From contig JAFSDM010000042.1 in assembly GCA_017436225.1 (NCBI GenBank), positions 38,346 to 102,345 on the forward strand: a stretch of 64,000 bases of DNA, in the 5' to 3' direction. The notes under the pieces are model-generated. The model ran no database searches. It saw only the letters and a list, made by a program, of their open reading frames with translations, and was not told the origin of the DNA. Shown one piece after another: positions 1-64,000 of this stretch; position 1 is the first letter of the stretch, and each line of letters begins with the position of its first letter. The DNA comes from Clostridia bacterium. GTDB taxonomy: Bacteria; Bacillota; Clostridia; Oscillospirales; Acutalibacteraceae. Both the position numbers and the translations under genes were made by a program.

Positions 1-1
1 C

Positions 2-406
2 AAGCTCACTCTCGAGGAGGTTAAGCAGGCTATTGCTCGCGCAGAAGAGGTTGGTCTTGCAACTATCGTTTGCGCAGATACTGAGGAAGAAATTAAGGCT
101 ATTGCTGAAATGAATCCCGATATTCTTGTTGCTGAGCCTAGTGAGCTTATTGGCACAGGTATTGCAGTTGGCAGAGAGTATGTTGACGCTTGTATTGACC
201 TTGTAAAATCGGTTAATCCTGAGATTATGGTGCTTCCTTCTGCAGGTATCAGCTGCGGCAACGACTGCTATAACATTATTATGGCAGGTGCAGATGGCTC
301 CGGTTCAAGCAGCGGTATATGCAAAGCAGAAGACCCCGCTGCAATGGCAGAAGAAATGATGGCGGCAGTAAGAAAGGCTTATGACGAGCGGGAGGGTAAG
401 GCTTGA
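2..406 (+). CDS. triosephosphate isomerase-like protein (archaeal-type TIM family); 5' end lies outside the window
   Basis: Frame is open from base 2 (KLTLEEVKQAIARAEEVGLATIVCADTEEE...). The EPSELIGTG motif resembles the archaeal-type TIM active-site loop. Its stop overlaps the next gene's start (TTGA). Confidence 0.6.
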   Translation, partial: KLTLEEVKQAIARAEEVGLATIVCADTEEEIKAIAEMNPDILVAEPSELIGTGIAVGREYVDACIDLVKSVNPEIMVLPSAGISCGNDCYNIIMAGADGSGSSSGICKAEDPAAMAEEMMAAVRKAYDEREGKA

Positions 407-1803
407 AATACCTACTTGGAGCTGACATAGGCACAACTTCTTTAAAAGCATCGGTTTTTGATACCGATGGTAATATGATTAAGAGTGTAACGAAAGATTA
501 CACTCTTATCGTGTCAAACGATGAGGTAGAATTCCCTGCAGATGATTATTTAAAGCTCTTTGAAGAAGCTTATGCGGAAGTATCTGAAGGGCTTGAGGTT
601 TCTGCCTTTGCTATTGACACACAGTGCGAAACACTTATTGTTACCGATGAAAACGATAAGCCTTTAATGAATGCGATTGTGTGGCTTGATAACCGTGCAG
701 CTGCTGAAGCTGATAAGATTAAAGCTCACTTTGGCACCGAAAAGGTTTATAATGTTACAGGTCAACCCGAAATTACTGCCACTTGGCCCGCATCAAAGCT
801 TTTATGGATTAAGGAAAACAAACCCGAAATTCATAAGAACATTAAAAAAGTATTTTTGCTTGAAGACTACCTTTTATACCGTTTAACAGGTAATTTTGTA
901 ACCGAAAAAACCCTTCAGTCCTCTACCATCTATTACGATATTAAGAAGGACTGCTGGTGGGATGAAATGCTTGAATTTATAGGTGTTAATCCCGATTGGT
1001 TGCCAAAGCTTTGTAACAGTGCCGAAAAGGTTGGCGAATATAAGGGTGCCGCAGCCGTTACAAGCGCGATTGACCAAATTGCAGGTGCAATCGGCGCAGG
1101 TATTACAGATACCAGCGTTGTTAGCGAAATGACAGGCACCACTATGGTTATTTTTGCTCCTTGCAACGAAGTACCCGCTTTTAACCCAAATAGCATTGTT
1201 CCCTGTCACAAAAATTATGACGGAAAATATTGCTTGCTTTCTTGGACTCCTACCGCTGGTATTGCACTTAAATGGTTTAAAAATAACTTCTGTGAAAACT
1301 TTAGCTTTAGAGAGCTTGATGAACTTGCAGAAAGCGTTCCCGCGGGAAGCGCAGGTCTTACCTTCCTGCCCTACCTTTGCGGTTCTACAATGCCAAAATA
1401 CAATCCCGATGCAAAGGGCGCTTTTATGGGTCTTACTATGGAGCATACCAGAGCCCACGCCGTTAGAAGTATTTTGGAATCGGTTGCCTGTATGCTAAAA
1501 GCAAATCTTGATTACCTTGGTGTTTCAGTTAGCGAAATTCGCTCTATGGGCGGCGGTGCATCAAGCCCGCTTTGGTGTCAGATTAAAGCAGATATGACCG
1601 GTAAAAACATTGCTATTCTCGAAAATAACGAAACCGCTTGTCTTGGCTCTGCAATTCTTGCAGGTGTTGGTGTTGGTATTTTTGATGACGTTACATCGGT
1701 TTGCAAAAAATTAGTTAAAACCAAAAAGGTTTATACTCCTAGTAATACTGATTATTCTGAATGTTATAAAAAATTCTGTGATATGGAGGAAAAAACAGTA
1801 TGA
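403..1803 (+). CDS. FGGY-family carbohydrate kinase (xylulokinase-like)
   Basis: 466 aa. N-terminal LGADIGTTSLKA and C-terminal GGGASS motifs are typical of FGGY kinases. TTG start with GGAGGG RBS upstream; ATGA overlap with the next gene. Confidence 0.85.
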   Translation: MKYLLGADIGTTSLKASVFDTDGNMIKSVTKDYTLIVSNDEVEFPADDYLKLFEEAYAEVSEGLEVSAFAIDTQCETLIVTDENDKPLMNAIVWLDNRAAAEADKIKAHFGTEKVYNVTGQPEITATWPASKLLWIKENKPEIHKNIKKVFLLEDYLLYRLTGNFVTEKTLQSSTIYYDIKKDCWWDEMLEFIGVNPDWLPKLCNSAEKVGEYKGAAAVTSAIDQIAGAIGAGITDTSVVSEMTGTTMVIFAPCNEVPAFNPNSIVPCHKNYDGKYCLLSWTPTAGIALKWFKNNFCENFSFRELDELAESVPAGSAGLTFLPYLCGSTMPKYNPDAKGAFMGLTMEHTRAHAVRSILESVACMLKANLDYLGVSVSEIRSMGGGASSPLWCQIKADMTGKNIAILENNETACLGSAILAGVGVGIFDDVTSVCKKLVKTKKVYTPSNTDYSECYKKFCDMEEKTV

Positions 1804-3146
1804 GCAAAATTGCTTTTGTAGGCTTCGGCGAAGTTAATACTCCTATTGACATTATTGTTAATAAATGTAAAGCTGCTGAAGACTCTCTTTTAAAAGAAGG
1901 TCTTGACCTTGTTAGCGTATATCCCGTAACCGATGATTACGAAGAAAAGGATATCGCTAAGGCTTATGCCGCTTTGGAAGGTCAGGATTTTGACTGTATG
2001 GTAGTTTGCATTGCAGGTTGGATTCCCACCCACGCAGTAGTTAAAGTTACCGAAAAATTCCGCCACGTTCCTATGGTTTTATGGGGTCTTTGCGGTTGGA
2101 AGGAAGGCGACAGAATTGTTACCACCGCTGATCAGGCAGGTACAACCGCTCTTCGCAAAACCTTCCGCGATTTAGGCTACAAATTCAAATACGTTTACGA
2201 TATCATCGGTAAACCCTCTAACTCTAAAAAGGTTGCCGATTTTGCAAAGGCTGCATCTGCCGCTAAAGAGCTTCGCTTTGCCCGTGTTGGTATGGCAGGT
2301 TACCGTGATATGAACCTTTACGGAACCCTTTATGATGGTAGCTCCTTAAAGCGTGATATTGGTCCCGAAATTGAGACCTTTGAAATGCTTGAGATTAAGC
2401 AACGCTATGATGCTATCACCGCAGAGCAAAAGGCTGAAGTTATTGACAACGTAATGTCCAAATGGAACTTCCTTAAACCCGCAAAGCGTGAGGGTATGGA
2501 AATGGCAGCAGGTTATTACCTTGCTATTAAATCCCTTATTGATGAGCGCGGCTACAAGGCAATTTCTCTTAAAGACGTTGACGGTATGAAGAAGCTCTTA
2601 GGCTTCCCACCTGCACCTATCTTTATGCTTCTTGCAGATTGTGAAGGCGTTTCCACCATTCCCGAAAACGACTCCCTTGGTAACGTAACTCAGCTTATGG
2701 TTAAGGCTCTTACAGGTCAGTGCGGCGCTTACCTTGAATTCTATGAATTCTTTGAAGATAGCGTAATCGCAGGTGTGCCAGATTACATTCCAAAGGAAGT
2801 TACAATGGGCGAAACCACCGTTATGCCTGCCGCATTTGGTGAACTTTCTGAAGGTATTTTGAACGTTTCCAAAGTTAAGACCGGTGAGCTTACTATGTGC
2901 CGCCTTTTCTATGAAGATGGCAAATACTTTATGCATATGGTAACCGGCGAAGGCAAAACTCCACCTAAGTGGGAAGAAGCAGGTTGGACTCAACCCGCAC
3001 CTCAGCTACCAGGATTACAAATCTTCCTTGATGATGTGGAGAAGTTTGCTCAAAACGTTATGTGCCAGCACTATATCATTTCGTACGGTGATAACACCGC
3101 TATCATTAAGGATTTATGTGATATCCTCGGAATTGATATTATCTAA
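1800..3146 (+). CDS. L-fucose/L-arabinose isomerase-family protein
   Basis: 448 aa. Overall resemblance (by eye) to the fucose/arabinose isomerase superfamily. Translationally coupled to the kinase gene. Confidence 0.6.
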   Translation: MSKIAFVGFGEVNTPIDIIVNKCKAAEDSLLKEGLDLVSVYPVTDDYEEKDIAKAYAALEGQDFDCMVVCIAGWIPTHAVVKVTEKFRHVPMVLWGLCGWKEGDRIVTTADQAGTTALRKTFRDLGYKFKYVYDIIGKPSNSKKVADFAKAASAAKELRFARVGMAGYRDMNLYGTLYDGSSLKRDIGPEIETFEMLEIKQRYDAITAEQKAEVIDNVMSKWNFLKPAKREGMEMAAGYYLAIKSLIDERGYKAISLKDVDGMKKLLGFPPAPIFMLLADCEGVSTIPENDSLGNVTQLMVKALTGQCGAYLEFYEFFEDSVIAGVPDYIPKEVTMGETTVMPAAFGELSEGILNVSKVKTGELTMCRLFYEDGKYFMHMVTGEGKTPPKWEEAGWTQPAPQLPGLQIFLDDVEKFAQNVMCQHYIISYGDNTAIIKDLCDILGIDII

Positions 3147-3160
3147 GAAGGTATTAAGCG

Positions 3161-3835
3161 ATGGAATATATTTTAGATACTGCCGATTTAGAGGCAATTA
3201 AACACTGTAATGAATTTTATCCTCTTGCAGGTGTTACCACCAACCCCTCTATTATTGCAAAGGAAAACACCGACTTCTGGACTCTTGTTAAAAATATAAG
3301 AGATATCATTGGTCCTGATAAGCTTTTCTTTGCTCAGACAGTTCAAAAAACTGCCGATAAAATGGTTGAAGAGGCTTGTCTTTTAAATGAAAAAACCGGT
3401 GGCAAATTCTGTGTTAAAATTCCTATCTCTGAAGAAGGTCTTAAGGCTACAAAAAGGCTTAAGCAATTAGGTATCAAGGTTCTTGTTACCGCTATTTTCA
3501 CACCTGCACAGGCTCTTATTGCCGCCAGAGCAGGCGCTGACTACGTTGCTCCTTACGTAAACCGCCTTGATAACATCATAGGTGATGGTTGCTACGTAGT
3601 TTCGGAGATTGTAAAGCAGTTTAACATTTACAACCTTCCCTGTAAGGTACTTGCCGCAAGCTTTAAAAATGCAGAGCTTGTTCACAAGTGCGCAGTTGCA
3701 GGTTGCCACTGTGTAACCGTTACAGATGATATTCTTAAAGCCGTTTTATCACATCCTATGACAGATGCCGCTGTTGAAGGCTTTGAAAAGGATTGGGAAA
3801 GCGTATACGGTGACAAAACTATTCTTGATTTTTAG
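3161..3835 (+). CDS. fructose-6-phosphate aldolase / transaldolase-family protein (Fsa/TalC size class)
   Basis: 224 aa. N-terminal LDTADLEAIK...GVTTNPSII motif is characteristic of small transaldolase/Fsa enzymes. Confidence 0.85.
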   Translation: MEYILDTADLEAIKHCNEFYPLAGVTTNPSIIAKENTDFWTLVKNIRDIIGPDKLFFAQTVQKTADKMVEEACLLNEKTGGKFCVKIPISEEGLKATKRLKQLGIKVLVTAIFTPAQALIAARAGADYVAPYVNRLDNIIGDGCYVVSEIVKQFNIYNLPCKVLAASFKNAELVHKCAVAGCHCVTVTDDILKAVLSHPMTDAAVEGFEKDWESVYGDKTILDF

Positions 3836-3858
3836 TTTTAAAGCAGAATAACTTAAAA

Positions 3859-3890
3859 GCAGAAACGAAAAAACTCGTTTCTGCTTTTTG
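3859..3890. terminator. bidirectional intrinsic terminator between the sugar cluster and birA
   Basis: Stem GCAGAAACG / CGTTTCTGC with an 8-nt loop. A-run upstream and T-run downstream. Confidence 0.75.
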
Positions 3891-3896
3891 TTTTGC

Positions 3897-4688
3897 TTAA
3901 ATATTGCCACTACCTATGCTTACCTCTCCACTTTGCAGTGCTTCACGCTCACCCGCATCACTTTCTACTATAATGCGAAAACGTTCATCAAGCCCCACTA
4001 CTTTACCGGTTTTTCGGGTGGCGTTAACAGTGTAATTTATATTATCACCAATGAGCATCATTCTTTTACGGTACTCTATGAGTAAATCTTTATTGTTTAA
4101 ATCTTTATAGCAGTCAAAGAAATTGTTTATAATATCCGCCACCAAACAGTTAGCATCAAAAACTTCTTCACCTTCAAAAATGCTGCCTGCAATATTTTTT
4201 ATATCTTCGGGGTAGCCGCCCTTTGGTGATACTAAATTTATACCAACACCGAGAATTACGTATGAACCGATGCCATCAGCAGTAAAAGCAGCTTCACTTA
4301 ATATTCCGCACACCTTTTTGCCGTTTAGGAAAATATCGTTCACCCATTTTATTTTAGGCGATTTATTAGTAGCCTTTTCAATAGCGGTTGCTACAGCCAC
4401 CGCCGCTACCGGTGTTATTAGGGAGATATCATTAATGGGTATATTAGGCTTTAAAACAATGCTAAAATAAACGCCGCAACAGGCGGGAGAATAAAAGCTA
4501 CGCCCAAGTCTGCCTCTGCCATAGGTTTGCGAAAGGGCGATTATAATATCACCTTCACAGGCTTTACCGCTTGCAGCTAACTCTTTAGCAAATAAATTTG
4601 TGGACTCTAGGCTTTCAAAAAGCATAACCTTAGAGTCGATTTTAAGTAGGTGCTTTATTTTATCGGCCGACAGACCTATAACGCTCAT
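3897..4688 (-). CDS. birA: biotin--[acetyl-CoA-carboxylase] ligase (no N-terminal HTH, class I)
   Basis: 263 aa. GRGRLGRSF (GRGRxGR motif) and KWVNDI motifs of biotin protein ligases. Confidence 0.8.
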   Translation of the reverse strand: MSVIGLSADKIKHLLKIDSKVMLFESLESTNLFAKELAASGKACEGDIIIALSQTYGRGRLGRSFYSPACCGVYFSIVLKPNIPINDISLITPVAAVAVATAIEKATNKSPKIKWVNDIFLNGKKVCGILSEAAFTADGIGSYVILGVGINLVSPKGGYPEDIKNIAGSIFEGEEVFDANCLVADIINNFFDCYKDLNNKDLLIEYRKRMMLIGDNINYTVNATRKTGKVVGLDERFRIIVESDAGEREALQSGEVSIGSGNI

Positions 4689-4765
4689 TTTCGCTTTCCC
4701 CCTTTACATATTATATGATAACACAATGTAACGAGGTATTCAACAAAAACATCTACCAAATAAAC

Positions 4766-5122
4766 TCAAATTCCCCTGCCCTGAAGCCCAAAGCTCACAG
4801 AAAGGGCTCTATCTACCTTATCCATCATAGAGACGTCTAAAATCCCCATTTTTTCCTTTAGTCTTCGTTTATCAATGGTTCTTACCTGCTCTAAAAGAAC
4901 TATTGAGTTTTTTTGCAGTCCCGAACCCTCTGCTTCTACACTTATGTGGGTTGGAAGTCTTGCTTTGTCCTGTTGACTTGTAATAGCCGCCGCTATTACG
5001 GTTGGACTGTATTTGTTTCCCACGTCATTTTGGATAATAAGAACGGGTCTTACCCCACCCTGTTCCGAGCCAACAACGGGACTTAAATCAGCATAATAAA
5101 TTTCGCCACGCTTAACGGTCAT
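4766..5122 (-). CDS. mazF: MazF/PemK-family endoribonuclease toxin (EndoA-like)
   Basis: [33 protein letters not shown] is the classic MazF/EndoA N-terminus. The second ATG (5122) was chosen because GAAAGGA lies 8 nt upstream of it. Confidence 0.85.
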
Positions 5123-5669
5123 TTTAAGCATCCTTTCATAAAATAGGGTTTATAATGTACAAAAGCTTGTGCTATTATTTTTAACCCTTAACATATATTT
5201 TAATCAGAAAAAGGAATATTTTTTAAGTTATTTCCATATTCTATATTATGCCGAATGTTTTTTTATGTAACCAAGCTGTATAGGTGCAAAAACTGTAATT
5301 TTAAAAACAAATTTTTAGAATTTTTAGCGGCTCAAAAAAATTGCATAAAAGGATTTTTGCCCCCAAAAAGGGTATTTAGAAGCCTAAAAAACCAAAGTTT
5401 TTGGACAGTATGCACTAATTTAGCACAACGCTTTATGCAATTAGCACTATTTTAAATAAAAAATAGGCAAATATTACTATTTGTAAAGAAAAAATTACAC
5501 CATCTAGGTCGACTTTTTTCACAATATATGGCAATATGCACAAAAGAAAGGTTAAAAGGTTACAAAACCGCCCTTTTAAACAAAAATGTTACAGGTTTGT
5601 AATCTTTTTTTCGCATTTCACCCCCTAAAATTTTGGCTATTTTGCATACCAAAAGGTGTTTTATAAACC

Positions 5670-5698
5670 TTGACCCTAATGGCATTTTGGGTTATACT
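5670..5698 (+). promoter_or_regulatory. sigma-A-type promoter for the G5/3D-domain gene
   Basis: TTGACC (5670-5675), 17 nt spacer, TATACT (5693-5698). It is followed by a ~145-nt leader with three short hairpins. Confidence 0.5.
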
Positions 5699-5850
5699 GC
5701 TTAAGGTTCGAAAAATAGAACCACAAAATACCGATTATTTCAAGTCGGCTTTTCAGCAAAGCAAACGCGTTTTTCCGTGCGTTTGAACAGAGTAAAAAAC
5801 AAATACTCACCTACTTTACTTTGTTTTGCTGTAATTACGGAGGTTTATTA

Positions 5851-6924
5851 ATGAGTACAATCAAAGGTATGGTTATTAAATGTGTGACCGCTCTTTTAAT
5901 AAGCACAGTTATGGCATCAGGCCTTGTTGCTTTTGCGGCTTCAAATCCCCACAGCACAGTAGTAATCATAGACAATGAGAAAAAAGTAGAGCTTAACACA
6001 CATCGCACCACTGCAGAAGAAATTCTTAGCGATGCTAATATTGAGCTCGCCATTGGCGACAAGGCTGTTTTAAGCAATCTTGAAGATGGCACCTCAGTTC
6101 TTACCATTAATCGTTCATTCCCTGTTTACATTACGGTTGGTAATGATACTAAAATGGTTAAGGTTTGCGGTGGCACCGTTGCCGACGCTTTAAATGCTGC
6201 TAATATTACCTTAAATGAAAATTCTGTTTGCAATTTAAAGCTTGATACAGTTCTTTCCAAGGAAACTTACATTGACATTGTAGACGTTAAATACGTTACC
6301 GAAAGTTACGAAGAAACAATTCCTTACACCGCTAAGGTTGAATATTCTTCTTCACTTGAAAAGGGTAAAAAGAAGGTTACAGGCGGTGTGAACGGCACAA
6401 AGACCGTTATGGTTAAGAAAACCTACAAAAACGGCGTTGTTACTGAAACCAAAACTCTTTCTACCACTGTTACAAAACCCGCAGTAGACAAAGTGACCGT
6501 AATTGGTACTAAAACTACTTCCACTAACAAAAATACAAGCGGCGTTAAGTCTTATTCAGAAATTAAAACTATTTCAACACTTAAGGCTCCCGCATCTTTA
6601 AAACTTACTTCAAAGGGTATTCCTACTTCTTTTAAAAAGAAGGTTACAGTTCAGGCAACCGCCTACACCGACCACTCAGGTATTCCCTGCTCTACCGGTG
6701 TGATGCCACAAACAGGCTACATTGCAGTAAACCCCAAGGTTATTCCTTACGGCACTAAAATGTTTATTGTTTCTAAGGATGGTAAATACGTTTACGGTTA
6801 TGCAATTGCTGCTGATACAGGCGGATTTATTAAAAGAAGACCTACCAACGTAGACCTTTTCTTTGATACCGAAAGTCAGTGCAAAAGATTTGGCAGACGT
6901 GACGTAGTAATTTATTTCCTTTAA
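5851..6924 (+). CDS. DUF348/G5/3D-domain cell-wall protein (YabE / Rpf-like)
   Basis: ATG at 5851 is preceded by ACGGAGG. Has a signal/anchor segment, DUF348-like repeats, a G5-like segment (TIPYTAKVEY...VIGTK) and a C-terminal 3D domain (ATAYTDHSG...AADTGG). Confidence 0.75.
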   Translation: MSTIKGMVIKCVTALLISTVMASGLVAFAASNPHSTVVIIDNEKKVELNTHRTTAEEILSDANIELAIGDKAVLSNLEDGTSVLTINRSFPVYITVGNDTKMVKVCGGTVADALNAANITLNENSVCNLKLDTVLSKETYIDIVDVKYVTESYEETIPYTAKVEYSSSLEKGKKKVTGGVNGTKTVMVKKTYKNGVVTETKTLSTTVTKPAVDKVTVIGTKTTSTNKNTSGVKSYSEIKTISTLKAPASLKLTSKGIPTSFKKKVTVQATAYTDHSGIPCSTGVMPQTGYIAVNPKVIPYGTKMFIVSKDGKYVYGYAIAADTGGFIKRRPTNVDLFFDTESQCKRFGRRDVVIYFL

Positions 6925-6935
6925 AATTTTTAAAA

Positions 6936-6966
6936 GGCTGTGTAGTTTTTCTACACAGCCTTTTTT
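6936..6966. terminator. bidirectional intrinsic terminator
   Basis: Stem GGCTGTGTAG / CTACACAGCC with loop TTTTT. Flanked by an A-run and a T6 run. Confidence 0.8.
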
Positions 6967-6970
6967 ATAC

Positions 6971-7138
6971 CTATTTTATAATTTCGTATTCAAACATTTC
7001 GTAGTGAAGCTTTGTTCCAACGTCGGTGCCCTCGGGCAGAAGGGCTAACGCTATAAAAAGCTCACCATTTGTTGCCAGATCCTTTAAATAAGCGTATTCA
7101 CCCTCGATTTTTGATACAATATAATCCTTTGGTTCCAT
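6971..7138 (-). CDS. small protein, DUF3006-like (55 aa; below the ORF-track cutoff)
   Basis: Manual translation gives MEPKDYIVSKIEGEYAYLKDLATNGELFIALALLPEGTDVGTKLHYEMFEYEIIK. GAAGGGTG RBS. Starts 5 nt after the radical SAM gene's stop. Confidence 0.5.
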   Translation of the reverse strand: MEPKDYIVSKIEGEYAYLKDLATNGELFIALALLPEGTDVGTKLHYEMFEYEIIK

Positions 7139-7143
7139 AATAT

Positions 7144-8016
7144 TCACCCTTCTTTTAAATAACTATTCAGAAAATTAAGCGTTCTTTTTTTATCGGCAGA
7201 CCAAAGAGGCGCTATTAAATCACATTTCGCACCATCGCCCGTAATTCTATGGACTGTAATGTGCTTTGGCAAAAGTGAGATACATTCTTTTAAGATTTTG
7301 GCATACTGCTCTATGGTTAGCGTGTTAAAAGCACCCTTTTCAAATTCAGCCGCTAAGTCGGTGTTTTTAAGAACGTAAAGCATATGAAATTTTATGCCAT
7401 CTGCGCCACTTTCTACCGCCGCCCTAGTTGTTCTCACTGCATCGTTTACATCTTCAAACGGAAGACCTATCATAACGTGGGTAACAACTTCAAGCCCTGC
7501 CGCTTTAAGCCGTTTTACCGCATCAAAATAAATGGCGTTTTGGTATCCGCGCCGAATATACTTTACCGTTTGCTCGTTTACGGTTTGAAGCCCAAGCTCC
7601 ACCGTTACGGGCTTTATTTTATTCAGACCTTTTAAAAGCTCTACCGTATCATCAGGCAGACAGTCCGGCCTTGTGGCTACCGATAAGCCTACTATATAAT
7701 CGGGCGACAGAGCCGCCTTAAAAAGCCGCTCCAGCCTATCACACGGCGCATAGGTGTTGGTAAAGGACTGAAAATAAGCAATGTATTTACCGCTTTTATT
7801 TTTATGCTCCACCCTTTTCTTTGCCCTTTCAAGCTGAAGGAGAATATCATCGCCCTTTTCAGCAAACTCACCCGAGCCGCACTCTGAGCAGAAGATACAA
7901 CCCCTACTGCCCACGGTGCCATCTCGGTTTGGGCAGGTGAAGCCGCCATCGATAGAGAGTTTATAAACCTTTGAGCCAAATTTTTCTTTTAGATGCTCGT
8001 TTAATGTTTTATACAA
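7144..8016 (-). CDS. TIGR01212-family radical SAM protein (YtqA-like)
   Basis: 290 aa. CPNRDGTVGSRGCIFC cysteine motif and length are typical of the TIGR01212 family. Confidence 0.85.
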   Translation of the reverse strand: MYKTLNEHLKEKFGSKVYKLSIDGGFTCPNRDGTVGSRGCIFCSECGSGEFAEKGDDILLQLERAKKRVEHKNKSGKYIAYFQSFTNTYAPCDRLERLFKAALSPDYIVGLSVATRPDCLPDDTVELLKGLNKIKPVTVELGLQTVNEQTVKYIRRGYQNAIYFDAVKRLKAAGLEVVTHVMIGLPFEDVNDAVRTTRAAVESGADGIKFHMLYVLKNTDLAAEFEKGAFNTLTIEQYAKILKECISLLPKHITVHRITGDGAKCDLIAPLWSADKKRTLNFLNSYLKEG

Positions 8017-8085
8017 TATTAAACCTCATTCCGCTTTATTGATTACAAAGCCTTTTAACTATAACGGTATTTTTTTAACAGAACA

Positions 8086-8114
8086 ATTATACTATTTATA
8101 AAAGCAGATGTCAA
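8086..8114 (-). promoter_or_regulatory. consensus sigma-A promoter for the radical SAM operon
   Basis: On the minus strand: TTGACA, 17 nt spacer, TATAAT. Confidence 0.55.
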
Positions 8115-8143
8115 CGAAGTGAAAATGTAGAGGTTTATTTTGA

Positions 8144-8177
8144 TAAAAAAATAAGGCACGCTTTTCCAAGCGCGCCT
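8144..8177 (-). terminator. intrinsic terminator after the 284-aa membrane-protein gene
   Basis: Minus-strand stem AGGCGCGCTT / AAGCGTGCCT followed by a T-rich run. Confidence 0.7.
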
Positions 8178-8189
8178 CTTAGTGGATTA

Positions 8190-9044
8190 TCAAAACAACC
8201 TAAGTTTTCTTGTAACTAACTGTCCATCGATTATTAAATAACTATATAATTTACCATCATACCCTACCTCAATCTGATGCCCGTCAATTTCAGCCTTAAG
8301 GGAATGGGCGACCTCAAAAAGCGCCTCGATTTCATCATATACATTACCGTTAATTACCAGTTCGTTAACCTTTTTTACCCTACGGTATACTATTGAAAGA
8401 CCTATCTCGTTAGATTCAAGCAAAACTCTAGACTTCACATTATTATCAGCAATTCTAATAATTGCAGAATTTTTAGCTTCTGATACTGCTTTTTCTGTTT
8501 CCCCGAAATCTTTATATTCTAAAAATTCCTCCTGTTTTTGCGGTAATTTCTTAAGCTTTAAATTAGCACTAACTCCCATAGAAAGAGAAATTATTACCCA
8601 AATATGAAAAACAATATCAATAATATTATCCATTTGAACGCCCCAAAGAGCGAGCAGAGCCACGGTATCAATCACAAAGAAAACTAATGCGAAAATAAGC
8701 CAGCCTACTTTATGTTTTTTTGAAAAAAGCCAACTGAGAAAATATAGAAGCACAATTCCCAAAGCAACACCCATAAAAATCGCAAAAAACGATGGGTCTA
8801 AAAACGCAAAATTAAAAAGTTCCTCGCCGTAAAATTCTGCAGGATACATTTTGCATAGAAACATTCCCGTATCAACTAATGCATACGGAATATATGCTGA
8901 AAAAAGAAAATATGTATCACTTTCTATAACCAACAATATAAGATTTATTATGGTAAAGGCGATCACTAATAACAAATTATTGCGTGACCGCTTGTGCTTT
9001 ACCTCAAGAATTTCTCTATTCGATACAGTATTTGGTATTGACAT
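8190..9044 (-). CDS. hypothetical multi-pass membrane protein with a soluble C-terminal domain
   Basis: 284 aa. Several hydrophobic segments in the N-terminal two thirds. No family recognised by eye. Confidence 0.6.
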   Translation of the reverse strand: MSIPNTVSNREILEVKHKRSRNNLLLVIAFTIINLILLVIESDTYFLFSAYIPYALVDTGMFLCKMYPAEFYGEELFNFAFLDPSFFAIFMGVALGIVLLYFLSWLFSKKHKVGWLIFALVFFVIDTVALLALWGVQMDNIIDIVFHIWVIISLSMGVSANLKLKKLPQKQEEFLEYKDFGETEKAVSEAKNSAIIRIADNNVKSRVLLESNEIGLSIVYRRVKKVNELVINGNVYDEIEALFEVAHSLKAEIDGHQIEVGYDGKLYSYLIIDGQLVTRKLRLF

Positions 9045-9133
9045 AAAAGTTCCCCCTTAAAAGCAAAATAATTATAGCATTAACTATTTTAAAAAGCAAT
9101 ACTACTAAAAGTTTTATTTTCAATAATACTATT

Positions 9134-9179
9134 ATATCTGTATTACAGATATATGTCAATATCTTTATTGCAGATATTG
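9134..9179. promoter_or_regulatory. two palindromic operator candidates in the divergent intergenic region
   Basis: Perfect 9-1-9 palindrome ATATCTGTA-T-TACAGATAT (9134-9152), and CAATATCT-N7-AGATATTG (9157-9179). Both share the core ATATCT/AGATAT. Confidence 0.5.
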
Positions 9180-9203
9180 CATAATAATTATGAGGTGATT
9201 ATT

Positions 9204-9419
9204 ATGCAGTTTAAGAACTTACGAGGAATCAGAGAGGATAATGACATAAAACAAAAAGATATTGCGAATTATTTAAACATATCTCAAAACACATATTCAC
9301 AATATGAAACCGGTGTAATTTCCCTAACCGCAGAAGTTTTGATTAAGCTAGCAAATTATTATAATGTAAGTATTGATTATTTGCTTGACAGAACTAATAA
9401 TCCAAAATTGCTAAAATAA
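9204..9419 (+). CDS. XRE-family helix-turn-helix transcriptional regulator
   Basis: 71 aa from the ATG at 9204 (RBS GAGGTG). QKDIANYLNISQNTYSQYETG is a typical Cro/CI HTH, and the C-terminus has the ISIDYLLDRT motif. Confidence 0.85.
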   Translation: MQFKNLRGIREDNDIKQKDIANYLNISQNTYSQYETGVISLTAEVLIKLANYYNVSIDYLLDRTNNPKLLK

Positions 9420-9612
9420 TAATTTCCGCTTACGACACTTCCGGTAATATTTCGCAGAAAACCAACAGTGAGCTTTTTAAAAAAATTACTGCTTTTTAAA
9501 ATGAATATTTTCATTCTTGTAAATACTAAATTTTAAAATTGAAATCAACCTACTAAAGGGAGGCGCTCCGTTACGAAGTGCCTCCCTTATTACTTTAAAC
9601 TACGGGTTATAT

Positions 9613-11877
9613 TTAATTTTTAGGCTTTTTAATGCGATTAAGTTGCTTATTAAGCTTTAATAGTTCTTCTTTGGTGAAGCTGATATTCATCATTCCCATC
9701 ATAGACGAAAGTCTAAGCACTGTAAATCCGCCCATCATTTCCATAAGACCGCCATCGGCTGATTTAAGGTCTACATCAAAACCGCCCGATTTATTATCGG
9801 TGCCCTTCTTTTTGCCGGCATTCATCTTCTTTTTAAGCTTAAGACCCAAGCGAACAAACCAAAGCTTACCTCTGGGTGATTTCATAATATCGGCAATTTT
9901 ATCATTAAGCGAGAAACGTCCTTCGGGGGCATTAACATCAAACCAGTTAAGAACCGCTCCCTTTTCAACAAGAACATAATCCATATTGCGCTCTTCAACC
10001 TTGCGGATTAAACTTTCATCAGAAAGGTCACCCGCGCGCGCAACGATTTTGCTTTCGCCAACATTAGGAACTTCAAAATAGAAGAAATGATCCTCGGCGG
10101 TCTTTTTACCGATGCTTTCACCGTTTACAAAAAGCTCTACTTCAGGTTGGTTAGAGTAAACAGTAACCTTGGTTACATCTTCAACGCGGTCGATATATCT
10201 CTTAGAACAAACGTGAACGAATGGTTCATCAGAAAGCCAAGCTTTATAAGCATAGAAAGCGTCCTTTTTATACTTTCTATCCATTGTGATAAGACCCTTG
10301 TGATTTTGTCCGTTCTCGCCGCCCTCACTACGAGCATCGGCACCAAAATCAAACATATTCCAAACGTGAGTTGCCCAGATATATTTACGTGTGAAAAACT
10401 GTTTAATAAGCTCCTCATGATAATATGCCTGATACTCCTCGGTATAATCGCCCTGCTTAGGCTCGCTTGTGTGCCAATTAAGAGCCTCACAACCGTATTC
10501 AGAACAACCAATAGGAATATTGGGGTGGGTGGCGTGGAATTTATCAAACCAAGGTCCATTCATAGTGGTATCGCCACCATACCAGCCAAAGTAATGATTA
10601 TAAGAAACAAGGTCGGGGATTTGCAAATACGGGTCATCCATTTTGCACATTGATACAGCAGCAATGGTGGTTAAACGGGTTTTATCCATATCGTGAACCA
10701 AATCATTGAGAATTCTGTGATTTTCAAGTAAATCATCATCAGAACCGCCAATAGAAATCTCGTTAGAAAGACCCCATACCACAATAGACGGATGGTTATA
10801 ATTCTGAGTTATAAGCTCCTTCATTTGGGAAATGGTATTTTCACGACCACCGGGCATATGCTTTGAAATGTATGGAATTTCAGCCCAAATAACCAAGCCA
10901 CGCTCATCACAAAGATCATAGAAATATTGGTCATGTTGATAGTGTGCAAGGCGAATGGTGGTAGCGCCAACCTCACAAATAAGGTCAATATCCTCCTTAT
11001 GATGCTCAGGGGTAAGAGCATTACCTACGCCCCATCTATCCTGATGGCGAGATACGCCGCGAAGAGGATATTCTTCGCCGTTAAGGATAAAGCCGTTGTC
11101 GGGGTCAACCTTAAAGCTTCTGCAGCCAAAACGACTGCAAACGTTATCTAAAACCTCATCATTCTGCTTAATTTCAACCTCGCAGCAATAAAGATAAGGG
11201 TTTTTGCGACCGTGCCAAAGATTTACGTCCTTCATTTCGAAGGTTGCTTTAGTATCGGTGGTTTCTATTTTTTCTAACTCTTTTTCATCAGCGTCATAAA
11301 TTGTGTAAACAAGCTTCTGATCGGGCAAAAGATTTTCAACAAAAACCTCTACCTCTACCTTTGCGTCCTTACCCTCAACCTCAGGGGTAATCATAATGCC
11401 CTTGCCACCAAAATAATCAAGGTCGAAGTGGGAATTGCTTACACAAATAAGGTTTACATCACGGTATATACCGCCGTAAAATGTAAAGTCTGCCATTTGT
11501 GGGTAAACTGTATCACTAGGCGAGTTATCTACAATAACGGCAATCTCAGTTTCATCTGAAATAGCTTCGGTAATATTCACACGCCAAGTTGAATAACCGC
11601 CATCGTGATGGGCTAGTTTCTCCCCGCCTACATAAACATCAGCCGAGGAATTAGCACCACGAAACTCAATGTAATAAAGGTCTGCTTTCGGTAGGTCGGC
11701 TTTTTTGATGGTTTTTTTGTAAAGGCAGCTGCCGCGGAAATAATCGTTACCGCCATCCTGACCGTCTACCGCATTCCAAGAATGGGGAATATTTATGCTT
11801 TCCCCTTCGTTTAGCGAAATGTCTGTTGTATCTTTCACAAACAACCAATCGCTGTTAAGATTTAAAATATTTCTCAT
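9613..11877 (-). CDS. glycoside hydrolase family 2 (beta-galactosidase/beta-glucuronidase-like) with a C-terminal extension
   Basis: 754 aa. Has NIPHSWN, the WGLSNE acid/base region and CSEYG nucleophile-region motifs typical of GH2. Confidence 0.85.
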   Translation of the reverse strand: MRNILNLNSDWLFVKDTTDISLNEGESINIPHSWNAVDGQDGGNDYFRGSCLYKKTIKKADLPKADLYYIEFRGANSSADVYVGGEKLAHHDGGYSTWRVNITEAISDETEIAVIVDNSPSDTVYPQMADFTFYGGIYRDVNLICVSNSHFDLDYFGGKGIMITPEVEGKDAKVEVEVFVENLLPDQKLVYTIYDADEKELEKIETTDTKATFEMKDVNLWHGRKNPYLYCCEVEIKQNDEVLDNVCSRFGCRSFKVDPDNGFILNGEEYPLRGVSRHQDRWGVGNALTPEHHKEDIDLICEVGATTIRLAHYQHDQYFYDLCDERGLVIWAEIPYISKHMPGGRENTISQMKELITQNYNHPSIVVWGLSNEISIGGSDDDLLENHRILNDLVHDMDKTRLTTIAAVSMCKMDDPYLQIPDLVSYNHYFGWYGGDTTMNGPWFDKFHATHPNIPIGCSEYGCEALNWHTSEPKQGDYTEEYQAYYHEELIKQFFTRKYIWATHVWNMFDFGADARSEGGENGQNHKGLITMDRKYKKDAFYAYKAWLSDEPFVHVCSKRYIDRVEDVTKVTVYSNQPEVELFVNGESIGKKTAEDHFFYFEVPNVGESKIVARAGDLSDESLIRKVEERNMDYVLVEKGAVLNWFDVNAPEGRFSLNDKIADIMKSPRGKLWFVRLGLKLKKKMNAGKKKGTDNKSGGFDVDLKSADGGLMEMMGGFTVLRLSSMMGMMNISFTKEELLKLNKQLNRIKKPKN

Positions 11878-11914
11878 TTTAGGACTCCTTGATTAAATGT
11901 ATTGCTATATTTGT

Positions 11915-13318
11915 TTATTCTTCGCCGCGACCTAGATCGGCATTCATTTTCTCCAAGGTCTTTTTATCAAGATTATAAACAAGACCAAGGCCCACAAACT
12001 GTAAAATGGCGGAGAAAAGGAAGGTTGCAGCTACAATGTAACGCATATTAATTGCTACTTCCCAAAGCTGATTGCCTTCATTCGCGCCAACGTAACCAAA
12101 AGCAACCATAATAATAAGCACTAAAGAAGGACCAACGCCCTGTGCTAATTTACGGAAGAAGGAATGAAGTGAGTAAACTGTACCTTCCTCACGCACGCCG
12201 AATTTCCACTCGTTATAGTCAATAGCATCACCCATCATAGCCCAAGAAACAGTGGAGTAAATACCAAGACCAAGTGAGAAGAATAACTGACAAACAATGT
12301 ATATGATAAGGTCAAGTTGAGTGTTATCAGGGGTAATTACAAAAAGTCCCAAGCCTGCAACAATAGAAACAATAGAGCCAAAGGTTGCGAGTTCCTTTTT
12401 ACCAAACTTTGCAACCATATTTCTTGCAAGAGGGGTGAAAACCACGATAGGAATCATAGCAAAGAGCTGAACAATACCCGAAATTTGTACGTTTTTAAAA
12501 TAAGATTGGAATATAACAGTAACGGCGGTGGTAGCGCCCTGCATACCAATAAACATACCCATAGCGGCAATAGTAGCACCTACTGCAGGGCGATTTTTCA
12601 TAAAGTTACCAAAAGCCTTTAATACATTGAATTTAGGCATTTCTTCGCCTATAGCAGCATCGGTATTAACACGGATTTCGGTATTTCTAATCATAAACTG
12701 GAAGCAGATAAAGCCTAAAACACCCATAATAAGCGCCGCAATAAATACACGCTCACCAATAAGGTTGTTATCTTTATCATAAATAATAAACGGGAGAATT
12801 ACCATTGGAAGCATATTTCCAAAGATTGAACCTACCGAACGCCAAGCGGAAAGAGAAGCTCTATCCTTAACATCGTTAGAAATGAGCGAAAGAAGCGAAC
12901 CGTAAGGAACATTAGCAACGGTATAAAAAGCATCCCAAACAACGTAGCCTGCAATAAAGATTATAAACTTTGCCCAAGTGGGAGCATTGGGGAAGGGTAA
13001 GAAGCAGCAAGCGCCGCCAACAATAAGGCCAATCGAACCTGCCCAAATGTATGTTAAGAATTTATTGCGCTTGTATGTACGTTTATCCGAGTCGATAATA
13101 GAGCCAATAAGCGGGTCGTTAATAGCATCCCATACCTGAACTATGATAAGCAATAAAGCGTACCATAAGTCCATACCCATAAACTGTGTCCAGAAGATTG
13201 ACATTGTGCCCTTAAGCGCAAAGCTCATATTGCAGCCTAAGTCACCTGCGGCATACGCTATACTGTCGCGTATACCGAATTTGCGATGCCCTGAAGAATC
13301 TAGTTGCTGATTTTTCAT
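11915..13318 (-). CDS. glycoside-pentoside-hexuronide (GPH):cation symporter, MFS
   Basis: 467 aa, about 12 TM segments. The DAINDPLIGSIIDS motif is typical of the MelB/UidB/YicJ family. Lies just upstream of the GH2 gene in transcription order. Confidence 0.85.
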   Translation of the reverse strand: MKNQQLDSSGHRKFGIRDSIAYAAGDLGCNMSFALKGTMSIFWTQFMGMDLWYALLLIIVQVWDAINDPLIGSIIDSDKRTYKRNKFLTYIWAGSIGLIVGGACCFLPFPNAPTWAKFIIFIAGYVVWDAFYTVANVPYGSLLSLISNDVKDRASLSAWRSVGSIFGNMLPMVILPFIIYDKDNNLIGERVFIAALIMGVLGFICFQFMIRNTEIRVNTDAAIGEEMPKFNVLKAFGNFMKNRPAVGATIAAMGMFIGMQGATTAVTVIFQSYFKNVQISGIVQLFAMIPIVVFTPLARNMVAKFGKKELATFGSIVSIVAGLGLFVITPDNTQLDLIIYIVCQLFFSLGLGIYSTVSWAMMGDAIDYNEWKFGVREEGTVYSLHSFFRKLAQGVGPSLVLIIMVAFGYVGANEGNQLWEVAINMRYIVAATFLFSAILQFVGLGLVYNLDKKTLEKMNADLGRGEE

Positions 13319-13476
13319 AATATCTCTCCTTAAAAATTTTTATAAGTATGCCTCAATAAATATAACATATCCAACAAAAAAACGCAACATCTATAATATA
13401 AAATGTTCATTATTGTCAAAAATTACATATAAAAACGGAGGTGCTTTATAAAAGAACCTCCGTTACCATAATTAAA

Positions 13477-14262
13477 TTATATCATTTTAGATATTTCGGA
13501 TTTATAAACGGTATCTCCGCCGTATTTCATAACAAAATCAATATATCTTTTAGCTTGTTCGGCGTTACCTTTTTGCAAATAAACCTTTGCGAGGTTGTAG
13601 CTTGTATTAACCTGCCCAATATTGCTTTTTGCCTTTTCCATCATCATTAAAAGAATTTGTTCAGCACCTTCAAGATTACCTTTTTCTATTTGAATTAAAA
13701 TCTTTTTCATTGTATAAAGGTCAAACAAAAGATTTTTTTCTTTTGCAAGATTTTTAATCTTTGGGTCATCTATGCATTGTTTCATATCTAAAAGCACCCT
13801 TTCGGCACTTTCTAAATCACCTAGCCGAATATAAGCATAAGCAAAATTGTTTAAATACACGCCCCTATTGTATACGCCCATTGCTCCCTTACCAAAAAAC
13901 TTAGGGTTTATTGCCTGCAACAAATTCAGTGCCTCTGCCGATCTGCCTGAATCTAAAAGGGCAGCAATCAAATTCATATTTACCGTATAAAGCGTTTTGG
14001 CGTTTTTACAATTAATTCTAAGCTTTTCTAGCTCCGAACGATACTCTGCTATATTACAATTAACTTCGCGAATTTTATTAAGAGCATTGAAGCGTTTAAT
14101 GGCAATAATTTCAACTGCTATAGCAATAATAAACGGTATTATCAAAGCCCAAACAATCGGTCCCACTTTTTCTTCCCATCCACCATACGCGGCAAGGGGT
14201 ATAACCACCGAAAGTGCGATTGCATAATACGCAATCTTTAAATCTTTATATAACTGAAACAT
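13477..14262 (-). CDS. membrane-anchored TPR-like repeat protein, function unknown
   Basis: 261 aa. Two N-terminal TM segments, then helical repeats (AEALNLL, LGDLESAERVL, GNAEQAKRYI). Confidence 0.55.
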   Translation of the reverse strand: MFQLYKDLKIAYYAIALSVVIPLAAYGGWEEKVGPIVWALIIPFIIAIAVEIIAIKRFNALNKIREVNCNIAEYRSELEKLRINCKNAKTLYTVNMNLIAALLDSGRSAEALNLLQAINPKFFGKGAMGVYNRGVYLNNFAYAYIRLGDLESAERVLLDMKQCIDDPKIKNLAKEKNLLFDLYTMKKILIQIEKGNLEGAEQILLMMMEKAKSNIGQVNTSYNLAKVYLQKGNAEQAKRYIDFVMKYGGDTVYKSEISKMI

Positions 14263-14265
14263 AAA

Positions 14266-15918
14266 TCACTGCCCCTTTTCACAAAGAGTTTTTGCATATT
14301 CTAAAGCTTCATCAATATGAGCTTTGAAGTTTTCTTCGCCCAGTTTTTCTACAAAGCCTGCCTTTTTAAAGGACTGCATAGGTTGCTCGTTAAGGTGGGA
14401 GAAGATAACGGTTATACCCTTTGCCATGCATTTATCGCAAAGCTCCTCTAAAGCATTTAGGGCGGTTGCATCAACCGAGGGAACACTGCGCATACGAATT
14501 ATAAGGCATTTTGTGTATTCCTTTGTTGTGATGTTAGCAACTCGGTCGGTCATACCAAAGAAAAGCGGTCCGCTTATTTCAAAAACACGTACTTCTTTTG
14601 GTACGTCGGCAAGTTTGTAAGAGTCGTCCTCATCTTGCTCGTACTTCCAGCTATAAACGTTGGTTTCTTCGCTCATACGCTTCATAAACAAAATGCAAGC
14701 AAACACAATACCAACGCCGATAGCCACTACCAAATCAAACACAACAGTCAAGGTGAAGGTTAAGGCTAATACTAAAATGTCACTCTTGGGAGCTGTTTTT
14801 ACAAGGCGAACTATTGGCTTCCACTGACTCATATTATAGGCTACCTGAAACAAGATAGCTGCGATTGTTGGCATTGGGATTAGTGCGGCATAAGGCATTA
14901 AAAATACCAAAATTAAAAGCAATACTATAGCGTGAACAACACCTGAAATTGGGGTTTTACCGCCGTTATTTATGTTGGCGGCAGTACGGGCAATGGCGCC
15001 TGTTGCGGGGATACCGCCAAAAAGCGCAGAGCCCACATTACCAATACCCTGAGCTATAAGCTCCATATTAGAGCGGTGCTTAGAGCCTGTCATACCATCT
15101 GCCACAACACAGGAAAGAAGCGATTCAATAGCGGCTAAAATTGCTATTGTAAAGGCATCGGGCAATACTTTTCTTAACAGAGTTAAATCCATTTTAGGAA
15201 GATTTAAGCTTGGGAGCTTACTGCTAAGCTCGCCAAAGGTGCTTTTTATGGTTTGAACTCCTGCACTTTCAGGAAGGAGCATTACCATAACTGCGCCAAC
15301 TATAACCGCAATAAGTGATGCGGGGATTTTTTTGCTGAGCTTTGGCCATAAAATAAGTATTAAAAGGCTAACCACCCCAACAAGCACTGCCCACCAGTTT
15401 AAGGTGGATATGTTTTCAAAAAATACTGCGATTTTTTCAGGTGCTTCTATAGGAGATTTACCGCCAAAGTTTACACCAAAAAAGTCTTTAAGCTGACCTA
15501 TTAAAATTGTAACGGCAATACCTGCCGTAAATCCTGTTGTAATTGTGTAGGGAATAAATTTAATAAGACTGCCTAGTTTGAAAATTCCCATTAAAACAAG
15601 TAGTAGACCCGCAACAATGGTGGCAAGTGCCAAACCTTCCATTCCGTTTGCGGCTACAACGCCCGCAACAATGGTGGCAAATGCGGCGGTAGGACCTGCG
15701 ATTTGCACCTTGCTTCCGCCAAAGATGGAAATTAGGGCGCCCGCAATAATGGCGGTGTAAAGACCTTCTTCAGGACCAACGCCCGAAGCAATAGCAAGTG
15801 CAATGGAAAGCGGCAAAGCGATAATTGCAACTATAATACCTGCTACAATGTCCTTTACAAGCTTACTGCCGTTATAACCCTTAAGGGTGGTAAAAAGCAT
15901 TGGGGTAAATTCTTTCAT
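14266..15918 (-). CDS. SulP-family inorganic anion transporter with C-terminal STAS domain
   Basis: 550 aa. N-terminus and STAS-like C-terminus (RVFEISGPLFFG) are typical of SulP. Confidence 0.9.
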   Translation of the reverse strand: MKEFTPMLFTTLKGYNGSKLVKDIVAGIIVAIIALPLSIALAIASGVGPEEGLYTAIIAGALISIFGGSKVQIAGPTAAFATIVAGVVAANGMEGLALATIVAGLLLVLMGIFKLGSLIKFIPYTITTGFTAGIAVTILIGQLKDFFGVNFGGKSPIEAPEKIAVFFENISTLNWWAVLVGVVSLLILILWPKLSKKIPASLIAVIVGAVMVMLLPESAGVQTIKSTFGELSSKLPSLNLPKMDLTLLRKVLPDAFTIAILAAIESLLSCVVADGMTGSKHRSNMELIAQGIGNVGSALFGGIPATGAIARTAANINNGGKTPISGVVHAIVLLLILVFLMPYAALIPMPTIAAILFQVAYNMSQWKPIVRLVKTAPKSDILVLALTFTLTVVFDLVVAIGVGIVFACILFMKRMSEETNVYSWKYEQDEDDSYKLADVPKEVRVFEISGPLFFGMTDRVANITTKEYTKCLIIRMRSVPSVDATALNALEELCDKCMAKGITVIFSHLNEQPMQSFKKAGFVEKLGEENFKAHIDEALEYAKTLCEKGQ

Positions 15919-15945
15919 AATTACTGCTCCTTGTTTATGTAATAT

Positions 15946-16230
15946 TTAACGCTTAACCCATTGTTCTTTTTTTGAATCAAATTTCCAACCAGCTTTTTCA
16001 AGTTCTGTAAATACAATAAAATCAAACAAAAATTGCTCTAAGATCAAATCTTTTCCTTTATTTGATTTAGCGTTTGCAACTGAAATATAAGCTTCAATTA
16101 AACCATGTTTTTTAATTAATTTCATTGCATCATGCTGAACTAAATCATATAAAGCAAGCTTGTTTTCCGCAGAAGTGTTAACTTCCTCCTCGTTAAATTC
16201 TATTTCTTTTCCCAAATCCATTTTTGACAT
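15946..16230 (-). CDS. hypothetical small protein
   Basis: 94-aa ORF in an operon-like position. No recognisable motif. Confidence 0.45.
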   Translation of the reverse strand: MSKMDLGKEIEFNEEEVNTSAENKLALYDLVQHDAMKLIKKHGLIEAYISVANAKSNKGKDLILEQFLFDFIVFTELEKAGWKFDSKKEQWVKR

Positions 16231-16254
16231 TTTTGTGAACTCCTGTTTGTTTTT

Positions 16255-18189
16255 TTAATATGTTATTTTTAAAATAACGGGCGTGATAATATGAGCGGGT
16301 TTATTAAGCACATATTCGCCGTTTTCTGACTTATATTCAACGGGGGTAAACTCGCCGTTTAAATCTAATTCTAAAATATTAGATGGAGTTTTTTGCAGGC
16401 AGAGTCTGATATTATCTACGGGGTCCATACTTACGTTAAAGAGAGCGCAGAAAAGGCTACCGTCTTCCATATCTGCGGCTTTAAGGTAAATTTCATCATC
16501 ATCGGGGGTGTAAACGGGTAAATCACCGTATTCCTTTAAAAGAGAGATAAACTGATCTTTACGAGTAGCATTAAGGAAGCCAAAAGCAGTTGTGTAATGG
16601 AATTCGGTTTTAGCATCGCCCGCAAATACAATAGCTGTACCGCCAAGGCTGTTTTTATAAGCGGTGCTTGCGGGGGGCATATCATCTCTATCCTGACCGT
16701 TAGATACAACAAAGCATCTGGTTAATACCCTTACGCCATCAGAGATAGGCTTAATCTCACGCGAATTTGTTTGCCTATTAACAAATCTTTTTTCATTATC
16801 TGCAAAAAATTCTCTGCTAACAAAGTATTTGGGAGTTTCAAAAACTTCTACACCTAATTCTTTAGCAAAGCCGCGCTCACAAAGTTTTAGGGCAGCTCCA
16901 CCATCAAGCACAAGGGTGCCCTTAAGCATAGCTTTAATTTTTTCATCATCAAACAAATCGGTCATTGAGCCATCTAAAAATGTAACTGCGCAGTCATCGG
17001 AAGAAAAATACATTGGAATACCAAGTCTTTCTAACACGCAGGTGCCCCAACCGCTTACCGAGTTTGATTCTTCAAAGCAATAGTCGGGTTTGCTTGAAAG
17101 CGGTATACCTGCGCCGCGCCATTTAAGAGTAGGAACGAGGGTTGACAGGGCTTCATACCATTTATTATACTTACCAAGCACTTCGCGATATTTTTTACCG
17201 CTCTGTGGCTCAAAAGTGGTAAGTCTTGTTATCCAGTGCTTTGCGCCCGAAACGCCTTCTAAAATTGTTCCAACAAAGTGAGAGTGAAGTGACATTGCGC
17301 CGGTGCTATAACGGTTTTGTGGGCAGGTGTCGGTTTCGGCTAGGAAGCTATCAACCTTACCTTGACCCTTAAGCACTGCCATTTGAACTGCGGCGCGCAT
17401 AAAGATATTTGAAAATCTTTTAGTGCCTTCGGGGTGATAGTTGCCGTTATTTATACGGAGAATAACGGGGTTCCCTTTGCCTGCCATTGTTGTAGCAATT
17501 TCGGTAGCCGCTTCACAGCATGGACCGACGCAAGAAAATGAACCGGGGATTTCGGGATTAACCGAATCAATGCCCTCACGCATATATTTAACACACTCTC
17601 TTAATGACTCAAGCTGAGTTTCAACAAAGGCATCACGGTATTTTTCATCTTCCTTGGTTTTGCCAAAAACGTGAGCCGCAATTTCTTCCCTTGTTTTTCT
17701 AACGCCTGTTTTTCTTTCAAAAGCATCTAAATGCATACCACAAGCACAGCCCTTACCCTCACGGATAATAAGGCGGAAGTCATCATCAAGCATAATATGG
17801 TCGGGATTATATGATGCTAAAACGCTAAAGGCGTGGCGGATATATTTTCTAAAGCCTTCATCATAAGGGCACACAACATGGGCCTCTTCGCCGTCTGTAA
17901 GATTTACAACTCTATTAAAGGATGACGGTTTTGCGAGTGGATAGCCGTGACCAATGGTACACTGCGCTAAAATACCGCTTTTAAGACCCATAGCATCTAA
18001 ACGTTCTTTAAATTTGGCGTAATTTTCACACTGTCTTTCTGCCTTGGGAATAACTGGGTCGCCTTCGGGCACAAGTTGCATTATAAAAAGCGCCATAGAA
18101 GCGGTGCCGTTTTCGTATTGCTCTTTAACGTCCTGACAAATTTCTTCAATATGCTCCAAATCAAGCGGCATAATTGAAAAGTTAAACAT
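16255..18189 (-). CDS. hypothetical 644-aa cytoplasmic protein (possibly carbohydrate-related; unassigned)
   Basis: Start moved to the ATG at 18189 (MFNFSIMPLD...), which has a GGAGAG RBS. The longer track ORF would overlap the uvrB 3' end. Confidence 0.6.
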   Translation of the reverse strand: MFNFSIMPLDLEHIEEICQDVKEQYENGTASMALFIMQLVPEGDPVIPKAERQCENYAKFKERLDAMGLKSGILAQCTIGHGYPLAKPSSFNRVVNLTDGEEAHVVCPYDEGFRKYIRHAFSVLASYNPDHIMLDDDFRLIIREGKGCACGMHLDAFERKTGVRKTREEIAAHVFGKTKEDEKYRDAFVETQLESLRECVKYMREGIDSVNPEIPGSFSCVGPCCEAATEIATTMAGKGNPVILRINNGNYHPEGTKRFSNIFMRAAVQMAVLKGQGKVDSFLAETDTCPQNRYSTGAMSLHSHFVGTILEGVSGAKHWITRLTTFEPQSGKKYREVLGKYNKWYEALSTLVPTLKWRGAGIPLSSKPDYCFEESNSVSGWGTCVLERLGIPMYFSSDDCAVTFLDGSMTDLFDDEKIKAMLKGTLVLDGGAALKLCERGFAKELGVEVFETPKYFVSREFFADNEKRFVNRQTNSREIKPISDGVRVLTRCFVVSNGQDRDDMPPASTAYKNSLGGTAIVFAGDAKTEFHYTTAFGFLNATRKDQFISLLKEYGDLPVYTPDDDEIYLKAADMEDGSLFCALFNVSMDPVDNIRLCLQKTPSNILELDLNGEFTPVEYKSENGEYVLNKPAHIITPVILKITY

Positions 18190-18202
18190 AATAACTCTCC
18201 TA

Positions 18203-20167
18203 TTATTTAATTTTTTTAAGATTTGCAATTTTATCTCTAAGCTCGGCGGCGTACTCAAATTCAAGCAGTTTTGCCGCCTGCTTCATTTCTTCGGTCATTT
18301 TCTTTATAAGCTCATCACGCTCTGCCTTTGACATACGCTTAGCATCGGCGGTTTTAACCTTTTTGGAGCCGCCCATTTCAATAACATCACGAACGCCCTT
18401 AATAACCGTTTTAGGCACGATGCCGTTTTTTTCGTTATACTCGGTTTGGATTGCTCGGCGGCGCTCGGTTTCTGTTATTGCGCGCTCCATAGACGGCGTT
18501 ACCGTATCGGCGTACATTATAACGGTACCATCAGCATTACGAGCCGCTCGGCCAATGGTTTGAATAAGGGATGTTTCGCTTCTGAGGAAGCCCTCTTTAT
18601 CGGCATCAAGTATTGCAACGAGCGATACTTCCGGCAAATCAAGACCTTCACGAAGCAGATTTATCCCCACCAGAACATCAAACACACCCAGCCTTAAATC
18701 GCGGATAATTTGCATACGCTCCATTGTATCAACATCGTGGTGCATATACCTAACCTTTATATCCACGTTTTCCAAAAACTCGGTTAAATCCTCTGCCATT
18801 TTTTTGGTAAGGGTGGTAACAAGTACCCTTTCGCCCTTTTCGGTACGAGTGTTTATTTCGCTTACCAAATCATCTATCTGACCCGTGGTAGGCTTAACGA
18901 TTATTTTGGGGTCAACCAGTCCCGTTGGGCGAATAACCTGCTCTACAACTGCGGCAGAGTTTTCTTTTTCAAACTCACCCGGTGTTGCCGAAACGTAAAT
19001 TGCCTGATTTATTTTACCGTAAAATTCGTTAAAATTAAGCGGTCTGTTATCAAATGCAGACGGAAGTCTAAATCCGTAATCTACCAAATTTTCTTTTCTT
19101 GCTCTGTCACCGCCGTACATACCACGTATTTGCGGAAGCATTACGTGCGATTCATCTACAAGGAGTAAAAAATCCTTTGGGAAATAGTCCAGCAGAGTGA
19201 AGGGTACACTACCTTCAGGACGGCGCGAGAGTACCCTTGAATAGTTTTCAACGCCCTTGCAGGTGCCGATTTCTCTGAGCATTTCAATATCGTATTCGGT
19301 GCGCTGCCTTATTCTCTGCGCCTCAATAAGCTTGCCTTGATCGGTGAAATATTTAACCCGCTGCTCCATTTCTTCATAAATTTCGGTCAAAGCTTCTTCC
19401 ATTTTTTCAGGAGAAACAATATAGTGGGTTGCGGGGTAAATTGCTATATGAACAAGATTTTCCTTAACCTCGCCCGTTAGCACGTTTATGGAAGTAATTC
19501 TATCTATCTCATCGCCAAAAAATTCTACTCTTATAGCATTTTCGCCCGAATAAGCGGGGAAAATTTCTACCGTATCACCACGAACACGGAATTTATTACG
19601 AACGAAGTTTAAATCGTTACGCTCATACTGCAAATCTACAAGCTTATGAATAAGCTCATCGCGGTTTTTCTCCATACCCAAGCGGAGCGAGATTATCATA
19701 TTGCGGTAATCTATGGGGTTACCGAGGGAATAAATGCCCGAAACCGAAGCCACGATTATAACGTCACTTCTCTCCGAAAGCGAACAGGTTGCCGAGTGGC
19801 GAAGCTTATCTATTTCATCATTTATCGCCGAATCCTTTTCAATGTAGGTATCGGTACCGGGAATGTAGGCTTCGGGCTGATAGTAATCGTAGTAGGAAAC
19901 AAAATACTCAACCGCGTTTTCGGGGAAAAACTCCTTAAACTCGGTGCAAAGCTGTGCGGCTAGGGTTTTATTATGAGCAAGAACAAGGGTAGGCTTATTT
20001 ACCTTTTCAATAATATTCGCCATTGTAAAGGTTTTACCCGAACCGGTAACACCCTTTAGGGTCTGCTCCCTTTTGCCGCTTTTAATTCCGTTTACCAAAG
20101 CTTCAATGGCTTCGGGTTGGTCGCCTGTAGGACTATAATCAGAATGTAAAATAAACCTATCCGGCAC
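18203..20167 (-). CDS. uvrB: excinuclease ABC subunit B
   Basis: 654 aa. Has GDQPEAI, Walker A GVTGSGKT, helicase motifs and the C-terminal UVR domain ([12 protein letters not shown]). Confidence 0.97.
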
Positions 20168-20216
20168 TTATCTCACTCCTTTTTTACTTAATATATTCTT
20201 GATAGGTAAACAACTA

Positions 20217-20729
20217 TTATTTTTTCTTTTTTCGACGCTTAGTTTCGCCGATTATATCTCCAACATAAAATTTATTCAAGTATTTTTTAACTTTTGGAGT
20301 TAATGTTAACATCAGAGTTGTCCTTACTGTTCTGCCCCTAAAGGGTCGGTCATAATATACTTCATAGCACATAAAATGTCGAAATGAACTTGAATCCCAA
20401 AATCCATATTTAATTATTGAAGCAACATAAAACCACGGCAAACGCCATTTATAACCCCAAAAATGAAGTAAATATACTTCCTGTTTTGTAAATACATAAA
20501 AAACCGCATCTACAAACAGCGCGATAATAAAAGCAACCAAAGCAATAACCAATATCCACGATATTGTATGTTCTGTTAGTAGCAGATGAATATTACCCCA
20601 TAACGCAAATCCAAACCCAAGCAACCATAAAATGTATCTCGGATTAAAAGCATAGTATTTTTTGCTATCGTTTTGATTGCTTTTTACTTTTTTATTTTTA
20701 TTACTCATAGAAATTACATCTTTCCACAT
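20217..20729 (-). CDS. hypothetical membrane protein with a Lys-rich tail
   Basis: 170 aa, two or three TM segments. Start uncertain (alternative ATG at 20711). Confidence 0.5.
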   Translation of the reverse strand: MWKDVISMSNKNKKVKSNQNDSKKYYAFNPRYILWLLGFGFALWGNIHLLLTEHTISWILVIALVAFIIALFVDAVFYVFTKQEVYLLHFWGYKWRLPWFYVASIIKYGFWDSSSFRHFMCYEVYYDRPFRGRTVRTTLMLTLTPKVKKYLNKFYVGDIIGETKRRKKKK

Positions 20730-20842
20730 TAAAGTTTTTATTATATATTATTTTTGCAAAACTATACAAATCTATTATAACACCATTTTAAAAATAAGTA
20801 AATGAAAAATAGTGATTTTGTAGTGTACGGCTTAATTTTTTG

Positions 20843-20883
20843 CAATAAAAATGACCTAAATTCGCGTTACGCGAATTTAGGTC
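20843..20883 (-). terminator. intrinsic terminator after LRR/dockerin gene 1
   Basis: Perfect 14-bp stem GACCTAAATTCGCG / CGCGAATTTAGGTC with a 3-nt loop. T-rich tail on the minus strand. Confidence 0.8.
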
Positions 20884-20907
20884 ACAAAAATCCCTTTTAA
20901 TTAGATT

Positions 20908-22095
20908 TTAATGCAACGGATAATCTTCAGGGAAGAAGGTGAACATTAAAAGATGCTCCGCATCGGCATCGTTAACGTTTCCGTCACCGTTAAAGTCACA
21001 GGTTTGTTCTACGGGGTAATCCTCGGGGAAAAAGGTGTGCATTAAAAGATACTCTGCATCGGCATCGGTTACACCTTCTACGCCGTCAACGTCACCTAAA
21101 ATATAATACCACTTAGCAGAATCAAGGGCAGAGTTATTTGAACCAACCGAAATTTTTGCTTTAGCTTCTTTGCTTCCGAGATAATATACACTTGTAAGCT
21201 TAGGACATTCTTCAAATGCATAGTCACCTATACTAGTTACGCTACTGGGTATGGTTACACTTTCAAGGCCTTCACAATAAGCAAATACAGCAAAATCTAT
21301 GCTTGTTACACCATTGGGGATGGTTATGTTTGTGAACTTATGGCAATCTACAAACGCACGAATACCAATACTTGTTACACTGCTTGGTATGGTTATATTA
21401 TTAAGGCTAACGCAATTATTAAATGCAGAAGGCCCTATACTTGTTATACCATCTGGGATGTTTACGTTTTCAAGGCTTTTGCAATTAAAAAACATATTGC
21501 CACTTATACTTGTTAGAGTATTTGGCAACTTTACGTTTTTAAGGCTTTTACAACTAGAAAACATGCCCTCGCCCATACTTGTTATACCATCTGGGATAAT
21601 TACGTTTTCAAGGTTATCGCAACTTGAAAATACACCACCCCCTATACTTGTTACGCTACTAGGGATAATTATGTTTTTAAGGCTAGTGCAATATTCAAAC
21701 GCATAATCCCCTATAATTGTTACGCTATTGCCAAGGCTCACGTTTTCAAGGCTAGTACAATACATAAATGCATACCAACCTATAATTTTTACGCTATCGC
21801 TAAGACTCACGCTTTCAAGGCTAGTACAACGATAAAATGCATAGTTGCCTATTCTAGTTACGCCATTTTCTATAACAACTTCTGTTATATTTATTCCCCA
21901 AGGTGCTTTGTTCGAATCGGTATAATCCCTCATTACACCATTACCGCTAATGGTAAGCACTGTTCCATCAAGCGACCAAGTGCATTCACCTGTTGTTCCG
22001 CTTGTTTCCGCGCTTGCTTTAAATTCAAATGCGCCAAGCGGCATGGCGGTTATAATTAAAACTGCAACTAAAAGAATAGAAAGTAATTTTTTCAT
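20908..22095 (-). CDS. secreted leucine-rich-repeat (BspA-type, ~23-aa units) protein with C-terminal dockerin
   Basis: Has a signal peptide (MKKLLSILLVAVLIITAMPLGAFEFKASA), repeated ...SVTSIGxxAFxxCxSL... units, and a duplicated dockerin segment (DVDGVEGVTDADAEYLL / DFNGDGNVNDADAEHLL). Confidence 0.8.
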   Translation of the reverse strand: MKKLLSILLVAVLIITAMPLGAFEFKASAETSGTTGECTWSLDGTVLTISGNGVMRDYTDSNKAPWGINITEVVIENGVTRIGNYAFYRCTSLESVSLSDSVKIIGWYAFMYCTSLENVSLGNSVTIIGDYAFEYCTSLKNIIIPSSVTSIGGGVFSSCDNLENVIIPDGITSMGEGMFSSCKSLKNVKLPNTLTSISGNMFFNCKSLENVNIPDGITSIGPSAFNNCVSLNNITIPSSVTSIGIRAFVDCHKFTNITIPNGVTSIDFAVFAYCEGLESVTIPSSVTSIGDYAFEECPKLTSVYYLGSKEAKAKISVGSNNSALDSAKWYYILGDVDGVEGVTDADAEYLLMHTFFPEDYPVEQTCDFNGDGNVNDADAEHLLMFTFFPEDYPLH

Positions 22096-22249
22096 TAAAT
22101 CTCCTCCACTTAAAAAAGGTTGCCCTTAGTTTAATATTCAATTGGTTTGGCAATATTAGTATACCACTTTGTTTATCAAATTGTAATAGAAATTACCTGA
22201 ACTCGCAATGCGCGAATTAAGGTCGGTAATTTATTATATGGACTTATAT

Positions 22250-22645
22250 TTATTTTGCGGTGAAAAATTCTACCTCTTCGCCTGCGGCGCCGATGCAAAA
22301 GCCAACTCGGATAGGGTAAACGGGGTCGGATGGAATATCAACATCCTTTGGCTCTACGGTGATTTCATAGCCTGCGGCACGCACCGCTTCAATACAGTCA
22401 TCAACGCTTTCTACGCTGAATGCTATATGGCGAAGGGGTCCGAGCTGTGGTTCACATTCGGCATTTGAAAAAAGCTCTAAAATTCCGTTGCCTGTATCTA
22501 ACATTGCGCAGAGTGCGCCGCCCTTTTCCCAGCGTCTTATAATAGGAAGCCCTAAAATTTCGTTATAAAAACGTATAGTTTCATTAAATTTATCTACACC
22601 GTTTGCCTTGATGGCAACATGATGAATTCCATTTATTTTTACCAT
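22250..22645 (-). CDS. VOC-family protein (glyoxalase/bleomycin-resistance fold)
   Basis: 131 aa. INGIHHVAIKA and LRHIAFSV motifs are typical of glyoxalase I-like proteins. Confidence 0.8.
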   Translation of the reverse strand: MVKINGIHHVAIKANGVDKFNETIRFYNEILGLPIIRRWEKGGALCAMLDTGNGILELFSNAECEPQLGPLRHIAFSVESVDDCIEAVRAAGYEITVEPKDVDIPSDPVYPIRVGFCIGAAGEEVEFFTAK

Positions 22646-22730
22646 AAAAATTGCTCCTTTTTCAGTTTGATTACAAAATTATAGTACCATACCAATAGGT
22701 ATATGTCAACGAAAATAAGCCTAAACAAAC

Positions 22731-22767
22731 AAGAAAACCGCCCTTAAGGGAGTTTCCTTAAAGGCGG
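22731..22767 (-). terminator. intrinsic terminator after ispH-rpsA
   Basis: Minus-strand stem CCGCCTTTAAGG / CCTTAAGGGCGG followed by TTTTCTT. Confidence 0.75.
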
Positions 22768-22781
22768 ATTTTTAAGCTTAA

Positions 22782-24815
22782 TTATTCAGCAGCCTCTTCT
22801 GCGGGAGCTTCTACTGCTTCTTCTGTTGCGGGAGCAGCTTCTTCAGCTACCTCTTCCTTAGCGGGCTCTAAGAGAGCGCGGATAGAAAGGCTTACGCGTT
22901 TTTTCTCTTCATCAACGCCGATGATCTTAACATCAACTTCTTGACCGATTTTAAGCTCATCTTGTGGCTTTTCAATTCTGCGGTCTGCAATTTGAGAAAT
23001 GTGGATAAGACCATCAACACCGGGAATGATGCGAGCGAATGCGCCGTATGCAGTCATGCTAACGATGGTTGCTTTAACAACTTCTTTGTCTGCATAATCA
23101 CGGGTAAAGATCAACCAAGGATTTTCATCAGGCTTTTTGTGACCTAAAGAAATTTTCTTTTTCTCAGTATCAATATCCTTAACGTATACTTCTAAAGTAT
23201 CGCCAACGGATACAACCTCGGCAGGATTTTTAATTCTCTGCCAAGAAAGCTCAGAGATGTGAACCATACCGTCAACACCGCCAAGATCTACGAATGCGCC
23301 GTAGCCTGTGAGTGACTTAACAACACCCTTGAATACATCGCCAACTGCAATGTTTTCCCAGAATTTTGCTTCGATTTCTTTTCTCTGCTCTTGGAGAATT
23401 GCGCGAACAGAACCGATTACGCGGCGGCGACGACCGATTTCTAAAACCTTGAAAGAAACGGTTGTGCCCTTTAAGGGTTCTAAATCTGCGCCACGGGTAA
23501 GGGTTGCCTGAGAAGCGGGGATAAACACCTTAAAGCCTAAAGCGTTTACGATCATACCGCCCTTAATAATTTCGGTAACTTTACCTTCTAAGACAGTGCC
23601 GTTTTCACAAGCCTCAACGATTTTATCCCAATTGGCAATGTTATCATAACGGCGTTTGGAAAGCATAATGGTGCCTTCCTGATCATTAGTTTTCATAACG
23701 ATAAGGTCAAGCTCATCGCCTACCTTAACAACTTCGTTAAGCTTAACAGAAGTATCGTAAGAGAACTCTTCTGCCTTAACGTAGCCTGTTTGCTTACGGC
23801 CGATATCTACCTGAATTTCAGTAGGTCCTACCGCAAGAACAACACCATGCACTTTCTGATCTGTATTTAAACTGCTGAGCGAAAGTTCAAGTGCCTCCTC
23901 AAAGGACATATCGTCCGAAATTTCTGCACCGATATTAAGCTCATCAGTGGTTTTGATTGTTTCTGTCATAACTGAAATGACCTCCTTTATAATACCCGCA
24001 GGTGTTGATGCACCTGCTACAACTCCTATACTTTCTGCTCCGATAAGCTGTTCCCTTTTAACCTCATCCGCCGTTTCTATGAGATATGTAGCGTTACAAT
24101 TTTCACTGCATATTGAAAACAGCTTATTTGTGTTGGAGCTGTGACGCCCACCTACCACAAACATTACATCGGATATTTTAGAAAGTTCAGACGCTTCGGT
24201 CTGCCTTTTAGAAGTAGCATTACATATTGTATCAAAAATTATTGCATTTGTACATACCTTTTTTAAAATTTTTTCAGATTTTTCCCAAATTTCTTTATGA
24301 AAAGTAGTTTGAGAGACCACAGAAATGCTTTTTTGACAAAATTCGGGGTGATTTTTTAGAATTTTTTCCAGTTCAGCCTCATCACCAAAGACGTATGACT
24401 CGCCCTTTACGTGACCGCGTATACCTTCAACCTCTTTATGCTTTTCGTCCCCCGCTATGAGAATTATATCACCCATAAGGGAACGCTCATTTACTATTTT
24501 ATGAATTTTTGAAACGAAGGGGCAGGTTGCGTTTTCTACACGCTTTGCAAATTTTTCACAGTCTTCTTCCACCGCGGCGGTAACACCGTGGGAGCGAATT
24601 ACCAAGACTTCATCACTAGCCGCTTCGTTTGGGGAGTTTATTATTCTAACACCCTTTTTCTCCAACTCCGCCACTAGCTGAGCATTGTGAATAATAGGAC
24701 CTAAGGTACAAACCTTTTCGCCCAATTCTGCAAGTTTTTCTACAATATCTACCGCGCGGTTTACCCCAAAGCAAAATCCCGCGGTTTTAGCTAACGTTAT
24801 TTTCAATAGTAACAA
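22782..24815 (-). CDS. ispH: bifunctional 4-hydroxy-3-methylbut-2-enyl diphosphate reductase / ribosomal protein S1-domain protein
   Basis: 677 aa. The N-terminal ~280 aa are LytB/IspH-like (AKTAGFCFGVNRAV). The C-terminal part has four S1 repeats (GYGAFVDLGGVDGMVHISE...). Confidence 0.9.
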   Translation of the reverse strand: MLLLKITLAKTAGFCFGVNRAVDIVEKLAELGEKVCTLGPIIHNAQLVAELEKKGVRIINSPNEAASDEVLVIRSHGVTAAVEEDCEKFAKRVENATCPFVSKIHKIVNERSLMGDIILIAGDEKHKEVEGIRGHVKGESYVFGDEAELEKILKNHPEFCQKSISVVSQTTFHKEIWEKSEKILKKVCTNAIIFDTICNATSKRQTEASELSKISDVMFVVGGRHSSNTNKLFSICSENCNATYLIETADEVKREQLIGAESIGVVAGASTPAGIIKEVISVMTETIKTTDELNIGAEISDDMSFEEALELSLSSLNTDQKVHGVVLAVGPTEIQVDIGRKQTGYVKAEEFSYDTSVKLNEVVKVGDELDLIVMKTNDQEGTIMLSKRRYDNIANWDKIVEACENGTVLEGKVTEIIKGGMIVNALGFKVFIPASQATLTRGADLEPLKGTTVSFKVLEIGRRRRVIGSVRAILQEQRKEIEAKFWENIAVGDVFKGVVKSLTGYGAFVDLGGVDGMVHISELSWQRIKNPAEVVSVGDTLEVYVKDIDTEKKKISLGHKKPDENPWLIFTRDYADKEVVKATIVSMTAYGAFARIIPGVDGLIHISQIADRRIEKPQDELKIGQEVDVKIIGVDEEKKRVSLSIRALLEPAKEEVAEEAAPATEEAVEAPAEEAAE

Positions 24816-24830
24816 TCCTTAAAAATAAAA

Positions 24831-25421
24831 TTACATTTCGTGGAGGGCTTTTATGCTATCCATAATCTCGCCCGAAATTCTGCGAATTGAAGCGCGTTGA
24901 CTTTCATCCTCGGCGGGTTCTTTATAGGGAATTAACTTACCTACCCTTACGGTAACCTTGCAAAAAAGCTTAAATCTGCCTGTTGAATATTTAAGGGAGA
25001 TGGGCAAAACGTCTGCCTTGGTTTGCATTGCAATAAGTGCAACGCCCGCCTTTGCTTTGCCAAGCTCACCCGTTTTAGAGCGAGTACCTTCGGGAAAAAT
25101 TCCCAAAACCCTACCACTGTTTACAATTTCACAGGCTTTATCTATAGCTTCGGTATCGCCCTTACCGCGCCTTACAGCGAAACAACCAAGAGCCTTAAAA
25201 AGCCATTTTACAACGGGAATTTTAAAAAGTTCTTCCTTTCCCATATAACAAATTTGACTTTTTACCGGCACCGCAATTGCAAACATATCTGCAATGGATA
25301 CGTGGTTTGCTGCTAATATGTAGCCCTTACCCTTTGGCACGTTTTCTGCGCCGTAATGCTCTACTCGCATAAAAATGTGAATAAATGGGTAAACAATCCA
25401 TCTCATTATTCTGTAAAACAT
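24831..25421 (-). CDS. plsC: 1-acyl-sn-glycerol-3-phosphate acyltransferase
   Basis: 196 aa. Has the NHVSIADM (HX4D) and FPEGTRS motifs. Confidence 0.85.
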   Translation of the reverse strand: MFYRIMRWIVYPFIHIFMRVEHYGAENVPKGKGYILAANHVSIADMFAIAVPVKSQICYMGKEELFKIPVVKWLFKALGCFAVRRGKGDTEAIDKACEIVNSGRVLGIFPEGTRSKTGELGKAKAGVALIAMQTKADVLPISLKYSTGRFKLFCKVTVRVGKLIPYKEPAEDESQRASIRRISGEIMDSIKALHEM

Positions 25422-25422
25422 A

Positions 25423-26091
25423 TTATTCCTCCGCTAGGGTATTTACAGTTTTTAAAAGGAGCTCAAAAGACTCTTCTAAATCAAGCTCGGTGGTATCTAC
25501 CAAGGCGGCGTCATCTGCCTGCTTTAAGGGTGCTATGGCTCTGTGAGAATCGTTATAATCCCTTTGCTCAATATCCTTTAAAACTTCATCAAAATCTACC
25601 TTCATACCCTTTTCGGTAAGCTCTTTATAGCGGCGCTCGGCACGTGCCACAGCAGATGCGGTTAAAAAGATTTTTACCTTGGCATCGGGCAGAACTACTG
25701 TACCAATATCTCTACCATCCATAACTACTGAATTTCTTTTTGCTAAATTTCTTTGCATATCTAATAAAAATGCGCGAACAACAGGAAGCGCAGAGCAATC
25801 TGACGCCATCATAGAAACTTCAGGAGTGCGAATAAGTCCATTTACGTTTTCATTATCAAGCATTACAACCTGTTCGCCATCGATAAAGCGAATATCAAGC
25901 TCGGTGTTTGCTAAAAGATTTTCTACTGCTGACAAATCATCGCAGCCTACGCCGTTTCTTATCATCTTAAGACCGATTGCGCGGTACAAAGCACCTGTAT
26001 CAACATAGATAAAGCCTTTGTGCTTTGCCAGTCTTCTAGCTAAGGTGGATTTACCTGCACCTGCAGGGCCGTCTATTGCTACTGCTATCAT
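25423..26091 (-). CDS. cmk: (d)CMP kinase
   Basis: 222 aa. AIDGPAGAGKST P-loop and YVDTGALYR motif. Confidence 0.95.
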   Translation of the reverse strand: MIAVAIDGPAGAGKSTLARRLAKHKGFIYVDTGALYRAIGLKMIRNGVGCDDLSAVENLLANTELDIRFIDGEQVVMLDNENVNGLIRTPEVSMMASDCSALPVVRAFLLDMQRNLAKRNSVVMDGRDIGTVVLPDAKVKIFLTASAVARAERRYKELTEKGMKVDFDEVLKDIEQRDYNDSHRAIAPLKQADDAALVDTTELDLEESFELLLKTVNTLAEE

Positions 26092-26130
26092 ATTTTTTAC
26101 TCCCTTATTTTAGAAAATAGTTAATATGTG

Positions 26131-27351
26131 CTACATATTTTCACCAGCCAAATAGCCTGTTGAAAAGGCTATTTGAAGGTTAAAGCCGCCTGTGAATGCA
26201 TCAATATCTATTATCTCACCCGCGAAGAATAATCCTCTTACAAGCTTAGACTGCATTGTTTTTGGGTCGATTTCCTTTACCGAAACGCCGCCTCTTGTAA
26301 CAACCGCTTCATTAAATGAGCGAAGTGCCGTAACGGTAAGGGGCAAAGCTTTTAAGGTTTTTACTAATTTTTGGCGTTGTTCCTTGGTTAAGGAATTCAC
26401 CCTTGTTTTTGGTGGAATTTCTGCCGATAAAATAATCGGCAAAATTAATTTTTTCGGTAAAAGGGCATCCAAAGAATTTGCAAGCTCTTTGTTTTTTTGC
26501 TCTTCAAAATCTCTGAGCAGACGTTTATCTAACTGCTCCTCGCTAAGTGCGGGTTTTAAATCTATAAAGGCTTTGCAGTTATCTGAAAGGGTGTCAATAC
26601 TTGCGGAAGCGCTAAGCACCAATGGACCCGAAATTCCAAAATGGGTAAAAAGCATTTCGCCCTGTTCTTTAAAGCAGACCTTGCCGCCGTTTTCTATGCT
26701 AAGCGAAACGTTTTTAAGGCTAAGACCCGAAAGCTGTTCGGGGTAGCCTTCATAAACCTCCATAGGCACGAGCGAGGGGCGAAGCTCGGTTACGGTGTGA
26801 CCGAGTTTTTTTGCAAATATGTAGCCATCCCCCGTAGAGCCTGTTGTGGGGTAGGATTTTCCGCCTGTGGAAATTAGCAGACTTTCACATTCAAAAACTG
26901 TTCCGTCGGTGCATTTTACCCCCGAAACGGCACCGTCTTTAGTTAAAATATCGGCTACTTCTTTATTAAGTATTTTAACGCCCGATTTTTTAGCGGTATT
27001 TACAAGCGCATCTACAATATCCACCGCTTTATCAGAAACGGGGAAAACCCTGTTTCCACGTTCTGTTTTAAGGGGCACTCCCGCTCTTTCAAAAAAGGAG
27101 ATAGTATCCTCCGAGCCAAAGCGTGAAAAGGCAGAATACAAAAATCTTGCATTTCGGCAGGTGTTATTTATAAGACCGTTTAAATCGGTGTTATTTGTTA
27201 CGTTGCATCTGCCCTTGCCTGTTATCATAATTTTTCTGGCGGGGCGGGGCATTTTTTCAAGCACAAGCACCTTTTTGCCGTACATAGCGGCGGTTGCGGC
27301 TGCCATTAAGCCTGCCGCGCCTGCGCCTATGACTATAATGGGATATTCCAT
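26131..27351 (-). CDS. HI0933/BaiN-like NAD(P)/FAD-dependent oxidoreductase
   Basis: GAGAAGLMAA dinucleotide fold, GKGRCNVTN motif and C-terminal GEIIDIDAFTGGFNLQ. Start set at MEYPIIVIG. Confidence 0.85.
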   Translation of the reverse strand: MEYPIIVIGAGAAGLMAAATAAMYGKKVLVLEKMPRPARKIMITGKGRCNVTNNTDLNGLINNTCRNARFLYSAFSRFGSEDTISFFERAGVPLKTERGNRVFPVSDKAVDIVDALVNTAKKSGVKILNKEVADILTKDGAVSGVKCTDGTVFECESLLISTGGKSYPTTGSTGDGYIFAKKLGHTVTELRPSLVPMEVYEGYPEQLSGLSLKNVSLSIENGGKVCFKEQGEMLFTHFGISGPLVLSASASIDTLSDNCKAFIDLKPALSEEQLDKRLLRDFEEQKNKELANSLDALLPKKLILPIILSAEIPPKTRVNSLTKEQRQKLVKTLKALPLTVTALRSFNEAVVTRGGVSVKEIDPKTMQSKLVRGLFFAGEIIDIDAFTGGFNLQIAFSTGYLAGENM

Positions 27352-27359
27352 ACTTTTTC

Positions 27360-27884
27360 TCACTTTAACATTTTTTTAACGCTTGGATGTATTCTGATTA
27401 TATAAAACAGAGCCATTTTGCCAATGCACATATCATAAAGGAAGAAGGTTATGTTTGCGGCGGCTAATAAAATAACACTACCGTATTTTCCAAGCTCACC
27501 CATATCATCAATGGGAATTCCGAAAACAAAGGTGCTTAAAAGGTAGATTGCAAATACAGCCGCATTTACCAGAATAAACTTTAAAATATACTCTAAAGCT
27601 CTGATTTTTACCTTTTCAAAAACCGCCTTTAATATGGGATAAAATCCAACAAGGCAGATGTAAAGCAGCTTTGCCTCTGTTTCACAAAAAAGAAAAACGG
27701 GCAAAAGGGAAGCAAGATATGTTGCAAAGGCGTATTTATTACCAAGCTCAATAACCACCGCCATAATAACAAGCGAAGCTATGCAGGGAATTGCATAGGT
27801 AAGATATGGAAAATAAGCCGTTATCATAATTACTGTGGCGGCGGCGGCAGAAATGCCGCAAAACGTAATATTTTTTGTTTTCAT
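27360..27884 (-). CDS. hypothetical polytopic membrane protein
   Basis: Start set at MKTKNITF (ATG at 27884), 1 nt after the J-protein stop. About 5 TM segments. Confidence 0.55.
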   Translation of the reverse strand: MKTKNITFCGISAAAATVIMITAYFPYLTYAIPCIASLVIMAVVIELGNKYAFATYLASLLPVFLFCETEAKLLYICLVGFYPILKAVFEKVKIRALEYILKFILVNAAVFAIYLLSTFVFGIPIDDMGELGKYGSVILLAAANITFFLYDMCIGKMALFYIIRIHPSVKKMLK

Positions 27885-27885
27885 A

Positions 27886-28506
27886 TCAGCAACAACGAAT
27901 AAGGTCGCCGCCCATACATTCGCAACAGCAATCGGCACAAATCAGGGTTTGACAAACGTCACAGCCCGAACATTCTCCGCCCATATTAGAACCGGAGCGG
28001 TAGGGGTTAGAATGAGGATTTGCATAGGGATTGCGACTGCGCTGAAGTCTTGCAAATGCCTCACGGTATTCAGGATTTGAGGGGTCCATTCTGGTTGCGG
28101 TGGCGTAGCTTGTATAAGCTCTGTCAATATGACCGCGACGGTAAGAAACGGTACCGTTTAAAAAGTACCACTCAGCATCACGATTTTCCATTGGAATACC
28201 ATCCAAAAGCTCCTGAGCCTCTTCAATTCTGCCCGAAGTGATATATGAGCGAATATCGGCAAACTTACTGCTTGAATTATTGTAATTGCCGCTATAATTT
28301 TTATCGCCATGACGTCTGCGGCGGCTATTCATAATGCTATCGTACGCTTCGTTTATCTCCTGCATTTTTTCCTTTGCAAGGTCGGACAAGGGATTATCGG
28401 CATATCTATCGGGGTGATACTTTCTTGCAAGCTCACGATAAGCCTCTTTTACCTGTTCATCAGTAGCGTTTTTCTCAATGCCAAGCACTGCATATGGATC
28501 TCTCAT
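27886..28506 (-). CDS. J-domain protein with a cysteine-rich C-terminal tail
   Basis: DPYAVLGI...KYHPDRY is a J domain with the HPD motif. The last ~30 aa, CSGCDVCQTLICADCCCECMGGDLIRCC, contain 11 Cys. Confidence 0.8.
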   Translation of the reverse strand: MRDPYAVLGIEKNATDEQVKEAYRELARKYHPDRYADNPLSDLAKEKMQEINEAYDSIMNSRRRRHGDKNYSGNYNNSSSKFADIRSYITSGRIEEAQELLDGIPMENRDAEWYFLNGTVSYRRGHIDRAYTSYATATRMDPSNPEYREAFARLQRSRNPYANPHSNPYRSGSNMGGECSGCDVCQTLICADCCCECMGGDLIRCC

Positions 28507-29357
28507 TTTACCTTCTCCTTAAAAATTACGGCGTTTTGACTTTCTTCCAAACCAACGTAAATTATATTTCCTAAAATGTTTTTAAATCTCTCTATATTTA
28601 AAAGTTCAAAGGCATTCTCCGCCTCGCCAATGCACATATTAAGCGATGGCAATACTCTTTGCTTTAAAAATTCGTTTATGTTATTTTCTTTAAGCTCTGA
28701 CTTAAAGGGATTGTAGCGGTTTTTCTTTATATCTTTTTCTAAATCTGCCGTAGCATCTAAAATATAAATCCATCTACCAATAACATACCCAAGCCGCTCT
28801 AAAGCCCTTGTTTCGCCATCAGGCGAGCAGAGAGCAAAAAGCGATGACAGCATTTTTGCGGTTGGCTCGGCGGCAATATCAATATCGGTTTCGTTTCTGC
28901 TTTCTAAATCATTTTGCGCCTTTAAATAATCCTTAAAAATCATATCAAGTTCAGGATATTTTGCGGCGGCTTTTTTATAGCCTGATTTAGAAAAAAGCCT
29001 TAAAGCCCTATAGCCTATTCCCTTTAAAAAGCCTTCGTCTGCAATATTATCGTTAAGCTTTGAATAAAGCATTATCTCAGCGGCGGCGGTTGGCATTTCA
29101 GGGAGCTCGCCCACACACAAGAAATTGCATTTTTTAAGGGGATTACAAACGCACCTTTTACGCTCGGTAGGGGCACAGCCACCCCTAAGCGACATATGAA
29201 GAAGCGACAGAAAGGTAAAATCATAGCTCAGCGAAAACCTTGAAACCAAGCCGTACTTTTTACCTAAATCACGACAAAGCGAGCAATAAACCGCTTTGTA
29301 AAATTCAAATTCTTTAATTCTAAGCTCGGGCTTGTACGCCTTTACATAGCCAAACAC
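28503..29357 (-). CDS. DUF5685-like protein
   Basis: 284 aa. The N-terminus MFGYVKAYKPELRIKEFEFYKAVYCSLCRDLGKKYG matches my recollection of the DUF5685 family. Its stop overlaps the J-protein start (ATGA). Confidence 0.6.
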   Translation of the reverse strand: MFGYVKAYKPELRIKEFEFYKAVYCSLCRDLGKKYGLVSRFSLSYDFTFLSLLHMSLRGGCAPTERKRCVCNPLKKCNFLCVGELPEMPTAAAEIMLYSKLNDNIADEGFLKGIGYRALRLFSKSGYKKAAAKYPELDMIFKDYLKAQNDLESRNETDIDIAAEPTAKMLSSLFALCSPDGETRALERLGYVIGRWIYILDATADLEKDIKKNRYNPFKSELKENNINEFLKQRVLPSLNMCIGEAENAFELLNIERFKNILGNIIYVGLEESQNAVIFKEKVK

Positions 29358-29423
29358 GGCTTATCACCCCCTTTTAATAATTTTAGTTTACAATAGTAGG
29401 GCCGCCAATAGTTTAATAATGTG

Positions 29424-32264
29424 TTAATTATTAAGAATTTTTTTAAGAAAACGACCTGTGTGAGATTTTTCACAGGCGGCAACCTCTTCGGGAGTACCTT
29501 CACAGACAACCTCGCCACCCTTATCGCCGCCTTCGGGACCTAAATCTATAATATAATCGGCGGTTTTAATAACATCTAAATTATGCTCTATAACAAGCAC
29601 GGTGTTGCCTGTTTCTACAAGATGCTGTAAAACTTCTAAAAGCTTGTGAACATCGGCAGTGTGAAGACCTGTGGTTGGCTCATCTAAAATATAAATTGTT
29701 TGACCTGTAGCTCTTCTTGCGAGTTCGGTAGCAAGTTTTACACGCTGAGCCTCACCACCCGAAAGAGTGGTTGCAGGTTGACCGATTTTAACGTAACCTA
29801 ATCCAACGTCACAAAGTGTTTTTAGCTTACGGTGAATTTTTGGTATGCTTTCAAAGAATTTTGTAGCTTCTTCGGCAGTCATTTCCAAAACGTCGTAAAT
29901 ATTTTTGCCCTTATACCTTACCTCCAAGGTTTCACGGTTATAGCGTGTGCCGCCGCATACTTCACAAGGCACGTAAACATCGGGCAGAAAATGCATTTCG
30001 ATTTTTAAAATACCGTCACCCTGACAGGCTTCACAACGACCTCCCTTAACGTTAAAGGAAAATCTACCGGCATTATATCCCTTTGCTTTTGAATCCTTGG
30101 TTGAAGCAAAAAGCTCTCTGATATCATTAAAAACGCCTGTGTAGGTGGCAGGGTTTGAACGGGGTGTTCTGCCTATTGGGGATTGGTCAATATCTATTAC
30201 CTTATCTAAAAGCTCAATTCCCTCGATTTTTTTGTGCTTACCCGCAATTCTGCGAGCGCCCATAAGCTCGGCTTCAAGCTTTTTATAGATTATGGAATTA
30301 ACAAGCGAAGATTTACCCGAGCCCGAAACACCCGTAACCGCAACAAAGCAACCAAGCGGAATTTTTATATTTACATTTTTAAGATTGTTTTCGGCGGCGC
30401 CTATTACCTTTAGGTAGCCTTTTTTATGCTCACGTCTGATTTTTGGTACTGGGATTTTTCTTCTTCCTGAAAGGTACTCGCCCGTTATGGAATTTTTGCA
30501 CTCCATAATCTCTTTCGGGGTGCCTGCGGCAACAATTTCACCGCCGTGTACGCCCGCACCGGGACCAATATCCACAATATAATCCGATTCAAGCATTGTT
30601 TCTTCATCGTGCTCCACCACGATTAAGGTATTACCCAAATCTCGAAGCTTCTTAAGGGTGGCAAGTAGCTTTTCGTTATCACGCTGATGAAGACCTATAC
30701 TGGGCTCATCTAAAATATAAAGCACACCCATAAGCGAGGAGCCAATTTGAGTAGCCAAGCGAATTCTTTGGCTTTCACCGCCCGAAAGGGAGCCTGCGGC
30801 ACGTGAAAGATTAAGGTATGAAAGACCTACGCTTTTAAGGAAGTTAAGACGGTTTTTTATCTCCTTACAAACAGGACGGGCTATTACCTCATCACGCTTT
30901 GAAAACTCTATTTTTTCAAAGAAATCTAAAGCATCATCTACCGACATTTTGCAGACATCATCTATATTCTTTTCGCCTACCGTAACAGCAAGTGCTTCGG
31001 GGCGAAGTCTTTTTCCTTTACAATCGGGGCAGTTGCACTCGCTCATAACCATTTCAATTTCGGCGCGCATCCAGTCACTTGAAGTTTCTTTATATCTGCG
31101 CTCAAGATTATTAACAACGCCTTCAAACTGCGAAAGATACTCTCCCCCCGCCCACTCATTATTGCGGGTAAATTTGATTTTTTCCTTTGTGCCGTAAAGA
31201 ATAACCTTTTTTGCCTTTTCGGGGATTTTTTTAAAGGGGGTGTTTATATCAAAACCAAAATGCTCGGCAATACCTTTATAGTACATAGCAGCTATGGTTT
31301 CGCCATCGCCGCCTTTAAAGGGGTGAATTCCCCAACCGCTAGCCTTAATAGCATATTCCATAAGAGATTTTGAATCATCGGGAATGAGCAAATCTACGTC
31401 TACCCTTTTAAAATACCCAAGACCCGTACAGGTAGGACAGGCACCAAAAGGATTATTAAAAGAGAACATTCTTGGGCTTAAATCGGGTATGCTGATGCCG
31501 TGGTCGGGACAGGCGTAGTTTTGTGAGAATAAAAGCTCCTCTCCGCCCACTACATCTACCACTATAAGTCCGTTTGTAAGACTGCTTGCGGTTTCTATGC
31601 TATCTGCAAGTCGGCCTCTGATTTCCTCCTTAATAACAAGGCGGTCAACCACTATTTCAATGGTGTGTTTAATATTTTTATCTAAAGAAATTTCTTCCGA
31701 AAGGTCGTACATACTGCCATCAATACGCACGCGAACATAGCCCGAACGCTTGGCTTTTTCAAGCTCCTTTGCATATTCGCCCTTTTTGCCACGCGCTATT
31801 GGAGCCATTATTTGAATTCTTGTACCGCTTTCAAGCTCTAAAATTTTATCTACTATGCTATCGACCGTTTGACCGTGAATTTCTCTGCCGCAAATCGGAC
31901 AGTGCGGTGTGCCGACTCTTGCAAAAAGAAGTCGCAAATAATCGTAAATTTCGGTAACGGTACCAACGGTAGAGCGAGGATTTTTAGAGGTTGTTTTTTG
32001 GTCGATGGAAATGGCGGGCGAAAGGCCCTCAATGCTTTCTACATTAGGCTTTTCCATTTGACCCAAAAACATTCTGGCATAGGAAGAAAGGGACTCCATA
32101 TATCTTCTTTGACCTTCGGAATAGATTGTATCAAAGGCAAGCGAAGACTTTCCCGAGCCTGAAAGACCTGTAAAAACAACAAGCTTATCACGCGGGATTT
32201 CTATATTAACATTTTTTAAATTATGCTCTTTTGCACCCTTTATTACAATAGACTCCCTTGCCAT
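29424..32264 (-). CDS. uvrA: excinuclease ABC subunit A
   Basis: 946 aa. Two ABC modules ([18 protein letters not shown]), zinc-finger cysteines and LSGGE signatures. Confidence 0.97.
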
Positions 32265-32525
32265 AATTTACTCCTTAACTTCTTTGTTTTTAATATGTGA
32301 TTTTTTATACCTTTTATAAAAACATTATTACATTTTATTTTACCAAAAACTGATTTTATTGTCAAGATTAGCAGGTGTTTAACATTGCCAAATTAACCCG
32401 TAATGCCCAATTAAATTTTAATATACGAAATTGCGGCTTAAGTTTTATAAAAGCAATCGCCGCTTTGGCTACGGGGGGAGAGAAAACAAACAAAATATTG
32501 TATTATTTTATAAAAACGGAGGTAA

Positions 32526-33146
<621 letters not shown>

Positions 33147-33177
33147 AAAAAGGTTTGTGCAAATCGAAGGTTTTTTC

Positions 33178-33228
33178 GTAGGGAACGACCTCAAGTGTCG
33201 TTCCGCAAAAATCATCGCAAATTTGCGG
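33178..33228. repeat. copy 1 of a ~50-bp hairpin module (GGAACGAC-N7-GTCGTTCC ... AAAATCATCGCAAATTTG)
   Basis: Seen directly in the sequence. The CCGCAAA/TTTGCGG stem plus TTTT may also terminate the recombinase transcript. Confidence 0.6.
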
Positions 33229-33316
33229 TTTTACGGCCGTCCCCGGACGGGGAAGGTGGGTTTTGTGCGGCGAATAGCCGTGCAAAAGTCGGAAGGGGAG
33301 ATTGTTTGTATTTTAT

Positions 33317-33366
33317 GCGGAACAACACATAGGTTGTTCCCTACAATATCATTACAAATTTGTGCG
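33317..33366. repeat. copy 2 of the ~50-bp hairpin module (GGAACAAC-N7-GTTGTTCC ... AATATCATTACAAATTTG)
   Basis: Direct repeat of copy 1. The G-to-A change in the stem is matched by C-to-T in the partner arm. Confidence 0.6.
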
Positions 33367-33406
33367 ATAAACTCCAATTTATAGGTATAACTATAAATAA
33401 AAACAG

Positions 33407-33432
33407 CTACCAAAAGGTGTACTTTTTGATAG
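33407..33432. repeat. left hix-like crossover site CTACCAAAAGGT-GT-ACTTTTTGATAG
   Basis: 26-bp imperfect palindrome with central dinucleotide GT. Embedded in the hairpin AAACAGCTA...TAGCTGTTT followed by a T-run. Confidence 0.7.
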
Positions 33433-33472
33433 CTGTTTTCGTGTGTCTAATTTTAGCACATATTCCCTTAAA

Positions 33473-33500
33473 TTGCAATACTTTATACATAATTTGTAAT
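33473..33500 (+). promoter_or_regulatory. candidate sigma-A promoter inside the invertible segment (ON orientation)
   Basis: TTGCAA (33473-33478), 16 nt spacer, TGTAAT (33495-33500). There is no promoter-like sequence in the 36 bp between the right site and the ATG. Confidence 0.4.
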
Positions 33501-33544
33501 GTTTTATTAGGAATATTTACCATATGATTTTCAAACAACCACTT

Positions 33545-33570
33545 TTATCAAAAAGTACACCTTTTGATAA
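33545..33570. repeat. right hix-like crossover site TTATCAAAAAGT-AC-ACCTTTTGATAA
   Basis: 26-bp imperfect palindrome. Central AC is the reverse complement of the left site's GT. Confidence 0.7.
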
Positions 33571-33606
33571 AAGTATCTAACAAATTACGTAAGGAGAGTT
33601 TTGTGA

Positions 33607-36204
33607 ATGAAAAAAATACTTTCAATTCTTTTAGCTGCGGTTTTAATTGTAACCGCCATGCCGCTAGGCGCTTTTGAATTTAAAGCAAGTGCAGCAACTG
33701 AAGGTTATTATACCTATACAGTATCAAACGGCGAAGCAACCATTACAGATGTTAGTACGTCAATTAGCGGTGCTGTAACTATTCCCTCCACCTTAGGCGG
33801 TTATCCCGTAACCGGTATAGGTGATTATGCATTTTATCGTTGCGAAAACCTTACAAGTATAACCATCCCAAATAGCGTAACAAGTATAGGTGATATGGCA
33901 TTTTATCATTGCAGAAGCCTTATAAGCGTGAGCCTTGGTGATAGTGTAGCAAGTATTGGTGAAATGGCATTTTGTGATTGCTCTAGCCTTACAAGCGTGA
34001 CCCTTGGTGATAGTGTAACAAGTATAGGTAATTATGCATTTTATAATTGCTCTAGCCTTACAAGCGTAAGCCTTGGTGATAGTGTAACAAGTATAGGCGA
34101 ATATGCATTTGGGGGTTGCGATAGCCTTGCAAGCGTGAGCCTTGGCAATAGCGTAACAAGTATAGGTGATAGTGCATTTTCTCTTTGCGAAAACCTTACA
34201 AGTATAACCATACCTGATAGCGTAACAAGCATAGGCGAATATGCATTTGAATATTGCGATAGCCTTGCAAGCGTGAACCTTGGCAATAGCGTAACAAGTA
34301 TAGGCGATGAAGCATTTTATGGTTGCTATAGCCTCACAAGCGTGAGCCTTGGCAATAGCGTAACAAGTATAGGTGATAGTGCATTTTCTCTTTGCGAAAA
34401 CCTTACAAGTATAACCATACCTGATAGCGTAACAAGCATAGGCGAATATGCATTTGAATATTGCGATAGTCTTGAAAACATAACTATCGGCGATAGTGTA
34501 ACCAGTATAGGTAAATGGGCATTTTATGGTTGCGATAGCCTAAAAACCGTATATTACCGTGGAAAGGTAGAAGATAAGACAAAAATTACAATCGGTCCAT
34601 ACAATTCTGACCTTACTAACGCCGCTTGGTATTATAACAGTTGTATTGGTAGGGCTGAGCATACGTACACTGGTATTTGTGATGCAGATTGTAACGGATG
34701 TGGCAATACTCGTACCGCACCTGATCACGTATATGATAACGATTGCGATGATAGCTGTAACGGATGTGATGCGGTTCGCACAATAACTCACGTCTATACA
34801 AATGATTACGATGTAACTTGTAATCTTTGTGAAAAAACCAGAACAATTACTGGAACAACTGGTTACTGCACTTGGACTCTTGATGGCACAGTTTTAACCA
34901 TAAGTGGTAATGGTGCTATGGAAGATTTCTCCCACATTAGTAGTTTTCTGAATTTAGAAATAACAGAAGTTATTATTGAAAATGGTGTAACAAACATTGG
35001 CAATTATGCATTTTGTTATTGCAATAACCTTGAAAGCATAACTATCGGCAATAGCGTAACAAGTATAGGTGACGGGGCATTTGAAGATTGCAATAGTCTA
35101 ACCAGCATCACCATCGGGGATAGCGTAACAAGTATAGGTGACGGGGCATTTGAAGATTGCAATAGTCTAACCAGCATCACCATCGGGGATAGCGTAACAA
35201 GAATAGGTTCTTATGCATTTTATTCTTGCGATAGCCTTGAAAGCATAACCATACCCGATAGCGTAACAAGTATAGGTTCTTATGCATTTTATGATTGCTA
35301 TAGCCTTACAAGCGTGAGCCTTGGCAATAGTGTAACAAGTATAGGTTCTTATGCATTTTATAATTGCGATAGCCTTACAAGCATAGTCATACCCAATAGT
35401 GTAACAAGTATAGGCGAATATGCATTTATTTATTGTAATAGTCTCAAAAGCGTAACTATAGGAGATAACGTAATTAGTATAGATAAATTTGCATTTTGGG
35501 GTTGCGATAGCCTAACAAGCATAACCATCCCAAATAGTGTAACAAGTATAAGCAATTCTACATTTTCGCACTGCAAAAGCCTTACAAGTATAACTATCCC
35601 AGATAGTGTAACAAGCATAGGTATGTATGCATTTGCAGATTGTTATAGTCTAACAACCGTATATTACCGTGGAAGTGAAGATGATAAGGAAAAAATTTCT
35701 ATAGATTCTAGTAATTCCTATCTTACCAACGCTACATGGTATTATAACAGTTGCGTTGGTAGTGCAAATCATACTTATGATAACGCTTGTGATGCTGATT
35801 GTAATGTATGCGGTTTTGTTCGCAAAGTAGAACACACCTTCACAAACGAGTGTGATGGTGAATGTGATATTTGTTACGAAACACGTAAAGCACCTCACAA
35901 ATACGATAGCGTATGCGACCCAGAATGTAATTTATGCGGTAAAAAGCGTTCCGTTCCCGAACACACCTACGGTGACGATAAGGTTTGTGACGTGTGCGGT
36001 CACAAAAACTTCGTTTTAGGCGATATTAACGGCACAGGCGAAGTAGGGCTTGACGATGTTACTGTTTTATCTAAATATTTAGCAGGATGGAACGTAGATG
36101 TTAACGAAGACGCTTTAGACGTTAGCGGTGATGGAGTTGTAAATCTTTTTGATTTAGTTCGCTTGTCGCAGTACATTGCCGGTTGGGACGTTACACTTCA
36201 CTAA
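33607..36204 (+). CDS. large secreted LRR (BspA-type) protein with Cys-rich spacers and C-terminal dockerin
   Basis: 865 aa. Signal peptide is nearly identical to that of the 395-aa paralogue. Two blocks of 23-aa LRR units are each followed by CxxxCxxC-rich spacers. C-terminal dockerin (GDINGTGEVGLDDV... / DVSGDGVVNLFDLV...). RBS AAGGAGAG. Confidence 0.85.
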   Translation: MKKILSILLAAVLIVTAMPLGAFEFKASAATEGYYTYTVSNGEATITDVSTSISGAVTIPSTLGGYPVTGIGDYAFYRCENLTSITIPNSVTSIGDMAFYHCRSLISVSLGDSVASIGEMAFCDCSSLTSVTLGDSVTSIGNYAFYNCSSLTSVSLGDSVTSIGEYAFGGCDSLASVSLGNSVTSIGDSAFSLCENLTSITIPDSVTSIGEYAFEYCDSLASVNLGNSVTSIGDEAFYGCYSLTSVSLGNSVTSIGDSAFSLCENLTSITIPDSVTSIGEYAFEYCDSLENITIGDSVTSIGKWAFYGCDSLKTVYYRGKVEDKTKITIGPYNSDLTNAAWYYNSCIGRAEHTYTGICDADCNGCGNTRTAPDHVYDNDCDDSCNGCDAVRTITHVYTNDYDVTCNLCEKTRTITGTTGYCTWTLDGTVLTISGNGAMEDFSHISSFLNLEITEVIIENGVTNIGNYAFCYCNNLESITIGNSVTSIGDGAFEDCNSLTSITIGDSVTSIGDGAFEDCNSLTSITIGDSVTRIGSYAFYSCDSLESITIPDSVTSIGSYAFYDCYSLTSVSLGNSVTSIGSYAFYNCDSLTSIVIPNSVTSIGEYAFIYCNSLKSVTIGDNVISIDKFAFWGCDSLTSITIPNSVTSISNSTFSHCKSLTSITIPDSVTSIGMYAFADCYSLTTVYYRGSEDDKEKISIDSSNSYLTNATWYYNSCVGSANHTYDNACDADCNVCGFVRKVEHTFTNECDGECDICYETRKAPHKYDSVCDPECNLCGKKRSVPEHTYGDDKVCDVCGHKNFVLGDINGTGEVGLDDVTVLSKYLAGWNVDVNEDALDVSGDGVVNLFDLVRLSQYIAGWDVTLH
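34132..34469 (+). repeat. 131-bp perfect direct repeat inside the LRR gene (34132-34262 = 34339-34469)
   Basis: Identical by direct comparison. The 207-bp offset equals three 23-aa LRR units, so it is in frame. Confidence 0.85.
35051..35201 (+). repeat. perfect 69-bp tandem repeat, about 2.2 copies, inside the LRR gene
   Basis: 35051-35119 equals 35120-35188, and the third copy matches for 13 nt. One unit encodes one 23-aa LRR. Confidence 0.85.
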
Positions 36205-36240
36205 AAATATTATTAAATAAAAATCCTTTTTAAACTAAAA

Positions 36241-36270
36241 CCCAAGACTAAAATTTAGTCTTGGGTTTTG
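36241..36270 (+). terminator. intrinsic terminator after the LRR gene
   Basis: Stem CCCAAGACTA / TAGTCTTGGG followed by TTTT. Confidence 0.8.
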
Positions 36271-36356
36271 GCATATTATACAGCATTTTAAACCTTAAAA
36301 TTTTAAACGTTGGGTGTTTAAAAACGGCTTTTTCTCTTCTTTGTTCGGGGCGGCAT

Positions 36357-36382
36357 AAAAAACGACCCGTAAAAACGGGTCG
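36357..36382 (-). terminator. intrinsic terminator after yebC
   Basis: Minus-strand stem CGACCCG / CGGGTCG followed by T6. Confidence 0.7.
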
Positions 36383-36398
36383 CATTAAACTTCAAAAA

Positions 36399-37130
36399 TT
36401 ATTCCTCGGGCATTTCCCAGTTGTGCCAGATATCCTGAACGTCATCATTTTCTTCAAGAATATCAATAAGCTTTTCCATTTTAACCACGTCATCGGGATT
36501 GGTGAGAGTGGTGGTTGTGGAAGGCACATAGGCAACCTCGGCAGAAAGGAAGCTATAGCCTGCGGCTTCTAAAGCATCACGAACTACACCTAAATCGTTA
36601 GGAGCAGTGGTGATTTCATAAACACCGTCTTCGGCATTAAAATCTTCTGCGCCTGCTTCTAAAGCGGCTTCCATAACGGTATCCTCGTCAAGACCCTCGG
36701 CATCAATAGTGATAACGCCTTGGCGATTAAACATAAAGGTAACCGAGCCGGGCTGACCCATATTGCCGCCAAATTTATCGAAATAGTGGCGAAGGTCACC
36801 TGCTGTACGGTTTCTGTTATCGGTAAGAGCCTGAACGATTACGGCTACACCGCAAGGACCGTAGCCCTCATAAACGATATCCTCATAGTTGTTGCCGCCC
36901 GTTTCGCCTGCGGCTTTTTTAATAATACGGTCGATATTATCGTTGGGAACGTTTGCCGCCTTTGCCTTTGCGATAACATCCTTAAGCTTGCTGTTTACGT
37001 TGGGGTCGGGTCCGCCGTTTTTAACAACTACTGCAAGCTCTCTACCTATTTTGGTGAAAACCTTTGCGCGCTGTTGGTCGGTCTTTTCTTTTTTGCGTTT
37101 AATTGTGCTCCATTTGGAATGTCCTGACAT
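36399..37130 (-). CDS. yebC: YebC/PmpR-family DNA-binding regulator / translation factor
   Basis: 243 aa. MSGHSKWSTIKRKK N-terminus is diagnostic. Confidence 0.9.
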   Translation of the reverse strand: MSGHSKWSTIKRKKEKTDQQRAKVFTKIGRELAVVVKNGGPDPNVNSKLKDVIAKAKAANVPNDNIDRIIKKAAGETGGNNYEDIVYEGYGPCGVAVIVQALTDNRNRTAGDLRHYFDKFGGNMGQPGSVTFMFNRQGVITIDAEGLDEDTVMEAALEAGAEDFNAEDGVYEITTAPNDLGVVRDALEAAGYSFLSAEVAYVPSTTTTLTNPDDVVKMEKLIDILEENDDVQDIWHNWEMPEE

Positions 37131-37150
37131 AAATTTATCTTTCCTTTCGG

Positions 37151-37828
37151 TTATTTTGTATTGCTTTTAACTATACGGGCAATAAATTCAAGCGCTTCCC
37201 TTTTAGATTGGTCGGCATCTTCGTTTTTTTCAAATGTGGTACCGTCAATTTTACGGCAACAGATGGATAAATCCTCGGGCCATCTGAGATTTAGTTCTGC
37301 CTTAACCTCTGCCTTAGGTTTTTGAATTATATGGGTATTTCCTACGCAAAAGCCCTTGCCGTCATTATCAGGAAGCCCTAAATTATCAATAAATTGGGTT
37401 TCTTCATTAAGCGAATTAATCCATTTTAAACAACTTTTATCGGTTAAAAACAGCATTGCTTCAGGGTCGCCCATTAAAAGCACTTGAAGCTTTTGCTGCT
37501 TACCATAGGCGGTTTGAAAATCGGACTGGTTGCTATCCATAGTGCAGTCAACAAGCAAAACGTTAACCTCACCGTCGCCGTTTAAATCCTCACCGTACTG
37601 TTTAAGCTCCTTTTGCACTGCATCAAGCTGAATACTGGAAAGGGTCATAGAACGGGTTGCAACGATTATTTTATAATCATAATTGGTTTTTGTGGCGCAC
37701 TGCGCAATAGAAACCGCAAGTGTTACAATAGCAAGCAAAAACACTATGCTATGGTATTTATAATGATACCAAAAATTCTGAAGCTTGGCTTTAAAGCCTT
37801 TTGGTCTTACCAAATTTTCGCCTGCCAT
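37151..37828 (-). CDS. hypothetical membrane-anchored protein
   Basis: 225 aa. A single N-terminal TM segment, then a soluble domain. No motif recognised. Confidence 0.5.
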   Translation of the reverse strand: MAGENLVRPKGFKAKLQNFWYHYKYHSIVFLLAIVTLAVSIAQCATKTNYDYKIIVATRSMTLSSIQLDAVQKELKQYGEDLNGDGEVNVLLVDCTMDSNQSDFQTAYGKQQKLQVLLMGDPEAMLFLTDKSCLKWINSLNEETQFIDNLGLPDNDGKGFCVGNTHIIQKPKAEVKAELNLRWPEDLSICCRKIDGTTFEKNEDADQSKREALEFIARIVKSNTK

Positions 37829-37883
37829 AATCCCCCTCCTTAAAATAGTTTACAAGATATTATATCACTTAAATATGAACACT

Positions 37884-38765
37884 TCAAGTATTTTTATTAT
37901 TATTTGAAAATACGTCTGCAACCTCACTGATGGTAATGTAGGCTGATGGGTCAATTTCGTGAACAAGATCTTTCATTCTTATAACCTGATACCTATTAAC
38001 AACAAAATATATCATTGATTTATCGCGATTTGAATAACCGCCCTTTGCTTCAAGGTGGGTCATTCCGCTACCAAATGTCTCGCTTAAGGCTTTGCAAACC
38101 TCTTCTGCCTTTTCGGTTATGATTATAGCGCATTTTGCTCTGTCAATGCCCTCTACAATGAAGTCGATTGTTTTAAGCGCGGCGGCATAGGTAACAATTG
38201 AATATAACGGTAATATCCAGCTTTTAAGCACAAATCCGCAAATAACGTATAGCAAAATATTATAGATCATTACAAAGGTGCCAACCGTAATACCAAGCTT
38301 TTTTGCAAAAATAACCGCCATAACCTCAATTCCATCCATAGCGCCGCCATAACGGATTGCAAGTCCGCTGCCTATTCCCGAAATAACACCGCCAAAAAGC
38401 GCGCAAAGCAAAAGGTCAGTTCCCGCAAGAGGGGATGCTATGCTAACATCAATCGGGAAAACATCGGTTATTAGCCAGGCAAAAACAGAATAGATTGATA
38501 CGGTGTAAATAGCATAGACAGTAAAAAGCCAACCCTGCTTTTTAAGACCGAACAAAAAAAGCGGAATATTTAATACTAAAAGAAAAACCGAAAGGGTTAA
38601 ATATTCGGGGGTTATCTGCTCCAATAACATTGAAGTTCCCGAAATACCGCTATCGTAAAGCTTTACAGGTGTTAAGAAAATTGTAATGCCCACTGCATTT
38701 ACAATACCCGCTATTGTAAGCATAATAAGATTAAAAACGCGAACTCTTTTTAAGGATTTTATCAC
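37884..38765 (-). CDS. YitT-family membrane protein (DUF2179 C-terminal domain)
   Basis: 293 aa. Polytopic N-terminal part plus a C-terminal ...GMTHLEAKGGYS... segment typical of YitT. Confidence 0.8.
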   Translation of the reverse strand: MIKSLKRVRVFNLIMLTIAGIVNAVGITIFLTPVKLYDSGISGTSMLLEQITPEYLTLSVFLLVLNIPLFLFGLKKQGWLFTVYAIYTVSIYSVFAWLITDVFPIDVSIASPLAGTDLLLCALFGGVISGIGSGLAIRYGGAMDGIEVMAVIFAKKLGITVGTFVMIYNILLYVICGFVLKSWILPLYSIVTYAAALKTIDFIVEGIDRAKCAIIITEKAEEVCKALSETFGSGMTHLEAKGGYSNRDKSMIYFVVNRYQVIRMKDLVHEIDPSAYITISEVADVFSNNNKNT

Positions 38766-38889
38766 ATTATTTTCCTCACTTGTATTTTATCATCTTAATT
38801 ATAACATATGTGCGACTGTTTTTCCACTTTCATTTTAAACAAGTAAAAAATGTTTTTGTATTATATTTTTATATTTTTATTATATAATC

Positions 38890-38919
38890 TTGATATATTG
38901 ATATGTGGTGTGTTATAAT
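38890..38919 (+). promoter_or_regulatory. candidate extended -10 promoter for trkAH
   Basis: TTGATA (38890-38895), 18 nt spacer, TGT-TATAAT (38914-38919). Confidence 0.45.
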
Positions 38920-38988
38920 GAAAATAATTATGGGTAACTTCAAATTTAAAATTCACATTCTAAATTCTTAAAAAAGGAATAATGCGAG

Positions 38989-40344
38989 ATGAAAATAATT
39001 ATTGTAGGCGGCGGAAAAACAGGCGCAAGCCTTACCGCTTCCCTTACAGCCGAAGACCACGACGTTACCGTTGTGGATTATAATGCAAACCGTTTAAGCG
39101 AAATATGTAATCAAAATGACATTATGGGTATTAACGGTGATGGTATGAATTACAGCTCGCTTTTAGAGGCAGGGCTGGAGGATGCTGACGTTTTAATTGC
39201 AACAACAGGCTCCGATGAGCAAAATTTACTTTGTTCTCTTTTTGCTAAGCGAAAGTCTGATTGCTCTACAATTGCGCGTGTTCGCAATCCTATGTACTTA
39301 ACAGAGCTTAATTTTATTAGGCAACAAATCGGGATTTCGCTGATTATAAATCCCGAGCTTGCGGCTGCTACCGAAATTGCAAGAGTTATTCGATTACCAT
39401 CCGCTATTGACGTTAACCCCTTTGCAAAGGGCAAGGTTGAGCTTTTAACCTTTAAAATCACTCCTGACTCATTGCTTAACGGCAAAAATCTTATTTACGT
39501 TCGTAATAAAATAGAAAATGAAGTTCTTTTCTGCTCTATTGAGCGTGATGGAGAGTTTTTCATACCTTCCGGTAACTTTGAGCTTAAGGCGGGCGACAAG
39601 GCATCAATCATAACTCCTTTAAAGAAGGAATTATCCTTTTTTAAAAAAATCGGCATAGGCCCTCGCAGAATAAAAAATGTTTTGATTGCAGGCGGCGGAG
39701 CTATTGCTTATTATCTTGCGCGGCAGTTAATAGAAGCAGGCATTAACGTTAAAATAATTGAAAAAGATGAAGCAAGAGCCAACGAGCTTGCCGAAAGATT
39801 ACCCTCTGCACTTGTTATTTGCGGTGATGCTTCAGACAAAAATCTTCTTAACGAAGAAGGGCTTGCAAGCGTTGGTGCGTTTGTAACCCTTACGGGTATA
39901 GATGAAGAAAACGTTTTGCTTTCACTTTACGCTAAAGAAGTTACAAACGCCAAGGTTATTACAAAAATAGACCGCAACTCCTTTAACGAGCTTATAGGAA
40001 AGCTTGATTTAGATACCGTTATTTACCCTTCCGCTATTACAACCGAGCTTATTTTACAGTATGTTAGAACTAAACAAAATGCTATGGGTAACAACGTAGA
40101 AAATCTTTATAAGCTGGTTGAGGACAAGGTTGAAGCCTTAGAATTTAAAATAGGAGAAAACGCCCCAATTGTAGATATCCCATTACAAAAAATGAATCTT
40201 AAGGACAATCTTATTATCTGCGGAATTTTACACGAAGGTAAATTTATTATCCCCAACGGCGAAAGCACCGTTTCTGTGGGAGACAGAATAATTGTTGTTA
40301 CCAGTCAGAAAAAGCTTAACGATGTAGGAGATATACTAAAGTAA
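38989..40344 (+). CDS. trkA: Trk potassium uptake system, NAD-binding subunit
   Basis: 451 aa. Two RCK/NAD-binding halves (IIIVGGGKTG and VLIAGGGAIA). Confidence 0.9.
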   Translation: MKIIIVGGGKTGASLTASLTAEDHDVTVVDYNANRLSEICNQNDIMGINGDGMNYSSLLEAGLEDADVLIATTGSDEQNLLCSLFAKRKSDCSTIARVRNPMYLTELNFIRQQIGISLIINPELAAATEIARVIRLPSAIDVNPFAKGKVELLTFKITPDSLLNGKNLIYVRNKIENEVLFCSIERDGEFFIPSGNFELKAGDKASIITPLKKELSFFKKIGIGPRRIKNVLIAGGGAIAYYLARQLIEAGINVKIIEKDEARANELAERLPSALVICGDASDKNLLNEEGLASVGAFVTLTGIDEENVLLSLYAKEVTNAKVITKIDRNSFNELIGKLDLDTVIYPSAITTELILQYVRTKQNAMGNNVENLYKLVEDKVEALEFKIGENAPIVDIPLQKMNLKDNLIICGILHEGKFIIPNGESTVSVGDRIIVVTSQKKLNDVGDILK

Positions 40345-40346
40345 TT

Positions 40347-41828
40347 ATGAATTTTTCTATTATTGTTTACATTATTGGCTATGTTCTTAAAATTGAAGGC
40401 TTTTTAATGCTTGTGCCAACCTTTGTGGGCCTTTATTATGGTGAAACCGAATATCTTTCGTTTTTAGCGGTAGCCGTTGGAATAATGGTGCTAGGCCACT
40501 TGCTCTCCTTTAAAAAGCCTAAAAATCAGGTTTTTTACGCCAAGGAAGCCTTTGTTTCGGTTCCGCTTAGTTGGCTTGTGGTGAGTCTTTTTGGCGCACT
40601 GCCGTTTGTTATAAGCGGAGATATTCCGAATTTTATAAACGCCTTTTTTGAAATGGTTTCGGGCTTTACCACAACGGGTTCCAGCATTTTGACTAATGTT
40701 GAAGCTCTCTCCCACGCTTCACTTTTCTGGCGTAGCTTTTCGCACTGGATAGGCGGTATGGGAATACTTGTTTTTATTCTTTCGGTACTGCCCCTTACAA
40801 GCGGCGCTACAATACATCTTATGCGTGCAGAAAGCCCCGGTCCGCAGGTTGACAAGGTTGTTCCTAAAATTAAAGACACTTCTATCATGCTTTACATTAT
40901 TTATACTGCAATGACCGCCTTGGAAATTATACTTCTTATAATAGGTAACATACCTACTTTTGATGCGGTTACGCTTTCTTTAGGTACTGCGGGAACGGGC
41001 GGCTTTGCTGTAAGGAACTCAGGAATTGCAGAGTATTCGCCCTACGTTCAGTATGTTATAGCCATATTTATGATACTTTTTGGTGTTAATTTTAACGTAT
41101 ACGTTTTACTTATAAGAAAGCATTTAAAGCAAGCATTAAGGATGGAAGAAGCACGTTGGTATGTTATTATAATTATTCTTGCGGTAGCGCTTGTAACGGT
41201 GAACACAAAGTACCTATTCCCCACCTTAGAACAAGCCTTCAGGCACGCGCTTTTCCAGGTTAGCTCAATCATAACCACAACTGGATTTTCCACATATGAT
41301 TTTAGTGTCTACTACCCCGTATTTTCGCAAACTATACTCGTTTTGCTTATGTTTTGCGGTGCCTGTGCAGGAAGCACGGGCGGCGGTATTAAGGTTTCAA
41401 GAATAGCTGTAATGGTTAAAACTATTAAAGATGAGCTTTCTAAAATTATTCATCCGCGCGCCGTTAAAAAGGTACGCTTAGAAAACAAGGTGATAAGCTC
41501 AAGCGTTGTTAATTCAATTTTCACCTTCCTTATGGGCTATTTTGCAATATTTATTGTGTCGCTGCTAATTGTTTCGTTGGATAATTTTGATTTTGCAACC
41601 AATTTTTCTGCAACTGCTGCAACAATTAACAACATAGGCCCCGGTATAAGTCTGGTTGGACCATATGAAAATTTCTCGCAGTTTTCTGACCTTTCTAAGC
41701 TTGTTTTCTGCTTTAATATGATAGCAGGTCGTTTAGAAATACTACCTATGCTTGTTTTAATAAACCCTAAAACCTGGAGCCTTTCCTTTAAATTCAAACA
41801 AAAAAGACAAACAAAAAAGTCTGTGTAG
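40347..41828 (+). CDS. trkH: TrkH-family potassium transporter
   Basis: 493 aa, polytopic. TTTGF/TAGTGGF selectivity-filter-like motifs. Confidence 0.9.
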   Translation: MNFSIIVYIIGYVLKIEGFLMLVPTFVGLYYGETEYLSFLAVAVGIMVLGHLLSFKKPKNQVFYAKEAFVSVPLSWLVVSLFGALPFVISGDIPNFINAFFEMVSGFTTTGSSILTNVEALSHASLFWRSFSHWIGGMGILVFILSVLPLTSGATIHLMRAESPGPQVDKVVPKIKDTSIMLYIIYTAMTALEIILLIIGNIPTFDAVTLSLGTAGTGGFAVRNSGIAEYSPYVQYVIAIFMILFGVNFNVYVLLIRKHLKQALRMEEARWYVIIIILAVALVTVNTKYLFPTLEQAFRHALFQVSSIITTTGFSTYDFSVYYPVFSQTILVLLMFCGACAGSTGGGIKVSRIAVMVKTIKDELSKIIHPRAVKKVRLENKVISSSVVNSIFTFLMGYFAIFIVSLLIVSLDNFDFATNFSATAATINNIGPGISLVGPYENFSQFSDLSKLVFCFNMIAGRLEILPMLVLINPKTWSLSFKFKQKRQTKKSV

Positions 41829-41835
41829 AAATTAT

Positions 41836-41878
41836 AAACCGCCCCAATTTGTGCTGTCCGCACAAATTGGGGCGGTTT
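41836..41878 (+). terminator. long hairpin after trkH
   Basis: 19-bp stem AAACCGCCCCAATTTGTGC / GCACAAATTGGGGCGGTTT with a 5-nt loop. The T-tail is weak. Confidence 0.65.
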
Positions 41879-41984
41879 ATGGGTCAAGCCTTTTTCGTTT
41901 TTTAGTTTAATTTTTTTAAAAAGGTTTACTTTTAAATTTTGTATGTTATAATAAACCTAACATAAAAAGCAAAGGGTGAGCTTT

Positions 41985-43265
41985 ATGAAGCAAATCAACT
42001 ATACTAAATCTATTCCCGTCAAAAAACAATATGATATAATCGTTTGCGGTGGCGGTGTTGCAGGTGTTGCTGCGGCAGTTAGTGCTGCAAAAAACGGATT
42101 TTCTACCCTTCTTTTAGAAAAAAGCAACATTCTTGGTGGTCTTGGTACTTTAGGACTTATAAATTTATTTGTTCCCATGTGCAATGGTCGCGGAAAACAG
42201 ATAATTTTTGGTCTTGCAGAAAAATGGCTTCGTTTAAGCGCTACTCTTGGTTGGGACACCATTCCCGATGAATGGAAAGACGGCGAACCAAAAGAGCCAA
42301 CAAGCGTTAGATATACACAGCGCTACTCACCTTCAATTTTTGCTTACCAATTAACCGAAGAATTAACCAAAAGCGGTGCGGACATTCTTTTTGACTGTAT
42401 GGCGGTTGATCCCATTATGGAAGGTAATGTTTGTAAAGGTGTAATTACCGAAAGTAAAGGCGGCACCGCATTTTATCCTTGTCGTGTTTTGATTGACACC
42501 ACCGGCGACTGTGATATTTTACGCCGTGCAGGTATACCAACTGTAAGCGGCGAAAACTTCTTCACATTCATTACAAAAATGGTTACGCTTGATGGCTGTA
42601 AACGCGCTATTGAAGCAAATGATATTGCTAAAATTTATAGTAATTTCGGTGGCGGAAACATCAACTTGTACGGCACAAATCAACCAAGCGATGTTCCACG
42701 TTGGTCGGGTCTTAGTGCTGAGGAGGTTACAGACTATATAGTACGTAACCATCTTCTAATTCTTGAAAAATTAAAAGCTAGTGCTAGAAACACAAGAGAA
42801 ATCGTTACAAGCCCAGGTATGCCACAATTCCGTACAACAGCACATATAAAAGGTGATTATTCGTTTAAATTTACCGATGCCTACTGTCATTTTGAGGATT
42901 CAGTTTGTGCAATAAACGATTTTGAAAACCGCGATTATCTTTTCGAAGTTCCTCTTCGCACTTTAACCCGTCGTGATTATCCAAATATCATTACTGCCGG
43001 CAGAAGCGCCGATGCAACAGGTTACGGTTGGGATGTTTTACGCGTTATCCCTCCTGCAATACTCACAGGTCAAGCAGCCGGTGAAGCCGCTTGTCTTGCA
43101 ATAAAAACTAACACCGCAATTGCCGACGTTGATATTAAAAGTTTACAAGCAAAGCTTGAAAAAGAAAACGTAATGATACACTTCCCCGATTCTTACGTTC
43201 CCGAAGATAAAGAAATATCAGTTCACGGAAAAAACTCTGCCGAAATTGATGGTGGACATATGTAA
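41985..43265 (+). CDS. FAD-dependent oxidoreductase
   Basis: DIIVCGGGVAGVAAAVSAAKNG dinucleotide-binding motif. ATG at 41985 is preceded by AAAGGG. Confidence 0.75.
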   Translation: MKQINYTKSIPVKKQYDIIVCGGGVAGVAAAVSAAKNGFSTLLLEKSNILGGLGTLGLINLFVPMCNGRGKQIIFGLAEKWLRLSATLGWDTIPDEWKDGEPKEPTSVRYTQRYSPSIFAYQLTEELTKSGADILFDCMAVDPIMEGNVCKGVITESKGGTAFYPCRVLIDTTGDCDILRRAGIPTVSGENFFTFITKMVTLDGCKRAIEANDIAKIYSNFGGGNINLYGTNQPSDVPRWSGLSAEEVTDYIVRNHLLILEKLKASARNTREIVTSPGMPQFRTTAHIKGDYSFKFTDAYCHFEDSVCAINDFENRDYLFEVPLRTLTRRDYPNIITAGRSADATGYGWDVLRVIPPAILTGQAAGEAACLAIKTNTAIADVDIKSLQAKLEKENVMIHFPDSYVPEDKEISVHGKNSAEIDGGHM

Positions 43266-43271
43266 TAACGC

Positions 43272-43298
43272 AAAAAGGCTGCTATGCAGCCTTTTTTT
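43272..43298. terminator. bidirectional intrinsic terminator
   Basis: Stem AGGCTGC / GCAGCCT flanked by A5 and T7. Confidence 0.8.
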
Positions 43299-43303
43299 AT
43301 TGC

Positions 43304-43633
43304 TTAAAATATTCCTTTGTTGTATTTAATCGTTGCACGAAAAGCAATTATAAGTCCAACTATAAGACTAACAATCATAATCGCCGTACCCACCAAAATG
43401 AAAATATCGTTTTTGGTATATAAAGTTGCGGCAGACAAACCGCTAAACACGATTATGCCGCTACCAATAATAATCATACCAAGCCCCACCCTTTTACCAA
43501 AGGGAATTCTATCCTCTTCCGACACACGATTTCTATGATAGGAATGTAGCGAAGAAATATTTCCGCGCATATTTGAAATTCCAATAACGATGAACAAAAT
43601 GCCTACTAGCAAAGTAATAACAGGGCTTTCCAT
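43304..43633 (-). CDS. small membrane protein (three TM segments), unknown function
   Basis: 109 aa, hydrophobic. Confidence 0.5.
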   Translation of the reverse strand: MESPVITLLVGILFIVIGISNMRGNISSLHSYHRNRVSEEDRIPFGKRVGLGMIIIGSGIIVFSGLSAATLYTKNDIFILVGTAIMIVSLIVGLIIAFRATIKYNKGIF

Positions 43634-43657
43634 AACTTGTCCCCCTTTGTTTAAGTT

Positions 43658-44605
43658 TTAATAAAAGGTGGCAACTTCTTGCTCGGGAAGAGAGGTTCTG
43701 GCAATATCTTTAAGGTATAAAACGGGTCCCTGTCTGCCATAGAGCTTATTAAATTCTACTCTGATTTCGGCGGTAACGATAGCCCAATCACGACTTGTAT
43801 ACTGCGATATTGCGTTTTCGTTACCCAAAAGCAAAAATCCCGCAAATGTAATATCGTCAACACAGCAGGTCATTATATGTCTGCCAATAACAAGCTGATT
43901 TGCGGCTAACTGATGGTTTTTAGCCACAACACACTTGAATTTTACCGTTTTACCGTTATAAAAATCTAAATTTTCTGAAACATCACGGTAAAAATATGCG
44001 TAATCCTTATCCTTTACTGCAACAATATCAGCATCGCGGTCAAAGGGAAGCGGGTCTTCAATATCATCGTACTCAACATCACCGTTTGGGAATTCATAAG
44101 CGATTTCTGCCCTAGTATTAACGCCGCGAACAATTTTGTGAAGCTCCATTTTATCAATATCACGGTTATAGCGGTTAAAAACAACAAGCTCACAGTTTTG
44201 AAGCTTATCTACAACCAAATTTCGCATATTACTATTGTAGCTTATAATTGTGTTGGCATCGGCAAACATAAACTCCTGCGCTATTACCCAATTATCAGGC
44301 AGGGCGTTTATAAGACTTGCAAGCTGCCACATACCGTTGTATTCCACAAGCACCCTTTTTGCAGAGTGCTTTTTAAGCAAGCTTTTAAGAAGGGCAGGGT
44401 TTAAATCTTCTTCGTTTTCAATGGTTTCAATATACACCTTGCTTGAAGAAAATTTGCTCTCATCGTATTCTTCAATTCCTTCTTCACAAAGCAAAATGAG
44501 GGTCTTTTCACCGTTATTAAAGCGAATATCTTCCATGGTTTCTTGAACAAACTTGGTTTTTCCCGCCTCTAAAAAACCGGTAAAAAGGTAAACAGGTATT
44601 TGCAT
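43658..44605 (-). CDS. G3E/CobW-like GTPase paralogue lacking the CxCC motif
   Basis: 315 aa. N-terminal GFLEAGKT P-loop. Directly downstream of the COG0523 gene. Confidence 0.65.
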   Translation of the reverse strand: MQIPVYLFTGFLEAGKTKFVQETMEDIRFNNGEKTLILLCEEGIEEYDESKFSSSKVYIETIENEEDLNPALLKSLLKKHSAKRVLVEYNGMWQLASLINALPDNWVIAQEFMFADANTIISYNSNMRNLVVDKLQNCELVVFNRYNRDIDKMELHKIVRGVNTRAEIAYEFPNGDVEYDDIEDPLPFDRDADIVAVKDKDYAYFYRDVSENLDFYNGKTVKFKCVVAKNHQLAANQLVIGRHIMTCCVDDITFAGFLLLGNENAISQYTSRDWAIVTAEIRVEFNKLYGRQGPVLYLKDIARTSLPEQEVATFY

Positions 44606-44611
44606 AACGAA

Positions 44612-45727
44612 TTAATCCTCCAAATAGAAAAGAGCTTCCAATGCGTTTTCATCAATATCGGCGCCAATTACACAAACTCTGCCAATAACCGCAGGCGCAC
44701 CGCTTCTTACATCTGCCTGACCGGGTACATAATCAAAATAAATCCATTCGCCCTCGCCCTTAACATAGCCCTTGGCGCGAAGAACAGAGCCGTACTCACC
44801 ATCATCAATTGAACTTAAAATGGCTTCAATCTGCTCCCTTGTGAAGGAAGTAGTGATTTCCTTACCCCAGCTTGCAAACACCTCATCGGCGTGGTGATGG
44901 TCGTGGCAACCACAATTACATTCCTCGCCGTGGTCGTGGTGATGATGCTCGTGATGGTTATGATGACAACCGCAATCGCACTCTTCGGAATGTTCGTGAT
45001 GGTGATGGTGTTCGTGATTATGGTTGTGGTCGTGGCAACCGCAAGTACATTCTTCACCGTGCTCGTGATGATGCTCGTGGTGGTGATGCTCGTGGTGCTC
45101 CTGCTCCAGCTCACTTTTTAAAGAGTCTATACTTTCGCTTTGCTCCATAGCGTTTAAAATATCAAGTCCGCTAAGCTGATCTATAGGGGTTGTAATAATA
45201 GTTGCTTTTTTGTTTTTATCACGTATGATTTCGGTGGCTGCGGCTACCTTTGTAGCATCTGCAATATCGGTACGGCTAAGCACTATGCAATCGGCATGCT
45301 CAATTTGATTGCCGAAAAACTCGCCGAAATTTTTCATATACATTTTGCATTTAACGGCATCTACAACGGCGGTTGCGCTATTTAAAACAACCTCTTCGCT
45401 TAAAACGCCGCTCACCGCTTTGACAACATCGCTAAGCTTACCAACGCCCGATGGCTCAATTATAATTCTGTCGGGCTTAAAACGTGTTAAAACTTCCTTT
45501 AAGGAAGCATCAAAATCGCCAACAAGACTGCAACAAATACAACCTGAATTCATTTCCTTAATTTCAATACCTGCATCCTTTAAAAAGCCGCCGTCAATAC
45601 CTATTTCGCCAAATTCGTTTTCAATAAGTACAAGATTTTCACCCGCGTAGGCTTCCTTAATAAGTTTTTTAATAAGGGTGGTTTTTCCGGCACCTAAAAA
45701 GCCTGAAAAAATATCTATTTTGGTCAT
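44612..45727 (-). CDS. COG0523/CobW-family metallochaperone GTPase with a His/Cys-rich insert
   Basis: GFLGAGKTT P-loop and GCICCS (CxCC) motif. The insert has three HEHxxEEC(T/D/N)CGCH modules and long His runs. Confidence 0.85.
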   Translation of the reverse strand: MTKIDIFSGFLGAGKTTLIKKLIKEAYAGENLVLIENEFGEIGIDGGFLKDAGIEIKEMNSGCICCSLVGDFDASLKEVLTRFKPDRIIIEPSGVGKLSDVVKAVSGVLSEEVVLNSATAVVDAVKCKMYMKNFGEFFGNQIEHADCIVLSRTDIADATKVAAATEIIRDKNKKATIITTPIDQLSGLDILNAMEQSESIDSLKSELEQEHHEHHHHEHHHEHGEECTCGCHDHNHNHEHHHHHEHSEECDCGCHHNHHEHHHHDHGEECNCGCHDHHHADEVFASWGKEITTSFTREQIEAILSSIDDGEYGSVLRAKGYVKGEGEWIYFDYVPGQADVRSGAPAVIGRVCVIGADIDENALEALFYLED

Positions 45728-45753
45728 TTAATATCCTTCTTTCAAAAAGTTAC

Positions 45754-45789
45754 TAATAATTATTATACCAAATATTTTTATATTTTCAA
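45754..45789 (-). promoter_or_regulatory. promoter with overlapping palindromic operator candidate for the metallochaperone operon
   Basis: Minus strand: TTGAAA (45784-45789), 16 nt spacer, TGG-TATAAT (45762-45767). The 12-bp palindrome TAATAATTATTA (45754-45765) overlaps the -10. Confidence 0.5.
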
Positions 45790-45840
45790 GTGGCATAGGA
45801 CCTGCTTTTTTAGCAGAAGCTTTAAAGCGAATAATCGCGC

Positions 45841-46233
45841 AAAAAACCGCCCTGCCAACGCTCGACAGGGCGGAATCAAATAATCTTATTTTTCATAGCC
45901 TCATATTATTTACGGCTTTTAAGCCAATTTTTAATTTACTTTAATAGCCTACTTTAAATTTAGCTAACTTAACATTAGCCTTATTTCTTAGTACATTGGA
46001 CTCACCCTTCTTTAAGATTCTTTATACTGCCCAAGCGGCATATTAATTGAAATCTTAAAAGCAATTATGAGTTTTTTCATAAGAATCTCCTACCTTGGGT
46101 TTTATGCGTTTTACCCAAGCCCTTGTAGGCAACCCTATCTAGGTAAAACGGCTGAGTACCATGGTTCATTGTTCATTGGATTCAGCCCCTTTCGTAAATT
46201 TTGGTTTGCTTTTTATTTATCCTTCCTTTTTCT
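45841..46233 (-). ncRNA. orphan ~390-nt transcription unit (candidate structured ncRNA and/or micro-ORF transcript); family not identified
   Basis: Bounded by a consensus promoter and a strong terminator (CCGCCCTG...CAGGGCGG plus T6). No ORF above 22 codons. Several internal stems. Confidence 0.35.
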
Positions 46234-46239
46234 GTCTTT

Positions 46240-46268
46240 ATTATAGCAAGAGTATAACCATTTGTCAA
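46240..46268 (-). promoter_or_regulatory. perfect consensus sigma-A promoter driving the orphan transcript
   Basis: Minus strand: TTGACA (46263-46268), 17 nt spacer, TATAAT (46240-46245). Confidence 0.6.
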
Positions 46269-46347
46269 GTGCTTTTTGTAAAAAATTTCAATTTTTTTAT
46301 AATTTGTTGATAACTTTTGTTAAAATTAAATAAATAGGTTGTTTTTG

Positions 46348-46376
46348 TTGACTTATTAAATTATTCGTGATATAAT
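46348..46376 (+). promoter_or_regulatory. near-consensus sigma-A promoter for scfA-scfB
   Basis: TTGACT (46348-46353), 17 nt spacer, TATAAT (46371-46376). Confidence 0.6.
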
Positions 46377-46408
46377 AATATATATTCATTGCAATGGAGG
46401 TTAATGTT

Positions 46409-46561
46409 ATGAAGCATATTAAAACAATTGAAACTCGTAATCTTTGTGACAGTGCAAAAAACGGCGGTTGCGGCGAATGTCAGACTTCTTGTCAGTCTGC
46501 TTGCAAAACCAGCTGCGGCATTGCTAATCAACAGTGCGAAAACACCGAAGAGAGCAAATAA
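46409..46561 (+). CDS. scfA: SCIFF (six-cysteines-in-forty-five) ranthipeptide precursor (50 aa; below the ORF-track cutoff)
   Basis: Manual translation gives MKHIKTIETRNLCDSAKNGGCGECQTSCQSACKTSCGIANQQCENTEESK, which carries the GGCGECQTSCQSACKTSC signature. RBS GGAGG. Confidence 0.9.
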   Translation: MKHIKTIETRNLCDSAKNGGCGECQTSCQSACKTSCGIANQQCENTEESK

Positions 46562-46578
46562 TTGAATTTTTTAAAATT

Positions 46579-46601
46579 AGCCGCTCTAAGCGGCTTTTTT
46601 T
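46579..46601 (+). terminator. intrinsic terminator/attenuator between scfA and scfB
   Basis: Stem AGCCGC / GCGGCT with a 5-nt loop, followed by T7. Confidence 0.7.
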
Positions 46602-46633
46602 ATGATATATTACTTTTTATTGGGTGATTTTTT

Positions 46634-48013
46634 ATGATACATCAGTACAAGCTGGGCGGATACAATATTGTTTTGGATATTTGTTCGGGCTCGGTTCACG
46701 CGGTAGATGATATTGCCTATGATATTATTGAAATATTTGAAGATAAGTCTCAAGGCGAGGTTATTAATGCCATAAGCCAAAAGCATCTTGGAAAAAACGG
46801 CGTTACGGCAGAAGATATTGCAGAATGTTATGACCAGATTTTAGAGCTTAAAAATTCGGGTAAGCTTTTTGCACCCGACACCTTTGAGCCTATGGCAGGC
46901 ACCTTAAAGCAAAAAACCTCAGGTGTTGTTAAGGCTCTTTGTCTGCATATTGCCCACACCTGTAACCTTAATTGCGAATACTGCTTTGCAAGTCAAGGTA
47001 AATACCAAGGCGAGCGTGCGGTAATGAGTTTTGAAGTTGGTAAACGCGCTTTAGATTGGCTTATAGAAAACTCGGGCTCTCGCCACAATTTAGAGGTTGA
47101 CTTCTTTGGCGGCGAGCCACTTATGAATTTTGAAGTTGTAAAACAGCTTGTTGCCTACGCCAGAAGCATTGAAAAAGAAAAGGGCAAAAACTTCCGCTTT
47201 ACCCTTACCACAAACGGTCTTTTGATTGATGATGACGTTATAGATTTTGCAAACAAAGAAATGAGCAACGTTGTGCTCAGTCTTGACGGCAGAAAAGAAA
47301 TTCACGATAAATACAGGGTGGATTATAACGGCAACGGAAGCTTTGACAAAATCGTTCCGAAATTCCAAAAGCTTGTTAATGCAAGAGGCGGTAAAAACTA
47401 TTATATGCGCGGCACCTTTACACACCAAAATCCCGACTTTTTAAAGGATATTGAAGCTATGCTTGACCTAGGCTTTACCGAGCTTAGTATGGAGCCTGTT
47501 GTGTGCGCTAAGGGCGATCCCGCCGAGCTTACAGCTGAAGACATAACCATTGTTATGGAGCAGTATGAAAAGCTAGCCGAGCTTATGCTTAAAAGAGATA
47601 AGGAAAAAAGGCCCTTTACCTTCTACCACTATATGATAGATTTAACGGGCGGACCCTGTATTTACAAGCGTATTTCGGGTTGTGGCTCGGGCACCGAATA
47701 TATGGCGGTTACCCCTTGGGGCGACCTTTACCCCTGTCACCAATTTGTTGGTGATGAAGCCTTTAAGCTTGGCGATATTTGGAACGGCGTTACCAATAAA
47801 GAAACGCAAAATTCCTTTGCCGCTTGTAATGTTTACGCCCGAAAAGAATGTAAGGATTGCTGGGCAAGGCTTTACTGCTCGGGCGGTTGCGCCGCAAACG
47901 CTTACCACGCTACCGGCGAAATAACAGGCATTTATAAAGATGGCTGTGAGCTATTTAAAAAACGTATGGAGTGTGCAATAATGGTACAAATTGCACGTGC
48001 ATTTGGTGACTAA
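46634..48013 (+). CDS. scfB: SCIFF radical SAM/SPASM maturase (thioether-forming)
   Basis: 459 aa. CNLNCEYC radical SAM motif and C-terminal SPASM cysteines. Immediately follows the SCIFF precursor. Confidence 0.9.
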   Translation: MIHQYKLGGYNIVLDICSGSVHAVDDIAYDIIEIFEDKSQGEVINAISQKHLGKNGVTAEDIAECYDQILELKNSGKLFAPDTFEPMAGTLKQKTSGVVKALCLHIAHTCNLNCEYCFASQGKYQGERAVMSFEVGKRALDWLIENSGSRHNLEVDFFGGEPLMNFEVVKQLVAYARSIEKEKGKNFRFTLTTNGLLIDDDVIDFANKEMSNVVLSLDGRKEIHDKYRVDYNGNGSFDKIVPKFQKLVNARGGKNYYMRGTFTHQNPDFLKDIEAMLDLGFTELSMEPVVCAKGDPAELTAEDITIVMEQYEKLAELMLKRDKEKRPFTFYHYMIDLTGGPCIYKRISGCGSGTEYMAVTPWGDLYPCHQFVGDEAFKLGDIWNGVTNKETQNSFAACNVYARKECKDCWARLYCSGGCAANAYHATGEITGIYKDGCELFKKRMECAIMVQIARAFGD

Positions 48014-48014
48014 A

Positions 48015-49340
48015 ATGAACACGCCTATTTGTGATTTTGTAAAAAACTACATATCGCAAAACAGCAAAAGACTGCATATGCCCGGTCATAAGGGATGCGG
48101 TCTGTTAGGCTTTGAGGCATTTGATATTACCGAAATTGCGGGTGCCGACAGTTTATATGAGGCAGAGGGTATTATCAAGGAAAGTGAGCAAAACGCCTCT
48201 ACGCTTTTTGGTTGCGATACCTTTTACTCTACCGAGGGTTCCTCCCACTGCATAAGAGCAATGCTTTATTTAGCGCTCACCTTTTCGGGCGGTAAAAACA
48301 AAAAAATTGCTGCGGGCAGAAACGCCCACAAAAGCTTTTTAACCGCCGCCGCACTGCTTGATTTAAGCGTAGACTGGCTTTGTGGTAGGGGTAATAACTA
48401 TTTATCCCTTAACCTTAACGCTACTGATATTGAAAGCTATTTAAGCAGTTGCAAGGAGCGTCCCATTGCCTTGTACCTCACCTCCCCCGACTATTTAGGC
48501 AACCGACTTAACATAAAAGAAATTGCGGCGGTTTGCCACAAATACGGTGTTTTACTTCTTGTAGATAACGCGCACGGTGCCTACCTTAAATTTTTAAGCA
48601 ATTCAGAGCATCCAATAGATTTAGGCGCTGATATGTGTTCCGATTCGGCACATAAAACCCTACCTGTGCTAACGGGAGGCGCCTATTTACAGATTAACAA
48701 AGAGTTAGACCCGTTTTTTAAGGAAAATGCAAAAGCGGCGCTTTCTTTGTTTGGATCTACAAGTCCGTCATACCTTATTTTGCAGTCACTTGATGCTGCA
48801 AATATATATCTGTGTGAGTTTAAATCAGAGCTTAATAATTTTATACCAAAGCTTAAAAAAGTTAAAAAATCGCTTGTAAATTCAGGCTTCGTTTTAGTGG
48901 AAAATGAACCCCTTAAAATAACCGTTTCGGCAAAAGCTTACGGATACCTAGGCTTCGAGCTTTACGATTATTTAGCAAGGAAAAATTTAATTGCAGAATT
49001 TTGTGACAAAGATTTTATAACCTTTATGTTTACACCAAAAAACAGTGATTTGGATTTAAAACTGCTTGAAACTGCGCTTTTAGAACTGCCTAAACGCTCG
49101 GCTATTGAAAGCGCTACTCCAATTTTCCACCTACCGCCCAAAAGACTTTCTGTAAGGCAGGCGGTGTTTGCAAAAAACGAAACGGTAGATGTAAAATCGG
49201 CGCTTGGTAAAATTTGCGGTGTTCCAATTGTTGGTTGTCCACCCGCCATTCCCATTGTTATGTGCGGTGAGGAAATAACTGAGTCGGTTATTGAGCGCTT
49301 TGAATATTACGGAATAAAAAAATGCTCGGTTATTTTATAA
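48015..49340 (+). CDS. PLP-dependent Orn/Lys/Arg decarboxylase-family protein
   Basis: HMPGHKG motif and SAHKTLP (PLP lysine region). Start set at the ATG at 48015 (MNTPICDF), 2 nt after the scfB stop. Confidence 0.75.
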   Translation: MNTPICDFVKNYISQNSKRLHMPGHKGCGLLGFEAFDITEIAGADSLYEAEGIIKESEQNASTLFGCDTFYSTEGSSHCIRAMLYLALTFSGGKNKKIAAGRNAHKSFLTAAALLDLSVDWLCGRGNNYLSLNLNATDIESYLSSCKERPIALYLTSPDYLGNRLNIKEIAAVCHKYGVLLLVDNAHGAYLKFLSNSEHPIDLGADMCSDSAHKTLPVLTGGAYLQINKELDPFFKENAKAALSLFGSTSPSYLILQSLDAANIYLCEFKSELNNFIPKLKKVKKSLVNSGFVLVENEPLKITVSAKAYGYLGFELYDYLARKNLIAEFCDKDFITFMFTPKNSDLDLKLLETALLELPKRSAIESATPIFHLPPKRLSVRQAVFAKNETVDVKSALGKICGVPIVGCPPAIPIVMCGEEITESVIERFEYYGIKKCSVIL

Positions 49341-49349
49341 TATGGTTAA

Positions 49350-49387
49350 AGGATTATCTTTTAAAAAATAAAGATAATCCTTTTTTG
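49350..49387 (+). terminator. intrinsic terminator
   Basis: Stem AGGATTATCTT / AAGATAATCCT followed by T6. Confidence 0.8.
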
Positions 49388-49434
49388 TTATATTATTTGT
49401 TTTAAAAGAATACTATTAACCGAGGTGATTTAAG

Positions 49435-49872
49435 TTGGCTTACAGTGACAGAGAGCTACTTGCACGTATTATTCAGTGCGAGGCGGGTGGTGAGGGCGAA
49501 AACGGTATGAAGGCGGTTGCAAGTGTTGTAATGAACAGAGTGAATGCTTCGGTTGGAGAATATTCAAGGCTGGGCAGAAGCATTAGAAACGTAATTTTTC
49601 AACAAGGGCAATTTGATTGTGCAACCGAAACTTTAGGCGGTAATTATAACCCGCAAAACATTTACAATATGAATCCGCAAAATGAACATTTTAGCATTGC
49701 TGATTGGGCTATTGCAGGAAACCGACTTTGGAATTTGGGCTCGGCACTTTGGTATTTTAACCCCTTTAGCCCCACCTGCAGACAGAATTTTCCCGGAAAA
49801 TCGGGCGTTTTTGCGGTGCGGATTGGTAATCACTGTTTTTATAATCCAACGGAATATTACGCCGAAACTTAA
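49435..49872 (+). CDS. cwlJ: spore cortex-lytic cell wall hydrolase (CwlJ/SleB catalytic domain)
   Basis: 145 aa. ELLARIIQCEAGGEG...AVASVVMNR motif of the Hydrolase_2 domain. TTG start. Confidence 0.8.
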   Translation: MAYSDRELLARIIQCEAGGEGENGMKAVASVVMNRVNASVGEYSRLGRSIRNVIFQQGQFDCATETLGGNYNPQNIYNMNPQNEHFSIADWAIAGNRLWNLGSALWYFNPFSPTCRQNFPGKSGVFAVRIGNHCFYNPTEYYAET

Positions 49873-49887
49873 AAAGGAGAGTAAGTT

Positions 49888-50253
49888 ATGAACAACAATT
49901 CATTTTTAAAAAACGGTATGCAAAAATTTCCCCAAGACGGTACACAAAACAGGAGCAATAACCGACTTAATTCAAGCAATCCAACAAGCAGTCCGTCGGG
50001 CAATAATTTTTCGGTTCCGTCGGGGATTGGCTACGACGCTTATCAAGGCTCCATTCAACAGATAATGCGGGATAACATTGGCGAATACATGGACGTTGAG
50101 TTTTTAATCGGCACAAACGGTCTTACAACGCGTAGCGGTCAGCTTACAAATGTTGGTGTCAGCTATATTGTTTTATACGACCAAACAAAGGACAGATATA
50201 TGATTTGCGATTTGTATTCGGTAAAATTTGTAACAATATACGACCCAAACTAA
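49888..50253 (+). CDS. gerQ: GerQ-like spore coat protein
   Basis: 121 aa. Q/N/S-rich N-terminus and a conserved C-terminal half. The cwlJ-gerQ gene order matches Bacillus. Confidence 0.6.
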   Translation: MNNNSFLKNGMQKFPQDGTQNRSNNRLNSSNPTSSPSGNNFSVPSGIGYDAYQGSIQQIMRDNIGEYMDVEFLIGTNGLTTRSGQLTNVGVSYIVLYDQTKDRYMICDLYSVKFVTIYDPN

Positions 50254-50262
50254 TTTTAATAC

Positions 50263-50305
50263 AAAAAAAGGATGTGTGGCGAAAATGAACCACGCATCCT
50301 TTTGC
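50263..50305. terminator. bidirectional intrinsic terminator
   Basis: Stem AGGATGTGTGG / CCACGCATCCT flanked by A-run and T-run. Confidence 0.8.
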
Positions 50306-50307
50306 TT

Positions 50308-51057
50308 TTATTCAATTATTTTAATTGTTTCAATAACGGGTTGGTCCTTAGCGGGGATAGTACCATTATTGTCGGTAGGCTTAGCTTCAGTGCAAATTTT
50401 ATCTACAATATTCATACCCTCAGTAACTCTACCGAAAGCGGCGTAATTACCATCTAAGAAAGTGCTATCTTTGTGGCAAATAAAGAACTGGGATGAGCCT
50501 GAATTATAAGCTCTTTTTAAATCGCTTTGTGCTTCGGAGGGTAGGTCGCTGAGTTTATATCCCATTGAAAGATACTGCTCATACTGTGAACCACTTCTTG
50601 CCATAGAAATTGTGCCGCGAATGTGGGAAATATTGTTGCGGTGACCGTTTGCAGAAAATTCGCCCTTAATATCCTTATCGGAACCACCGGTGCCATCACC
50701 GTTGGGATCTCCGCCCTGCATCATAAAATCTTCCATAATTCTGTGGAAGGTAAGACCGTTATAAAAACCGCTTTTGGCAAGCTTTACAAAGTTTGCAACG
50801 GTTTCGGGCACTTCATCAGCATACAAATCAAGCTTAATAGTACCATGCTTTTTAATGACGATTTCAGCCTTTACTACGCCCTCAACAGTTGTTGAATTAT
50901 CAGCGCTGGTTTGATTTTCTGACTGATAGTCACTGCTTGAGTTCTGTGTGGCTGTGGTATCTAATGAAGAGGTGTTTTCATCGCCGCAAGCGGTGAAGGA
51001 AAAAGCCATAACAAACACCAGAGTTAAAGCCAAAACAATTCTCAAAACGTTTTTCAT
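50308..51057 (-). CDS. cyclophilin-type peptidyl-prolyl isomerase lipoprotein
   Basis: Lipobox FTAC. FHRIMEDFMMQGGDP cyclophilin motif. Confidence 0.9.
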   Translation of the reverse strand: MKNVLRIVLALTLVFVMAFSFTACGDENTSSLDTTATQNSSSDYQSENQTSADNSTTVEGVVKAEIVIKKHGTIKLDLYADEVPETVANFVKLAKSGFYNGLTFHRIMEDFMMQGGDPNGDGTGGSDKDIKGEFSANGHRNNISHIRGTISMARSGSQYEQYLSMGYKLSDLPSEAQSDLKRAYNSGSSQFFICHKDSTFLDGNYAAFGRVTEGMNIVDKICTEAKPTDNNGTIPAKDQPVIETIKIIE

Positions 51058-51077
51058 TTGTTTTTTTACCTCATTTT

Positions 51078-51111
51078 TAAAAATTAAGCCGCCGTGGTCG
51101 CCACGGCGGCT
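51078..51111 (-). terminator. intrinsic terminator after the ABC ATPase gene
   Basis: Stem AGCCGCCGTGG / CCACGGCGGCT with a T-rich tail on the minus strand. Confidence 0.75.
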
Positions 51112-51135
51112 GCCTTAATTAATTTAAGCTTGCAA

Positions 51136-52278
51136 TTAGTTGCAGATGGTAACCTCGGTATCCTTATCGAAGAGGTGGATACGAGTAGGCTCAAGAGTAA
51201 TCTTGATGGTGTCACCGGGACGAGCGGTGTTAGAGGGATCAACACGAGCGTTGACAGACTGACCTTCGCAGTTCATGTAAAGGTAGGTTTCAGCACCCAT
51301 AAGCTCGGTAACTTCAACGTTAGCCTCAACAATACCCTCAGGGAATTTCTCAAGGTACTCAGCTTCGTTGTGAACGTGCTCAGGACGGATACCCATAATA
51401 ACCTCCTTATCAACATAAGGAACAAGAGCATCTTTAGCGTTCTTGGTTGCGGGTAACTTAATTTTGTACTTAACACCTGCACGGGTTTTGGTATCTTCAG
51501 AACCGAACTCTACGAAGAAATCTTCGCCTTCTTTAACAACCTTAGAGTTGATGAAGTTCATTTGAGGAGAACCGATAAAGCCGGCAACGAACATATTGCA
51601 GGGCTTATCATAAAGAACTTGAGGAGCATCACACTGCTGGATAAGACCGTCTTTCATAACAACGATACGAGTACCCATTGTCATAGCCTCGGTCTGGTCA
51701 TGTGTAACGTAAATGAAGGTGGTACCTAATTTCTGATGAAGCTTGGTAAGCTCGGTACGCATCTGTGCACGAAGCTTAGCATCCAAGTTTGAAAGAGGTT
51801 CGTCAAGAAGGAATACCTTAGGCTCACGAACGATTGCACGACCGAGAGCAACACGCTGACGCTGACCACCGGACAAAGCCTTAGGTTTACGCTCAAGAAG
51901 ATGTTCAATATCCAAAATGCGAGCTGCTTCTTCAACTCTGCGGCGGATTTCTTCCTTAGAAGTCTTGCGGAGCTTAAGACCGAAAGCCATATTATCAAAA
52001 ACAGTCATGTGAGGATAAAGAGCGTAGTTCTGGAACACCATTGCGATATCTCTATCCTTAGGAGCGATATCGTTAACTAAACGATCACCGATATAAAGCT
52101 CACCACTGCTGATTTCTTCAAGACCTGCAACCATACGTAAGGTAGTGGATTTACCACAACCTGAAGGACCAACAAGAATGATAAATTCTTTATCTTGAAT
52201 TTCAAGATTAAAATCCGATACAGCTATAACGCCACCGGGATACTTTTTGTAAATACTTTTAAGCGACAAACTTGCCAT
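51136..52278 (-). CDS. sugar ABC transporter ATP-binding protein (MsmK/MalK/UgpC type)
   Basis: 380 aa. Walker [18 protein letters not shown] signature and a C-terminal MalK-like regulatory domain. No permease genes are adjacent. Confidence 0.9.
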
Positions 52279-52453
52279 TAGAGTGACCTCCTAAATATTT
52301 GACGATAAAATACCGCCATACTACTTTGTATATTATATCAATACCCGACTAAAAATACTATACTTTATTTACCCAAATATTTGTATTGACATTTGTAGAT
52401 ATTGCATAAGAATTTTTTGTAAAAAAATAAATTGCACAAAAGTTATTTATCTT

Positions 52454-53170
52454 TTACGTTTTTTTTGCATTATTTATACACTCCAGCTCGTTCACAGTTA
52501 GTTCACGAACCTCGCCTTCTGAAAGGCTTTCGGGCAAATTTAGACCCGCAAACGATATTCTTTTAAGCTCATTTACGCCCAAGTCAAAAAGGCCGAACAT
52601 TCTTTTAATTTGATGGTATTTTCCCTCGGTTATGGTGACAATGGCGGTAGTAGTATCGCTTAAAATTTCAAGCGTTGCCGACAAAAGCACCGTACCGTCT
52701 GCAAGGGTAAGACCTTCCCTGAATTTTTCTACAATCTCGGGTTTTACTTCACCATCAAGCTGTACCAAGTATTTTTTTGGTACCTTTTTGTTTGGGGATA
52801 AAAGCTGATGCGCAAAATCGCCGTCGTTTGTTATAATTAACATTCCCGTTGTATCTTTATCCAGTCTGCCCACGGGGAATAAATCCTTGCGAAAAAGCTC
52901 GGCGGGGATTAAATCTATAACCGTTTGCTTTTTCTTATCCTCGGTAGCAGTTAAAACGCCCTTTGGCTTGTTCATAATTAAATAAATGTGCTTTTTGTAG
53001 AAAATTTTCTCACCACTAAGGCAGATTTCATCCTTATTTGGGTCCACCTTAAAGGCAATATCCCTAACCAAGCCGCCGTTCACCTGCACCTTACCGCGGA
53101 GTATAAGCTTTCTGGCATCCGAGCGTGAAGCTCCTGCCCCGATTGATACAATTTTATCGAGTCTTTCCAT
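52454..53170 (-). CDS. RsuA/RluB-family pseudouridine synthase with S4 domain
   Basis: 238 aa. MERLDKIVS S4-like N-terminus and GRLDKDTTG catalytic motif. Confidence 0.85.
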   Translation of the reverse strand: MERLDKIVSIGAGASRSDARKLILRGKVQVNGGLVRDIAFKVDPNKDEICLSGEKIFYKKHIYLIMNKPKGVLTATEDKKKQTVIDLIPAELFRKDLFPVGRLDKDTTGMLIITNDGDFAHQLLSPNKKVPKKYLVQLDGEVKPEIVEKFREGLTLADGTVLLSATLEILSDTTTAIVTITEGKYHQIKRMFGLFDLGVNELKRISFAGLNLPESLSEGEVRELTVNELECINNAKKT

Positions 53171-53198
53171 TTAATTTCCTTTCAAAAAACAAGCGCAT

Positions 53199-53654
53199 TT
53201 ATGCGGGACTGAGGGGTTTTATAAATCCGTTTTCCACCGAAAGCGCCGATATATCACCGCCTATGACCACATCGTTTGCAACCAAAAGATGGGCATAAAC
53301 ATCGGTGCGATTTTCAAAAATAAGGCTGTATGTATAAAGCGTCGCCTTGCTTCCCGCATATTTTTCCAAATCAAAACCCGCTTGTTTTTGCAACTTTTGA
53401 TACTCACCGTAAATATCACCGAAAACATAAGGGATTTCTATTTGCTTTGCCTCTTCACCCACCTCTTTATTAACTCTATAGCCCATATTTTCTATAAAGG
53501 CTATACGCTCTATAGAATCTGTTGCGGGTTGAAGGGTGGTAGCCTCTACCCTGTTTGACGCCTTAAAAAGCACCAGACAAAGCAAGGCTATAATAAGCAG
53601 TAAAACAAGCAAAATATTTGATATTCGCTTTTTTGTTATGATAAAGCCAAACAT
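53199..53654 (-). CDS. DUF4830-like membrane-anchored protein
   Basis: Start set at MFGFIITKKR (53654). One TM segment plus a soluble domain. Confidence 0.55.
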   Translation of the reverse strand: MFGFIITKKRISNILLVLLLIIALLCLVLFKASNRVEATTLQPATDSIERIAFIENMGYRVNKEVGEEAKQIEIPYVFGDIYGEYQKLQKQAGFDLEKYAGSKATLYTYSLIFENRTDVYAHLLVANDVVIGGDISALSVENGFIKPLSPA

Positions 53655-53716
53655 AAAAACACTCCTTTTAATATATAAATATTCAAAAGAGAATGTGTTT
53701 ATGTGGCAACTATAGG

Positions 53717-54190
53717 CTAAAGATTTTCTATAATGCAAACGGCGTGGGCGGCAATTCCCTTGCACTCGCCCGTAAAGCCTAAGCCTTCCTCGGTAGTGGC
53801 TTTAACGCTTACCGCCGAAACATCTACTTCTAAATCTGAGGCGATATTTCCTCGCATTTGTTCAATAAACGGCGCCATTTTTGGCTTCTCAGCGATTAGG
53901 GTTGCGTCAACATTGCCCACCTTAAAGCCGTTTCGCTTTAAGAGTGCTACAACCTGCCTTAAAAGTTCTCTGCTATCGGCGTCCTTAAAGGCATTGTCAC
54001 TTGGGGGGAAGTGCTTGCCGATATCACCTAAAGCGGCGGCGCCCAGCAAGGCATCAGAAATTGCGTGCAAAAGCACATCAGCATCGGAATGGCCTAAAAG
54101 TCCCACCTCTGACGGTATTTCCACACCGCCAATGATACATTTTCTTCCCCCTACAAGCTTATGAACATCGTATCCGTGACCTATTCGCAT
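53717..54190 (-). CDS. ispF: 2-C-methyl-D-erythritol 2,4-cyclodiphosphate synthase
   Basis: 157 aa. [10 protein letters not shown] and [11 protein letters not shown] motifs. Confidence 0.95.
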
Positions 54191-54939
54191 TAAAATTTCC
54201 CCTTTATTGTTTTAAAGTATGCCTCTGCCAAAAATATATCCTCGGGAGTTGTGATTTTTATATTTTTATAATCGCCCATAACGGTATAAACCGAATAGCT
54301 TGCGGCTTCAGCTATTGAAGCATCATCGGTAAAGCGAGATAAATCATCCCCTGCTTTTTGAAGCGCAGATTTAAAAAGCTCCACACTAAAGCCCTGCGGG
54401 GTTTGAATATTCACAAGACCCTCACGGTCTACCGTTTGCTCAACCTTACCAAGTGCGCCCACCTTTTTAATGGTATCTTTAACAGGCACCGCGGGTACGG
54501 TGGCAGAAAATTCCTCCGCAGCATTTATAACCCGATTTATAACCTGCTCGCTTACAAGAGGTCTTGCACCGTCGTGAATTAGAACAGTTTTTATTTTTGG
54601 ATTTTTAGTAAGCCTTTCGAAGCCTTTTTTAACCGACTCCTCACGGCAATTTCCACCCTCAATAATATCGGTGACCTTTAAAAATCCATATTGGTCGGTG
54701 ATTTTTTGCAAATCTAAAATCATATTATTTCGGGTTACAAGAACAATATCCGAAACCAAAGGATGAGAGTTAAATGCTTCAATGGTATGACAAATCACAG
54801 GCTTTTGCATAAGCGGAGCTAAAATTTTATTCACACCGCCCATACGGGATGCCGACCCCGCCGCAACGATTATAACACCAACCGAAGCGTTATTATCGGC
54901 GGTTTTTATATAAGAAAGTTCAAAGGTTTTTGTTTGCAT
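54190..54939 (-). CDS. ispD: 2-C-methyl-D-erythritol 4-phosphate cytidylyltransferase
   Basis: 249 aa. [10 protein letters not shown] motif and VLIHDGARP motif. Confidence 0.9.
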
Positions 54940-54975
54940 AATATTTCACCTCATCCGCCGCTCGCGGTCGGCTTT

Positions 54976-55005
54976 AAAAAAGGGGCTTGCCAAACGGCAA
55001 ACCCC
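54976..55005 (-). terminator. intrinsic terminator
   Basis: Minus-strand stem GGGGTTTGCC / GGCAAGCCCC followed by T6. Confidence 0.8.
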
Positions 55006-55030
55006 CGATTTTCTTTTTAGATAAGGGGAA

Positions 55031-55450
55031 TTACTCCTTATCGTCACAGTCGCAATCGCCTTCACAGCAATCGCAGTCGCAGTCAAAATCAAACTCAAGA
55101 TTTGTTCCGCAGTTAGGGCAAGCAATTTCGCCCTCTGCTAACATATCTTCGTCCAAATAAACGATATCATTACAAGCGGGACAGGTTACTTCGTAAACCT
55201 CATCATCCTCATCTTCGTAATCTTCTTCATCTTCATAAACGTAATCTTCTAAATTAGAAAGATCTTCATCAACTGCATCAATCTGCTCGCAAAGCTCTGC
55301 GCAGCCGTCCTCTAAATCCTCAACGGTTAAAGCAACGTCCTCTAAAAGCTCGATAATTGCCTTTAAAACCTTGCTATTTTTGTCGTTAGAATCGAGGTCT
55401 AAGCCCTCTGCAAGACCTTTGATATAAGCAACTTTTTCACAGATAGTCAT
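55031..55450 (-). CDS. acidic zinc-ribbon protein (CD1247 N-terminal-domain-like)
   Basis: 139 aa, very acidic. CPACN...CPNCG ribbon and a CDCDCC tail. Confidence 0.55.
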   Translation of the reverse strand: MTICEKVAYIKGLAEGLDLDSNDKNSKVLKAIIELLEDVALTVEDLEDGCAELCEQIDAVDEDLSNLEDYVYEDEEDYEDEDDEVYEVTCPACNDIVYLDEDMLAEGEIACPNCGTNLEFDFDCDCDCCEGDCDCDDKE

Positions 55451-55473
55451 ATTAATTTACTCCTTTAAAATTA

Positions 55474-56031
55474 TTATGCACGTTCCATATACTCGCCTGT
55501 ACGGGTATCAATACGGATCATATCGCCTTCATTGATGAAGAGAGGAACACGAACCTCTGCACCGGTTTCGAGTGTTGCGGGCTTGGTTGCGTTGGTTGCG
55601 GTATCACCCTTGAAGCCGGGATCTGTTTGAGTTACCTGAAGCTCAACAAATGTTGGAGGCTCAATACCGAAAACATTGCCCTTGTAGGAAAGAACCTTAC
55701 AAACCATATTTTCCTTAACAAATTTGAAGTTATCGCCTAAATCGGACTGATTTACAGGGATAAGCTCATAGCTTTCAGGATCCATAAAGTAGTAAAGATC
55801 ACCATCGTTATAGGAATATTCCATTTCTTTACGCTCAACAAAAGCGGTGGGGTATTTATCATTCGGGTTGAAAGTTTTTTCAACCACAGAACCTGAAATT
55901 ACGTTTCTGATTTTTGTGCGAACAAAAGCTGCACCTTTACCGGGTTTAACGTGTTGGAATTCAATAATCTGATACACGTTACCCTCCATTTCAAAAGTTA
56001 CGCCATTTCTAAAATCGCCGGCAGTTACCAT
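55474..56031 (-). CDS. efp: elongation factor P
   Basis: 185 aa. Matches EF-P throughout ([13 protein letters not shown]). Confidence 0.97.
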
Positions 56032-56142
56032 AATTTTACCTCCGTATTTTTATGAAGCGAGCATAATATTAGAACTTTGATTTTTAAGGTTCCGCTCACA
56101 ACATTTACTAAATTCATAAAGCTAGATTAGAACATACTAACT

Positions 56143-57201
56143 CTATATGATTATAAGACTTTTTTCGGCTTTTGTCAAGTTATTACAGCCATTTTTTGTA
56201 ACAACAGCCATATCCTCTATACGAACACCGAATTTACCCTCTAAATAAATTCCCGGTTCAATGGTTATTACCTGATTTGAGAGCAACTTATTTTCGTTTT
56301 TGTAGCTAACCGTAGGAGTTTCGTGATTTTCAAGTCCTACGCCGTGACCCGTGCTGTGGGTGAAAAATTCACCGTAGCCAGCCTGCTTTATAACATTTCT
56401 TGCGGCAAGGTCAACATCCTTTATAAATGCGCCCTCGCGCACCGCATCAAAAGCCGATAAATTTGCATTTAAAACGGTGTTATAAACCTTTTGCATTTCA
56501 TCGGTTGCATAGCCTACCGCTACTGTTCGTGTCATATCGCTGTGGTAGCCCTTATAAATTGCGCCGAAATCCATTGTTATGAAATCACCCGCACGAACCA
56601 CCTTATCATCGGGCACGCCGTGAGGCATTGAGGATTTTTCACCCGAAACAACGATAGTTCCAAAGGATGGTGCTTTGCTACCTGCAAGCTTCATACGGTA
56701 TTCAAGCTCGGCGGCAATTTGTATTTCTGTTACGCCCTCGCGAATAAAATTAAGCACTTCCAAAAAGGCTTTTTCTGCCATACGCTGAGCCTTTGTTATG
56801 CACTCAATCTCATACTCGTTTTTTACACTACGCAAGGAATACAATTCTTTATCGAGCTCAGAATTAGGCAAAATCTTTTTACCAAACTGCTTTTCAAAGG
56901 TTGTTACGTTGGCAACGGCAATTATAGTTTCTACCACAAGGGTATCTATTTTATCCCCTAAAAATTCCTTAGCCTGTTCAGAAATGTTGGTAAAAAGGCG
57001 AACCTCAACATTTTCATTTACACCTTTTTTAGCCGCTTCAATATATCTGCCATCAACAAACAAAACCGCTTCCCCTTTAGTTATAAAAAGGTAGCCGAGC
57101 GATGAGTGAAAACCGCTAAGATAAAGCCTTGAAACGGGGGTGAAAATAAGCGCCGCTTCATTGTTGGATAATAATTTTCTTACTGCTTCTATTCTGTTCA
57201 T
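56143..57201 (-). CDS. M24-family Xaa-Pro aminopeptidase
   Basis: 352 aa. HSTGHGVGLENHE and ITIEPG motifs. Confidence 0.85.
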   Translation of the reverse strand: MNRIEAVRKLLSNNEAALIFTPVSRLYLSGFHSSLGYLFITKGEAVLFVDGRYIEAAKKGVNENVEVRLFTNISEQAKEFLGDKIDTLVVETIIAVANVTTFEKQFGKKILPNSELDKELYSLRSVKNEYEIECITKAQRMAEKAFLEVLNFIREGVTEIQIAAELEYRMKLAGSKAPSFGTIVVSGEKSSMPHGVPDDKVVRAGDFITMDFGAIYKGYHSDMTRTVAVGYATDEMQKVYNTVLNANLSAFDAVREGAFIKDVDLAARNVIKQAGYGEFFTHSTGHGVGLENHETPTVSYKNENKLLSNQVITIEPGIYLEGKFGVRIEDMAVVTKNGCNNLTKAEKSLIII

Positions 57202-57214
57202 AATATCACCCTCT

Positions 57215-58063
57215 TTAAAGACTTAAATAATAATCCTTCATTGCTTTAGCATCCTCAGCTTGGGTACCTGCCGATTCGCAAATAAAGGTGGGGCTTAAAT
57301 TCTTTTTATAAATAAGCTCCATAAGCGGCTCAAAATTCGGACCGAAAACGGTATCCTCAAAGGTTAAATGCTTTTTCTCGCCACCTGCCGAATATTCTAT
57401 TTTTGAAAAGTGAGAATGAAATTCCTTAAGTCTTGCCTTACCAAGCTCATTTTCAATAGTATTTAAAATATTTTCATAGGCTTCATAAGAATTTGATGCA
57501 CCTAGAGTTCTAGCGTTTAAGTGACCAAAATCTATACAAGGAAGCAGACGTTCATCTAGCTTACAAAGAGCAATAACCTCTTCCAAGGTGCCTAGCTGAT
57601 TTATTTTTCCCATTGTTTCGGGGCATATTCTAACATTCCCAAGACCCTCACTATCCAACGCGTTTATGGCAAGCTTCATAGTATCGGTTGCAAGAGCCAG
57701 AGCCTCCTCGCGACTGATTTTTGAGCAGGAACCTGTGTGAACCACAATTCTGTTGCCACCCATAAAATTAACCGCTCTTGCGCTATCTAAAATGTAGCGT
57801 ATAGAATTAAGACGCTTTTGCTCCTCCACCGAGGACATTGAAATATAATAAGGGGCGTGAAGAGAGAGCGCAACAGATTTTTCAGCGGCGATTTTGCCAA
57901 GCACTACTGCTTTATCCTCGCCTATATTAACACCTCTGCCGCACTGATATTCAAAGGCATCAAGCCCCATTTTTACAATATATTCAGGCACCTGTAAGGA
58001 ATGCTTGTACCCCATTTTTGAAAAACTTTCGGAATTGCCTGCGGGGCCAAATTTAGCAGACAT
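57215..58063 (-). CDS. xylose isomerase-like TIM-barrel / AP endonuclease family 2 protein
   Basis: Start set at MSAKFGPAGNS (AAGGGGGAAG RBS). Metal-ligand-like H/E/D pattern. Assignment made by eye. Confidence 0.65.
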   Translation of the reverse strand: MSAKFGPAGNSESFSKMGYKHSLQVPEYIVKMGLDAFEYQCGRGVNIGEDKAVVLGKIAAEKSVALSLHAPYYISMSSVEEQKRLNSIRYILDSARAVNFMGGNRIVVHTGSCSKISREEALALATDTMKLAINALDSEGLGNVRICPETMGKINQLGTLEEVIALCKLDERLLPCIDFGHLNARTLGASNSYEAYENILNTIENELGKARLKEFHSHFSKIEYSAGGEKKHLTFEDTVFGPNFEPLMELIYKKNLSPTFICESAGTQAEDAKAMKDYYLSL

Positions 58064-58076
58064 ATTTCTTCCCCCT

Positions 58077-58574
58077 TTAAAAATCACATTTGAGATTATA
58101 TTTTTTTAGCAACTTTCGCTCAATACCTCTTTTAATTTTAAAACCGAAAGAGCTTTCAAGCTCTACGGGGCAAACTAAAATTGTTTTGCAGCCCGCTAAA
58201 TTTCCGCCTAAAATATCGGTTAAAAGCTGGTCGCCCACTATGGCGCAGTTTTTAATGCTTTCACCCATTCTTTTTGCGGCGCGCCTGTAACCAAAGGTTA
58301 GCGGTTTTCCGCCAAGACCTACAAACGGGAGACCAAAATTCTTTGCAATGCCTTCCATTCTTTTGGGTTTAGCGTTTGAAAGAATAATTAGCTTTATGCC
58401 ATCATTTTGCATTTTTTCAAGCCAATTCATAACGCCGTCTAAAATAATTTTGCCCTTTTTAAGGCAAAGGGTATTATCAACATCTAAAATAAGGCAGGTT
58501 ATATTCATCTTATTTAACAGCTCTGCCGTTATATCGGTAGCCCTGTTAAGCTGTAAATGCGGTTTTGTAAACAC
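58077..58574 (-). CDS. yqeG: YqeG-family HAD-IIIA phosphatase
   Basis: LILDVDNTL HAD motif I and VGDQLLTDI motif. Start set at the in-frame GTG at 58574, 8 nt after AAGGGGG. The longer track ORF would run into the terminator hairpin. Confidence 0.7.
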   Translation of the reverse strand: MFTKPHLQLNRATDITAELLNKMNITCLILDVDNTLCLKKGKIILDGVMNWLEKMQNDGIKLIILSNAKPKRMEGIAKNFGLPFVGLGGKPLTFGYRRAAKRMGESIKNCAIVGDQLLTDILGGNLAGCKTILVCPVELESSFGFKIKRGIERKLLKKYNLKCDF

Positions 58575-58591
58575 ACTTAAAGCCCCCTTAT

Positions 58592-58626
58592 AAAATAAAA
58601 AGCAGCTTGGAAAAACCAAGCCGCTT
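58592..58626 (-). terminator. intrinsic terminator after rpsU
   Basis: Stem AAGCGGCTTGG / CCAAGCTGCTT followed by a T-rich run. Confidence 0.8.
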
Positions 58627-58639
58627 TTTTAAAACTTTT

Positions 58640-58816
58640 TTAGCGGAACTTACGCTTACGTGCGGCTTCCGACTTCTTTTTACGCTTTACAGAGGGCTTT
58701 TCGTAATGCTCTCTCTTGCGTACTTCCTGAATAACACCGTCTTTAGCAGTTTGTCTTTTAAAACGACGGAGTGCGTTATCCAAAGATTCGTTTTCTTTAA
58801 TTCTTACCTGACTCAC
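58640..58816 (-). CDS. rpsU: 30S ribosomal protein S21 (58 aa; below the ORF-track cutoff)
   Basis: Manual translation gives (V)[60 protein letters not shown] start with a GGAGGGAGGG RBS. Confidence 0.9.
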
Positions 58817-58903
58817 TATGTTCCCTCCCTCCGCAGTTTTCGCAGGGGTAATTTTATTCGTTAGGAATACATTATACTACAAATTGGCATAGCTTGTCAA
58901 GAG

Positions 58904-61306
58904 TTATTTTGCAACAATATTAACAAGTTTACCGGGTACAACAATTTCCTTAACAATTTGCTTGGAGCTAAGTTCATTTTCTACTGCTTGTTTTGCGATC
59001 TCAAGCATCTGCTCTTTACTTGCATCTGCCGAAACCATAACCTTTGCTTTGATCTTACCGCAAATTTGAACAACGATTTCAATTTCGCTATCCTTACATT
59101 TTGCTTCATCATACTCGGGCCATTTGCCGCTAAGTGCAATCATTTCACCAAAGCCGCAGATTTCCCACATTTCTTCGGTAATATGAGGTGCAAAAGGATT
59201 AACAAGAAGTAAAAATGTTTTAAGCTCGGCTTTATTTATTTTACCTGCTTCATAAATATTATTTAAAAGAGTCATAAGCGCAGCGATTGCGGTATTGTAT
59301 TTTAATGTTTCAATATCTTCCGAAACCTTTTTAATGGTTTTGTGGAAGGCGGAAGAAAGCTCTTTAGAATACTCCTCGCCCTCTACTAAAATTTCCCTCA
59401 AATTCCAAATTCTATCAATAAAGCGCTTACAACCCTTAACAGAATTTTCAGACCAAGGAGCCGCCTGCTCATAGTCGCCCATAAAGAGTACGTATGTGCG
59501 AAGAACGTCGGCGCCAAGAGCGTCTACTACTTCGTTGGGGTCGATTACGTTACCGCGAGATTTACTCATTTTAACGCCATCGGGACCGAGGATTAGACCC
59601 TGAGCGGTTCTTTTTGCGTAAGGCTCGGATGTGGTAACTGCGCCAATATCATAAAGGAATTTATGCCAGAAACGTGAATAGATAAGGTGGCGGGTTACGT
59701 GCTCCATACCACCGTTATACCAGTCAACCGGCATCCAGTAGTTAAGCTTTTCCTTATCAGCTAAAGCTTCGCTGTTTTTGGGGTCGATATATCTGAGGTA
59801 ATACCAAGAAGAGCCTGCCCACTGTGGCATGGTATCGGTTTCTCTTTTAGCTTCGCCGCCGCATTTAGGACAGGTGCATTTCACAAAAGACTCAATTTTT
59901 GCGAGAGGACTTTCGCCATCGGTACCGGGTTCAAAATTTTCAACCTCAGGAAGTCTTAGCGGTAACTGTTCATAAGGCACTGCTACCATACCGCACTTTT
60001 TACAGTGAACGATAGGAATAGGCTCACCCCAATAACGCTGACGGTTGAATGCCCAGTCCTTCATTTTAAACTGAACGCCGCCCTCACCAATGCCTTTTTC
60101 TGTTAAATAGGCAATCATTTTTTCGATTGAGTCTTTTTTGTTATCAATACCGTTAAGGAAGTCGGAATTAACCATCTCTCCATCACCGGTGTAAGCAGCC
60201 TCTTCTATATTGCCGCCTTTGATAACCTCTATAATTTCAATGCCGAATTTCTTTGCAAAATCGTAGTCACGTTCATCGTGAGCGGGTACCGCCATAATAG
60301 CGCCTGTGCCGTAGCCCATCATAACGTAGTCGGAAATATAGATAGGAATATCCTTACCGCTTACGGGGTTTTTAGCTGTAAGACCGCTAATTCTAACACC
60401 GGTTTTATCCTTAACCAATTGTGTGCGCTCAAACTCGGTTTTCTTTGCGCACTCATTACGGTAGGCTAAAATTTCATCCATATTTGAAATTTTATCGGCG
60501 TTTTCATCAATAATAGGATGCTCGGGAGCAATAACCATAAAGGTTACGCCGAAAAGGGTATCGGGACGGGTGGTGTAAATTTTTAATTTTTCGCCGAGTT
60601 CATTTACGGTGAAGTTTACAAACGCACCGCGTGATTTACCAATCCAGTTTACCTGCTGAAGCTTGATGTTTGGAAGATAATCTACATCATCAAGACCCTG
60701 TAAAAGTTTATCGGCATACTCAGTAATTCTTAAGTACCAAACGTCTTTTGATTTTTGAACAACATCGCTATGGCAAATATCACACTTACCGCCTTGGGAG
60801 TCTTCATTTGAAAGAACAACCTTACAGTGTGGGCAGTAGTTTACCAAGGTTTTATCACGGAAGGCAAGTCCGTTTTCAAACATTTTAAGGAAAATCCACT
60901 GTGTCCATTTGTAATAACCCTCTTCAGTGGTATCGATAGTTTTTGTGTAATCGAAAGAGAAGCCTACGCGCTTTAACTGGCTTGTAAACTTTTCAATGTT
61001 CATATCAGTAACTTTACGGGGGTGAATACCTGTTTTAATTGCATAGTTTTCGGTAGGAAGACCGTAAGCATCAAAACCTATGGGGAAAAGTACATTGTAG
61101 CCTTCAAGTCTGCGCTTTCTTGAAACAACCTCAAGACCGCTGTAAGCCTTAATATGACCAACGTGCATACCTGCGCCTGATGGATAAGGAAACTCTACAA
61201 GACCGTAAAATTTAGGCTTTGAGAAATCCTCCTTAGCAACAAAAGCGTTGGTTTCATCCCACTTGCTTTGCCACTTTTTTTCTGTCGATAAAAAATCGTA
61301 TCTCAT
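58904..61306 (-). CDS. leuS: leucine--tRNA ligase
   Basis: 800 aa. HVGH (HIGH) and KMSKS motifs. Confidence 0.97.
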   Translation of the reverse strand: MRYDFLSTEKKWQSKWDETNAFVAKEDFSKPKFYGLVEFPYPSGAGMHVGHIKAYSGLEVVSRKRRLEGYNVLFPIGFDAYGLPTENYAIKTGIHPRKVTDMNIEKFTSQLKRVGFSFDYTKTIDTTEEGYYKWTQWIFLKMFENGLAFRDKTLVNYCPHCKVVLSNEDSQGGKCDICHSDVVQKSKDVWYLRITEYADKLLQGLDDVDYLPNIKLQQVNWIGKSRGAFVNFTVNELGEKLKIYTTRPDTLFGVTFMVIAPEHPIIDENADKISNMDEILAYRNECAKKTEFERTQLVKDKTGVRISGLTAKNPVSGKDIPIYISDYVMMGYGTGAIMAVPAHDERDYDFAKKFGIEIIEVIKGGNIEEAAYTGDGEMVNSDFLNGIDNKKDSIEKMIAYLTEKGIGEGGVQFKMKDWAFNRQRYWGEPIPIVHCKKCGMVAVPYEQLPLRLPEVENFEPGTDGESPLAKIESFVKCTCPKCGGEAKRETDTMPQWAGSSWYYLRYIDPKNSEALADKEKLNYWMPVDWYNGGMEHVTRHLIYSRFWHKFLYDIGAVTTSEPYAKRTAQGLILGPDGVKMSKSRGNVIDPNEVVDALGADVLRTYVLFMGDYEQAAPWSENSVKGCKRFIDRIWNLREILVEGEEYSKELSSAFHKTIKKVSEDIETLKYNTAIAALMTLLNNIYEAGKINKAELKTFLLLVNPFAPHITEEMWEICGFGEMIALSGKWPEYDEAKCKDSEIEIVVQICGKIKAKVMVSADASKEQMLEIAKQAVENELSSKQIVKEIVVPGKLVNIVAK

Positions 61307-61323
61307 GATATCAATCCTTAAAA

Positions 61324-61677
61324 TTAATCTTTAATATAATCCGAAATATCAAGCTCTTTGCCATCATTCCAGGTATGGTCTAGACCGTAAAAATCACGGT
61401 TTTTAGCATCCATAACATTAATAACAACACTGCCGTAATCTAACAAAATCCACCCTGTTGTTCTGCCTTCAATGTGATGAGGCTCCAAGCCTTGCTTTGT
61501 TAAAGCATCCTCCACCTCATCGGCAAGGGCACGAACGTGGGTTGTTGAAGTTGCCGTTGCAAGTACAAAATAATCTGCCAAAACGGTTACTTCGGTTACT
61601 TCAATAGCCTTTAGATCTATTGCTTTTTTATCGTCAAGCGCTTTACACGCTACCTTTACAATATCTAATCCCTGCAA
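61324..61677 (-). CDS. rsfS: ribosome silencing factor
   Basis: 117 aa. ADYFVLATATS and GWILLDYG motifs. Confidence 0.9.
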   Translation of the reverse strand: MQGLDIVKVACKALDDKKAIDLKAIEVTEVTVLADYFVLATATSTTHVRALADEVEDALTKQGLEPHHIEGRTTGWILLDYGSVVINVMDAKNRDFYGLDHTWNDGKELDISDYIKD

Positions 61678-61692
61678 AATAAAACCTCTTTT

Positions 61693-62817
61693 CTATTTTT
61701 TTACGTTTGAAAGTGAGCCGCCTTGCTCTACCTCACTTGGTCTTGTAGCGTTACCAAGTCTTTTGTGAAGCTCAATCATTTGAATGTCTTCGGTAGTAAT
61801 AGGTGTGCCGTAAGGATTAAAATAGGTGTTGAAGATTTCAATATACTCATCCTTATGGGGGGACCACATTGAGAGCCCGTTGTAGGTTGCAAACTGACCC
61901 GGAACGGCATAAATGCCCATACTTTCCATAGAAATATCCTGAACCTCGTTAGCGTAGCCTAAAATCTGGCTTATGCTCATATCAGTAGCTACTTCATTAT
62001 AACAGTTTTTAGCAATGGTTACCATTTGACCGGTAGACATTGACTGAAGCTTTTTAGCAAGCGAAACGTAAACCTCTCGCTGTGCTTCAATACGGTCAAT
62101 ATCGCCCTTAACGTAACCGTCCTTAACACCTGTACGCTTACGAACAAAGCCAACCGCCTGTGGACCTGTAAGGGTAACAACACCGGGACCTACCCGTTCG
62201 TGCTTCTTGGTAAAGGGATTCATAATATCTATGCCGTTTGAATTGGGGGTTTCTATATCAACAGTCACGCCACCCAAGGCATCAATTACGTTTGAAAAGC
62301 CCCTTACGGTGAATTTTACATAGTGGTCAAGCGGAATACCAAAGTAGCTTGAAAGTCTACGGCGTAAAGCGTTTATCTGCCTTTCACCCTTACGGGGATT
62401 TCCGTGTACTGCATTAACCTTTTTGGTGGGAACGTCATCACCAATATAAGTATCACGTGGAATTTGCAAGAAGTTAAGGGTGTTTTTCTCGTGGTCGATA
62501 CAGGCTACGATAATAATATCGGTTAAGGTTTCCTGAGGGTCTACACCTACTACTAAAATATAACTCACCTTACTGTCAGTGCTGTAGGTTAATCCCTCAA
62601 ACTCTCCTTCTTCAACTTCGGAATCATCATTGATTTTTTGACCCAAAGCCCAGATACCTGCACCCATAACAGCGGTTAAAAGCACAGAAAAACTTAGCAC
62701 AATTGAAGCAACAATATTAACAATTCGCCTGATTTTACGCTTTTTATTCTTCTTTTTTGGATTTGAAAAAGAATATAAATCTACTGTTTCTTCATTATTG
62801 TTTATGTCGAAATCCAT
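61693..62817 (-). CDS. LytR-CpsA-Psr (LCP) family protein
   Basis: 374 aa. N-terminal TM segment. IPRDTY and VNAV motifs typical of LCP. Confidence 0.85.
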   Translation of the reverse strand: MDFDINNNEETVDLYSFSNPKKKNKKRKIRRIVNIVASIVLSFSVLLTAVMGAGIWALGQKINDDSEVEEGEFEGLTYSTDSKVSYILVVGVDPQETLTDIIIVACIDHEKNTLNFLQIPRDTYIGDDVPTKKVNAVHGNPRKGERQINALRRRLSSYFGIPLDHYVKFTVRGFSNVIDALGGVTVDIETPNSNGIDIMNPFTKKHERVGPGVVTLTGPQAVGFVRKRTGVKDGYVKGDIDRIEAQREVYVSLAKKLQSMSTGQMVTIAKNCYNEVATDMSISQILGYANEVQDISMESMGIYAVPGQFATYNGLSMWSPHKDEYIEIFNTYFNPYGTPITTEDIQMIELHKRLGNATRPSEVEQGGSLSNVKK

Positions 62818-62829
62818 AAAGCTACTCCT

Positions 62830-63429
62830 TTAATTTTTCACAATCTCACGGTAGGCTTCCATAGTATCATTATGAATTGCCATACCCTTTTCGGTTAAAT
62901 CTACCACCGTAAAAATTAAGGCTTCACGCATAGCGTGCTCCAAAGAAATATCAACGGCTTTTCGCATATCATCTACACCGGGGTAATCTCTCTCCTCCGA
63001 AGTGAAATCGGCAAGATAGAGAATTTGCTCCAATAGGGACATATTAGCCTTTGCCGTTGTATGATACTGTACTGCGGAAATTATTTCTGCATCCTCAATA
63101 CCAAGCTTTTCTTTAAGATAAACCGCACCCGCTCTGGCGTGCCACAGTTTACGAGTGTTTTTTGTAACAGTATCTATCATTATACCAAAATCGTTTAATA
63201 TTTGCAACTGTGAATTTGGCTCATCATCCTTGCAAACATCGTGGAGCAGACCCGCTAAAAAGGCTTTTTTTGTATCGCAGCCGTATTTTTCGGCAAGGCG
63301 AAGCGCTTCCTTAGCGACTGCAAGAGAATGATAAAATCTTTTTGGGGTAAGTCTTTCCTTTAAAAATTTTACATAATTTTCAAACTCTATTCTATATTCA
63401 ATACCTTTACCAACAAAAATAGGTTCCAT
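62830..63429 (-). CDS. yqeK: bis(5'-nucleosyl)-tetraphosphatase (symmetrical), HD domain
   Basis: 199 aa. HSLAVA...GLLHDVCK HD motif. Conserved position downstream of nadD. Confidence 0.85.
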   Translation of the reverse strand: MEPIFVGKGIEYRIEFENYVKFLKERLTPKRFYHSLAVAKEALRLAEKYGCDTKKAFLAGLLHDVCKDDEPNSQLQILNDFGIMIDTVTKNTRKLWHARAGAVYLKEKLGIEDAEIISAVQYHTTAKANMSLLEQILYLADFTSEERDYPGVDDMRKAVDISLEHAMREALIFTVVDLTEKGMAIHNDTMEAYREIVKN

Positions 63430-63443
63430 ACTATTCTCCCCTA

Positions 63444-63713
63444 AGCAAACACGAATAATCCGAACCTGATTTTAAAGGCTCAATTTTCGTCTTTGCATTG
63501 TTAAAATACTCGTTAATCCGTCAGGATTAACTGCGTTTTGTGCCTCGCACAGCCAAAAATTGAGCTTTTAAAATTCTGTGACCTAAAACGGACAGAATTT
63601 CGAGTGATTTTTGGTGCGGAAGAATCCGTCAGGCTAACGCCTACGGGTGATGACAAACCGAAAAGTGCCGAAAGAATGCCGTTTTAGGCAGGTTCGGATT
63701 ATTCATGTTTGCT
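63444..63713. mobile_element. 270-bp MITE-like element with 25-bp terminal inverted repeats flanked by TA
   Basis: TIRs AGCAAACACGAATAATCCGAACCTG (63444-63468) and its reverse complement with one mismatch (63689-63713). TA at 63442-63443 and 63714-63715. Nested internal stems and no ORF. Confidence 0.55.
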
Positions 63714-64000
63714 TATATAATGCGTTTTCCTTTATATAATCTAAGACAAGCGGATTTAAAAATCCGCTGCAATCCTTGCCCTTTAAAAAGGCATCTCTAA
63801 CCATACTTGAGGAAATTTCGGGTGGGCAAATATCCAAAAGGGTGATTTTGCCGCCTAATTTTTCAAGTCTTTCTTTGGCTGAATATAACTGCTCATCACT
63901 TATGCCGCCACGCTTATAAACGCAAAGCTCAGCAAGGGACAAAATTTCTTCATACATATACCATTTGTGAAAATCCACAAGGCTGTCTCCGCCTATTACT
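63703..64000 (-). CDS. nadD: nicotinate-nucleotide adenylyltransferase; 5' end lies outside the window
   Basis: Frame is open to the window edge (…VIGGDSLVDFHKW…). C-terminal LDYIKENALY is typical of NadD. The last four codons and the stop lie inside the MITE-like TIR. Confidence 0.85.
   Translation of the reverse strand, partial: VIGGDSLVDFHKWYMYEEILSLAELCVYKRGGISDEQLYSAKERLEKLGGKITLLDICPPEISSSMVRDAFLKGKDCSGFLNPLVLDYIKENALYKQT

What the first reader, a model, noticed from the sequence alone, without database searches (positions are those of the whole stretch)
45841..46268. Orphan ~390-nt transcription unit with a perfect consensus promoter and strong terminator but no real ORF
**Seen in the sequence**
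- On the minus strand there is a textbook TTGACA-17-TATAAT promoter at 46240-46268.
- About 390 nt downstream comes an 8-bp GC-rich hairpin plus T6 (45841-45873).
- The metallochaperone operon has its own promoter downstream of this terminator, so the unit looks independent.
- The longest ORFs are 22 codons (MKKLIIAFKISINMPLGQYKES, with an AGGAG RBS) and 13 codons (MNNEPWYSAVLPR).
- Several stems are visible: CCTAC...CTTGGGT-N12-ACCCAAG-GTAGG, AGATTCTTAT...ATAAAGAATCT enclosing TTATGA-N6-TCATAA, and TGCC-N5-GGCA.
- A ~17-nt direct repeat is present, GGGGCTGAATCCAATGAAC and GGGTGAGTCCAATGTAC (plus-strand 46171-46189 and 45991-46007).
- The 3' third carries four spaced GGCT(A/T) motifs.

**Inference**
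- By eye I could not match it to tmRNA, RNase P, SRP, 6S, a T-box or the common riboswitch classes.
Basis: partly seen in the sequence, partly recalled or inferred. Interest (0 to 1): 0.6.

Follow-up and report, generated by a model that had tools for sequence, protein, structure and literature searches.

The report
Small RNA packed with mini-ORFs
The flagged gap holds a real, separately transcribed RNA gene of about 390 bases from an undescribed family of gut-Clostridia small RNAs, whose conserved core is very strong ribosome-binding sites followed by tiny reading frames, here joined to a folded two-state switch; its cellular role is unknown.

Summary
There is a 12/12 promoter, a strong terminator, a unit independent of the CobW operon, and no Rfam match. 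"No real ORF" does not hold.

The unit is conserved in at least 12 other genomes of its genus (Acutalibacteraceae-type gut MAGs). It is a long-form paralogue of an undescribed Oscillospirales RNA family. That family starts with an extended Shine-Dalgarno site plus AUG-UAC-UAA. It ends with a second ribosome site plus a 6-10-codon ORF whose stop lies in the terminator stem. A canonical copy sits elsewhere in the same genome.

The window copy adds three features:
- a 13-15-codon uORF (MNSEPW..) that stays in frame;
- a hairpin plus pseudoknot with 16 of 23 pairs compensatory, and an alternative hairpin that covers the next ribosome site in some relatives;
- a 22-codon ORF with a coding signature in its AUG-start relatives.

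My best reading is a ribosome-engaging RNA with an erm/vmlR-like switch acting on its own mini-genes. Its function is unknown.

Earlier agents of this scan found the canonical family on other DNA (e1-4219337).

The parts
46240..46310 (-). A/T-rich upstream region and sigma-A promoter: -35 TTGACA at 46268-46263, TG at 46248-47, -10 TATAAT at 46245-46240.
   Evidence: One search gives 12/12. The promoter and the upstream CAAAAAAC..TTGACAA are conserved in the 11 homologues that cover it; L005 is cut at a contig end. The same is seen by eye in canonical family members.
46194..46233 (-). Purine-rich 5' leader (AGAAAAAGGAAGGAUAAAUAAAA...). The predicted transcription start is near 46233. That gives an RNA of about 393 nt down to 45841.
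   Evidence: The start is inferred from the -10 position, with no RNA data. CAGAAAGA(R)-type 5' ends are conserved in the alignment.
46174..46193 (-). Ribosome site 1 (GAAAGGGGCUGAAUCCAAUG). This is the first copy of the family motif and has an extended Shine-Dalgarno sequence.
   Evidence: It is nearly invariant in 13 homologues. The duplex with the 16S 3' tail is -18.5 kcal/mol, in the top 0.3% of 748 long ORFs of the genome. It is direct repeat D1.
46135..46176 (-). uORF1: 13 codons plus stop (MNNEPWYSAVLPR*). The last G of its UAG stop is the first base of the pseudoknot strand.
   Evidence: It is in frame in 13 of 13, with lengths of 13-15 codons. The indels are +3, +3 and (+1, +2), and the start is AUG or GUG. 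pN/pS is 0.45 in frame against 1.1 out of frame in the 13-codon group.
46150..46187 (-). Hairpin P1: GGCUGA (46187-46182) pairs with UCAGCC (46155-46150). It encloses the uORF1 start.
   Evidence: 3 of 6 pairs have compensatory changes (for example GGUUGA/UCAACC and GGCUGU/ACAGCC).
46108..46149 (-). Helix P2, GUUUUACC (46149-46142) with GGUAAAAC (46115-46108). It encloses hairpin P3, GCCU (46130-46127) with GGGC (46122-46119).
   Evidence: In P2, 6 of 8 pairs have compensatory changes. In P3, 3 of 4 do. RNAalifold recovers both on the model-based alignment.
46097..46135 (-). Pseudoknot helix: GGGUU (46135-46131, inside the P2 loop) pairs with AACCC (46101-46097, 3' of P2).
   Evidence: 4 of 5 pairs have compensatory changes: L006 has GGGCA/UGCCC, L010 has AGGUU/AACCU and L052 has AGCCC/GGGCU.
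46087..46129 (-). Alternative long hairpin CCUAC-AAGGG-CUUGGGU...ACCCAAG-GUAGG. It excludes P2, P3 and the pseudoknot, and it covers the 5' part of Shine-Dalgarno 2 (AGGAG, 46091-46087).
   Evidence: It is the minimum-energy fold of the window sequence. L086 carries the compensatory CCUGC/GCAGG. Shine-Dalgarno 2 is covered in this state in only about 5 of 13 homologues.
46012..46080 (-). ORF2: 22 codons plus stop (MKKLIIAFKISINMPLGQYKES*). The N-terminus is basic and the middle is amphipathic.
   Evidence: It is open in 13 of 13 (20-23 codons). The start is AUG in 8 and AUC or AUU in 5. pN/pS is 0.34 in the AUG group against 1.1-1.5 out of frame, and 0.80 in the AUY group. It has no Pfam or NCBIfam match.
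45988..46011 (-). Ribosome site 3 plus mini-ORF3: AGAAGGGUGAGUCCA AUG UAC UAA. This is the family's hallmark motif.
   Evidence: The identical 23-mer occurs at the 5' end of the RNAs in other Oscillospirales genera. The stop is kept as UAA or UGA. Whole codons are inserted in MYK*/MYR* variants.
45903..45987 (-). Variable 3' region made of degenerate repeats of the AGGCUA(A)UG/AUU unit. It also holds the small hairpin GGCUU-AAA-AGCC.
   Evidence: The region cannot be aligned between homologues.
45876..45902 (-). Weak ribosome site 4 (GAGG, 45902-45899) and ORF4, AUG AAA AAU AAG AUU AUU UGA (MKNKII*, 45896-45876). It ends 2 nt before the terminator stem.
   Evidence: It is conserved only in the L001-L006 subclade. 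It corresponds in position to the family's 3' ORF (MLDIKSEQK type). Its duplex with the 16S tail is only -5.6 kcal/mol.
45841..45873 (-). Intrinsic terminator: CCGCCCUGUCGAGCGUUGGCAGGGCGG followed by U6.
   Evidence: A terminator is present at this position in all homologues.

Best explanation
The unit is a stand-alone RNA gene that works by engaging ribosomes. It is a genus-specific long-form paralogue of an undescribed Oscillospirales small-RNA family.

**The family.**
- At the extreme 5' end it has a ribosome-binding site with unusually long complementarity to the 16S rRNA 3' tail, followed by a 2-3-codon ORF (AUG UAC UAA).
- At the 3' end it has a second strong site plus a 6-10-codon ORF. 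The stop codon of that ORF is the first triplet of the terminator stem.

**The window copy.** Four such sites sit in series: uORF1 (13 codons), ORF2 (22 codons), mini-ORF3 (2 codons) and ORF4 (6 codons).

**Inferred mechanism.**
1. A ribosome bound at the strong 5'-proximal sites shields the RNA from 5' decay. This would work like the hbs, spyTA and STAB-SD stabilisers.
2. The 5' domain is a two-state switch. State 1 is P1 plus a P2/P3 pseudoknot. State 2 is a long hairpin that in some species covers the Shine-Dalgarno site of ORF2.
3. A ribosome translating uORF1 melts P1 and P2. It stops on the pseudoknot strand. It thereby sets which state forms and whether ORF2 and the adjacent mini-ORF3 are translated. 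This is the logic of ermC, vmlR and cplR leaders, applied to the RNA's own mini-genes rather than a downstream gene.

**Shown:** conservation, the two folds, frame conservation and the strength of the sites. **Inferred:** translation itself, the stabilisation, the direction of the switch and the cellular output (a small peptide, ribosome loading, or both).
For: **Independent and conserved.**
- There is a single full-length copy in the genome.
- There are homologues in 14 of 18 genus genomes, 11 with the 5' domain by blastn, plus G014 by the covariance model.
- Downstream genes differ and are often convergent.

**Family link.**
- The exact motif AAGGGTGAGTCCAATGTACTAAG occurs in 37 genome loci and in 15 of 400 genomes of the order. 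The reversed control pattern gave no hits.
- Outside the genus it lies directly after a promoter.
- The 3' ORF has its stop inside the terminator stem, with a compensating 3' side, in 20 or more loci.
- A canonical copy lies at G000:C2, about 29262-29665.
- A minimal version of about 120 nt (L083) keeps only the two sites and ORFs.

**Site strength.** Ribosome site 1 gives -18.5 kcal/mol and the C2 5' site gives -20.8 kcal/mol against the 16S tail. That is at or beyond the top 0.3% of 748 long ORFs.

**Structure.**
- 97% of cells are paired, 16 of 23 pairs are compensatory, and 0 of 500 shuffles reach this.
- RNAalifold independently recovers P1, P2 and P3, with 14 of 22 pairs compensatory.
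- The alternative hairpin has one compensatory pair in L086.

**Frames.**
- uORF1 and ORF2 are open and in frame in 13 of 13.
- pN/pS is 0.45 and 0.34 in frame against more than 1 out of frame.
- The mini-ORF gains whole codons (MY*, MYK*, MYR*).

**Known precedents.**
- 3-codon uORF sensors in the vmlR and cplR leaders (PMC9226507, PMC10201436).
- Ribosomes at exceptionally strong Shine-Dalgarno sites block RNase J1 (PMC5737220, PMC12067863).
Against: - There are no expression, ribosome-profiling or probing data.
- ORF2 starts with AUC or AUU in 5 of 13 homologues. It shows no coding signature in that group (pN/pS 0.80).
- The 14-codon uORF1 group shows no coding signature.
- uORF1 overlaps P1 and P2. 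Part of its conservation, including GAACCRUGG, may therefore be structural.
- Sequestration of Shine-Dalgarno 2 in state 2 is predicted in only about 5 of 13 homologues.
- In canonical members the 5' site is not preferentially hidden in a hairpin (56% against 64% in shuffles).
- ORF4 has a weak site (-5.6 kcal/mol) and is lost in half of the genus.
- The register of the pseudoknot alignment was set by hand, which favours the structure.
- The pN/pS values rest on a few related pairs.
- Nothing identifies a cellular target or phenotype.
Confidence: 0.55

Rival explanations
1. The RNA is a protein-sequestering (sponge) or protein-binding RNA of the CsrB/RsmZ kind. On this reading the repeated AAGG(N)UGA(NN)CCAAUG elements are binding sites for a translational repressor or another RNA-binding protein. 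They look like ribosome sites because the protein's normal targets are ribosome sites. The ORFs behind them would be incidental.
For: - The motif copy number varies from 1 to 5 per RNA, with variable spacers. There are two copies in the window, four ribosome-site-like copies each in L013 and L017 (by eye), five in L072 and L073, and tandem gene arrays in L053.
- The spacer UCCA between the Shine-Dalgarno sequence and AUG is conserved, which ordinary ribosome sites do not need.
- The units are strongly promoted, terminated and free-standing.
Against: - The stop codon right after the AUG is kept through UAA/UGA changes and whole-codon insertions.
- The uORF1 frame is kept through compensating indels.
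- In-frame pN/pS is below 0.5.
- Most copies lack the GGA core of CsrA sites.
- No ordinary gene of the genome carries the motif at its start, apart from one loose match, so no regulon is visible.
- No partner gene is linked.
Confidence: 0.2
2. The unit is simply a small-protein operon. Its purpose would be to make the 22-residue amphipathic peptide (ORF2), perhaps a membrane-active or toxin-like peptide as in type I toxin-antitoxin loci or spyTA. The 5' domain would then be its translational lock.
For: - ORF2 is open in 13 of 13. It shows purifying selection in the AUG-start group (pN/pS 0.34).
- It has a basic N-terminus and a hydrophobic or amphipathic middle. L017 carries a more hydrophobic 19-residue version, MFIIIVLTLLFKRFNLKEK (read from the sequence).
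- Long structured 5' leaders that hide the ribosome site are typical of type I toxin mRNAs (own knowledge).
- Polycistronic small-peptide mRNAs with a very strong Shine-Dalgarno site exist (PMC12067863).
Against: - The most conserved parts are ribosome sites 1 and 3 and the fold, not ORF2.
- 5 of 13 homologues have AUC or AUU starts and no coding signature.
- ORF2 is absent from the canonical family, which shares only the mini-ORFs.
- There is no conserved antisense ORF, and only a weak 9/12 promoter-like match on the antisense strand within the RNA.
- There is no family match for the peptide.
- A perfect constitutive promoter is unusual for a toxin.
Confidence: 0.15
3. The unit is a cis-acting leader or attenuator of the downstream CobW-type metallochaperone operon. 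Read-through of the terminator would be controlled by translation of the mini-ORFs or by a ligand binding the pseudoknot.
For: - It is co-directional with the CobW operon, only about 115 nt upstream.
- The architecture of uORF, alternative folds and terminator is that of ribosome-dependent attenuators (PMC9226507, PMC10201436).
Against: - The operon has its own 11/12 promoter after the terminator.
- In relatives the downstream gene is different and is convergent in about half of the loci.
- In canonical members the next gene is often convergent, for example metA or a sigma-like gene.
- No riboswitch family matches.
Confidence: 0.05

Closest known systems
Ribosome-dependent attenuator leaders of ARE-ABCF genes: B. 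subtilis vmlR uORF(MIN), C. difficile cplR uORF(MRI) (PMC9226507, PMC10201436)
   Same: - A 2-3-codon ORF lies behind a strong Shine-Dalgarno site close to the 5' end. The vmlR site is AGAAGGG, which is also the start of the site here.
- The uORF is placed in or next to a 5' hairpin.
- There are alternative folds.
- An intrinsic terminator gives a short, abundant transcript.
   Different: - No regulated gene follows. The unit is free-standing, with variable and often convergent neighbours.
- There are several ribosome sites and ORFs per RNA.
- The last ORF ends inside the terminator stem.
- An H-type pseudoknot is present.
ermC-type translational attenuation (leader peptide plus alternative hairpins controlling the next Shine-Dalgarno site; own knowledge)
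   Same: - There is a 13-15-codon leader ORF.
- Its translation must melt the helices that decide between two folds.
- One of those folds can cover the next ribosome site.
   Different: - The 'regulated gene' is a 22-codon ORF followed by a 2-codon ORF, not a resistance enzyme.
- Coverage of Shine-Dalgarno 2 is not conserved in all relatives.
- No inducer is known.
5' stabilisers made by ribosomes bound at exceptionally strong Shine-Dalgarno sites: cryIIIA STAB-SD, hbs, spyTA/yrzI (PMC4113751, PMC5737220, PMC12067863)
   Same: - There is extended complementarity to the 16S 3' tail (down to -20.8 kcal/mol).
- In canonical family members the site lies within a few nucleotides of the RNA 5' end, which is about the published 'heel-print' distance.
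- spyTA is also a polycistronic small-peptide mRNA.
   Different: - In those cases the stabiliser protects a normal protein-coding message.
- Here nothing longer than 22 codons follows, and the site itself is the most conserved element.
- Stabilisation was not tested.
Dual-function small RNAs (S. aureus RNAIII/hld, B. subtilis SR1/SR1P; own knowledge)
   Same: It is a free-standing, strongly promoted, terminated and structured RNA of a few hundred nucleotides that also carries a small translated ORF.
   Different: - No base-pairing seed or target is identified.
- The ORFs are far shorter and are multiple.
- There is no sequence or Rfam relationship.
CsrB/RsmZ-type sponge RNAs (own knowledge)
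   Same: - A Shine-Dalgarno-like motif is repeated a variable number of times between variable spacers.
- It is a free-standing gene with a terminator.
   Different: - The motif lacks the GGA-in-loop signature.
- Start and stop codons behind each motif are conserved.
- No partner protein is known.
mccA, the 7-codon microcin C precursor gene with ribosome-dependent terminator (Zukher et al. 2014; own knowledge, not re-read here)
   Same: A very short ORF with a strong ribosome site lies immediately before an intrinsic terminator and gives an abundant mini-transcript.
   Different: - There is no conserved C-terminal Asn.
- There is no mccB-like neighbour.
- The peptide sequence is poorly conserved in the window's genus (MKNKII).

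Membership tests
Any Rfam 15 family | A covariance-model match at or above the gathering score | tested here: not met
   There are 0 matches in the whole window. In E-value mode the best hit is E = 0.13, the L10 leader model on the terminator. No hit lies over the RNA in 15 related loci. The canonical copy only matches mir-2363 on its terminator hairpin, below the cut-off.
tmRNA | A tRNA-like acceptor/T-arm domain and a tag ORF without a start codon | tested here: not met
   ARAGORN finds nothing in 44000-48000. Canonical tmRNA is found elsewhere in 17 of 19 genus genomes, including those that carry this RNA. It is missing from the 88%-complete G000 assembly.
RNase P RNA, 6S RNA, SRP RNA | A match to the family model; one copy per genome | tested here: not met
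   All three are found above the cut-off elsewhere in G000: 6S on C21, RNase P on C22 and SRP on C21.
Undescribed Oscillospirales 'two mini-ORF' RNA family (canonical form; also noted by e1-4219337) | The motif (A)AAGGGUGAGUCCAAUG UAC UAA(G) with a 2-3-codon ORF | tested here: met
   An exact 23-mer lies at 46009-45987 (-). The same motif is in 37 and 15 other loci, and the reversed control pattern gives none.
Undescribed Oscillospirales 'two mini-ORF' RNA family (canonical form) | The motif lies at the extreme 5' end, directly after the promoter | tested here: not met
   In the window the exact motif is internal, about 225 nt from the predicted start. A diverged copy (site 1) lies about 40 nt from the start, and a further degenerate purine-rich stretch is at the 5' end. 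Hence I call it a 'long-form paralogue'.
Undescribed Oscillospirales 'two mini-ORF' RNA family (canonical form) | A 3' ORF of 6-10 codons behind a strong Shine-Dalgarno site, with the stop codon inside the terminator stem | tested here: inconclusive
   The window has MKNKII* ending 2 nt before the stem, with a weak site (-5.6 kcal/mol). It is kept only in the L001-L006 subclade.
ARE-ABCF / erm-type ribosome-dependent attenuators | A short sensory uORF with its own Shine-Dalgarno site in the leader | tested here: met
   uORF1 and mini-ORF3.
ARE-ABCF / erm-type ribosome-dependent attenuators | Mutually exclusive RNA folds, one of which hides a terminator or the next Shine-Dalgarno site | tested here: inconclusive
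   Two folds are supported by compensatory changes. Coverage of Shine-Dalgarno 2 is predicted in only about 5 of 13 homologues.
ARE-ABCF / erm-type ribosome-dependent attenuators | A regulated resistance gene immediately downstream in cis | tested here: not met
   Downstream genes vary and are often convergent. CobW has its own promoter.
STAB-SD / strong-SD 5' stabilisers | Extended pairing with the 16S 3' tail near the RNA 5' end | tested here: met
   Site 1 gives -18.5 kcal/mol, the C2 copy -20.8 and the canonical site -16.0. These are the top 0.3%, 0% and 2.3% of 748 ORFs. The 16S tail was read from L024.
STAB-SD / strong-SD 5' stabilisers | The ribosome-bound site lengthens the RNA half-life by blocking RNase J1 | not testable with these tools
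   This needs half-life measurements with the site mutated.
CsrB/RsmZ-type sponge | Multiple GGA motifs in hairpin loops, and a CsrA/RsmA partner | tested here: not met
   The motif core is GGG/GGC-UGA, not GGA. The 5' motif is not preferentially presented in a hairpin. The partner protein was not searched for.
Type I toxin-antitoxin | A small hydrophobic toxin ORF plus an overlapping or adjacent antisense RNA | tested here: inconclusive
   ORF2 is amphipathic, not clearly membrane-spanning. There is no conserved antisense ORF, and the only antisense-strand promoter-like match within the RNA is weak (9/12). Toxicity was not tested.

The most novel reading that the evidence does not exclude
These RNAs form a new class of free-standing 'ribosome-sensing' riboregulators. 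Each RNA is an array of super-strong initiation sites with 2-25-codon ORFs. Its folding, stability or trans-activity would report on the state of translation, for example initiation-blocking antibiotics, release or recycling capacity, or the supply of a specific tRNA. Alternatively it would buffer free 30S subunits. The window's long form would be a derivative that has gained a leader-peptide-controlled pseudoknot switch. No regulated gene is attached in cis, which would set it apart from all known uORF attenuators.
Probability: 0.25. Interest if true: 0.8.

Novelty: new variant of a known kind. Interest (0 to 1): 0.6.

Why it matters
- Oscillospirales are among the most abundant gut bacteria and the least tractable. 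Almost nothing is known about their regulatory RNAs.
- This is a strongly promoted, conserved RNA gene, sometimes present in tandem arrays. Its selected content is ribosome-binding sites with ORFs of 2 to about 25 codons. It does not fit the usual bins of riboswitch, base-pairing sRNA, leader or small-protein gene.
- If translation of such mini-ORFs controls the RNA's own fold and life-time, it extends erm- and vmlR-type logic to stand-alone genes. It also gives a defined model (uORF, pseudoknot, alternative hairpin) that can be tested with reporters.
- It shows that 'ORF-less' intergenic units should be checked for conserved ORFs below gene-caller limits.

Tried and rejected
**Readings rejected**
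- **Known RNA families.** Rfam in gathering and E-value mode, on the window, on 15 related loci and on the canonical copy, gave nothing.
- **tmRNA idea.** It was prompted by the GGGGCUGA start and the missing tmRNA in G000. ARAGORN finds nothing, and canonical tmRNA is present in 17 of 19 genus genomes.
- **Leader of the CobW operon.** Rejected because of its own promoter and non-conserved downstream genes.
- **Coding on the antisense strand (59-aa ORF).** It is not conserved.
- **Conserved 5' hairpin hiding the first ribosome site in canonical members.** There is no enrichment over shuffles.
- **Compensatory change between the third base of the ORF2 start codon and a downstream base (by eye).** The pairs are not in register, so I did not count it.
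- **Long stem AGAUUCUUAU/AUAAAGAAUCU.** It is not conserved.
- **Motif as a general ribosome site of the genome.** It occurs only in the two RNAs, plus one loose match before a 674-aa ORF.

**Searches that added little**
- Phage collection scan: one chance hit and one minimal family member.
- Metagenome scan for the 5' domain: one true homologue only.
- Literature searches found no description of the family.

- The look-up of sequencing runs, so there is no RNA-seq evidence.
- The genome search, so there was no model-based survey of the family or order.
Full report
**1. Observation**

On the minus strand, the scan finds TTGACA-17-TATAAT at 46268-46240 (12/12, with a TG extension). It finds a terminator at 45873-45847 (12 pairs, 8 of them G-C) followed by T6. 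A separate 11/12 promoter for the CobW operon lies at 45789-45762.

The 13- and 22-codon ORFs, the direct repeat and the GGCT(A/T) motifs are all present. The repeat is 23 nt at 78% identity. The GGCT(A/T) motifs number 4 against 0.05 expected.

The predicted 393-nt RNA folds better than shuffles (z = -4.1). Rfam gives no match at gathering score in the whole 64-kb window, and only chance-level hits in E-value mode.

**2. Neighbourhood and organism**

- Upstream and divergent, on the plus strand, lie a SCIFF ranthipeptide gene (46409-46561, TIGR03973) and its radical-SAM maturase (46634-48013, TIGR03974).
- Downstream and co-directional lie two CobW/COG0523 GTPases.
- The genome is a 1.39-Mb assembly, 88% complete, at 40% G+C.
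- Record titles of near-identical loci name Acutalibacteraceae, Oscillospiraceae and 'Clostridia' MAGs from ruminant and human guts.

**3. Conservation**

- The full unit is single-copy in the genome.
- It has homologues in 14 of 18 other genomes of the genus. Four are full-length at 67-73% identity.
- The promoter and its A-tract, site 1/uORF1, the following structured stretch, ORF2 and site 3 all align. The 3' third does not.
- Flanks differ between species. The SCIFF operon is the upstream neighbour in five loci only. The downstream gene varies and is convergent in about half.
- It is therefore an independent gene, not a leader of cobW.

**4. Link to a wider family**

A scan of one genome per species with the motif around mini-ORF3 returned 37 loci. 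Most bear Oscillospirales-type names, apart from two isolate-named records. A scan of 400 genomes of the order with up to 3 mismatches gave 15 more genomes in 10 genera. The reversed control pattern gave none.

Outside the genus the motif sits a few nucleotides after a strong -10 box, so it forms the 5' end of an RNA of 120-450 nt. These RNAs end with a second site (AGAAAGAGAGGU...) and a 6-10-codon ORF. Examples are MLDIKSEQK, MLDNKNHQ and MxDPxxxx. The stop codon (UGA, UAA or UAG) is the first triplet of the terminator stem, and the 3' side of the stem compensates.

- The middle region is variable. In L083 it is almost absent.
- The 5' mini-ORF is MY*, MF*, MYK*, MYR*, or occasionally 16-27 codons. 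The length changes are by whole codons.
- Some RNAs carry 3-5 motif copies (L013, L017, L072/73). L053 carries five family genes in 3.2 kb.
- None of these loci has an Rfam match.
- G000 itself has a canonical member at C2, about 29262-29665, with MYK* and MMLDTKSEQK*.

So the window unit is a paralogue, which I call the long form. In it the exact motif is internal (site 3). A diverged copy heads uORF1 (site 1).

Earlier agents of this scan described what reads as the same canonical family on other genomes (e1-4219337) and what look like related mini-ORF-array RNAs (e1-2838619, e1-3895712). I reached the family independently. I took from those notes the pointer to vmlR-type leaders.

**5. Known housekeeping RNAs excluded**

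6S, RNase P and SRP RNAs are found elsewhere in G000. tmRNA is missing from this incomplete assembly. It is canonical in 17 of 19 genus genomes, including carriers of this RNA. ARAGORN finds nothing at the locus.

**6. Strength of the ribosome sites**

I used the 16S 3' tail read from a relative in the same order (GGAUCACCUCCUUUCU). The duplex energies are:
- site 1: -18.5 kcal/mol;
- the C2 5' site: -20.8 kcal/mol;
- a canonical 5' site: -16.0 kcal/mol;
- site 3: -13.7 kcal/mol.

The median for 748 long ORFs of the genome is -9.6 kcal/mol and the 1st percentile is -17.1 kcal/mol, even though each gene was given its best start. The motif is not used by ordinary genes.

Ribosomes bound at exceptionally strong Shine-Dalgarno sites near a 5' end are known to block RNase J1 and stabilise hbs, spyTA and cryIIIA RNAs (PMC5737220, PMC12067863, PMC4113751). 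That this happens here is inference.

**7. The 5' domain is folded, with two states**

The comparative helices are:
- P1: 46187-82 with 46155-50;
- P2: 46149-42 with 46115-08;
- P3: 46130-27 with 46122-19;
- a pseudoknot: 46135-31 with 46101-097.

On a hand-registered alignment of 13 sequences, 97% of cells pair and 16 of 23 pairs show changes on both sides. No shuffle out of 500 reaches these values, and slid controls collapse. The most telling case is L052, where the pseudoknot is AGCCC/GGGCU instead of GGGUU/AACCC.

RNAalifold on the model-built alignment independently recovers P1, P2 and P3, with 14 of 22 pairs compensatory. The register was chosen by me, which favours the structure.

It is incompatible with P2, P3 and the pseudoknot. 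A metagenomic relative at about 90% identity has CCUGC..GCAGG, a compensatory pair in that hairpin.

The G-rich partner of the pseudoknot's 3' strand is duplicated in most homologues. The duplicate changes together with it in L052. I noted this by eye on the sequences and did not count it.

This points to a bistable element. Only in about 5 of 13 homologues does the second state cover the Shine-Dalgarno site of ORF2.

**8. The ORFs**

*uORF1*
- It is in frame in 13 of 13, at 13-15 codons.
- Its start is AUG or GUG and its stop is UAG or UAA.
- Its indels are +3, +3 and a compensating +1/+2.
- The last G of its stop codon is the first base of the pseudoknot strand. A terminating ribosome would therefore cover the pseudoknot and P3 strands after melting P1 and P2.
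- pN/pS is 0.45 in frame against 1.1 out of frame in the 13-codon group. There is no signal in the 14-codon group.
- Part of its conservation is structural.

*ORF2*
- It is open in 13 of 13.
- pN/pS is 0.34 in the AUG-start group against 1.1-1.5 out of frame.
- Five homologues start with AUC or AUU, and these give 0.80.
- It has no family match.
- Its stop lies 12-18 nt before the AUG of mini-ORF3, on or next to the site 3 Shine-Dalgarno sequence. Termination and re-initiation coupling is therefore plausible, though this is inference.

*ORF4 and the 3' third*
- ORF4 (MKNKII) is positionally equivalent to the family's 3' ORF. It is weakly sited and is kept only in one subclade.
- The GGCT motifs are degenerate copies of its AGGCUAUG site.

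*Antisense strand*
- Antisense ORFs are not conserved.

**9. Interpretation**

The best-supported reading is a stand-alone, ribosome-engaging RNA. Strong 5'-proximal sites load ribosomes, which probably also protects the RNA. A leader-peptide-type uORF and a bistable fold gate the next mini-genes. This follows the logic of the ermC, vmlR and cplR leaders (PMC9226507, PMC10201436), but without a downstream gene.

The rivals are a protein sponge, a plain small-peptide or toxin operon, and a cobW leader. They are weighed in the Rival explanations section.

What the cell gains is unknown. It could be a peptide, a ribosome or translation-state sensor, or a stable regulatory RNA.

**10. Limits**

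- The genome search closed, so the covariance model (R1) could only be run on loci already held. There it found the 5' domain only in the genus.
- All homologues are related, so the counts overstate independence.

Noticed in passing
G000 contig C2, about 29262-29665 (+) (= L081 about 2262-2665): A second, canonical member of the same RNA family lies in the window's own genome. It has the 5' end ACAGAAAGGAAACGGUGAGUCCG AUG UAC AAG UAA and an A-rich middle. Its 3' ORF is MMLDTKSEQK*, with the UAA stop inside the terminator stem. It is convergent with a 279-aa ORF that I read by eye as sigma-factor-like (not run against Pfam).
   Followed up: partly
L053 (Ruminiclostridium sp. MAG), reverse strand, about 330-3260: Five family members lie in tandem within 3.2 kb. 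Their 3' ORFs are MMLDIKNNQ, MLDIKNSR, MMLDNKNSQ, MLDNKNHQ and MLDNKKNQ. A 249-aa ORF follows the first copy; I took it for TraX-like by eye and did not search it. The first copy is a minimal form of about 110 nt.
   Followed up: partly
L072 and L073 (same order), about 1499-1950 on the reverse strand: One terminated RNA of about 450 nt carries five (A)AGG(A)GUGAGUCC motifs. Three are followed by 2-codon ORFs (MY*, MR*, MT*). This shows the motif can be arrayed.
   Followed up: no
L081 2600-2663 (terminator of the canonical copy): The Rfam model mir-2363 matches this bacterial terminator hairpin on both strands (38 bits, E about 1e-5, below its gathering score of 90). It is probably a chance resemblance between palindromic hairpins. 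It might be worth a look if that family derives from gut-contaminated libraries.
   Followed up: no
window 46409-48013 (+): A SCIFF six-cysteine ranthipeptide precursor (TIGR03973, 81 bits) and its thioether-forming radical-SAM maturase (TIGR03974, 761 bits) are transcribed divergently from the RNA. This pairing is kept in five of the twelve genus loci.
   Followed up: partly
L083 (IMG/VR UViG_3300029719_000214), about 8800-8960 (+): A minimal family member of about 120 nt (MYS* plus MLDTKNER*) lies on a contig classed as viral. A CUCCCUCUC tract sits between its two ribosome sites and could act as an anti-Shine-Dalgarno sequence.
   Followed up: no
G000 contig C18, about 20180 (+): This is the only ordinary gene found with a site resembling the motif (AAAGGGGUGAAGCCAUUG, UUG start). 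It precedes a 674-aa ORF that was not identified.
   Followed up: no
G000, whole assembly: No tmRNA gene is detected in this 88%-complete assembly, although 17 of 19 genomes of the genus have one. This is most likely an assembly gap.
   Followed up: partly
L017 (same genus), about 1480-1870 on the reverse strand: This is a variant long form without the P2/pseudoknot domain. It has four ribosome-site copies, with ORFs of 23 (MDKAEPIQF...), 2 (MH*), 19 (MFIIIVLTLLFKRFNLKEK) and 2 (MY*) codons.
   Followed up: no

Follow-up and report, generated by a model that had tools for sequence, protein, structure and literature searches.

A 270-bp inverted-repeat element in the nadD-yqeK junction is probably one copy of an apparently undescribed MITE family of uncultured gut and rumen Oscillospirales

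The window analysed here is a stretch of 64,000 nucleotides from an Acutalibacteraceae (order Oscillospirales) metagenome-assembled genome (MAG) of 1.39 Mb in 47 contigs, which is 88% complete. Close to its end nadD and yqeK, neighbours in a conserved operon, are separated by a 270-bp segment without a conserved reading frame. All flanking genes are located on the minus strand, with yhbY upstream of nadD and the genes for an LCP protein and for RsfS downstream of yqeK; their Pfam identities are CTP_transf_like (nadD), HD (yqeK), LytR_cpsA_psr and RsfS. The question raised by this locus is whether the segment is a mobile element inserted into the operon or a structured RNA native to it, and, in the former case, what kind of element it is and how it came to lie there. 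The evidence favours, with a probability of about 0.85, one subfamily A copy of a MITE family of about 275 bp that occurs widely among uncultured Oscillospirales of gut and rumen. The features of the locus are given below, the + strand of the window being taken as the forward orientation of the element.

63442..63443, no strand: yqeK-proximal flank, the first of two copies of the target TA
63444..63468, + strand: left terminal inverted repeat, 0 mismatches to the 25-nt pattern (columns 1-29 of alignment A1)
63444..63713, + strand: element body, 270 bp, non-autonomous, subfamily A, multi-copy and without a conserved ORF
63469..63574, + strand: left arm, a long imperfect hairpin according to the predicted folds, with compensatory changes in 11 of the 16 pairs of helix 3
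63499..63547, + strand: most conserved core as judged by sequence conservation, comprising TGTTAAAAT, ACTCG, a hairpin and CTGCGTTTTGTGCCTCG
63513-63530, + strand: core hairpin with covarying stem, in which columns 78-97 and 79-96 switch between UA/CG and AU/UA
63582..63688, + strand: right arm, a long hairpin with CCTAAAACGG / CCGTTTTAGG as its closing stem (helices 6-8), G·U-rich on the + strand
63689..63713, - strand: right terminal inverted repeat, one mismatch, supplying the last three nadD codons and the TGA stop
63714..63715, no strand: nadD-proximal flank, the other copy of the target TA
63703..64000, - strand: 3' part of nadD, the gene running past the window; tail ...ALYKQT before the stop as compared with ...ALYRGE in the rebuilt empty site
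62830..63441, - strand: yqeK (HD domain), its Shine-Dalgarno sequence GGGGAG (63436-63441) intact and directly against the left end of the element

Across the element the + strand reads ...CTCCCC-TA-AGCAAACACGAATAATCCGAACCTG...CAGGTTCGGATTATTCATGTTTGCT-TA-TATAATGC.... The 25-nt repeat AGCAAACACGAATAATCCGAACCTG occurs exactly twice in the 64 kb, once on each strand, and the two occurrences match at 24 of 25 positions, while shuffled sequence yields none and gives a chance expectation of 0.00. If imperfect pairing is allowed, the complementary arms reach 38 nt at 84% identity. Within the left repeat the inner AATCCGAAC is conserved superfamily-wide and the 13 outermost nucleotides are subfamily-specific. 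The preliminary description had claimed such repeats, bounding a 270-bp segment devoid of an ORF with TA on each side and containing nested internal stems; the repeats and both TA dinucleotides are indeed in place, and every listed stem was recovered in an inverted-repeat search. The frames of 47 and 49 codons inside the element are not conserved in the 51 copies compared, among which the longest open frame differs in strand, in frame and in length (38 to 92 codons).

All 18 congeners possess a YqeK homologue, and the nadD-yqeK junction is readable in 17 of these, one congener with yqeK split over two contigs being left out of the count. The element is missing between nadD and yqeK in all 17. 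In the four closest congeners (79-81% YqeK identity) and in two more (65-68%) the two genes are separate and tightly spaced, 1-12 nt apart or, in G007, overlapping; in several more distant congeners nadD and yqeK are found in one open frame of about 400 aa. Joining the flanks of the host genome with one TA gives GCATTATATAGGGGAGAATAGTATGG, which aligns gap-free, from the end of nadD into the beginning of yqeK, to four of the six closest congeners (G009, G011, G003 and G004), and the predicted empty allele is thus GCATTATA-TA-GGGGAG. In this rebuilt junction, which reads ...ALYRGE-TAG-T-ATG, the nadD stop lies one nucleotide ahead of the yqeK ATG, just as had been reconstructed in the preliminary description. 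With zero TA, nadD would lose its conserved Leu-Tyr, and with two TAs the genes would be fused. The element was therefore inserted at a TA that is now present on both sides.

From this alignment, which is to other species with a YqeK identity of about 80%, we infer that the target TA was duplicated. TA is likewise found on both sides in 51 of the 60 delimited copies of the family, which measure 266-291 bp each. The 26-nt word of the empty site has no exact match in the metagenome contigs searched, a set possibly without near relatives of this genome. An element that itself carries one TA and inserts at a TA would give identical junctions.

At the locus itself, nadD now terminates as ...ENALYKQT, the TGA stop (63703-63705) belonging to the right repeat, and the complete protein comprises 199 aa. 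The C-terminus has therefore been rewritten by the repeat as previously proposed, the tail -KQT standing in place of the -RGE of the rebuilt junction. Among the congeners this tail reads KDE, ER or KRD or is missing altogether, and since it is not conserved the change to KQT is probably harmless. With the yqeK start at 63429, the spacing between the two genes is 273 nt as compared with 1 nt in the rebuilt junction; these coordinates, together with the predicted fold described below, bear out the structured 273-nt spacer that had been postulated.

The search for additional copies that had been suggested was successful both in the host genome and in its relatives. A profile search of the host genome returns about 34 element pieces belonging to three or four subfamilies. 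Contig ends hold 24 of these pieces, which corresponds to 24 of the 94 contig ends or about a quarter, and the repeats are thus a major cause of the fragmented assemblies in this group. Subfamily A is represented by the full copy in the window and by six others, 95-100% identical to it, four of which are partial copies at contig ends and two truncated remnants inside contigs. Subfamily B, which begins with TA-GGGTGAGCAG..., is more abundant than A, and subfamily C as well as a remnant of subfamily D are also present. Among thirteen left ends of subfamily B the median identity between pairs is 99.2%, a near-identity that, judged from the sequences, indicates a recent burst.

Outside the host genome the superfamily is found in 18 of 18 congeners and, patchily, in 5 of the 42 further genera that were sampled across the family and order. 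Scanning a genome collection for the conserved core gave at least 117 stretches, and the matches listed come from gut MAGs of goat, sheep, deer, horse, chicken and human. At 97.8% identity the window copy matches one in a congener (G001, contig C66) whose YqeK protein is only 48% identical, and at 97.1% one in an 'Oscillospiraceae bacterium' MAG (locus L174), the flanking genes of which share only about 68-70% DNA identity with those of the host genome. The exact subfamily A repeat was also encountered on ten contigs of one metagenome assembly, in contexts unlike those of the host genome, and one copy is located on an IMG/VR phage contig between the portal and prohead-protease genes. A similarity search for annotated relatives in plasmid and phage collections gave no match. 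Near-identical copies in diverged hosts and the copy on a phage imply that the element crosses species boundaries, with phages as plausible carriers.

The segment hence combines the attributes of a MITE, namely a length of 270 bp, lack of coding capacity, terminal inverted repeats, dispersed copies and TA on each side; a related autonomous element was not found. While the kind of element is known, the family itself appears to be undescribed and to have unusual habits: a search of one collection of papers with words of the core sequence returned no match, and general MITE searches gave nothing on the family.

In single-stranded form the element is predicted to adopt a Y-shaped structure, in which the two repeats form the closing stem from which two long arms extend. 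The + strand reaches a minimum free energy of -123.3 kcal/mol and the - strand one of -111.5 kcal/mol, with z about -12 relative to shuffled sequences in both cases. In order to examine the fold across the family, 51 copies from many genomes were aligned (alignment A1). The wider set of loci comprises 80 picked from the genome collection with the core pattern and a further 11 copies found by overall similarity. The termini always start with TA-R-G-S, whereas the following approximately 12 nt are almost wholly different between subfamilies (AGCAAACACGAAT, GGGTGAGCATTCA, AGCAGAGGAGGAG, GCCAAAGCATTCA), both ends altering together and matching each other in every subfamily; the inner AATCCGAAC is conserved across the family. 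The most conserved part is the core block (63499-63547), which consists of (T/C)GTTAAAATACTCG, the covarying hairpin and CTG(C/T)GTTTTGTGCC, its invariance in the 80 loci picked with the core pattern being partly by construction. The same core is carried by the 11 copies found by similarity and by the subfamilies of the host genome.

RNAalifold predicts 88 pairs for the alignment, 55 of which show compensatory double changes. Paired cells amount to 95.0%, compared with 77.9% in column shuffles and 37-52% with slid partners, and the covariation score is 0.449, compared with 0.145 for shuffles and at most 0.095 for slid partners. In the outer repeat 17 of 19 pairs covary, so that the sequence is free while pairing is kept. 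Ends that covary between subfamilies would also arise if every subfamily relied on a transposase of its own, an explanation that fits less easily with the compensatory changes in the two internal arms.

A very stable fold with z about -12, strong covariation and a location inside a conserved operon would also be anticipated for a native structured regulatory RNA of the nadD-yqeK operon, be it a leader, a riboswitch or an sRNA gene, that has never been inserted. Such an RNA would, however, have to be missing from the junction in all 17 congeners read, including the four with 79-81% YqeK identity, and to recur at dozens of unrelated loci in this genome and in others; moreover, a search of positions 63000-64000 against Rfam 15 on both strands gave no match at E up to 1. 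The preliminary description had named a single-copy segment conserved at this position in relatives, or relatives devoid of the predicted empty-site sequence, as outcomes that would speak against a mobile element. Instead, the segment is multi-copy, 17 congeners lack it, and four of them display the expected sequence without a gap. Copy number and empty sites refute the native RNA, which we consider extremely improbable.

Given a mobile element, the question of its mobilising enzyme arises. The preliminary description had linked the segment to IS630/Tc1-mariner transposons by virtue of its TA. Derivation from such a transposon, with movement by an IS630-family DDE transposase having matching terminal repeats, would agree with the TA on both sides and the single TA of the rebuilt site as well as with repeats of 25-27 nt containing a conserved inner block, as in a transposase-binding site. 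Contrary to this proposal, the Pfam family DDE_3 (IS630) was detected in 0 of 19 genomes of the genus, some of them assembled into 10-30 contigs at a completeness of 96-99%, and in 0 of 5 further element-bearing genomes, hence in 0 of 24 in all. DDE_3 does occur in 19 of 401 genomes of the order, but the 30 IS630 loci fetched from these contain neither inverted pairs of the inner repeat motif nor the element core, and the suggested check for an IS630-family transposase with matching repeats was thus negative. One weak core-like match beside an IS630 remnant (L297) was inspected and is not the element. In addition, the orientation-specific insertion described below is no trait of IS630. MAG assembly and binning often lose multi-copy insertion sequences, for which reason a transposase has to be regarded as not found rather than as absent, and this in turn leaves some room for IS630. 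Taken together, an IS630 origin appears unlikely, and the link to this group as originally drawn was not supported.

Other transposases fare no better, and none of those searched for (DDE_3, Y1_Tnp, rve, DDE_Tnp_1, DDE_Tnp_4, IS1595, IS110 and TnpB) tracks the element. Y1_Tnp is present in 4 of 18 congeners without following its distribution, which speaks against an element of the IS200/IS605 or REP/RAYT type; to our knowledge these families are devoid of long terminal inverted repeats. Within the genus, rve is found in 5 of 19 genomes and DDE_Tnp_1 in 3 of 19, and among the host genome and four high-quality congeners DDE_Tnp_4 and IS1595 are each found in 0 of 5 and IS110 in 1 of 5. For TnpB these five genomes gave only sub-threshold zinc-ribbon matches; the one in the host genome (contig C21) belongs to a 312-aa membrane protein with a zinc ribbon.

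A longer version of the element was found neither in the host genome nor among the 91 loci from relatives and the genome collection nor on the 10 metagenome contigs, and no left half parted from its right half by a gene was observed. Scanning metagenomes with the exact subfamily A repeat gave only copies of MITE size or at contig ends. In the host genome the inner repeat motif forms only one inverted pair at a spacing of 0.4-4 kb, and this falls within genes for ribosomal proteins. The genes adjoining the element in the loci examined show no recurrent family. The mobilising enzyme not having been found in these genomes, the element is an orphan like the Correia elements. An autonomous partner is likewise lacking for some accepted MITEs, the Correia elements among them.

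The position of the window copy directly against the yqeK Shine-Dalgarno sequence is not peculiar to this locus. With the end nearest the core designated as left, the flanks of the 60 delimited copies were examined. In 35 of them the left end is turned towards a gene that reads away from it, with a Shine-Dalgarno sequence and a start codon no more than 60 nt distant, whereas this applies to the right end in just 2; the start codon is mostly 10-23 nt from the left end. The right end commonly faces the 3' end of a gene whose stop codon coincides with the edge of the repeat or falls just within it; ten such stop codons are formed by the TA and the first purine of the element. The bases following the TA on the left side (A in 31 of 51, G in 24, G in 19, A in 23 and G in 19) spell TA-AGGAG, whereas the right-side flank bears almost no base signal. 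Both the window copy and the phage copy obey the rule.

In the host genome alone, a start region adjoins 12 of 17 informative left ends, compared with about 2 of 19 right ends, and this bias includes the young copies of subfamily B. By a liberal definition, TA sites beside a Shine-Dalgarno sequence make up 4.6% of the intergenic and 0.8% of all TA sites of that genome. The fixed orientation at Shine-Dalgarno sites suggests that targets are chosen directionally, that insertions are strongly filtered afterwards, or both, and its occurrence in copies that are about 99% identical argues that it arises at or soon after insertion. For copies away from start codons, orientation relative to the local gene direction was too noisy to be read with the crude ORF measure employed. 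A fixed orientation at an asymmetric site is unusual, and unexpected for a transposon with symmetric ends.

An orientation-specific terminator was considered as the cause of the bias and rejected, because a consensus scan calls the core hairpin terminator-like on both strands alike. Also rejected was an outward promoter at the left end that would drive the next gene; a candidate (TTGAGC-17-GATTAT) is seen in subfamily A and is not conserved in subfamily B.

Since the left end faces the start of the downstream gene, host mRNAs carry the reverse strand of the element, which is the less stably folding one. The forward strand, antisense to the host operon, is the more stable in 45 of 53 copies, by a mean difference of 8.45 kcal/mol. 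In the consensus structure 344 forward-strand G·U cells are opposed by 65 A·C cells, or 196 by 65 without the three invariant core pairs, and the excess is concentrated in the right arm (138 versus 19), the closing stem (38 versus 25) and the left arm (19 versus 14) showing none. The excess is to be read with the reservations that it is largely inherited from a common ancestor, so that few independent events are involved, and that the forward strand was used to predict the consensus structure, so that columns holding G·U are favoured. About half of the copies contain TGTTAAAAT, which resembles an extended -10 box on the forward strand and points to the right arm, and the rest contain CGTTAAAAT. 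No promoter was called at the core by the consensus scan; its -35 region is also poor. From the sequences, the strand asymmetry would be compatible with an RNA encoded by the element or with a relic of a promoter of the parent element.

These observations bear on the possibility that the element is more than a passive MITE and that its forward strand is functional, either as an RNA whose transcription is driven by the internal TGTTAAAAT box and extends over the right arm, or as single-stranded DNA that is recognised by its structure and inserted directionally at TA-AGGAG by machinery outside the recognised families. The greater stability of the forward strand and its G·U-rich right arm, the core with TAAAAT as the most conserved block, an outer repeat that changes in sequence while its pairing is retained, the orientation bias of 35 versus 2 and the lack of a known transposase family common to the element-bearing genomes would all be in line with a functional strand. 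On the other hand, the core lacks a called promoter and a proper -35 region, its conservation is in part a consequence of the way in which the 80 loci were picked, the G·U excess is mostly ancestral and promoted by the choice of strand for the prediction, and covarying ends would also result from subfamilies tracking their own transposases. A functional forward strand therefore seems quite doubtful to us. Still less probable, and highly speculative, is the wider proposition of a distinct kind of mobile element, whose conserved three-way-junction fold, rather than its end sequence, is recognised by the mobilising machinery, and which inserts directionally at a TA before a Shine-Dalgarno sequence by means of an enzyme outside the recognised transposase families, possibly with the participation of a forward-strand RNA that it encodes.

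Under the favoured reading as a MITE copy, the events at the junction may be pictured as follows. The element entered a TA within the last nadD codons, immediately 5' of the yqeK ribosome-binding site, and left the Shine-Dalgarno sequence and start codon of yqeK untouched. It would have been moved in trans by an enzyme that recognises the inner repeat AATCCGAAC and the TA-R-G terminus and probably the conserved fold as well. The two genes would remain co-transcribed across the element, the operon mRNA carrying its reverse strand as a Y-shaped structure, the closing stem of which may set the nadD stop region beside the yqeK Shine-Dalgarno sequence. Direct translational coupling through overlapping signals would be lost.

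In order to place the family among known elements it was compared with three others, of which the Correia elements of Neisseria appear to be the closest, RUP and ERIC also being close. Correia elements (CREE/NEMIS) possess repeats of approximately 26 nt and a TA target duplication, occur in dozens to hundreds of copies mostly beside genes, measure 100-155 bp, and are transcribed with their neighbours to fold into a hairpin in the mRNA; we know of no cognate transposase in their host genomes. Both are thus orphan MITEs that are TA-flanked, multi-copy and terminated by repeats of about 26 nt. The present family, however, is about twice as long (approximately 275 bp), has a three-way junction with two long internal arms instead of a single hairpin, contains an asymmetric and highly conserved core, and adopts one orientation at Shine-Dalgarno sites (35 versus 2); there is no sequence similarity, and its hosts are Clostridia.

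The ERIC or IRU elements of enterobacteria, about 127 bp in length, form a single hairpin, affect the flanking mRNA in an orientation-dependent manner and in some copies overlap translation signals; they occur in both orientations. Like the present family they are TA-flanked, palindromic and transcribed with adjacent genes, yet they differ in their single hairpin and in their occurrence in both orientations, the present family being found almost always in one, and they are unrelated in sequence and hosts.

RUP, the repeat unit of pneumococcus, is 107 bp long, and IS630-Spn1, a candidate partner in the same genomes, has been proposed as its mover. Both RUP and the present family are non-coding, multi-copy, intergenic MITEs of Firmicutes with TA flanks, but RUP at 107 bp has a candidate IS630 partner, whereas the genomes bearing the present family have yielded DDE_3 in 0 of 24 cases. 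Pneumococcal repeats have been reviewed (PMC3049150).

At the level of the locus, a recent insertion has rewritten three C-terminal residues of NaMN adenylyltransferase, and in a conserved housekeeping operon a 1-nt junction has been exchanged for a structured spacer of 273 nt; the locus itself is ordinary and of modest importance. The family is of wider interest. It is abundant and has recently been active in small genomes where insertion sequences are almost lacking and no known transposase was found, it spreads between distant hosts with at least one copy on a phage, and it lies in one orientation at the very point at which the next gene begins to be translated. If its placement reflects targeting, it would represent an unusual insertion specificity for a bacterial MITE and would provide a natural system for studying the tolerance of long structured inserts between coupled genes.

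In the closest relatives, nadD and yqeK, the two genes between which the subfamily-A copy of the window lies, are separate and tightly coupled. A single open frame of 367–412 aa spans both genes in more distant congeners (loci L046-L056; genomes G001, G005, G006, G010, G012, G013, G016, G017 and G018), and this frame has the appearance of a NaMN adenylyltransferase-HD phosphohydrolase fusion.

Besides the window copy, a subfamily-B element is located at the contig end, outside the window, and therefore two insertions are present in this chromosome stretch. It lies upstream of nadD along the same minus strand, and its left end, the one nearest the conserved core, adjoins the AGGAG-N7-ATG of the next minus-strand gene.

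Further family members in the assembly (G000) and in a phage
G000:C40:104503-104636, subfamily-B element at the contig end, 2.4 kb past the window end
G000:C3:50413-50669, nested elements (locus L139), downstream of glyA
L263 (IMGVR_UViG_3300018495_003546), 647-924, family member in the portal / prohead-protease gene interval

Within the head-morphogenesis operon of phage L263 a family member stands between the portal gene and the prohead-protease gene. This element supplies the last five codons and the stop codon of the portal protein, and its left end adjoins the Shine-Dalgarno sequence AGGAGG of the protease.

The outer repeat of several subfamilies is purine-rich and Shine-Dalgarno-like (GGGTGA, GAGGAGG), as seen in columns 1-16 of the alignment of 51 element copies (A1); consequently, the partner repeat resembles the anti-Shine-Dalgarno CACC(C/T).

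Examples of Shine-Dalgarno-like outer repeats
Loci L195, L210 and L038: TAAGCAGAGGAGGAG
Subfamily B: TAGGGTGAGC

Downstream of glyA, a truncated copy of the fourth subfamily (TA-GCCAAAGCACTTAAAC...) hosts a subfamily-B copy exactly at its terminal TA. This arrangement represents an end-to-end nested insertion of two elements, and the nested pair suggests that the element ends themselves are insertion targets.

Among all contigs of the assembly, 24 of the 94 contig ends terminate within an element of the family. The element repeats are a main cause of the fragmentation of this MAG, and the true copy number probably exceeds that counted in the assembly.
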